Shown here piece by piece: positions 1-25,892 of a stretch of 25,892 nucleotides of DNA. How positions within the stretch are numbered: position 1 is the first letter of the stretch; each line of letters begins with the position of its first letter. The translations under genes and the position numbers were made by a program. Under the pieces are notes generated by a model that worked only from the letters and a program-made list of their open reading frames with translations, ran no database searches and was not told the DNA's origin. Origin of the DNA: a virus (taxonomy: Duplodnaviria; Caudoviricetes). The stretch lies in IMG/VR virus record IMGVR_UViG_3300037419_001020, positions 1 to 25,892 of that record; one strand, 5' to 3'.

Positions 1-92
1 GTTCATCATGTATCGTTACCCTATGTAGTGTTACCGTTGATATGAAACTTATGTTATTTGAACCATGACAATTTAATATGAGCTTTGACTTT

Positions 93-123
93 GGGAGTCC
101 AGTGAATGGGACTCTCTTTTTTT
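93..123 (+). terminator. Rho-independent terminator
   Basis: Stem GGGAGTCC (93-100) / GGACTCTC (109-116) followed by T7 (117-123). Confidence 0.75.
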
Positions 124-196
124 ATATATTTGGCGAGTCGTATTTAGTGCGACAGGGATATATCTTCATGAAGCAGGTGGGGGCGAAGATAATTTT

Positions 197-289
197 ATGT
201 GTGTAGTATTGGCACTGGTTATATAGAGATATGAGACAGGGTGAAACTCCCGTTATATAATTGTGGGTTCGAATCCCACCTATACGCAT
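197..289 (+). ncRNA. tRNA-like structured element (not a canonical tRNA)
   Basis: Closing stem ATGTGTGTAG (197-206) / CTATACGCAT (280-289) directly adjacent to a perfect T-arm GTGGG-TTCGAAT-CCCAC (263-279). No D stem, no 7-nt anticodon loop, no CCA. Confidence 0.6.
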
Positions 290-293
290 CATA

Positions 294-372
294 TAGTCCT
301 GTTCTGTCGGTTAGAGGCGTCTCTGATGTTGGGTTACGTTTAAATGTAGTCTAATTAAGCAGAATGGGACTA
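294..372 (+). ncRNA. Putative three-way-junction RNA element
   Basis: 13-bp closing stem 294-306/360-372 enclosing hairpins 311-326 and 329-354; the non-Watson-Crick positions are all G-U on the + strand. Confidence 0.45.
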
Positions 373-398
373 ATTTATAATGAATATATTGTAATGAG

Positions 399-596
399 GT
401 GACATCTGTGAAGGCAGAAATTTATTGTCAATCATTCAATGGGTTTATAGAAGTAGAAGTAGATAGTAATGAAGAATATTTAAAGATTATTTGTACTGAT
501 TGTGATGGAACTGGGGTATTTGAGATTACACCACAAGATAAACAAAAATGCAATAATTGCAAAACATCAGGATTTATTTTAGTTAACCTTATCTAA
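399..596 (+). CDS. Small zinc-finger protein (DnaJ-type CxxCxGxG-like motifs)
   Basis: CTDCDGTG...CNNCKTSG in 65 aa; followed by a terminator. GTG start uncertain. Confidence 0.6.
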   Translation: MTSVKAEIYCQSFNGFIEVEVDSNEEYLKIICTDCDGTGVFEITPQDKQKCNNCKTSGFILVNLI

Positions 597-612
597 TGGA
601 TAGGGTTTTTAT
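585..612 (+). terminator. Rho-independent terminator overlapping the stop of 399..596
   Basis: AACCTTATC-TAATG-GATAGGGTT followed by a T-rich tract. Confidence 0.6.
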
Positions 613-648
613 TATTTTACAGGGTGATTAACAAAGAGGGTGTGAGAG

Positions 649-1077
649 ATGAAAGAAAATTTAACTCCAAAACAAAAAGCATTTGCTGATTTTTATATTA
701 ATAGTGGTAATGCGACTGAATCATATTTAAAAGCCTATGGTTGCAAATTAGAAACTGCTGATACTAATGGCACTCGATTGCTCGGAAATGCTAGGGTTAG
801 GCAGTACATTGATTCTAGGATGGAATCTGTAGCTAATGACCGCATTGCATCTGCTGAAGAAGTACTCCAATACCTAACAAGTGTCGTTCGTGGTGAAGTA
901 ACCGAGCAAAAAGTAATGTTCAGTAAAGAAGGATCTGAAATCGCTGAATTAGGTGCAAGTGTAAATGATCGGAATAAAGCTGCTGAGTTATTAGGTAAAC
1001 GATATGCACTGTGGACCGATAAAAAAGAGTTGAGTGGTAATGTTGGTGTGACAATTGTAGATGATTTAGATGATTAA
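649..1077 (+). CDS. terS: Terminase small subunit
   Basis: LTPKQKAFADFY..SGNATESY..AY N-terminal HTH, IASAEEVLQYLT and DRNKAAELLGKRY motifs; overlaps terL start. Confidence 0.93.
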   Translation: MKENLTPKQKAFADFYINSGNATESYLKAYGCKLETADTNGTRLLGNARVRQYIDSRMESVANDRIASAEEVLQYLTSVVRGEVTEQKVMFSKEGSEIAELGASVNDRNKAAELLGKRYALWTDKKELSGNVGVTIVDDLDD

Positions 1078-2410
1078 ATTATCAAATGTAATTGCTCCAT
1101 CGTTTCATGACATCCACAAAGACATAAAAAAGGGTAATCACACACATTATTGGTTTAGTGGTGGTCGTGGTAGTACGAAATCATCTTGTATAAGCGTTGA
1201 GATCATCTTAGGCATGATGAGGGATGTAAACGCAAATGCAGTCGTGTTAAGGAAAGTAAAGGATACACTAAGAGATTCGGTATATGAACAGCTTGTGTGG
1301 GCAATCGAAGCATTAGGTGTTACACAGTATTGGGATATACCTGAAGCGAAGTTAGTGTTAACGTACATTCCTACAGGACAAAAGATTATCTTTCGTGGTG
1401 CTGATAAGCCAAAGAAAATCAAATCAATCAAGTTTAGTAAGGGTTACACAAAGTTCATTTGGTATGAAGAATTAGATGAGTTTGCAGGAATGGAAGAAGT
1501 ACGTATGATTAACCAATCACTAATGCGTGGTGGTACACAGTTTTGTGTGTTTTATTCATACAATCCACCAAAGAGTGCAAATAACTGGGTAAATGCAGAA
1601 AGACAATTAACCAGGTCAGATCGTTTAACACACCATTCGAACTATCTAACTGTTCCAAAAGAATGGTTAGGTGACCAATTCTTGATTGAAGCTGAACACC
1701 TTAAACTCACTAAACCTAATTCATATGAACATGAGTATTTAGGGAATGTAACGGGTACAGGTGGGGAAGTATTCGATAATGTGAAGATACAACGTATTAC
1801 GGATGAGGAGATAAAAAGTTTTGAGAATATTAAACGTGGTGCTGACTTCGGTTATGCTATTGATCCATTTTCTTATGTTGTCTGTCATTATGAACGCAAG
1901 AAAAAACGATTATATATATTCCATGAACTATACAAAGTTGGATTATCCAATACACAAGCTATAGAACATATTAAAGAGGAAAATAAGAACAATGACTTTC
2001 TTATTGCTGATAGTGCTGAACCAAAGTCTATACATGAGTTTAGGCAACATGGGTTGAGGGTTAAAGGTGCTAAGAAAGGTCCAGATAGTGTTGAATATGG
2101 CATTAAGTTCTTACAGGACTTAGAAGAAATTATTATAGATGATATACGTTGCCCAGACACTGCTAGAGAGTTCTTAACGTATGAATTGGATAAAGATGCA
2201 AATGGTAATTTCAAAGCGAAATTCCCTGATTTAAACAATCATAGTATAGATGCTGTACGCTATGCTTTAAATGATGAGGTTATGAAGCATAAAGAGTTTA
2301 AGAAACATGAACATGACCCTGATAACCTAACACCATCCGAGAAACACGACAAGATGGTTAGACAGTTGACAGGAAAGAAACCTCAAATTAAATCTATAAC
2401 AAAGTGGTGA
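1070..2410 (+). CDS. terL: Terminase large subunit (PBSX/SPP1-like, probably headful packaging)
   Basis: Walker A GGRGSTKS, Walker B IWYEE, SYNPP coupling motif, nuclease motifs GADFG, ADSAEP and NHSIDAVRYA. Confidence 0.96.
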   Translation: MIKLSNVIAPSFHDIHKDIKKGNHTHYWFSGGRGSTKSSCISVEIILGMMRDVNANAVVLRKVKDTLRDSVYEQLVWAIEALGVTQYWDIPEAKLVLTYIPTGQKIIFRGADKPKKIKSIKFSKGYTKFIWYEELDEFAGMEEVRMINQSLMRGGTQFCVFYSYNPPKSANNWVNAERQLTRSDRLTHHSNYLTVPKEWLGDQFLIEAEHLKLTKPNSYEHEYLGNVTGTGGEVFDNVKIQRITDEEIKSFENIKRGADFGYAIDPFSYVVCHYERKKKRLYIFHELYKVGLSNTQAIEHIKEENKNNDFLIADSAEPKSIHEFRQHGLRVKGAKKGPDSVEYGIKFLQDLEEIIIDDIRCPDTAREFLTYELDKDANGNFKAKFPDLNNHSIDAVRYALNDEVMKHKEFKKHEHDPDNLTPSEKHDKMVRQLTGKKPQIKSITKW

Positions 2411-2411
2411 T

Positions 2412-2645
2412 GTGATGATTCTATTCTTTAGTGGTGTATTCGCTATGGTTGGCTTATCTCTTATCTTAGGTGCAGGGTATATCTTAGGACAAAAGAGTAC
2501 ACCAAAGCCAAACAGGGAACAAACACCAGACGAAGTACACGAATTAGAAGAACAACGAAGGAAACAAAAGGTAATTGCAAAAGATTTCAATAATCTAATG
2601 GCATATGATGAAACAATCGCTTATGCACGTAAGAAGGTGAACTAA
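2412..2645 (+). CDS. Small protein with N-terminal transmembrane helix, unknown function
   Basis: Hydrophobic first ~26 aa then charged helical tail; fills the terL-portal gap exactly, with TAATG stop/start coupling to the portal. Confidence 0.75.
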   Translation: MMILFFSGVFAMVGLSLILGAGYILGQKSTPKPNREQTPDEVHELEEQRRKQKVIAKDFNNLMAYDETIAYARKKVN

Positions 2646-4501
2646 TGGCAGATAAAACAAAAGCCTGGAAACTCTATGAGAGTGGAAAGAAATACAACAA
2701 TCAATTAAAACCGAACTACTATGATATGGTTGATGCAAACTGGGCTTTCTTTAATGGCGATCAATGGCGTAATGTTGATGCTGAAAATATGCCCAAGCCT
2801 GTATTTAATATCATACGCAGGGTTATTACATTCTTAGTAGCTTCATTAACTGCTAGTAAAGCGAAGATTCACTTTGAACCATTAACAGGTACAGAGGGAA
2901 TAGATCAATTCGATGATAGTCAACTAGCTACTGCACAAGTTAATAACTTGCTAGAGAAGTTCAAAATGGATATTAAGATTAAAGATGTGTTGTTCGATGC
3001 AGCCAATACAGGCGATGGAGCAGCACATTTTTATTTTGATTTAAATAAGAAGCCATATGGAAATGTGGTGAACCTGTCAAATGGTCAACAAGTAAGTGAT
3101 ATTAATGGTGAGATTTGTATGGAATTAGTTGATGGTACGAACGTTTACTTTGGTAATGCAAATAGCGTTGATGTTCAATCACAACCATATATCATTATTA
3201 GTGGTCGTGATACGGTTAAGAACCTTCAAAAAGAGAAGTTGTATTGGTCTAAGATGAAACAAGTTGAATCTGAAGTACAAGAGGATAACACAACGACTGA
3301 TGCAGCTGGTGATAGTGGAAAGATTGAAGTAGATGCAGATGGTTATGGTAAGGCACAATGGATCATCATGTATGAAAAGAAAACTGTTATGGTAGATGGT
3401 CAAGAAGTTGAGCGTGTATTCGCTTCTAAGAGTACTGAAAAGACTTATATCTATGAAGAACAACAAACAGGCATGAGTAAATACCCTGTAGCATGGATGA
3501 ACTGGGAACGTAGAAAGAATTCGTATCACGGCATTAGTCAATGTGGAGCGATTCTACCGAACCAAATCTTCATTAATCGTATGTTTGCGATGGTTATGTA
3601 TCATCTAATGAATACAGCATTCCCTAAAGCAGTGTACAACGCTGATTACCTACCTGAATGGAACAACGAGATTGGTACAGCTGTTCCAATTTACGGTACA
3701 GGCATAGATCAAGATATTCGTAAAGTCGCAGGTTACTTACAACCTGGCAATATGAGTGGTCAAATTGTACAAGTTCTCGAATTGGCGATAGAGAAGACAA
3801 AGGAAATGTTAGGGATTAACGATACTTCATTAGGTAACGTTAGACCAGATAATACGTCTGCTATTATCGCAGTACAAAAGAGTGCTGCTATTCCTTTGGA
3901 AAACCCTAAAGCGAATTTATACCAATGGATTGAAGATATTGGTGAGATATTACTTGATATGATGGGCACTTATTACGGTAGTAGACCATTACCAATGGAT
4001 GTAAAAGTACCAAAGATTGATCCTAACACTGGTGAAGAACAAGTAAATATTGATGGCTCACCTGTTGAAGAAACACAAAAGCAGATCATCATGTTTGACT
4101 TCAGTAAATTGAAAGATACGTGGTTAAATGTTCGTGCAGATGTGGGTGAATCGTCTTATTGGTCAGAGATTGCAGCACAACAAACTCTTACGAATATGTT
4201 AGGTCAAGGCTATTTAGATGTTGTTCAGTTCTTAAAACGTGTACCTGATGAGATGATTCCTCAGAAACAGGAGTTAATCCAGGAACTAGAGTTGAAACAA
4301 CAACAAATGGAAATGCAACAACAACAACAAATGCAGATGCAACAAGAACAACAGATACAGCAACAACAAGTTAATGCCGATCAACAAGCTCAACAAGAGC
4401 AAGTGCAAGCAGAACAAAGACAAGAAGAAATTAACTTGAAGCATAGAGAGTTAGATATTAAAGAGAAGCAAGCAAGTAAACAAGATAGTAAGAAGAAATA
4501 A
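2645..4501 (+). CDS. Portal protein (P22-like size, Gln-rich C-terminal coiled coil)
   Basis: Position after terL, 618 aa, FFNGDQW and KPVFNII N-terminal motifs, GINDTSLG..NTSAII motif, long Q-rich helical C-terminus. Confidence 0.88.
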   Translation: MADKTKAWKLYESGKKYNNQLKPNYYDMVDANWAFFNGDQWRNVDAENMPKPVFNIIRRVITFLVASLTASKAKIHFEPLTGTEGIDQFDDSQLATAQVNNLLEKFKMDIKIKDVLFDAANTGDGAAHFYFDLNKKPYGNVVNLSNGQQVSDINGEICMELVDGTNVYFGNANSVDVQSQPYIIISGRDTVKNLQKEKLYWSKMKQVESEVQEDNTTTDAAGDSGKIEVDADGYGKAQWIIMYEKKTVMVDGQEVERVFASKSTEKTYIYEEQQTGMSKYPVAWMNWERRKNSYHGISQCGAILPNQIFINRMFAMVMYHLMNTAFPKAVYNADYLPEWNNEIGTAVPIYGTGIDQDIRKVAGYLQPGNMSGQIVQVLELAIEKTKEMLGINDTSLGNVRPDNTSAIIAVQKSAAIPLENPKANLYQWIEDIGEILLDMMGTYYGSRPLPMDVKVPKIDPNTGEEQVNIDGSPVEETQKQIIMFDFSKLKDTWLNVRADVGESSYWSEIAAQQTLTNMLGQGYLDVVQFLKRVPDEMIPQKQELIQELELKQQQMEMQQQQQMQMQQEQQIQQQQVNADQQAQQEQVQAEQRQEEINLKHRELDIKEKQASKQDSKKK

Positions 4502-4545
4502 GGCGTGTGAACTGACTACCATACCAGTTTATGCGCTTTTTGTTT
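4501..4545 (+). terminator. Long hairpin plus T tract after portal (terminator or regulatory hairpin)
   Basis: GGCGTGTGAACTG (4502-4514) pairs with CAGTTTATGCGCT (4525-4537), 10-nt loop, followed by TTTTGTTTT. Confidence 0.6.
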
Positions 4546-4615
4546 TGACCTGGATATGTCATTAAACTGTCTAAATTCAAATTATTCCTCAACCATAGGG
4601 AAAAGGAGAGTTACG

Positions 4616-5425
4616 ATGTTTGAAAATAACGATTATGAAGCAATTTTACCTGATAACTTTGAAGAACCATCAAACGATATACCAACGGATGATGCAGACA
4701 CAAATGCAGAAGGTAACGAACAAGTAGAGAGTGAAGAATCTAGCGCGCAAGAAGAAGCTACTCTAACAGAAGAACAACAAGAACAATTATTAAAACTCAA
4801 ATACAATGGTGAAGAAAAGGAAATTCCTTTATCTGAAGCGACAATATTAGCCCAAAAGGGTATGAACTATGACAAGGTTCAAACACAATTACAAGAATTA
4901 CAAAACGATCCAGGTCGTGCATTCCTACAGAGTTTAGCAAAAGAAAATGGATTTGATAACGTAAACGACTTTATCAGTGATTTCCAAGCAGCACAGGAAC
5001 AAGCTCGAATTGATGAACTGATTCAGCAAAACATTCCACCAGAATATGCAAAAGAAATGATTGAGAATCAGAAGTTTCGTCAGCAATTCGAACAACAACA
5101 ACAACAACGTGAACAAGAACAAAGAGAACAGCAAGAGTATGTAGGCTTAATTGATGCGTTCAGAGAGATTAATGATCGTGATTTTAATCCAAATACAGAC
5201 AAGTTCCCAGATGAAGTATTTCAAATCGCTCAAGAAAACGGAGTACCTTTGAAATTCGCTTATGAGAGCTTTATGGCTAAACAATTTAAGCAACAACAAG
5301 CAATTTATAAACAAAATGAACAAAACTTCAAGCGAAGTGTCGGAACTTCTACAACACAACATGGAAGTGTACAAACTGAATCCTCTGATCCTTTCCTTGA
5401 TGGTTTTGATTCCTACAAATACTAA
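4616..5425 (+). CDS. Capsid scaffolding protein
   Basis: Between portal and capsid; acidic disordered N-terminus, LKYNGEEKEI and AQKGMNYDK motifs, coiled coil, C-terminal DPFLDGF. Start moved to ATG 4616 because of RBS AAAGGAG at 4602-4608. Confidence 0.85.
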   Translation: MFENNDYEAILPDNFEEPSNDIPTDDADTNAEGNEQVESEESSAQEEATLTEEQQEQLLKLKYNGEEKEIPLSEATILAQKGMNYDKVQTQLQELQNDPGRAFLQSLAKENGFDNVNDFISDFQAAQEQARIDELIQQNIPPEYAKEMIENQKFRQQFEQQQQQREQEQREQQEYVGLIDAFREINDRDFNPNTDKFPDEVFQIAQENGVPLKFAYESFMAKQFKQQQAIYKQNEQNFKRSVGTSTTQHGSVQTESSDPFLDGFDSYKY

Positions 5426-5439
5426 GGAGTGATTGACCA

Positions 5440-6543
5440 ATGGCAGTAAATTTAGCGAGTTCTTATGCAAAAAAGGTTGACGAAAGATTTTATTTAACAT
5501 CACTAACAGAGCAAAGTGTTCACCAGGACTTCTCATGGGAAGGTGTAAACGCAATTAATGTATACTCTATTGCTACAGCAGCAATGGCGAACTACACACG
5601 CTCCGGTTCAGCTCGTTATGGTACAGCAGCAGAGTTAGACGACACAGTAGCGAACTACTTACTAACTCGTGACCGTTCATTCACATTCACAATTGATCGT
5701 GGAAATCACATTGATTCACAAATGGTTCGTGAGTCTGGTAAAGCGTTAGCTCGCCAATTAAACGAAGTAGTAACACCAGAGATTGATATTTACCGTTTAA
5801 CGAAGTATGCAGCAACAGCAACTGCAAACGCAGGGGATTCAGCAGTAACAGTTATTACTGCATCTAACGCTTATGCTTCATTATTAGATGGTGGTGTTTA
5901 CCTAGACAACAACAAAGTACCTCGTACTGGTCGTGTTGCTTATGTTCGCCCATCATTCTACAAATTTATTAAACTAGATCCTTCATTCATGAAGTCATCT
6001 GAAATTGCACAACAAAAATTAATCAACGGTCAAGTTGGTGAAGTTGATGGAGTAGCGATTGTAATGGTTCCAGATTCTTACTTACCTGCTAATCGTGAAT
6101 TTATCTTAGTTCACAAATCAGCAATGGTAGCACCTAAGAAATTACAAGACTACAAAACACATGACAATCCTCCAGGTAAACAAGTAGCATAACCAACGCT
6201 ATGATGCCTGTTTATACAGTAATGTATATTAAGAATTGGGTGAATTCGGTGAAGGCTAAGTCGAAAGATATGCTAATACCGAGCCAAGCTAACTAGGGAT
6301 AGTTAGAAGGTGTAACGACTAACTGCATACTACTAGAACAGTAATGAAGCAGACACGAGCGCCCAACATCCTTACAGGATGAAGATATAGTCTGAACTTA
6401 TAGGAAACTATGAGAAGTAGAGGATAAAGAGCCTTTACGATAACAAAATGATCAATGGTTGGTTAGTTGAAGGTCGTATCTACTATGATGCGTTCGTATT
6501 AGATTCTCGTAAAAAAGCAGTATACGCACACAAAAACGCTTAA
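5440..6543 (+). CDS. Major capsid protein, spliced: join(5440..6177,6451..6543), 276 aa
   Basis: MAVNLASSYAKKVDERF start, DRSFTFTID, EVVTPEIDIYR and GQVGEVDG motifs of P22-coat/N4-gp56-like capsids. Removing 6178-6450 restores the in-frame C-terminus HDNPPG|INGWLVEGRIYYDAFVLDSRKKAVYAHKNA*. Confidence 0.92.
6178..6450 (+). ncRNA. Group I self-splicing intron (subgroup IA-like), no homing endonuclease ORF
   Basis: Exon ends in U (6177), intron ends in G (6450). P1 CAGGT/GCCTG with U-G wobble; P2 TATACA-GTAA-TGTATA; P3 TTGGGTG (6236-42)/CGCCCAA (6360-66); P4 TTCGGT/ACCGAG; P6a CTAACTA-GGGA-TAGTTAG; P7 GACTA (6317-21)/TAGTC (6388-92) with S element AAGATATAGTCT; P8 CATCCT-TAC-AGGATG; P9 CTTATAG-GAAA-CTATGAG; P10 TGAT (6202-05)/ATCA (6451-54). 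Confidence 0.95.
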
Positions 6544-6562
6544 TTGAGAGGAGTATCCCAGT

Positions 6563-6718
6563 ATGATGATTTATAAAAAATACGTTCATGAAAATGGTGA
6601 ACTATTAGTACAAGATGAAGTGCAAGAAGCAGCTTTAATCAGCGAAGGCTTTAAGTTTAAAGAACTAGTTGATAAAGATGGTAATAAAGTGAACGAAGAA
6701 GGTAAAAAGATCAAGTAA
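6563..6718 (+). CDS. Small 51-aa protein after capsid (missing from ORF track)
   Basis: RBS GAGGAG at 6548-6553; MMIYKKYVHENGELLVQDEVQEAALISEGFKFKELVDKDGNKVNEEGKKIK; ends just before a terminator. Confidence 0.8.
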   Translation: MMIYKKYVHENGELLVQDEVQEAALISEGFKFKELVDKDGNKVNEEGKKIK

Positions 6719-6727
6719 TTAGTCAAG

Positions 6728-6763
6728 AAGGGGGAGTGGTAGCAATACTATTCCCCCTTTTTT
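6728..6763 (+). terminator. Rho-independent terminator
   Basis: GGGGGAGTGGTA-GCAA-TACTATTCCCCC followed by T6. Confidence 0.9.
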
Positions 6764-6782
6764 ATTGTATAGGGGGTGCGAT

Positions 6783-8441
6783 ATGCCACAGGTATTAGGC
6801 ACAATAACAGAAGATAGTGGGAGTGTTACAACGAATTATACGGATACAGTCACGAATACTACACAAACGTTTACGTTTTCAGATAAACAAGATGGTATGA
6901 CCTTTATCAGTAAAGGGAATGCAGTTGTTACATTAACAGTGAATGGAAAAACAAACAACATCCCACCTAACGGATCAATCCGAATCAATGATGTGTTCAC
7001 TTCATTTGATGTTGTTCGTATTCAGTCAGGTTCTCATTCATTTGAGATTAATTCATTTAAGTTAAAGAATGATGTTCGTGATGTAGAAGGTTTTGCTGAA
7101 CAATTAAAACAAACTAACCTAACACCAGTTTTAACAAGAGATTTAACTTTAAATGATAGAAGTAATGTAAACCAAACAGGAACTACTAGAATTAGAGTGT
7201 ATTCACAGTTTCAAAGCCAAGATTTAAGAATTATGTATTCTAATTATTACAATGGTAATGTTTCGAAATTTACACCTAACACTAATAATATAAGTGTTAA
7301 AGCAGCTATTGAAATTAACGGTGTGGTTATCCCAATGTACTTCAATGGGAAAAGAACTGTAGTTATCGAAGGTGGAGCGAATGTTTTAAGCGATCCAATC
7401 GGTTGTATTATTAACCCTGGAGATGCTGTATACATTAGGACATTCTTTGATGCTGGAGTAGGTGGATATGTCCCGAAGTCTGCTCAACAATTTGGTATCA
7501 CATTAGGTAACAATGATGGGGTTACGTATGGTTCTGATTTAGTGGATTCTGGAACTATTACAAATACCAATTATGATTACGCTTATATACCAACTGCTAT
7601 TTTTGGAACAGCAGAAGTTGCTGAATCGTTTTTGTTGGTTGGTGACAGTATCATGCAAGGGATTGATGATAAACCAATGCAATCAATAGGTTTTGCAGCA
7701 AGAGCCTTATATAACAAAAAAATACCTTATACCAAAATTGCTATGTCTGGTGAGAGTACAGGTGGATTTTTGGATAGTTTATATCTACGTTCCATCTTTA
7801 CAAACAATCACAAAAGCGTTCTGATTAATTATGGGCGGAATGATGTTAACGGTAATGTTCCGATAGCAACGATTAAAGCGAATTTAATTAAAATATGGAC
7901 TTATTATAAGAAAAAAGGTTTAAAGGTTTTTCAATGTACGACACTTCCAAGAACTTCATCAACAGATTTTTGGATAACACTTGAAAACCAAACGGTTCAT
8001 GCTAATGACACAATAAAAGTGGCATTAAACCAATGGCTTCTTGATACAACTTCTAATGGTGCGAAAGCTCAATCAAATGGTGTGTTAGATGGTGTGTACG
8101 ATATTGCAAAAGTAGTGGAAGTTAATGGTAAGTGGAAGGCTGCAACAAAAATCTATTCAGGAACTATCCAATCTGCAACTACTAATACCTTAACTGACTC
8201 GGCAATACCATTCCCACAACAAGATTTAGATAAAGATGCAGTTGTTGTTATTACAGGTGGTAAAGGAGTAGGGCAAACTGCGCAGGTTAGTTCAAATTGG
8301 CCAGCTACGCAAATTACAGTAAAAACAAATTGGGCAACTATACCAGATAATACATCTACCTACGATTTGTATCGAGTTGCAACGAACGATGGAATTCATC
8401 CAAGCCCATCACAACACGCAGTAATATCCACTGTAATTTAG
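6783..8441 (+). CDS. SGNH/GDSL hydrolase-domain protein, probably virion-associated esterase
   Basis: Block I LLVGDSI, block III NYGRND, block V DGIHPS; beta-rich N-terminal region. Start ATG 6783 after AGGGGG. Confidence 0.85.
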   Translation: MPQVLGTITEDSGSVTTNYTDTVTNTTQTFTFSDKQDGMTFISKGNAVVTLTVNGKTNNIPPNGSIRINDVFTSFDVVRIQSGSHSFEINSFKLKNDVRDVEGFAEQLKQTNLTPVLTRDLTLNDRSNVNQTGTTRIRVYSQFQSQDLRIMYSNYYNGNVSKFTPNTNNISVKAAIEINGVVIPMYFNGKRTVVIEGGANVLSDPIGCIINPGDAVYIRTFFDAGVGGYVPKSAQQFGITLGNNDGVTYGSDLVDSGTITNTNYDYAYIPTAIFGTAEVAESFLLVGDSIMQGIDDKPMQSIGFAARALYNKKIPYTKIAMSGESTGGFLDSLYLRSIFTNNHKSVLINYGRNDVNGNVPIATIKANLIKIWTYYKKKGLKVFQCTTLPRTSSTDFWITLENQTVHANDTIKVALNQWLLDTTSNGAKAQSNGVLDGVYDIAKVVEVNGKWKAATKIYSGTIQSATTNTLTDSAIPFPQQDLDKDAVVVITGGKGVGQTAQVSSNWPATQITVKTNWATIPDNTSTYDLYRVATNDGIHPSPSQHAVISTVI

Positions 8442-8457
8442 GTTATAAAAAACTAAG

Positions 8458-8487
8458 AATGGGTTGCGAATTAGTAACCCATTTTTT
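8458..8487 (+). terminator. Rho-independent terminator
   Basis: AATGGGTTGC-GAATTA-GTAACCCATT followed by Ts. Confidence 0.8.
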
Positions 8488-8518
8488 GTAACACAACAAA
8501 GAGTAAAGGAGGGTAACA

Positions 8519-9076
8519 ATGAATCTAAAAAAAATCATTGATGAAATCAACAAAGATATAGATGATGATCTAGACAATGACATCTTAACAGGATGGATTA
8601 ACCGAGCATTAGACGATTTAACACCTTATGCACGATATAAAAAGAAAACAACAATCAATGTCTTGACTGGTGTAACTGATTATACACTGCCATCTGATTT
8701 ATTAGATGTTGAAATAGTAGGCGAGAACATCCCTAGATTGCCATTGAACGACTTTAATCATGTTGGGTATAAAGTGTTAGGGAACGCTCTTACACTTCAA
8801 CCAGAGCCAACAGATGACTATACAATGGATGTAATCTACAATGCAACGTTACCATACTTAGTGAATAATGAAGATGTACCTGCAATCCCTTCTAACTTTC
8901 ATAATTTACTCATTTTATATGTGATCGCTAAGTTTAAATATCAAGATGAAGAATTAGGTTTCCAATCTAACGCTATGCAAGAGTACGAGCGAAAGAAACA
9001 AGACTTCATCCGTTATATCAACAGACAGAATCAACCACTTAAAATAAGAGATGTATACAATATGAGGTGGTGTTAA
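8519..9076 (+). CDS. Head-to-tail adaptor (short-tail phage type)
   Basis: 185 aa; WINRAL, GVTDYTLPSD, L.LQPEP and D.PAIP..FH.LL pattern typical of podoviral adaptors; RBS AAGGAGGG; precedes nozzle. Confidence 0.75.
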   Translation: MNLKKIIDEINKDIDDDLDNDILTGWINRALDDLTPYARYKKKTTINVLTGVTDYTLPSDLLDVEIVGENIPRLPLNDFNHVGYKVLGNALTLQPEPTDDYTMDVIYNATLPYLVNNEDVPAIPSNFHNLLILYVIAKFKYQDEELGFQSNAMQEYERKKQDFIRYINRQNQPLKIRDVYNMRWC

Positions 9077-9303
9077 TGGCTGAAAAACTATATGGACAAT
9101 TTAAAGACTTTTCAGCAGGGTTAAATGCAAAGGATGGAGCTTCATTGGCACTAGAACAAGAGTTAATTGAAGTAGAAAATGCAATATTAGGTAGAGGATT
9201 CGTACAGAAAAGATGTGGTTACGAACCTTTTTCAGTTGCTCCAACACAAAGTACATTGTTTTTATGGAATCAGTTTGGTAGTAAGAATTGGAGTGATGTG
9301 TAA
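9076..9303 (+). CDS. N-terminal fragment of tail nozzle protein with Trp-containing tail
   Basis: DFSAGLN...L...E....EN......G..QKR.GY resembles the N-terminus of podoviral nozzle/stabilisation proteins. Start ATG 9076 (RBS GAGGTG; TAATG coupling). Confidence 0.65.
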   Translation: MAEKLYGQFKDFSAGLNAKDGASLALEQELIEVENAILGRGFVQKRCGYEPFSVAPTQSTLFLWNQFGSKNWSDV

Positions 9304-10925
9304 TGGCGAATACACCAAATTATAGTTTATATAAACCGAATCGACTAGATAATGTACCAGTTGATACAACTTTATCTGATAACTTCGATAAAATTGATTA
9401 TCAAATCAAATTAAGATCAGATGAAATTACGAATTTAGATGAGAAGATTGATAATTTAATCATCCAATCTAATTTACCTCTTGTTATCCAGGAAGAAGAA
9501 AAGTTTACGATTTCAGTTGAACATACTTATAATTCTTCAACACCTCTTGAATATTGGATAACAACAATTACACCTAAAGATAGTGAAGCTTTAAAAACGT
9601 TACTTAAAAAAGATTTCGCTTACTCGACTAGCGAGTTTACAGACACGGCTAAAGAAGCACCATTAGATCATGCGGACCGTGTAAAAGGGTTATTCTCTAT
9701 TAACGCAAGTGGTTGGGATGCAGGAGCAACCGAAAAGATAGATGGCATTCAAATTAAAGATGGTGTTGTTTATCAAAATATCGCAAACTTCCCAAATTGG
9801 TACACATTAGGTGTAAATCGTGATGGTTTAATGAATGTATACCCTAACACAATGACAGGATTAGACCTTTTATCTCAAGGTATTGTGAATACATGGTCAT
9901 TCAGTATACCAATTATTATGAATGGTATAGAAGTTGATACAAGTATTTATAGTTTGTATTCTTCTTACAATCAGTTATACGCTAGGCAAATTATCGGACA
10001 AGTGAATGGAACGAATGAAATTATTGTCTTAACAGTAGATAAGTCTAGTCGTTCACAAGGTATGACATTACCACAAGCAGCAGCCATTTTATTAAGTAAA
10101 GGTTGTCGAGTTGCTTATAACCTTGATGGTGGTGGTTCTGCTCAAACGATTTATCAAGGAACTACACTAAACACACCTTCAGATGGAACATTCAGACCAA
10201 CACCAGATTTATTGTATATCTCAAAGTATGAAAACTATGATTTATACTTAGATGTTCAAAAAGAAGTTTCTGATGCGACAGGTGGGTTCGAAACACTACG
10301 AGATAAAATTAATCTATCCCAACGTTTTAAAATGACATTAGATGATGGGACAGTTGAGTACACAAGTAATACTCCGTTAGACTATAACACGATAAAAGGC
10401 ACGAAGTATTTTAGACATTATGCAGATGTTGCTAATGCAGCCAATGATTTAAACGCTCCTTTTAGTGGTACTGTTGATGTTTACGGAATAAATATACAAA
10501 GCTCATATACTTCAGCTTTACAAGTTGTTTGGGATCGACAATCTAAACAAATGGCATTTCGTTTTAATAATTTAGGTACATGGGGAAGTTGGGCTACTTT
10601 AAGAGATAAACCAGTTTACACTCCTGCTACAACTCTATTAAACTCATGGGTTAATCTAGGTGGTTCTGACCCTGTTTTACAATATTGTTTAAAAGATGGA
10701 ATTGTCTATATTAAAGGGGTTGTAAAGGGTGGTGCTGCAAATACAGTTATTACAAACTTACCTGTAGGAATGAGACCACTTACACGTTATGTAAAAACGA
10801 CTGTAGTTAACAATGGCACTGTAGCACCAGGAAGAATCTTCGTAGATCCTAACGGTGATTTAAAGTCATTAGATGCAGCAAGTGGATACTTATATATCGA
10901 AGCATCTTATCCTGCTGAACAATAG
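9303..10925 (+). CDS. Tail fibre/spike with phosphodiester glycosidase (NAGPA-like) domain
   Basis: Fibre N-terminus TPNYSLYKP...NFDKID; INASGW, ARQIIGQ, SQGMTL, AYNLDGGGS, NTPSDG..RP motifs; knob-like WGSW segment; C-terminal LLNSWVN..GIVYIKG..LPVGMRP head domain. Confidence 0.82.
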   Translation: MANTPNYSLYKPNRLDNVPVDTTLSDNFDKIDYQIKLRSDEITNLDEKIDNLIIQSNLPLVIQEEEKFTISVEHTYNSSTPLEYWITTITPKDSEALKTLLKKDFAYSTSEFTDTAKEAPLDHADRVKGLFSINASGWDAGATEKIDGIQIKDGVVYQNIANFPNWYTLGVNRDGLMNVYPNTMTGLDLLSQGIVNTWSFSIPIIMNGIEVDTSIYSLYSSYNQLYARQIIGQVNGTNEIIVLTVDKSSRSQGMTLPQAAAILLSKGCRVAYNLDGGGSAQTIYQGTTLNTPSDGTFRPTPDLLYISKYENYDLYLDVQKEVSDATGGFETLRDKINLSQRFKMTLDDGTVEYTSNTPLDYNTIKGTKYFRHYADVANAANDLNAPFSGTVDVYGINIQSSYTSALQVVWDRQSKQMAFRFNNLGTWGSWATLRDKPVYTPATTLLNSWVNLGGSDPVLQYCLKDGIVYIKGVVKGGAANTVITNLPVGMRPLTRYVKTTVVNNGTVAPGRIFVDPNGDLKSLDAASGYLYIEASYPAEQ

Positions 10926-10936
10926 GAGGTGGGAAT

Positions 10937-12325
10937 GTGACAACTTGGAACAATGCGTTTAATGTTCGCAATCCGATTTACCAGTTATACGATTACAAAC
11001 GGAATAACGGAACAATCGAAAATTTATCAGTTAGTTCCCTCCGGTTATATAAAGATGTGTCAGGTGTTCAAACTGTCATTCCAGGATTACCAGGAACACT
11101 CACATCGAACGATACGAAGTTTATTACTTACAAGGACAGAAATATCAATGATGCAGTTTTAATTGCAGATGGTGGTAATTTAAAGGTTTATAACGGTACT
11201 TCATTAAGTGTTGTTACACCACATACACCAACAACAGATGAAACAACGAATCCTGGACTAAATGACTTAGGAAATTTAACAAACTTTCGTACAATGGCTA
11301 TCAAAAAAGATCGTATATTTGTTGCAGCACACCCTACAGTGAAAAATAGGGTGCATTTTTCGTATTTCGATCCATATTTAGGGTATGCAGTATACGATTA
11401 TTTCCCTGCTATTTACTTCTTTGATGTGGCCACAGAAGATAATGATGAAATTGTGGAATTAAAAGTGTTTCGTAACCAGTTAATCATCTTCTGTAAAAAA
11501 AGTGTATGGGCATTAAAAGGTGATGGGGCATCATTAGGTGATTTAGAGTTAGTGAAACTGAATGTACCAAAAGGGTGTATCTCTCGTAATTCAGTCCAGG
11601 AAGTAGGAAATAACTTATTTTTCTTAGGTGATGACCATGTTTATAGCTTATTCGCAACAGAACAGGAATATATATCTGCTCAAATTATGAGTGATAAGAT
11701 ATTACCAGTTTTAAAGTCTGTAGGATTAACAGATAAAGCAAAAGCGACTTCTATCTTTTATGATAACAAATACTATCTAAGCTTCCCTAGTGGCTTAACA
11801 CTTGTTTACGATGTCACTTTAGAATCTTGGACTAGATTCACTAATATTAAAGCAAACTCCTTTCTTGTACGAGATAACTTATTGTACTTCTCGAGCAATG
11901 ATGGGGTTATTTATCGTTTCAATGAAAATGTATTCTCTGATAATGGTGATGTCATTACATTTAAAATGAAAACGAAAATATTCGACTTTGATTATCCTGT
12001 CCACAGAAAGAAATTCCGTAAATCATGGGTAATCACCAAACAATGGGCAAACTTCGCATCTAATTTTGATTTAAATATCATTGTGGACCAATTTGAAATG
12101 AAGAACATTTCAGGGTTAACAGGAGAAGTTAGAAGTGGTGGGTCTGGTATTTGGGATGTTAGTACATGGGATGATGCGAATTGGGATTTCTCTGAAACCG
12201 TACAAAATGAATTAAAAATAGGTAGAAAAGGTAAGGATATTCAATTTCAAATCAGTAATGAAAATATTAACGAGCCTTTAACGATTTATGGGTTTGTGAT
12301 GGAATATCAAATTAAGAAACCGTAA
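10937..12325 (+). CDS. Tail nozzle/stabilisation protein, main (C-terminal) part; beta-propeller-like
   Basis: DRIFVA, NQLIIFCKKSVW, KGCISRNSV, NNLFFLG, DNKYYL repeats; KTKIFDF...RKKFR; WDVSTWDDANWD near C-terminus. RBS GGAGG 10925-10929, GTG start. Confidence 0.8.
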   Translation: MTTWNNAFNVRNPIYQLYDYKRNNGTIENLSVSSLRLYKDVSGVQTVIPGLPGTLTSNDTKFITYKDRNINDAVLIADGGNLKVYNGTSLSVVTPHTPTTDETTNPGLNDLGNLTNFRTMAIKKDRIFVAAHPTVKNRVHFSYFDPYLGYAVYDYFPAIYFFDVATEDNDEIVELKVFRNQLIIFCKKSVWALKGDGASLGDLELVKLNVPKGCISRNSVQEVGNNLFFLGDDHVYSLFATEQEYISAQIMSDKILPVLKSVGLTDKAKATSIFYDNKYYLSFPSGLTLVYDVTLESWTRFTNIKANSFLVRDNLLYFSSNDGVIYRFNENVFSDNGDVITFKMKTKIFDFDYPVHRKKFRKSWVITKQWANFASNFDLNIIVDQFEMKNISGLTGEVRSGGSGIWDVSTWDDANWDFSETVQNELKIGRKGKDIQFQISNENINEPLTIYGFVMEYQIKKP

Positions 12326-12336
12326 GAGGTGATTAG

Positions 12337-13095
12337 ATGTCTTGGCAAAGACGATACGATTTTCAATCAGGCACACGAATTAGTTCGAATCAAGTAGATG
12401 AAGAATTCGATCAATTAATAGCAGCAGTAAACCAAATTCAATCTGATGATGTATCAAAAGATATAGATTTAAGAAGTAAAGCGCAAATGACGAAACTTAC
12501 AACCGATCTCGGTACTCCTAAACTGTCAATATCAGATACTTCTAAAGACTTATTAAATGAGTTAATCAATTTAGGAGTAGGCTTACACACATTCTATTGC
12601 ATTGCAGGAGCGAAAAATAACCCAACAGTAGGTAAACCATTAAGAGGTGTATTCCATCAAACAGGTACAGGTTTTGGATGGATTTACGCACAAGATTCGA
12701 ATGGTGATACTTATAAGAATTATTTAGATAATAGCACCTGGAAAGGTTGGAAAGGTAGCCAAACTGTTTTATGGTCTGGTGCTTATTATTTAAAGGCTGA
12801 CCAAACGATTACACCTACAAAAAAACTTTCCCAATGCAATAATGGGTGGATCTTAGTTTTCTCTGACTTTGACACACCTAGTACAACAAATGATTATGAT
12901 TTCACTTACATTTACATCCCGAAATTTATAGCAGCGAATCATAATGCAGCGAATCATTTGTGGGCAGTACCACAAAGCCCTGCAAATATTATCGTGAAGC
13001 GTGGGAATGTGTATGACGATAAAATCGTAGGACATGATGATAACACTGTAGGGAACGGAACAGATGTAGTTTTACGTTACGTTTTAGAATGGTAG
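12337..13095 (+). CDS. Tail fibre / minor tail protein
   Basis: N-terminal YDFQSGTRISSNQVDEEFDQL fibre-attachment-like motif; knob-like WKGW; C-terminal VLWSGAYY...GWILVFSDFD domain. Confidence 0.7.
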   Translation: MSWQRRYDFQSGTRISSNQVDEEFDQLIAAVNQIQSDDVSKDIDLRSKAQMTKLTTDLGTPKLSISDTSKDLLNELINLGVGLHTFYCIAGAKNNPTVGKPLRGVFHQTGTGFGWIYAQDSNGDTYKNYLDNSTWKGWKGSQTVLWSGAYYLKADQTITPTKKLSQCNNGWILVFSDFDTPSTTNDYDFTYIYIPKFIAANHNAANHLWAVPQSPANIIVKRGNVYDDKIVGHDDNTVGNGTDVVLRYVLEW

Positions 13096-13105
13096 GAGGG
13101 ATAAG

Positions 13106-13915
13106 ATGGCAGGGTTTTCATATAATTACACACCAATAAACTATGATACTGCGCAGAAACAAGCATTACAGCAGTTAGATCCGTTGTATCAACAAGGGAT
13201 TAAATCAATTAAACAACAACAATACCAAAACAATGTACAATCTGGTCAAGTTGCAGCAGCACGAGGGTTAGGTCATTCAGGTTTGGCAGCCGATTCATTA
13301 AATAAGATTGCAATCGCAGCCGCAGGAGATGCAGCAAATTTAAACGCTCAACGTATGACGCAAGCCAATACAATGGCACAACAATTAGTCGATAACGACA
13401 AGCAATATGATTTATCAAGACGCTCTCAAATGTTCAATGAATACGCTTCTAATCGTGATTATAACTATGGTGTAGGTCGTGATAAAGTCGCTGATTCTCA
13501 ATGGAATAAACAATACAACAGAGGTGTATACGAATCAGATCGAAGCTACAACTATCAAGTTGGTCGAGATAAAGTAGCAGATTCATGGAAACAGAAAGAA
13601 TGGAGTCAGATGTCACCTGCTGAAAAGCAACAAATGGCACTTCAATACTCTTATAGCCAAAAATTAAAGGGGTCTAGTGGTGGACCAGGTAGAGGGCGAA
13701 AAGGTTCACCAGGTAGAAAAGGTAGCCCGTATGGACCAGGTGGTGTAACTAAAAATAATCCTGCTTTAGATATTGATCCTAGATTATTAGAGGAATACAT
13801 TAAAGCGGAACAACAAAGACACCAACATGATGCAACTGTACCTTTCGGTTATGCGGGTAGTGCAAATAATTCTAATCCATATGACAACAAAATGAAACGT
13901 ATGGGTTCATATTAA
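13106..13915 (+). CDS. Putative ejection (pilot/core) protein
   Basis: Q/A/N-rich helical protein with AARGLGHSG motif, internal repeat and Gly/basic stretch; located after tail genes and before the giant ORF as in short-tailed phages. Confidence 0.6.
   Translation: MAGFSYNYTPINYDTAQKQALQQLDPLYQQGIKSIKQQQYQNNVQSGQVAAARGLGHSGLAADSLNKIAIAAAGDAANLNAQRMTQANTMAQQLVDNDKQYDLSRRSQMFNEYASNRDYNYGVGRDKVADSQWNKQYNRGVYESDRSYNYQVGRDKVADSWKQKEWSQMSPAEKQQMALQYSYSQKLKGSSGGPGRGRKGSPGRKGSPYGPGGVTKNNPALDIDPRLLEEYIKAEQQRHQHDATVPFGYAGSANNSNPYDNKMKRMGSY
13448..13588 (+). repeat. Intragenic duplication of an 18-19 aa unit
   Basis: SNRDYNYGVGRDKVADSQW (13448-13504) and SDRSYNYQVGRDKVADSW (13535-13588); conserved in protein, diverged at synonymous sites. 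Confidence 0.85.
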
Positions 13916-13924
13916 AGAGGTGAT

Positions 13925-16900
13925 TTGATGGGTTGGGAAAAAGATTTATATGGTACTGTCTACAAATCGCAAAAAACTAAAGATGCTGCTGCTAAACGCA
14001 AAGCAACGAATGACGCTAAAAAGCAAAGAGAAGCAGATGCTTATGATCGCGCTTTTACTTCAGGTGTTCAATCTTATGCTAAACAAAATAATATGACATA
14101 TAGCCAAGATATGAAAGACGCTATGGCTACTTATTACAATACGAAAGAGAATCATGAAAAATTTGTACAAGATAGCGTAAATGAAAGCAAAAGAAGGAAT
14201 AAAGCTGAATTAAAATCTTATGCTTCATTTGCTGCTAATCCTGATAATCAGTCTAAAATAGATGAATACAACCAAGCTAAAAAGAAGATGGGTATGCAAC
14301 CTGATAACATGGTTACCCAAAAGAAATATGACCAAATGTTTGGTTATGATACCAAAAAAGGTGTAGATAATGGGATGTTTAACCGTTATCAAGAGTATAA
14401 AACATCAAAAGATTTAAAAGTGAATCACAATGACAAGACTACCCAAAAGGGTGGTCTTTCTTTTGGTAAAACACTAGATAAATTTGTAAGTAAAGGATTA
14501 TCTGGTGCAAATAATTTTGTAGATGAATACGCACCTGGCGTTAAGAAAGATATTAAAAGTATTATTAAAAGTAAACCAGGTCAAACAGTCGTAAAAGGTC
14601 TAGACACATTAGATCGCTACACAACAGGTATTATGCGTAATATAGCAGATACTAATATCAAAGACCTAAACGAAACACAAAAATACATTGATGAACAAAA
14701 GAAAAAAGGGAAAAAGTTAAGTCTTTTCCCTAACTCTAAAAATGAGTACAGTCTAAAAACCCAATCAGTAGAGGATTTAAAAAAGTTTGTTAAAAAAGAA
14801 GCGACTGACTCAATTGATAATAAGCGTAGAGCAGATTTAGTTGATGTAAACAAAAACGCAGGTATTTCAACTGGTAGTAAATACGGAGATAAAGCCCTTG
14901 CTTTTATCCAAGAGAATACTTTAGATCCTACTAATATCGTAGGTGCAGGATTAGTGAAAACAGGGTTAAAAGCCTTAAAAGGTGTATCAAAAGCAGGTAA
15001 AGTTGTTGAAGAAGCCGACTTAATTAAAAATGTAGCTGAAAACGGTGTTAAAAAATCTGATGCTAAAAAGGTTTTAGAAGCAGTTAATAAGATAGCAGAA
15101 AAGAATAAAGCTAATGAACTTCCTAATATTAATACACTACCTAAAAATTATGAAGGGTTATATCTAATTAAAGATGAATACCCAATGCAAACTAAGATTG
15201 AGTTACAAAAGGCAAATGAAGCGATTAAAAAAGGTGACATTCAACCGAACAAAGTAGAAGATACAATCGAGGATATTAAAGCTGCACAAAACACAGCATT
15301 AACAGATCGTCAAAGAAACCTACAAAACATTAAATTACCTAATGGTAAAATCGAAGTACAACCAACTATTAAGAAGTCATTAGCTGATTTAATGGGTAAA
15401 AAAGAAAAAGCGATCAATCCAAAAGATTTAGAAGCAGAAAAACAACAACTTGAATTAATTCACCAGGCAGACAAAGAACAATTTGCTAAACAAAATAGTG
15501 ATGTCATTCAAGGTATTTCTGAAACACGACAAAAAGCGTTATCTGATTTAAGTAAACAGGAAATGGAATGGGAAGGACATCAGGCAGCAACTAAACAATA
15601 TGATGATATTATGAAAAAAGTTGGCGGTCGATTAAACATTCCAAAAGATAACCATGCAGACTTTGCCACTCAACTAGGAAAACATATGTATTCTGCTAAA
15701 GGTAAGGGGAAAGGCGACGATATCTATAAAGTTGCTGAAGATTTAGGGTTTAACAATCCTGACGAACTGATCCAATCTTTAAATAACGGTTATGCTTCAA
15801 AACAAATTGTCAAAGCAGGAAGAAATAAATTTGTTACAACAAAGGATTTAGGTGATCCAGATCCTCAAACTATTTTAGATGAAATGCACAGCCAAACAGA
15901 ATCATCAAGGCAGATCCAAAAAGATATTTCTAATTTAAGTCAATTACCAATTAAACAAGAGTTAGCTAAAACTAATCAATCGAACAAATTATTAAACTAT
16001 CTTTCTAATCAAAAAAAATCTACTGCTCTAAAAGAAGCTGTTCAGCAAGCTAGAAAGACTGGTAATACAAAAGGTTTGGTTAAGCATGCAGACGATATTA
16101 TAAAAGATTTAGAGTCTAAAGGTGTAGATGATGAAGAAATTAACACTTTAAAAGAAGAATTAAAAGGACTTAAATTAAATCTTCAAACATTCGCTGGAAA
16201 ACCTGAAGAATTAGAAAAACTCTTAAATAGGGTAGAAACAGTTAATAAAAGAATCGGTGATCGGGTAAAGAATGGATATTTCCCTAACAAAATCAAACAA
16301 GATCAATTGAAATTTGAACATGGCGAAATCGCTTCACCTAACACTGACAAAGCAATTACATCTGTTAATGATGCGTACACACCAGAAATACAAAATGAAC
16401 AAGTAATGAATTTTGAAACTGGTCAAGTTGAGCCTAAAAAATTAACTCAATCAGAAGAATTTAAAGCACGTTCAGAAAATATTGTTAATGACTTCAGCGA
16501 CAGTTTTAAAAATCCAGGTAGTTTTTCTTTATACAGAGAAACACCAGAACGTAACTTTGATAAAATATTCCCTGAAAACGCTCAAGAAATGAAGGATGCT
16601 TATTTAGAACCTACGAAGAAAGCTGAAACAGAGCGAATTAACTTCAAGAATAACATCAATGAACAAGTGAAAAAAATGTACAAGGATTTAAAAATCAGTA
16701 AAAAAGATGATGAATTAATTCAGGAGTATGGTGAAGGTAAAATTTCACTAGATGAATTAAAGAGTCGTACTGATAATTGGAAGAATGTAGAGCCTGCTGT
16801 TACATGGTACAGAAATTTATACGATCAAACATTAGAACAGATAAATAGTTCTTTAGTTAGGAATGATTACAACCCTATTCCAAAAAGAAAGGATTATTTC

Positions 16901-18538
16901 CCTCACTACAATAAAAAAGGTGGTTTGTTAAAAGATATATTCGGTATCGACAAAACAGATCATGGTTTACCTACTGATATTAACGGTTTGACAGACCAAT
17001 TCAGACCAGGAAAAACGTACTTTACTGCTGCTCAAAGACGAACAGGAGATAAAACAGCATACGGTGCATTAGAAGGGTTATCTAATTACATTGAAGGTGC
17101 TAGTAATCTGATTTACCATACAGACAATATTAAAAACATTCGTTCATTAGAAGATGCTATTCGTGAGAAATTCGGTTCTTCTGATGCTATGGATAATGTT
17201 GCAGCTTACTTACGTAACTACGGTGACCAAATGGCTGGTAAAAAAGGTAGGTTGGATCGTGGTGCTGAAGAATTATTCGGAAGAACAATGTATAACACTG
17301 CTAAAACGTTACAATCTAACATCGGAAAAGCAATGGTTGGTGGGAATGTCAATTCTGCTTTATCTGGTTTAATCCCTATTACAACAGCAGCAGCTACGAC
17401 AAGTAAGAAAGCATTAGCACAAGGATTAAAAGATACAATTGCAGCAGTCGTTAAAGATGATGGATTTAAAACACCTTTCATGATTCGTCGTATGGGTGCA
17501 GATCCTCTATATATGAACAAATGGGAAAAAGCATCTGACAAAGCTTTCTGGATGATGAAACAAGTAGATAACTTTGCTACTAACTTTATTGTTCGCTCAA
17601 AATACAGAGAGTTAATTAATAAAGGTTCATCACACGAAGCAGCAGTAAAAGGTGCTGATAACTACGCAGCAAAAGTAATGGCTGACCGTTCGAAAGGTCA
17701 ACAACCTTTGTTATTCAATCAACGTACATTAGGACCAATCACACAGTTCCAATTAGAGGTTAATAACCAATTAAGCCATATAATAAAGGATATTCCTGAA
17801 ATGGCTGGTGAAAATGCTAAAAGTAGAAAAGGTAAAATCCTTAGAACTTCAGCGATTTACGGACAATTAGCGTTATACGGTTGGTTATACAACAATCTAA
17901 GTCAAAAAGTAACTGGTAGAAGAACTGCTTTTGATCCAATTAAGTATGCTCAACAATTCCACGAAGGAAATAGCATTGAAGGTTCTAAAGGGATTCTAGG
18001 ACAAATTCCTGGAACTGGAATGGTAGTGGATGGTAGAACACCAGTAAGTGCAACATTACCAGATGTACCAGGTGCTATTCAACGTGTTCAACAATCAGAA
18101 GGTGGATTAAGTGATGTTTTAAAAGAAGTAGGTAAAGCAGGGTTACAAGGCGCTCCTTATTTAGCAGGTGTACCCGGATATGGTCAAGCTAAAAAGAGTT
18201 ATGAAGGGATTAAAGCGACTGATAAAAAAGGTTCTTATACAGATAGTGGTATGTTGCGTTACCCAATTGAAGTAAACCCTTTAAAAGCTGCTCAATTAGG
18301 TATATTCGGTCAGTATTCACCTAAAGAAGCTCAAAAATACTTTGATGAAGGTAGAAAACCATTAAGTGGTAAGCGTACTGCTAAAGTCGATTCAGCACAA
18401 GATAGACAAAAGGCTTATATAGATGTTTTGATCGACAGTGCAAACGCTAAAATCAAACGTAATAAAGGAAATGCAGAAAAGTTAAAAAAATTAAATGCTG
18501 ATTTAAAACAACTTAAACAAGAGAAAAAACAATTATAA
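13925..18538 (+). CDS. Giant putative DNA-ejection / internal virion protein (large polyvalent-like)
   Basis: 1537 aa, Lys-rich and helical; LDPTNIVGAG, KDYFPH motif, Gly-rich C-terminal region; last structural gene before lysis. Start TTG 13925 or ATG 13928 (RBS AGAGGTG). Confidence 0.7.
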   Translation: MMGWEKDLYGTVYKSQKTKDAAAKRKATNDAKKQREADAYDRAFTSGVQSYAKQNNMTYSQDMKDAMATYYNTKENHEKFVQDSVNESKRRNKAELKSYASFAANPDNQSKIDEYNQAKKKMGMQPDNMVTQKKYDQMFGYDTKKGVDNGMFNRYQEYKTSKDLKVNHNDKTTQKGGLSFGKTLDKFVSKGLSGANNFVDEYAPGVKKDIKSIIKSKPGQTVVKGLDTLDRYTTGIMRNIADTNIKDLNETQKYIDEQKKKGKKLSLFPNSKNEYSLKTQSVEDLKKFVKKEATDSIDNKRRADLVDVNKNAGISTGSKYGDKALAFIQENTLDPTNIVGAGLVKTGLKALKGVSKAGKVVEEADLIKNVAENGVKKSDAKKVLEAVNKIAEKNKANELPNINTLPKNYEGLYLIKDEYPMQTKIELQKANEAIKKGDIQPNKVEDTIEDIKAAQNTALTDRQRNLQNIKLPNGKIEVQPTIKKSLADLMGKKEKAINPKDLEAEKQQLELIHQADKEQFAKQNSDVIQGISETRQKALSDLSKQEMEWEGHQAATKQYDDIMKKVGGRLNIPKDNHADFATQLGKHMYSAKGKGKGDDIYKVAEDLGFNNPDELIQSLNNGYASKQIVKAGRNKFVTTKDLGDPDPQTILDEMHSQTESSRQIQKDISNLSQLPIKQELAKTNQSNKLLNYLSNQKKSTALKEAVQQARKTGNTKGLVKHADDIIKDLESKGVDDEEINTLKEELKGLKLNLQTFAGKPEELEKLLNRVETVNKRIGDRVKNGYFPNKIKQDQLKFEHGEIASPNTDKAITSVNDAYTPEIQNEQVMNFETGQVEPKKLTQSEEFKARSENIVNDFSDSFKNPGSFSLYRETPERNFDKIFPENAQEMKDAYLEPTKKAETERINFKNNINEQVKKMYKDLKISKKDDELIQEYGEGKISLDELKSRTDNWKNVEPAVTWYRNLYDQTLEQINSSLVRNDYNPIPKRKDYFPHYNKKGGLLKDIFGIDKTDHGLPTDINGLTDQFRPGKTYFTAAQRRTGDKTAYGALEGLSNYIEGASNLIYHTDNIKNIRSLEDAIREKFGSSDAMDNVAAYLRNYGDQMAGKKGRLDRGAEELFGRTMYNTAKTLQSNIGKAMVGGNVNSALSGLIPITTAAATTSKKALAQGLKDTIAAVVKDDGFKTPFMIRRMGADPLYMNKWEKASDKAFWMMKQVDNFATNFIVRSKYRELINKGSSHEAAVKGADNYAAKVMADRSKGQQPLLFNQRTLGPITQFQLEVNNQLSHIIKDIPEMAGENAKSRKGKILRTSAIYGQLALYGWLYNNLSQKVTGRRTAFDPIKYAQQFHEGNSIEGSKGILGQIPGTGMVVDGRTPVSATLPDVPGAIQRVQQSEGGLSDVLKEVGKAGLQGAPYLAGVPGYGQAKKSYEGIKATDKKGSYTDSGMLRYPIEVNPLKAAQLGIFGQYSPKEAQKYFDEGRKPLSGKRTAKVDSAQDRQKAYIDVLIDSANAKIKRNKGNAEKLKKLNADLKQLKQEKKQL

Positions 18539-18563
18539 AGTGTTTTATTTTGGGTATATGTCA

Positions 18564-18569
18564 TATAAT
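18564..18569 (+). promoter_or_regulatory. Possible sigma-A -10 box for the small membrane gene
   Basis: Perfect TATAAT 30 nt upstream of ATG 18599; no convincing -35. Confidence 0.4.
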
Positions 18570-18598
18570 GGTAAATAAACGCTAAAACAGGAGTGGTT

Positions 18599-18838
18599 AT
18601 GTTGGAGTGGGTAGAAGCTATCCTTTATATGATTGGTAAATACTTTGTATTAATTGCTTTAATTCCTATTGTTTTAATTATTGGTTCATTAATTATTTAT
18701 CCTTTTGAAACAATTAATGAGAAAATCTTTAAAAAAGTTGATGATCCAAATGGAAACAAAATTACTCAATGGTTGCTAGTAATTGCTTCACTTGTAGTAA
18801 CAGCAATACCAATTATTATAGTGATTTATTTATTTTAG
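18599..18838 (+). CDS. Small two-helix membrane protein, moron-like
   Basis: Two hydrophobic segments separated by a charged loop; RBS AGGAG 18589-18593 favours ATG 18599; followed by a terminator. Confidence 0.75.
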   Translation: MLEWVEAILYMIGKYFVLIALIPIVLIIGSLIIYPFETINEKIFKKVDDPNGNKITQWLLVIASLVVTAIPIIIVIYLF

Positions 18839-18870
18839 AGCTGACTCTTTCGAGTTGGCTCTTTTATTTT
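18837..18870 (+). terminator. Rho-independent terminator
   Basis: AGAGCTGACTC-TTTC-GAGTTGGCTCT followed by TTTATTTT. Confidence 0.85.
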
Positions 18871-18890
18871 GACTAAAAAGGAGTGGAACA

Positions 18891-19268
18891 ATGGATATCA
18901 TTTCATTATTACCAAAACTAATACAAACGGCTTTAGTGTTTTATTTCTTAGTAAAAATTTTAGATTTCATCACAGGGTTATTAAAAACCTGGAAAGGTGT
19001 TTCTCCATATAAATCAAGACTTATGAGGGATGGAATTATTCGATGGATCGGTGAACTAGTCGGAATTGTTTTTGTACTAGCACTCGATATTGTACTAGGG
19101 CTTAACTTTTACTTAACAGGCTTTACATTAGCTTTATTCATCTATAAAGAAGGTGGAAGTATTGTGGAGAATTTAAGAGCAGTTGGTGTTGTACTTCCTT
19201 CGCAAGTAGAGGACAAATTAAAATCATTTGATAAAGGAGAGGTTACAAATGACAACATGGAAAAATGA
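18891..19268 (+). CDS. Holin (toxin secretion/phage lysis holin family)
   Basis: LDFITGLLK...SRLMRDGIIR and EGGSIVENL...GV.LP motifs, three hydrophobic segments, overlaps endolysin start. Confidence 0.92.
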   Translation: MDIISLLPKLIQTALVFYFLVKILDFITGLLKTWKGVSPYKSRLMRDGIIRWIGELVGIVFVLALDIVLGLNFYLTGFTLALFIYKEGGSIVENLRAVGVVLPSQVEDKLKSFDKGEVTNDNMEK

Positions 19269-20061
19269 CTTTGTTATTAAAAATAAGTTTTCTAGACCAG
19301 GACTTTTATTAAAAGGTGTTAAAAAGATCGTTTTACATTGGACTGCTACACCAGGGGCTACAGATGAAAGAGAAAAACTATTCTTTGATGGTGTTGATGG
19401 TGGTGGTGGTCGTTACGCTTCAGCCCACTTATTTGTAGATAGTGACAGTGCTACTTGTATGATTCCGTTAAATGAAGTAGCTTATCATGCTAATGATGTA
19501 TATGAAAGAAATAAAGATGGTTCAGCTTATAGAGGTGTTAAAGAAATTGCGCCTAATGCGAACTATTATTCAATCGGTATTGAAATGTGCGTTGAAAAAG
19601 ATGGTACAATCTCATCTGAAACAATCAAAAGAACAGTAGATGTTGCTGCTGAACTTTGTAATATGTATAAATTAACTGAAAATGACATTGTAAGACACTA
19701 TGATGTTACACATAAACCATGCCCTGCTCCATTTATAGGTGATGGTTCAGTGAAATTCGAGGACTTCAAAAAACAAGTAGGATTGATCTTGAATCCACCT
19801 GTTAAAGAAGAAGTAAAACCTGTTGCAACTAAACCAGTTGAAAAACCTGTAGTTAAACCAAAATCTCCTGTTTATCCTGGAGATATTTTAAACGTAGGTT
19901 CAAGAGGAAATAGCGTTAAATTAGTTCAAGCAAAAGTTGGAGTTAAAGCAGATGGAATTTTTGGACCAATGACAGAAAAAGCAGTTAAGATCTTCCAGAA
20001 GAAAAATGGTTTATCAGCAGATGGGAAAGTTGGTCCTAAAACATGGGCTAAACTATTCTAA
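19249..20061 (+). CDS. Endolysin: N-acetylmuramoyl-L-alanine amidase (Amidase_2) plus peptidoglycan-binding domain
   Basis: IVLHWTA, SAHLFV, SIGIEM, RHYDVTHKPCP; KPV-rich linker; DGIFGPMTEKAVKIFQ..GLSADGKVGPKTW. Start ATG 19249 after AAGGAGAGG. Confidence 0.95.
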   Translation: MTTWKNDFVIKNKFSRPGLLLKGVKKIVLHWTATPGATDEREKLFFDGVDGGGGRYASAHLFVDSDSATCMIPLNEVAYHANDVYERNKDGSAYRGVKEIAPNANYYSIGIEMCVEKDGTISSETIKRTVDVAAELCNMYKLTENDIVRHYDVTHKPCPAPFIGDGSVKFEDFKKQVGLILNPPVKEEVKPVATKPVEKPVVKPKSPVYPGDILNVGSRGNSVKLVQAKVGVKADGIFGPMTEKAVKIFQKKNGLSADGKVGPKTWAKLF

Positions 20062-20064
20062 ATG

Positions 20065-20099
20065 AAAATCCCTCCTTTAATTAGGAGGGTTCTTTTTTT
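20065..20099. terminator. Bidirectional terminator between convergent genes
   Basis: AAAAT-CCCTCCT-TTAATT-AGGAGGG-TTCTTTTTT. Confidence 0.85.
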
Positions 20100-20577
20100 A
20101 TGTGTGTAATTGTCTAATCAACTCATTACCATCTATTAAGGTAATATTCGTCTTATTCGCATACTCTAACGCATCTTTCGTGAATCCAGATGAAGTAATG
20201 AAATATCCTCGTTTCACACGATCTGCAAGCATAGCTCCATTTAATTTCTGTATAGCCGGCCGGCCAACATTCCCTTTCCAATGTTTCACTTCTACATAAA
20301 TCTTTTCTTTTCCATCATAAGCAATAATATCTTTTCCCCCATCTTTACTTGCTTTTGTCACCTGGGTTTTAAATTCTCTTGTTATTTGCAAAAATGCAGC
20401 TACATAAAATTCAAAATCCCTTGGAGTCATATTGTAAAAACGTTGTCTTTCTTTAAATACTTTTAATTGATTCCATTCTAATTTTCTTTCTTTCACTAAA
20501 TACTTATTATTTATCTTAATAACGATTATTCCGAATAAAAGGAAACCGATTATTGTATATGCTGCTAACATCTCCAT
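20098..20577 (-). CDS. Mrr-type (PD-(D/E)XK) restriction-endonuclease-domain protein with N-terminal TM helix
   Basis: DFEFYVA, SKDGGKDII, YVEVKHW, VGRPAIQKL, FITSSGFT, LIDGNEL motifs of Mrr_cat; hydrophobic residues 4-22. Confidence 0.88.
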   Translation of the reverse strand: MEMLAAYTIIGFLLFGIIVIKINNKYLVKERKLEWNQLKVFKERQRFYNMTPRDFEFYVAAFLQITREFKTQVTKASKDGGKDIIAYDGKEKIYVEVKHWKGNVGRPAIQKLNGAMLADRVKRGYFITSSGFTKDALEYANKTNITLIDGNELIRQLHT

Positions 20578-20603
20578 AAGATCACCTCAAATGAAGTATT
20601 CCC

Positions 20604-20810
20604 CTATTCCTCATCAAAATACCATATATCTTCTACTTTTAAATCCAATTTCCGAGAAATCTTCATAGCTACTTGTAAAGTTGGTGTTCTTTCTTCTTTG
20701 ATAATTAGCGTTAATGTCGCATGAGTAATACCTACTTTTTTAGCGAATTCACCTTTTTTTATCTTTCTTTCTGCAAGGATCATTCTTAATTTATTCTTCA
20801 TTTTCATCAC
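20604..20810 (-). CDS. XRE/Cro-family HTH transcriptional regulator
   Basis: MKNKLRMILAER..EFAKKVGIT..TL......PTLQVAMKIS..L...VEDIW. True start probably 20807 or 20801. Confidence 0.92.
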   Translation of the reverse strand: MMKMKNKLRMILAERKIKKGEFAKKVGITHATLTLIIKEERTPTLQVAMKISRKLDLKVEDIWYFDEE

Positions 20811-20971
20811 CTAACAATAACTTTCTATATAAAAACTGATTGTCCTGTTAAAAAAATAAAACGGTACGTGCAATATTAGGCTGATACCTACATACGATTA
20901 ATTAAACGACAAATAAAACGAATTCACTCAAGACTTCGCAAGCGTTCTGACAAATTGAGAGGAGTGAAGGT

Positions 20972-21301
20972 ATGAGAGGTTATTATGGAATGTTATATCA
21001 AACACCTTACTTATACAGTTCTGGTGCATTAGAAAGATACTTTAAACACGCTCAAGACGAGGATGAAGTTAAAGCAATCCAACACCATATGCAAAGACAT
21101 GAAGTGTATGATGATCCATCTTATGAAGGGTTTATGAAAGTAACTAAGCTGATTCAGAAAGATCAGTTTCAGGAATATGAAACAGATTGGGATGAATTAG
21201 AAACAATGTTTACACCTTATGTCCAGTGGGATGGAACAGTCAGATTAAGACCAAATCGCTATGCAGGGAAAAATGCTTTGATTGAAAGTGAGGAGTTTTG
21301 A
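20972..21301 (+). CDS. Hypothetical protein
   Basis: Strong RBS GAGAGGAG; first gene of a translationally coupled operon. Confidence 0.75.
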   Translation: MRGYYGMLYQTPYLYSSGALERYFKHAQDEDEVKAIQHHMQRHEVYDDPSYEGFMKVTKLIQKDQFQEYETDWDELETMFTPYVQWDGTVRLRPNRYAGKNALIESEEF

Positions 21302-21483
21302 TGGACCATTTAAAACAAACAATTGAGTATATGCAGAAAGTGAAAATGGTTTTTAAAGATCATCATGATTGTTTAGGACTAAGTGAAGAAGAATCAGAGG
21401 ATTTATATAATTCAAGCTCATTTAGCACAGTTGAAAAATGGTTAATCAAACAAGGGTACGACATAGAAGGGTATGGTGAGTGA
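21298..21483 (+). CDS. Hypothetical protein
   Basis: RBS GAGGAG; overlaps both neighbours (start TTG 21298 or ATG 21301). Confidence 0.7.
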   Translation: MMDHLKQTIEYMQKVKMVFKDHHDCLGLSEEESEDLYNSSSFSTVEKWLIKQGYDIEGYGE

Positions 21484-21776
21484 TGAAAACTGAAACAATT
21501 CCTTTTCGTGAATTTATGGATGGATCATGGAAGAAACCTAAAGCTGCAAATTTACTTCCTGCTTTTGCTTTTGTACCAAATGAGCCTACAACTTTCCTGG
21601 TAACCATGGTTGGCATAGGTCTAGTTGTCTTAATCGCTGAACATTGTTTACAAGATACTGATTACGCTGACAAGATCCGTATATTTAGAACTCGATATGT
21701 TAAATATGTATTCCCTGCAAGTGTCGTGGCTACTGGTGCTTATGTATTCGTTAAGATCGTAAATATCTTAATTTAA
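21480..21776 (+). CDS. Small membrane protein preceding FtsK-like gene
   Basis: KTETIPFREFM N-terminus and two hydrophobic segments; start GTG 21480 or ATG 21483. Confidence 0.75.
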   Translation: MMKTETIPFREFMDGSWKKPKAANLLPAFAFVPNEPTTFLVTMVGIGLVVLIAEHCLQDTDYADKIRIFRTRYVKYVFPASVVATGAYVFVKIVNILI

Positions 21777-21916
21777 TCTATTCGTTTTACCTATTCGATT
21801 TTAATTTCCTGAGGTGTATAGCTATCACGAATATTGCTTTTATTGATACATTAACATTAATTCTATTTACTAACTATTCGTTTGTTGGGTAGCTATCCTT
21901 ATAGGATATATAAGGA

Positions 21917-23200
21917 GTGATTATTATTTTATTTACTTCTATTGTTTCCTCATCTATTGTTGTTGGTCTGGGTGCTTCAGTTGGGTTGATAAAACCTAAA
22001 TCAAATGATAAGAAAACGATTAAGCGATTATTCGAAATAGCAAAGCTTTGTGTAAAAGAAAAAGACATCATTAAATATCCAACATTCAAAAAGTCTGTAC
22101 CAAATGTGAACCATATATCTTATTTCTATAGACTACCTTTAGGGATTCCATCTAAATTAATTATTGATTTCCAAGAGATTTTATCAGAAGGATTAAATAA
22201 ACCTGTAGTGATTGACTTTACGAATTATCAACTTGAAGTAAAAGTATTTCACAATGAATTGATTAAAGATTATAAATGGAACAAAAATGTATTAAAACCT
22301 AATTCTTATGAGGTGTTTATTGGTAAGTCATTAACTGAAGATATTTATCATGATTTTGATTCAAGTCCTCACATCGTTATTGGTGGTGGTACTGGATATG
22401 GGAAAACAGTACTACTCAAATTAATCTTCACTGAATTAATTTTACAAAATCCAGATGATATTGAGTTTTACATTATTGATTTGAAAGAACAATTAGAATT
22501 TTTTAGATACAAAAACCTTAAACAAGTAAAAGATATTGCAGGTAATCCTGGTGAAGTATTTGAATTATTAACTGGATTAGTTACAGATATGTTTAAAACG
22601 ATTGATAAATTGAAAACAAATGGCTTTGAAACAAACATTAAAGATGTAAGTAGAAAAAGAAAATTTATTATTGTCGATGAAGCAGCAGAACTCGCACCTC
22701 ATGGAGAGCCAAAAATGAAAAGGTTATTATTTGAGTGTCAATTTATGTTAAGTGAAATAGCAAGGTTAGGTCGTGCAGTTGGATATAGATTAATTTTCGC
22801 CACTCAATACCCAACTAGCGACACATTACCAAGACAAATCAAACAAAACGCTGACTGTCGAATCGGTTTAAGATTACCAACTTATACAGGTAGCGAAGTT
22901 GTAATTGATGAAAAAGGATTAGAAAAGTTGCCTTATAAATTACCTGGTAGAGCGATCATGAAAACAGATAAGAAAACAGAACTACAGATACCAAACATAA
23001 AAGACAGTACCGTTTGGGAGGTTTTAAAGGGTTATGAAGAAGAAAAACGGAGAGAGAATAGAACAAATACTACAAAGTCTAAAAACACTGAAATTCGCAA
23101 CGAGAAGGCAGTTACAAGGGATTCACAGTCTAGGGGGGATAAGAAACGCTCAAAGACTACTGAAAAGCCTAGTGGAGATGGAATTATTATCAGTGACTAA
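21917..23200 (+). CDS. FtsK/SpoIIIE-family ATPase with N-terminal TM helix
   Basis: PHIVIGGGTGYGKT Walker A, IIDLK, IIVDEAAEL Walker B, ARLGRAVG..LIFATQYP, LPGRAI. Start codon uncertain. Confidence 0.93.
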   Translation: MIIILFTSIVSSSIVVGLGASVGLIKPKSNDKKTIKRLFEIAKLCVKEKDIIKYPTFKKSVPNVNHISYFYRLPLGIPSKLIIDFQEILSEGLNKPVVIDFTNYQLEVKVFHNELIKDYKWNKNVLKPNSYEVFIGKSLTEDIYHDFDSSPHIVIGGGTGYGKTVLLKLIFTELILQNPDDIEFYIIDLKEQLEFFRYKNLKQVKDIAGNPGEVFELLTGLVTDMFKTIDKLKTNGFETNIKDVSRKRKFIIVDEAAELAPHGEPKMKRLLFECQFMLSEIARLGRAVGYRLIFATQYPTSDTLPRQIKQNADCRIGLRLPTYTGSEVVIDEKGLEKLPYKLPGRAIMKTDKKTELQIPNIKDSTVWEVLKGYEEEKRRENRTNTTKSKNTEIRNEKAVTRDSQSRGDKKRSKTTEKPSGDGIIISD

Positions 23201-23636
23201 ATGGGGGAATGAACACGTTTATTATTTATCTAAAAATGGTGCTTCTTATGTTGGTACTAATCCAATGAAGAAAAGTATTCAAATAGATCATCACTTATTA
23301 AGAAATGAAGCGTGGATGATGAGTGGACTTCCAAAATGGGATATAGAAAAACCAATTATTTTTTCAAAAGATGGAGAAAAGAAACAGATTATACCAGATG
23401 CAAGATATAAAACAGATACGCTTAATTGTATTGAAATTGATCGTAAGCAGAGCATGGTTCGAAATAGAAAGAAAATGGAGTTATACGGAAAATTAAATGA
23501 GTTATTTCAAATTAAAAACAATAAAAAAATTATCCTTAAAATCTTTACTACATTGAATTCAAGGAAAATCCTATTTGAGAACTTAGCAGGGGAACAAGGT
23601 TTAGTATGTGAAGTTTATGTAATTGAAGATGTATAG
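23034..23636 (+). CDS. Replication-relaxation family protein (wHTH plus PD-(D/E)XK-like domain)
   Basis: LKFATRRQLQ..H, YYLSKNG, DHHLLRNE, IIPDA, CIEIDR motifs; adjacent to FtsK-like gene. Confidence 0.82.
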   Translation: MKKKNGERIEQILQSLKTLKFATRRQLQGIHSLGGIRNAQRLLKSLVEMELLSVTKWGNEHVYYLSKNGASYVGTNPMKKSIQIDHHLLRNEAWMMSGLPKWDIEKPIIFSKDGEKKQIIPDARYKTDTLNCIEIDRKQSMVRNRKKMELYGKLNELFQIKNNKKIILKIFTTLNSRKILFENLAGEQGLVCEVYVIEDV

Positions 23637-23645
23637 GAGGTTATT

Positions 23646-23897
23646 ATGAATTATCAATCTGAAATCATTAAAAAGAATCCTGTTATGGTAAACGGTCAAT
23701 TTGGAGTGTATTCATATGTTGCGAAACTAAACAAACAGAAAAGAACAGGAGTTGCAGCGAGTAAAGTTGTTCAATTAAAAATTTTATGTGGTGGTGAAAC
23801 ATTAGTACATTATGACAATGGTTGGGTGAAAGGTGATCGGTATTTTAGTTTGTATCAACCGTTAGTCGAACATTTAAACAAATTAAAAATGAAATAG
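23646..23897 (+). CDS. Hypothetical protein
   Basis: RBS AGGAGG; LVHYDNGW motif; no confident family. Confidence 0.75.
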   Translation: MNYQSEIIKKNPVMVNGQFGVYSYVAKLNKQKRTGVAASKVVQLKILCGGETLVHYDNGWVKGDRYFSLYQPLVEHLNKLKMK

Positions 23898-23907
23898 GAG
23901 GGTTATT

Positions 23908-24108
23908 ATGTTATCTGAAGAAAGAACAGCTTGTTTATCTATACTAAATATGGATTTTAAAAAAGGTGATGAATTAAAATTTAGATTGTACGATGGAGAA
24001 ATAATTGAAGGTCGATTCTTCCGTTACATTTACAAAGGCTTTGTCGTTAAGGATAAAGGTGAGTTTAAAAGAGTAAGATGTTTAGATGTTGAATACTTTA
24101 TAGTCTAG
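23908..24108 (+). CDS. Small beta-barrel protein, possibly YolD-like
   Basis: RBS AGGAGG; LKFRLYDGEIIEG...RVRCLDV pattern suggests an SH3/Sm-like fold; family call tentative. Confidence 0.55.
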   Translation: MLSEERTACLSILNMDFKKGDELKFRLYDGEIIEGRFFRYIYKGFVVKDKGEFKRVRCLDVEYFIV

Positions 24109-24168
24109 TTATGTCTATTAAGAAGTATAAATTGTCATGATTAGTAATAAGCCAAACAAAAAAGGGCA

Positions 24169-25560
24169 TCAAATAAACTTGATGTCCTTAACTTCGTAAC
24201 TATATTTATATTGAACTCCATGTCTTTCAACAATAAAAGATCCTATTATCATACTAACTAATGTTTTCTTCTCGTATTCTGTTAAACTTGACCAGTTCTC
24301 TTTAATGTTTAATAATAGTTCTTGTATATCTTTTTTTGAATGTGATTGAGATGGAACTATGTTTTGTAGTTTCTGCTGAATCACTTTTTCTTTTTCATTT
24401 TCCTCTTTCATTAACTCGGTGTATTCTTCATCATTCATCATATCGTTTGCCCATGCGTATGACCATTTTTTCCTACGTTTCGCAATTGTTTTTAATTCTT
24501 GTTCTAAATCCCCTGTTTCATCTTCTTGTTCTTCTATTGAAGTGTCAACCTCATCTAAACCTACTTCTGCTTCTATTTTAGTTAATTCTTTTAAGAAAGC
24601 TTCTTCTAATACATCAATCGGAATATTAACATTACAAACCTTTATACTTCTTCCTTTACATCTGTAACTTTTGTATATTTTACCTCTTGTAGTTGTTTTA
24701 GAACCAATTAACGGTCTACCACAGCTACAAGTAGCAATTCCAGAAAAAACATAATCACTAGCTGCTGCTCTTGGGTGCTTTAATGATCTTATTTTCATGT
24801 GTGTTTGTACTTGTTCAAATATTTCTTCACTAACAATAGGTGGGACTGAATCCTCTACTTCAAAGTAGTTAGATGTATTCCTTCCCCAACGTAACGAACC
24901 TTTATAAAGTGGGTTTTTTAAGATTTGATATATCTGTACATCTGACCACTTTGCACCAGGAGTACCAATTAAATCATTTGCTATTTTATAAGTGCTTTGA
25001 CCTTCTATATATCGCATGAAAATCCTTTTAACTATTTTCGCTTCTTCAGGAATGATCGACAATTCACCATTTTCTAAGGAATAGCCAAAAGGCTTCACAT
25101 GTGCAGCGTACTTACCTTGCCTTACCTTTTCCTCTAAACCGACTCTAACACGTTCCCCTATGTTTTCCCTTTCCCACTGTGCTAACGCAGCTACAATGGT
25201 TATAAAAAGCCTTCCCATAGCTGTTGTTGTATCATAGACTTCTGTTGCAGATTTAAACTTACAATCATGTTTATCAAAATGCTCTAACAGTTTATATAGG
25301 TCTAATACAGATCGGGTCAACCTGTCCAATTTATAAACAAGCACACAATCAATCAAACCCATTTTAATATGTTCGTTCATTCGTTGTAATTCTGGTCTGT
25401 CCATATTTTTAGCAGAAATACCTTCATCTATATAAAAACCTATCACTTCCCAATCCTGGGAATCACAATAAGCTTGTAGTCGCTTCTTTTGTGCAGAAAT
25501 CGAATAACCTTCCTGGACTTGTTCTTCAGTTGAAACACGCACATATATTGCAGTTCTCAT
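24169..25560 (-). CDS. Large serine recombinase (phage integrase)
   Basis: AIYVRVST catalytic Ser, DRPELQRM, VYKLDRLTR, AQWERENIGER, PFGY recombinase domain, CSCG...YRC...C zinc ribbon, coiled coil. Start ATG 25560 (RBS AAGGTG). Confidence 0.96.
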   Translation of the reverse strand: MRTAIYVRVSTEEQVQEGYSISAQKKRLQAYCDSQDWEVIGFYIDEGISAKNMDRPELQRMNEHIKMGLIDCVLVYKLDRLTRSVLDLYKLLEHFDKHDCKFKSATEVYDTTTAMGRLFITIVAALAQWERENIGERVRVGLEEKVRQGKYAAHVKPFGYSLENGELSIIPEEAKIVKRIFMRYIEGQSTYKIANDLIGTPGAKWSDVQIYQILKNPLYKGSLRWGRNTSNYFEVEDSVPPIVSEEIFEQVQTHMKIRSLKHPRAAASDYVFSGIATCSCGRPLIGSKTTTRGKIYKSYRCKGRSIKVCNVNIPIDVLEEAFLKELTKIEAEVGLDEVDTSIEEQEDETGDLEQELKTIAKRRKKWSYAWANDMMNDEEYTELMKEENEKEKVIQQKLQNIVPSQSHSKKDIQELLLNIKENWSSLTEYEKKTLVSMIIGSFIVERHGVQYKYSYEVKDIKFI

Positions 25561-25594
25561 AATAATCACCTTATCATTTTTTTATACAGGTAAT

Positions 25595-25603
25595 ATTGTA
25601 TCA
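25595..25603 (-). promoter_or_regulatory. Possible extended -10 promoter of integrase
   Basis: Minus strand reads TG-A-TACAAT about 35 nt upstream of the start codon. Confidence 0.45.
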
Positions 25604-25648
25604 TGTAGTTAGCGTAAGTGTTATGTACTAATTTTACCAAGAACATTT

Positions 25649-25689
25649 AGTTAAGGGGTACTTAATCAACTGTTAAGTAATTATTAACT
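25649..25689. repeat. 41-bp interrupted inverted repeat (att-site or operator candidate)
   Basis: AGTTAA-N4-TACTTAA-N7-TTAAGTA-N4-TTAACT. Confidence 0.6.
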
Positions 25690-25892
25690 TTTTATTAAAA
25701 AGTTGGATGTATATTTAAAAAAGTGAGTATTTATAAGGGTTTGTAGTATTTTGAATAGGGTATTTTTACCTATTTAAAAATTTTGTTTCATAAAAATTTC
25801 GTGTTAATATGAAATTGAATTTCAAAATATCTCAATTTTGAAATATGTACAAAATTGTGGTTGTTTTAGTGAAATCCATAAAGTAATATTTT

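Follow-up and report, generated by a model that had tools for sequence, protein, structure and literature searches.

Why does the major capsid gene of this phage appear to end early, with its expected C-terminus encoded further downstream? In the window, that is, the whole stretch of 25,892 nt of viral DNA that was analysed, the capsid ORF (5440-6192, plus strand) gives an unspliced product of 250 residues that ends in PPG followed by KQVA and, by ORF translation, an in-frame stop codon at 6190-6192. The initial annotation attributed this to a group I intron without an ORF, inserted in the capsid gene, and our analysis places such an intron at exactly 6178-6450 (273 nt, plus strand, phase 0, terminal G at 6450), with the stop codon 13 nt inside it. 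By each feature examined, namely the covariance model, the P1 and P10 pairings, the core helices and the restoration of the reading frame, the element is a group I intron.

The capsid gene and its two exons

Exon 1 comprises codons 1-246 (5440-6177, plus strand), its last base being the splice-site U, and aligns with positions 3-261 of the PHROG 422 (major head protein) profile (E 1e-49). Exon 2 comprises codons 247-276 and the stop codon (6451-6543, plus strand) and aligns with positions 266-293 of the same 297-position profile. The joined 276-residue product is identical to that of an intronless homologue (P0125, 276 aa, present on three contigs) at 246/246 residues of exon 1 and 30/30 residues of exon 2, and P0125 itself matches PHROG 422 over positions 3-293 (E 1.5e-61). 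Whether capsids of this kind naturally end at PPGKQVA was checked against the best homologues, 116/120 of which have 275-279 aa and extend beyond codon G246.

In an alignment of 50 homologues, G246, the residue at the insertion site, is invariant, as are G249, L251, E253, G254, R255, Y258, D259 and F261 of exon 2. The AlphaFold model of P0001 (mean pLDDT 79) places the site in a loop joining strands 233-242 and 249-258, with exon 2 supplying strands 249-258 and 270-274, and a structure search with this model returned phage capsids as top matches, the first being the Che8 capsid (8e16; E 8e-13, TM 0.63). The profile match across both exons and the capsid fold identify the gene product as a phage major capsid protein (PHROG 422, N4-gp56 by name). 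Since invariant positions and strands lie in exon 2, the unspliced 250-residue protein would be unlikely to build a shell. The reading in which the substitute tail suffices was rejected on the same alignment invariants and model strands.

Automatic annotation had been predicted to report a truncated capsid, and it does so: the protein collection holds the window's own 250-aa product and six other proteins that stop at the G246 codon. A PHROG scan found no second capsid gene in the window, which is possibly not the whole phage. A terminator-like hairpin (6725-6762, plus strand), identified by consensus match, lies 3' of the 51-aa gene following the capsid gene, and promoter-like sites around the capsid gene show no excess (6, against 7.9 expected by chance).

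The gene set of the window includes a terminase, a P22-like portal, an SU10-type adaptor, lysis genes, an HTH repressor and a large serine recombinase (24169-25569, minus strand; PF00239, PF07508, PF13408; PHROG 95 integrase). The phage is probably temperate, as first proposed and as the recombinase and repressor indicate, and probably short-tailed. The closest named carriers of the capsid belong to Neobacillus, Metabacillus and Bacillus, which suggests a host from this group.

Several neighbouring genes have features of their own. The head-closure gene (PHROG 578) looks split within 9067-12325 into a 78-aa ORF (9067-9303) and a 462-aa ORF (10937-12325), separated by a 540-aa gene with an NAGPA domain and matches to tail proteins; no Rfam element was found at this split. 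A short PHROG 578 piece with a comparable gene start behind it also occurs in L001, L007, L044, L045 and L047, and the pieces are joined in L051 (one ORF of ~497 aa) and apparently contiguous in L046. After the capsid operon lies a 558-aa GDSL esterase-like gene (6765-8441), of which just the first 111 residues are common to the near-identical phages L001 and L003, suggesting a swapped module. Within 21917-23636, the genes for an FtsK/SpoIIIE-like ATPase and a replication-relaxation (PF13814) protein share ~170 nt, and a Mrr-like nuclease gene occupies 20098-20577 on the minus strand.

Boundaries and structure of the intron

The Rfam family RF00028 matches positions 6176-6414 with 92.8 bits (E 6e-23), above its gathering cut-off of 50 bits, and no other Rfam element, aptamers included, turns up in the window at E values to 1. 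A boundary scan near both ends gave three registers, each of 273 nt, that yield the homologue peptide, and only register 6177/6450 has both a U before the intron and a G at its end. The empty site is present exactly in four viral contigs (L001-L004). An assembly error was considered and rejected, the intron being found with zero differences in the independent viral contig L005 and in contigs from five of eight DNA runs.

The longest stop-free stretch of the intron in six frames is 43 codons, so that it holds no nuclease gene, in agreement with the initial annotation; without an endonuclease ORF it is not mobile by homing on its own. The HNH, GIY-YIG and LAGLIDADG families were not found among 30 scanned window proteins, nor was a direct trace of a lost ORF found in the intron.

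The fold originally drawn for the intron (P1-P4, P6-P10, the U-G wobble, the terminal G, GNRA loops and an IA-like insert) was recovered throughout, with 16/16 tested helices fully paired and P5/P5a added to the set. All elements lie on the plus strand. P1 (6173-6210) pairs exon positions 6173-6177 with the internal guide at 6206-6210 over 5 bp including the U-G wobble, with a P1a hairpin at 6184-6202, and P10 pairs guide positions 6202-6205 with exon 2 (6451-6454) over 4 bp. The ribozyme core (6236-6393), supported by RF00028, the pairing test and covariation, contains P3 (6236-6242/6360-6366), P4-P5 (6245-6283), P6-P6a (6283-6311), P7 (6317-6321/6388-6392) with the G6317-C6392 pair of the guanosine site, a P7.1/P7.1a insert (6323-6352) of two stacked 4-bp stems, and P8 (6367-6381); P5 is short and closed by a G-U pair. 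The 3' domain (6394-6450), 52/57 identical to that of a same-site intron in contig L197, comprises P9 (6397-6414) with a GAAA loop, P9.1 (6417-6438) and a half-broken P9.0 (6395-6396/6448-6449). GNRA loops occur at 6219-6222, 6263-6266, 6296-6299 and 6404-6407.

The folding z-score is -4.25, and none of 200 shuffles was equally stable. Across seven related ORF-less phage introns, 93% of the cells for 50 named pairs are paired and 32/50 pairs show two-sided change, P3, P4, P7, P8 and P9 being among the covarying helices, in a set that was chosen by similarity and scored on a structure taken from the window's intron, which favours that intron. Shuffles reached 73% (0/500 attaining the observed value) and slid structures 31-42%.

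A P9.0 pairing beside the terminal G is a common auxiliary element of group I introns. It consists of 2 bp in nine of ten introns compared, in four letter combinations among these nine, and of a single pair in the window's intron, where A6396 faces A6448. This mismatch could weaken the choice of the 3' splice site; with P10 intact, the effect is expected to be small. Class IA is marked by an extra helix, P7.1, that separates P7 from the 3' strand of P3, and by its P7.1 insert the intron is of this class. P7.1/P7.2 are named as class features in PMC3984707.

Related introns, possible core exchange and co-occurring alleles

A contig whose capsid is 58% identical over exon 1 (L197) carries an 800-nt intron (2516-3315) at the same codon. 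Its first 13 nt are those of the window's intron, the exon base and guide base of its P1 are altered together relative to the window, and a 174-aa NUMOD4-HNH ORF, above Pfam cut-offs, sits in the segment that joins P7 to the 3' strand of P3. In L007, which has 93-95% DNA identity over exon 1, the G246 site is free of an intron and two other sites are occupied: a 238-nt ORF-less group I-like intron follows G61 (654-891), and a 1,181-nt intron inside V252 (1464-2644), 17 nt from the G246 site, bears a 289-aa HNH-like ORF in its P5 loop, below the Pfam cut-off. Rfam missed both L007 introns and the L197 intron, and such introns are thus undercounted.

Additional sites were sought in proteins of the family. 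Among 135 motif-reaching proteins (of 141), 13 end early, seven after G246 (the window's own included), four at V252, one after G249 and one after R255, a sample partly selected for shortness that gives no frequency; the protein ending after R255 may be a frameshift. A contig of run X12 differs from 6270-6450 by four letters and three gaps, and its loose end appears to continue, at codon 3, into the N-terminal part of the capsid, where a near copy of the intron core and 3' end likely sits in a related capsid gene; the codon-3 pattern occurred in 0 viral contigs, the site being based on this single run contig. Beyond G246, the intron sites of the capsid family are G61 and V252, for which DNA was seen, and, likely, G249 and codon 3. 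All of these positions, G246 included, show little or no variation among the aligned homologues, and insertion of group I introns at conserved positions is described in PMC2504315.

A wider same-site pattern search of viral contigs returned just the two known ones, and among the 23 candidates from a search aimed at truncated proteins there was no further same-site case. Among whole genomes, the capsid matched in 11/401 of one order and 9/269 of one family, with internal stops in none; two profile scans, from which the capsid motif is estimated to occur in roughly 900 viral and 1,400 metagenome stretches, took the best 80 loci, are biased to uninterrupted genes and are unusable for estimating how often the gene is split. 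Query coverage is 80% or more in all 107 matches to isolate phages, and the 60 matches listed were each a single piece. Related introns are also found in DnaB, DnaE and tape-measure genes. As a separate observation, the tape-measure genes of L230, L231, L232, L234, L235 and L236 are annotated piecewise around unannotated group I introns.

The similarity between the window's intron and its same-site counterpart is uneven. Besides the 3' domain, P4-P5 is 39/41 identical to L197. P7, by comparison, reads GACUA/UAGUC in the window and GCAUA/UAUGC in the L197 and L007 introns, and P6 differs too; for P6-P7.1 the comparison with L197 is invalid, its ORF being placed there. Positions 6284-6353 (P6-P7.1) and 6354-6393 are 59/70 and 33/40 identical, respectively, to an intron of L240, which lies at ~730-950 on the minus strand in a DnaB gene, a helicase identified by eye. 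A same-site intron of equal length in run X16 is diverged over 6283-6376. To judge from these alignments, the intron of the window resembles a patchwork in which a same-site periphery surrounds a different catalytic core, recombination being the simplest account. The 5' strand of P3 likewise goes with the foreign core, so that this account would require either at least two exchanges or compensatory change afterwards. Two introns with a common periphery and unlike cores are described for TMP-IVS3 (PMC2504315).

Intron-bearing and intronless alleles circulate together. The intron-plus allele was found with zero differences in runs X1, X2, X3, X4 and X7, a near-identical intronless allele in X1, X2, X4, X7 and X11 (five of eight DNA runs each), and both together in X1, X2, X4 and X7 (four of eight), counts that come from contigs of 8 of 19 DNA runs, X1-X11 being soil or rhizosphere samples of one year and maybe one campaign. 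Loose ends of the G61 intron appear in X1 and X2. The nearest intronless alleles have GGG or GGA at codon G246 and hence no splice-site U; in the wider family, GGT occurs in 44/126 distinct intronless contexts. The exon tract after V252 in L007 differs at 8-9/76 bases from the window, L001 and L004, compared with 0-1 between L001/L004 and the window, a divergence that fits co-conversion in homing. No co-conversion tract was seen around the window's own intron, and none of three split contigs carries both the G246 and the V252 intron.

Probable splicing, persistence and comparison with known systems

The account that we hold with high confidence, from the sequence comparisons above, is that the endonuclease-less intron self-splices from the late mRNA to give the 276-residue capsid and is a near-neutral selfish passenger, a confidence that rests chiefly on splicing, neutrality being assumed, less sure and overlapping with a protective role considered below. 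Free guanosine in P7 would attack the U-G site in P1, a chemistry that is established (PMC3984707), and exon 1 would then attack past the terminal G, aligned by P10. Ribosomes would halt at the stop codon 13 nt inside the intron, leaving the core free to fold, and an early in-frame stop is given as general in phage group I introns (PMC2504315). An HNH-carrying ancestor may have homed into the conserved motif, a history for which the HNH-bearing intron that L197 has at this codon counts; the nuclease gene may then have been lost or never regained, or the core replaced via recombination with another phage intron. The intron would now spread along with its phage, or when a cut made by a nuclease acting in trans is repaired, and it would persist through splicing that renders it almost harmless. 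Phage introns are perhaps non-neutral, splicing being coupled to translation (PMC3984707).

The best-ranked rival on the question of why the intron persists is compatible with splicing: the intron would be kept as a shield of the capsid gene against homing nucleases of co-infecting relatives, breaking up the sequence that the same-site HNH, and possibly the V252 intron HNH, would recognise. An allele that holds an intron resists that intron's own nuclease (PMC3984707), intron nucleases reportedly act in phage competition (PMC11620839), and two different HNH-bearing introns, those of L197 and L007, aim at one 18-nt stretch. The V252 flank of L007 is diverged as after recent homing, the nearest intronless alleles carry GGG or GGA rather than GGT at the site, and the double-intron allele is absent among the split contigs. 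The HNH targets are, however, putative, three split contigs are too few for mutual exclusion, the distant L197 phage was perhaps never in the same host cell, and synonymous changes would be a cheaper route to equal protection. We regard this role as unlikely. A broader version, to which we give a similarly tentative standing, would make the 276-codon capsid gene a battleground with at least five intron sites, three of them in 18 bases, segregating within single soil phage populations, the ORF-less intron being a recombinant, with the guide and 3' domain of the same-site kind around a foreign core, and being kept as immunity to HNH nucleases of competing alleles.

The initial annotation had further speculated that capsid output might be tied to host GTP, and a regulatory device coupling it to GTP or growth state would fit the possibility that a weak P9.0 renders splicing rate-limiting. 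Splicing of T4 introns is reportedly correlated with host growth state, via translation (Sandegren and Sjoberg 2007, by title). Yet guanine nucleotides in cells are usually well above the affinity of group I ribozymes for their cofactor, co-occurring intronless alleles encode the identical protein, and the presence of related introns at several codons of this gene, as well as in genes for DnaB, DnaE and tape-measure proteins, speaks for target-site opportunism. Nor did the Rfam search detect an aptamer or other nearby element, unlike the riboswitch-controlled c-di-GMP type of C. difficile. Exogenous guanosine is required for group I splicing (PMC3984707), and on balance such a device is improbable; the suggestion is not upheld. 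A defective intron, with the capsid gene of this allele dead or dependent on a helper, appears very improbable: the P9.0 mismatch and the short P5 with its G-U closing pair would fit, but no core helix is disrupted, nor is the G-binding pair, the identical allele recurs in another viral contig and five of eight runs, and the window, perhaps an incomplete phage, shows no other capsid gene. Hardly credible, finally, is that no splicing is needed, the 250-aa product being the capsid or exon 2 being translated separately from an ATG at 6448-6450 and complementing it. This ATG is in frame with exon 2, and databases list truncated products under the name of capsid protein; however, the ATG lacks a Shine-Dalgarno match (-2.1 kcal/mol, compared with -7.7 and -8.6 at neighbouring starts), is replaced by TTG in L197 and is absent in 7/9 other introns compared, and the four read-through residues are unlike the 30 lost ones, which hold the invariants and two strands.

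With self-splicing of a selfish passenger as the preferred account, the locus bears on annotation, where capsid genes of the PHROG 422-type family are called short or piecewise, and on intron evolution. Phages that are close to one another or occur together offer one site in its empty state and in states with and without a nuclease, and neighbouring sites as well, so that the homing cycle and the swapping of cores can be tested. The 273-nt intron is itself a compact natural ribozyme. Existing understanding of group I intron function is unchanged by these findings.

A capsid gene had initially been taken for an unusual intron host. This view has to be given up: group I introns in capsid genes are already known from LittleE, Tuc2009 and crAss-like phages, and the window's case is of this established sort. 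For the PHROG 422-type capsid family, no paper on introns was found in the openly licensed PMC and bioRxiv literature. The intron of the Tuc2009 major head gene (NC_002703; cited in PMC3706429 and PMC2504315) likewise splits a capsid gene of a phage of low-GC Gram-positive bacteria, its record linking two ORFs after excision. Tuc2009 was nevertheless rejected as a same-site case, its capsid belonging to PHROG 544 rather than 422 with no significant pairwise match, its insertion site lying near codon 54 and its intron containing a 310-aa HNH ORF.

In the temperate mycobacteriophage LittleE, splicing of the capsid intron was established by RT-PCR and N-terminal sequencing (PMC3706429). As in the window, the capsid gene of a temperate phage is interrupted and intronless relatives exist; in contrast, the host is high-GC, and the intron is ~820 nt long with a nuclease ORF and is classed there as 'most likely group I'. 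In the crAss-like Delta and Zeta phages, too, the major capsid gene contains group I introns, several per gene, but these phages are large, have Bacteroidetes hosts, and their introns were recognised via nuclease domains (PMC7886860). In size and lack of an ORF, the window's intron resembles the 265-nt BAKA tail intron (PMC3706429). The introns of prophages of the Bacillus cereus group, of classes IA1 and IA2, reside in tape-measure, terminase and tail-tube genes, and the accessible text of PMC2504315 names no capsid gene among their hosts, in contrast to the PHROG 422 capsid gene interrupted here. These introns are otherwise alike in occupying conserved sites of virion genes, in many cases without a nuclease and with an early in-frame stop (PMC2504315), and tape-measure introns of this type match that of the window at ~70%.

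Follow-up and report, generated by a model that had tools for sequence, protein, structure and literature searches.

The 25,892-nt stretch of Caudoviricetes DNA analyzed here in its full length (hereafter, the window) carries an operon in which a TcpA/FtsK-type ATPase is followed by a relaxase-like protein, a kind of cassette that has already been described and turns up frequently among phages of spore-forming Bacilli. Promoter motifs in the leader suggest that the operon is likely turned on in the mother cell by sigma-E, and it appears quite possible, if short of probable, that the cassette carries out a channel-less mini-conjugation from the mother cell to the forespore, rescuing phage DNA when the infected cell is sporulating. 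Both the operon and the idea of virion-independent transfer are already in print; the sporulation-timing signals are added here.

Cassette layout and distribution

A check of the ORFs in the window confirmed the observation made in a preliminary description of this DNA, all named ORFs of the operon being found at the positions claimed for them. The genes of the cassette lie on the plus strand, divergent (as described) from an XRE/Cro-C1 HTH regulator of 65–68 aa (20604-20810, minus strand; PF13443, PF01381). The reported placement between lysis genes and integrase was also reproduced, with holin/amidase upstream and a convergent large serine recombinase downstream (24169-25569, minus strand; PF00239, PF07508, PF13408), which is a neighbor and not a part of the cassette; an Mrr-like nuclease gene (20098-20577, minus strand) sitting between the lysis genes and the XRE gene had been missed. 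The semi-conserved first gene encodes a 109 aa protein (20972-21301; phrog_4616) with relatives in 98/175 loci, yet in only 6/59 representatives, and with no usable match in an Atlas search. It is followed by a 61 aa accessory ORF (21298-21483; found in 3/175 loci and missing from the close relative L095), a 98 aa two-TM membrane protein (21480-21776), a non-coding gap (21777-21916), the FtsK_SpoIIIE ATPase (21917-23200; PF01580, E = 7.5e-14; phrog_1358, E = 7e-101), the Replic_Relax protein (23034-23636; PF13814, E = 2.4e-10), and accessory ORFs of 83 and 66 aa (23646-24108; 4/175 and 2/175 loci, respectively). Outside the core, the ORFs of 61, 83, and 66 aa are additions confined to particular lineages.

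The ATPase–relaxase linkage is not a matter of chance, since the relaxase gene stands directly downstream at 170 of the 175 ATPase loci, with a natural fusion of the two in one. Such pairs are indeed known from other Bacillus phages, as had been stated: Pathria et al. 2012 (PMC3357382) describe, in phages 0305phi8-36, SPO1, GBSV1, and Gamma/Wbeta, a DNA translocation operon in which a CloDF13 MobC-related relaxase is combined with translocase and membrane genes. The window cassette belongs with this operon, its relaxase adjoining the translocase in a Bacillus phage and the pair being homologous to that of Gamma/Wbeta (about 50% identical for the ATPase, 39% for the relaxase). Virion-free spread is already proposed for the operon in that paper; in the passages considered, and with 0 word matches for 'sporulat' and 'spore', no sporulation link is drawn.

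The claimed lack of type IV secretion (T4SS) genes in the window stands, with 0 of the 26 main ORFs scanned matching a T4SS family and neither VirB4 nor other mating-pair genes found among these ORFs of a partial genome; in the surroundings of all loci (within 6 kb), T4SS families are absent from the 125 scanned of 219 flank-protein clusters. A survey of spore-formers against non-spore-formers, which had been suggested as a check, ties the relaxase to the former (20/268 SpoIIID-positive vs. 0/133 SpoIIID-negative genomes; p = 6e-4 without the centre genome), an association confounded by lineage in that the relaxase profile was built from Bacillales. Two of 105 relaxase-bearing phage records are labelled Staphylococcus phage. 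A role in DNA injection or packaging (PMC3853050) was rejected, the cassette also sitting on plasmids, where 3/3 stretches analyzed around it contain no phage structural neighbors.

ATPase, relaxase-like, and membrane proteins

The ATPase is of the TcpA/FtsK type and is nearer to TcpA/FtsK than to VirD4, while orf201 is described as VirD4-like in PMC3357382. Its best PDB match, by sequence and by structure, is pCW3 TcpA (PDB 6O1W-6O1Z), with E = 2e-44 vs. 2.5e-31 for FtsK in the sequence search, and a TM of 0.66 vs. about 0.6 for the alpha/beta motor of SpoIIIE/FtsK (a fold common to the window ATPase) in the structure comparison, where both TcpA and FtsK outrank HerA by far. Residues of Walker A (G157/G162/K163) and Walker B (D254/E255), as well as Q297 and R345, are invariant in 62/62 ATPases. 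The earlier emphasis on SpoIIIE could not be upheld, the nearest structure being TcpA and a C-terminal gamma winged helix being absent from the ATPase: tail residues 381-427 are low-confidence and unconserved, and 15–93 unconserved residues follow position 360 across the 62 sequences. Of the membrane anchoring ascribed to the protein, an N-terminal anchor is present, but it amounts to only one short hydrophobic stretch (51/59 representatives), whereas the SpoIIIE anchor is a multi-pass domain; the tie to a relaxase-like gene further distinguishes the window ATPase from SpoIIIE/FtsK. The pCW3 system differs in turn by encoding a complete FA-type T4SS along with a relaxase that is tyrosine-recombinase-like, neither of which the window cassette possesses.

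Judged from its sequence, the Replic_Relax protein (PF13814 score of 41.3 bits vs. a cut-off of 25.3) is a member of a MOBC-type family with a wHTH and a predicted nuclease domain; PF13814 corresponds to MobC (PMC5357655). Residues 1-76 form the wHTH, with a MarR/PadR match (Z 10.6, rmsd 1.3, 64 aligned), and since conservation of the wHTH extends upstream of the start of a shorter, 152 aa gene call, that call was rejected. The acidic core appears PD-(D/E)xK-like, with weak Foldseek matches to FokI, EndoMS, and Bax1 (none at E ≤ 0.001). Residues D122, E134, D136, N144, K147, and Y151 are invariant in 46/46 relaxase-like proteins, an acidic triad included, and the motif reads E-x-D-x-x-Q-x-M-x-x-N-x-x-K-x-x-x-Y. 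Matches in a wide fold search with the relaxase were filled by the wHTH, its profile gave no match to PDB sequences, and further Atlas searches provided no usable lead. With the MOBC relaxases (pAD1 TraX, CloDF13 MobC) the protein has in common PF13814 and an N-terminal wHTH joined to a putative restriction-enzyme-like core, whereas its partner is TcpA-like and not VirD4. A CloDF13 MobC fragment aligns with it in register (E = 0.064; mobC of the CloDF13 record consists of fragments only), but reads E-x-E-R-x-x-K, with a Lys at +6 that is not kept here. The two proteins would make up the kind of conjugation-type DNA-processing core that had been suggested, a TcpA-like ATPase with a MOBC-type protein.

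The 98 aa protein, with its two hydrophobic segments, appears to be the third conserved component and is a candidate membrane partner or pore. It is linked to longer, pilin-like membrane forms (weak T4SS_pilin or TrbC matches in 12/13 tested, 1 above cut-off) only through a common N-terminal motif (hhalign 94.7%, 21 columns), and pilin profiles matched neither the window's protein nor 7 short forms.

Candidate origin and promoter-like signals

The non-coding gap at 21777-21916, earlier singled out as a fragment for nicking assays, does look origin-like and is a candidate origin/nick region: it contains CTATTCG repeats at 21778, 21791, and 21874, TAGCTATC at 21819 and 21890, and the palindrome TATCCT-TAT-AGGATA at 21894-21908. 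A flanked hairpin 5' of ftsK, by a pattern defined after seeing the data, occurs in 16/48 loci vs. 45/4800 shuffles and 0/206 other genes. As in pAD1 TraX, the repeats stand apart from the putative nick site. Direct repeats of at least 8 nt are only modestly enriched in the gap (26/46 vs. 740/2300), and we make no claim of a general repeat array; folding of the whole gap gave z = -1.67.

In the operon leader, a sigma-E-type promoter motif, GCAATAT-14-CATACGAT, was found de novo at 20864-20898 on the plus strand (16.0 bits in the window), preceded on its 5' side by a degenerate SpoIIID-like box that resembles published SpoIIID sites; the close relative L095 keeps both boxes. At a threshold of at least 12 bits the held-out motif, in a cross-validation whose seeds were taken from the full set, was recovered in 20/56 leaders vs. 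2/56 on the opposite strand, 4/560 shuffles, and 7/562 other intergenic sequences. It emerged only with the de novo search limited to non-coding gaps; over 1200 nt upstream, the search returned the sigma-H-like motif described below along with coding and low-complexity patterns, and no sigma-E motif. A matrix built from 15 published sigma-E promoters (those surfaced by a keyword search) identified 11/59 leaders vs. 0/59 antisense, with 1.9 expected, and 21/458 other intergenic controls. Under this matrix the window's site is the best of its leader, with 7.8 bits and, by itself, p = 0.08; higher scores are reached by six minus-strand sites in other parts of the window. The -35 element has an A where T stands in 13/15 published promoters. 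No more than 13/59 leaders attain p ≤ 0.05, including just PK3.5 and BMBphi of the 8 integrase-less phages, and 0/2 plasmid leaders do so. Literal patterns for the forespore factors sigma-F/G (0-1/59), for sigma-K (0/59), and for sigma-A (0/59) are not enriched in the leaders.

Facing the XRE gene on the minus strand (20820-20851), a second de novo motif, AGGA..N..GAA[T/A], is presumably of the sigma-H type, going by the consensus for that factor. At 12 bits or more, it was recovered in 22/56 held-out cases, whereas shuffles gave 2/560 and other intergenic strands 18/562; the window's own site scores 11.1 bits. This kind of site co-occurs with the divergent XRE-like gene (28 of the 40 scored representatives with the gene vs. 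1 of the 16 without, out of 56), and the gene in turn co-occurs with the integrase, being present in 5/5 integrase-bearing and 0/8 integrase-less GenBank phages. The XRE protein is a predicted repressor of the cassette in lysogens.

Proposed mechanism and alternative explanations

In the proposed mini-conjugation, where channel and direction as well as expression and nicking are inferences, sigma-E, with SpoIIID perhaps as a modulator, would drive the operon after polar septation, as the motifs suggest. The wHTH-nuclease, to go by its family, would bind the repeats and nick at the hairpin 5' of ftsK, and the relaxase-tagged DNA would be handed to the membrane-anchored ATPase, which has no DNA-recognition domain of its own and whose computed TcpA-like fold points to such an activity. 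Speculatively, the DNA could then cross the apposed septal/engulfment membranes via the two-TM protein or a host channel; with membranes so closely apposed, VirB4, a wall hydrolase, and an adhesin would not be needed. Those to benefit would be phage or plasmid copies left behind in a mother cell that is going to die, most of all phages whose host is sporulating when infected, and in lysogens the sigma-H-timed XRE protein would hold the operon off. Excised prophage DNA, the substrate put forward in the preliminary description, fits poorly, as 8/13 phages with the ATPase–relaxase pair lack an integrase and the forespore of a lysogen would inherit the prophage anyway. The complete scheme, in which a three-gene intracellular conjugation under mother-cell sigma-E injects a phage or plasmid genome into the forespore and a sigma-H-timed repressor silences lysogens, is doubtful when taken as a whole.

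Deletion of a related operon had no plaque phenotype (PMC3357382), which is expected if the job of the operon is confined to sporulation; the listing of ftsK among the 'delayed' infection genes of phage Fah (PMC4113786) counts against a sporulation-timed reading. Mini-conjugation, if true, would bear on how phage genomes enter endospores and on why so many Bacillus phages keep a dispensable FtsK–relaxase pair; it would represent DNA transfer from one compartment of a developing cell to the other, as well as a way for mobile elements to persist in spores. The promoter, hairpin, and XRE signals provide exact sites to mutate, and infection after septation is a condition that plaque assays never test.

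An IME-like mobilization module, which with its relaxase, coupling protein, and oriT would get into another cell through the mating channel that a conjugative element in the same host provides, seems to us unlikely. A TcpA unaccompanied by a channel characterizes 83/144 streptococcal IMEs (PMC5357655), and the MobC family assignment, the pilin-like matches of the long membrane forms, and the presence of the ATPase on 123 plasmid records agree with mobilization; however, TcpA is never paired with MobC in the same IME survey, and the mother-cell promoter, the absence from all 133 SpoIIID-negative genomes surveyed, and retention in the 8 integrase-less phages are left unexplained.

If the sporulating mother cell exported DNA to its neighbors, or if DNA passed the vegetative septa of chains or biofilms, this would achieve the virion-free spread proposed in PMC3357382 in a TraB/Spd-like manner; such export is in our estimate distinctly improbable. 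Its anatomy and timing are identical to those of transfer into the forespore, and mother-cell timing, carrying no direction, would fit export equally; in Actinobacteria one FtsK-type protein is enough for T4SS-free transfer, with spread genes adjoining (PMC3218068). Nevertheless, the cassette includes no wall hydrolase, adhesin, or channel, and TraB, from another phylum, binds clt itself and moves unnicked, unprocessed double-stranded DNA (PMC3218068), while here a relaxase-like gene is almost never missing.

We give little credence to a role in replication/segregation, in which the hairpin would be where the nuclease starts rolling-circle replication, and the circle would be tethered or partitioned by the ATPase in stationary phase or sporulation. 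The PHROGs label (replication initiator), a hairpin origin, and the multifunctionality of which MOBC proteins are capable (PMC5714925) are compatible with it, but Pony has separate replication genes, deletion of the related operon was silent (PMC3357382), and a coupling-type membrane ATPase with pilin-like partners is unneeded for replication. Finally, defence or sporulation sabotage, in which the DNA of rivals or of the host would be degraded in the mother cell by the ATPase–nuclease pair, is very improbable. In its favor, the cassette at several loci lies in a variable island next to Mrr, SIR2, and HipA-like genes, and the ATPase has partial PADLOC matches to SspH, mad8, and HerA. These matches, however, extend no further than the ATPase core common to such proteins, the relaxase has none, no one PADLOC system is matched full-length by both components, TcpA/FtsK rank far above HerA, and the specific hairpin in cis speaks for action on the DNA of the element itself.

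Composition and Distribution of the Cassette

The window represents a partial phage record in which genes for terminase, a P22-like portal, structural proteins, holin and amidase come first; past the amidase, an Mrr-like gene, the divergent XRE regulator gene (20604–20810, minus strand), the cassette (20972–24108, plus strand) and a serine integrase gene follow in this order. Every part named in the preliminary description, which proposed a virion-independent DNA transfer module, was found in the window. Its remark that the gene pair is not new also holds: the cassette is real and already published in PMC3357382, the available text of which defines the operon, reports its deletion without a plaque defect, proposes virion-free spread and, by word count, makes no mention of spores.

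The nearest relatives of the ATPase (gene ftsK, 21917–23200) are from Bacillus sp. AFS041924 (87%) and Gottfriedia sp. (80%), as named in the records. Walker A, Walker B, Q297 and R345 are kept in all 62 ATPase sequences; the best profile match is TcpA of pCW3 (E = 2e-44; FtsK, E = 2.5e-31), and the structure model is also nearest to TcpA (TM 0.66 to 6O1Z). The tail is short, variable and of low model confidence and, therefore, there is no gamma domain. In phage Wbeta (L002:2830–4119), the annotated ftsK start is probably ~36 codons too early; there is an RBS at the later start, with a palindrome ahead of it.

The relaxase-like protein (23034–23636) is a member of PF13814, equated with MobC in the available text of PMC5357655. 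Its model contains a winged helix, its invariant residue set is D122-E134-D136-N144-K147-Y151, nuclease fold matches of the model are weak, and an alignment to the CloDF13 fragment is in register and not significant. The same survey, as far as its available text goes, never found TcpA combined with MobC, which makes the pairing unusual. Overall, the cassette is classed here as a variant conjugative processing module (TcpA-like plus MOBC-like) without a channel.

We have gathered 174 loci with ATPase relatives (13 GenBank phages, the best 80 of 327 viral matches, the best 80 of at least 312 genome matches and one separately found locus), 175 including the window. The relaxase gene lies directly downstream of the ATPase gene in 170 of these; the exceptions are one truncated locus, one ATPase-relaxase fusion and three loci without relaxase. 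The natural fusion (L173:6004–7845, a Cytobacillus solani record) joins the ATPase and a Replic_Relax domain in 613 aa. At L144, L167 and L171 the relaxase is absent from the fetched DNA and there is no gap ahead of ftsK; at the first two a pilin-like gene directly follows the ATPase gene. Matches to the relaxase-like protein occur in 105 phage records, of which 97 are Bacillus, 6 are Geobacillus and 2 carry the label Staphylococcus; for the ATPase, 123 plasmid records match (E ≤ 1e-20). An integrase is present in 5 of the 13 GenBank phages and absent from 8. In a class-wide set of 401 genomes, all 20 with the relaxase fall within the 268 with SpoIIID (p = 6e-4), an association confounded by lineage.

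Dereplication at <70% ATPase identity left 61 loci, or 59 after removal of two with cut upstream DNA. Among these representatives, 24 have a small two-TM gene (a holin in one case) upstream; alternatively, a longer membrane gene is found downstream (15 loci, 13 of them with a gene of one family). Weak T4SS pilin matches were obtained for 12 of 13 long forms (one above the cut-off) and none for the two-TM form of the window, which shares with the long forms an N-terminal motif only. No T4SS families were found among the 125 of 219 flank-protein clusters scanned (46 genome loci).

Candidate Regulatory Motifs in the Leaders

A de novo search of the non-coding leaders yielded two bipartite motifs, one sense and one antisense. 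In the held-out scoring, 56 leaders were used, as three of the 59 loci had no usable one. At a cut-off of 12 bits, the sense motif, GnACAgGCAatat-N10/11-nnnCATAtAnT, is found in 20 of these 56 (with seeds derived from the full leader set); scores this high were given by 2 of the 56 opposite strands, by 4 among 560 shuffles and by 7 among 562 other intergenic strands. Published sigma-E promoters in the available supplement of PMC517825 include TCATATT-14-CATAGACT and TCATAAA-13-CATACATT, and SpoIIID sites are given there as TTGGACAGGT or AGGGACAAGC; according to the accessible part of PMC3789822, the −35 element carries ATA in sigma-E and AC in sigma-K, the −10 being common to both.

A matrix built from 15 published sigma-E promoters was applied to the leaders of the 59 loci, minus three short ones, plus those of phIS3501 and two plasmids. 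Scores of at least 10 bits were observed in 11 of 59 leaders (1.9 expected) vs. 0 of 59 antisense strands, and in 21 of 458 other intergenic strands; taken singly, most leaders are not significant. The window site, GCAATAT-14-CATACGAT (20870–20898, p = 0.08), coincides with that of the de novo motif. Patterns for sigma-K, sigma-F/G and sigma-A matched 0–1 of 59 leaders. From these motifs, mother-cell expression is inferred.

The antisense motif resembles the sigma-H consensus. It occurs in 22 of 56 leaders, as compared with 2 of 560 shuffles and 18 of 562 other intergenic strands. Its presence goes with that of the divergent XRE gene: 28 of 40 leaders with XRE contain it, vs. 1 of 16 without. 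This XRE gene was found in none of the 8 integrase-less phages.

Candidate Origin Ahead of ftsK

A perfect stem of at least 6 bp precedes ftsK in 22 of 47 loci vs. 155 of 1880 shuffles. If an RRC|T flank is also required (a criterion picked after viewing the data), the counts are 16 of 48 vs. 45 of 4800 shuffles and 0 of 206 other genes. In the window, the hairpin occupies 21894–21908 of the non-coding gap (21777–21916), with short repeats 20–115 bp upstream; in the available text of PMC12857230, TraX binds five repeats 70–120 bp from a nick site. Across the loci, a repeat array of this kind is general to a modest degree only. Putatively, the relaxase nicks at the hairpin and is coupled to the ATPase; the hairpin may instead serve as an operator or form an RNA structure. 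Downstream of the hairpin, a GGTGGCGC-like word is found at L006, L007 and L010–L012 (several integrase-less phages and chromosomal loci).

Proposed Role in Sporulating Cells

A phage infecting a septated cell would land mostly in the mother cell, which then lyses. The best explanation for the cassette, though a tentative one that we would hold at somewhat less than even, is DNA transfer from mother cell to forespore: a sigma-E-driven relaxase and motor would bring mother-cell phage DNA into the forespore across thin, apposed membranes, where a full T4SS would not be required. For a lysogen, forespore transfer is unnecessary, and this would account for the occurrence, with integrating elements, of a putative repressor timed earlier by sigma-H. 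What the analysis establishes is the composition, folds, linkage, motif enrichment and distribution of the cassette; both the direction of transfer and the channel are speculative. Against forespore transfer stand the classification of Fah ftsK as a delayed infection gene (available text of PMC4113786) and the plasmid leaders, which are not significant under the sigma-E matrix. The timing by itself would suit export or hitch-hiking as well. A role in DNA injection has been suggested (PMC3853050). The operon is also mentioned in the accessible part of PMC11526630, and several genome announcements contain "forespore" and "SpoIIIE" and may raise a spore idea; in a search of mostly non-subscription literature, no functional study was found that ties these two genes to sporulation. 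With the evidence on regulation and origin added here, transfer from mother cell to forespore becomes directly testable.

Additional Observations

The Mrr-like nuclease gene (20098–20577, minus strand), between endolysin and XRE, encodes a hydrophobic N-terminus, and similar genes flank other cassette loci. A 1537 aa protein (13925–18538) without Pfam or PHROG matches is likely an ejected virion protein of this phage with its P22-like portal; a structural-region protein (9303–10925) contains a NAGPA phosphodiester glycosidase domain. The four-gene cassette recurs, accompanied by a convergent HTH gene, on B. cereus-group plasmids (L175–L177), in one case adjoining a rap-phr pair. At six loci (L113, L116, L121, L126, L137 and L142), the cassette lies at the element edge beside host comG, comF-like, mreB or yqhG, which suggests element insertion in or near competence loci.
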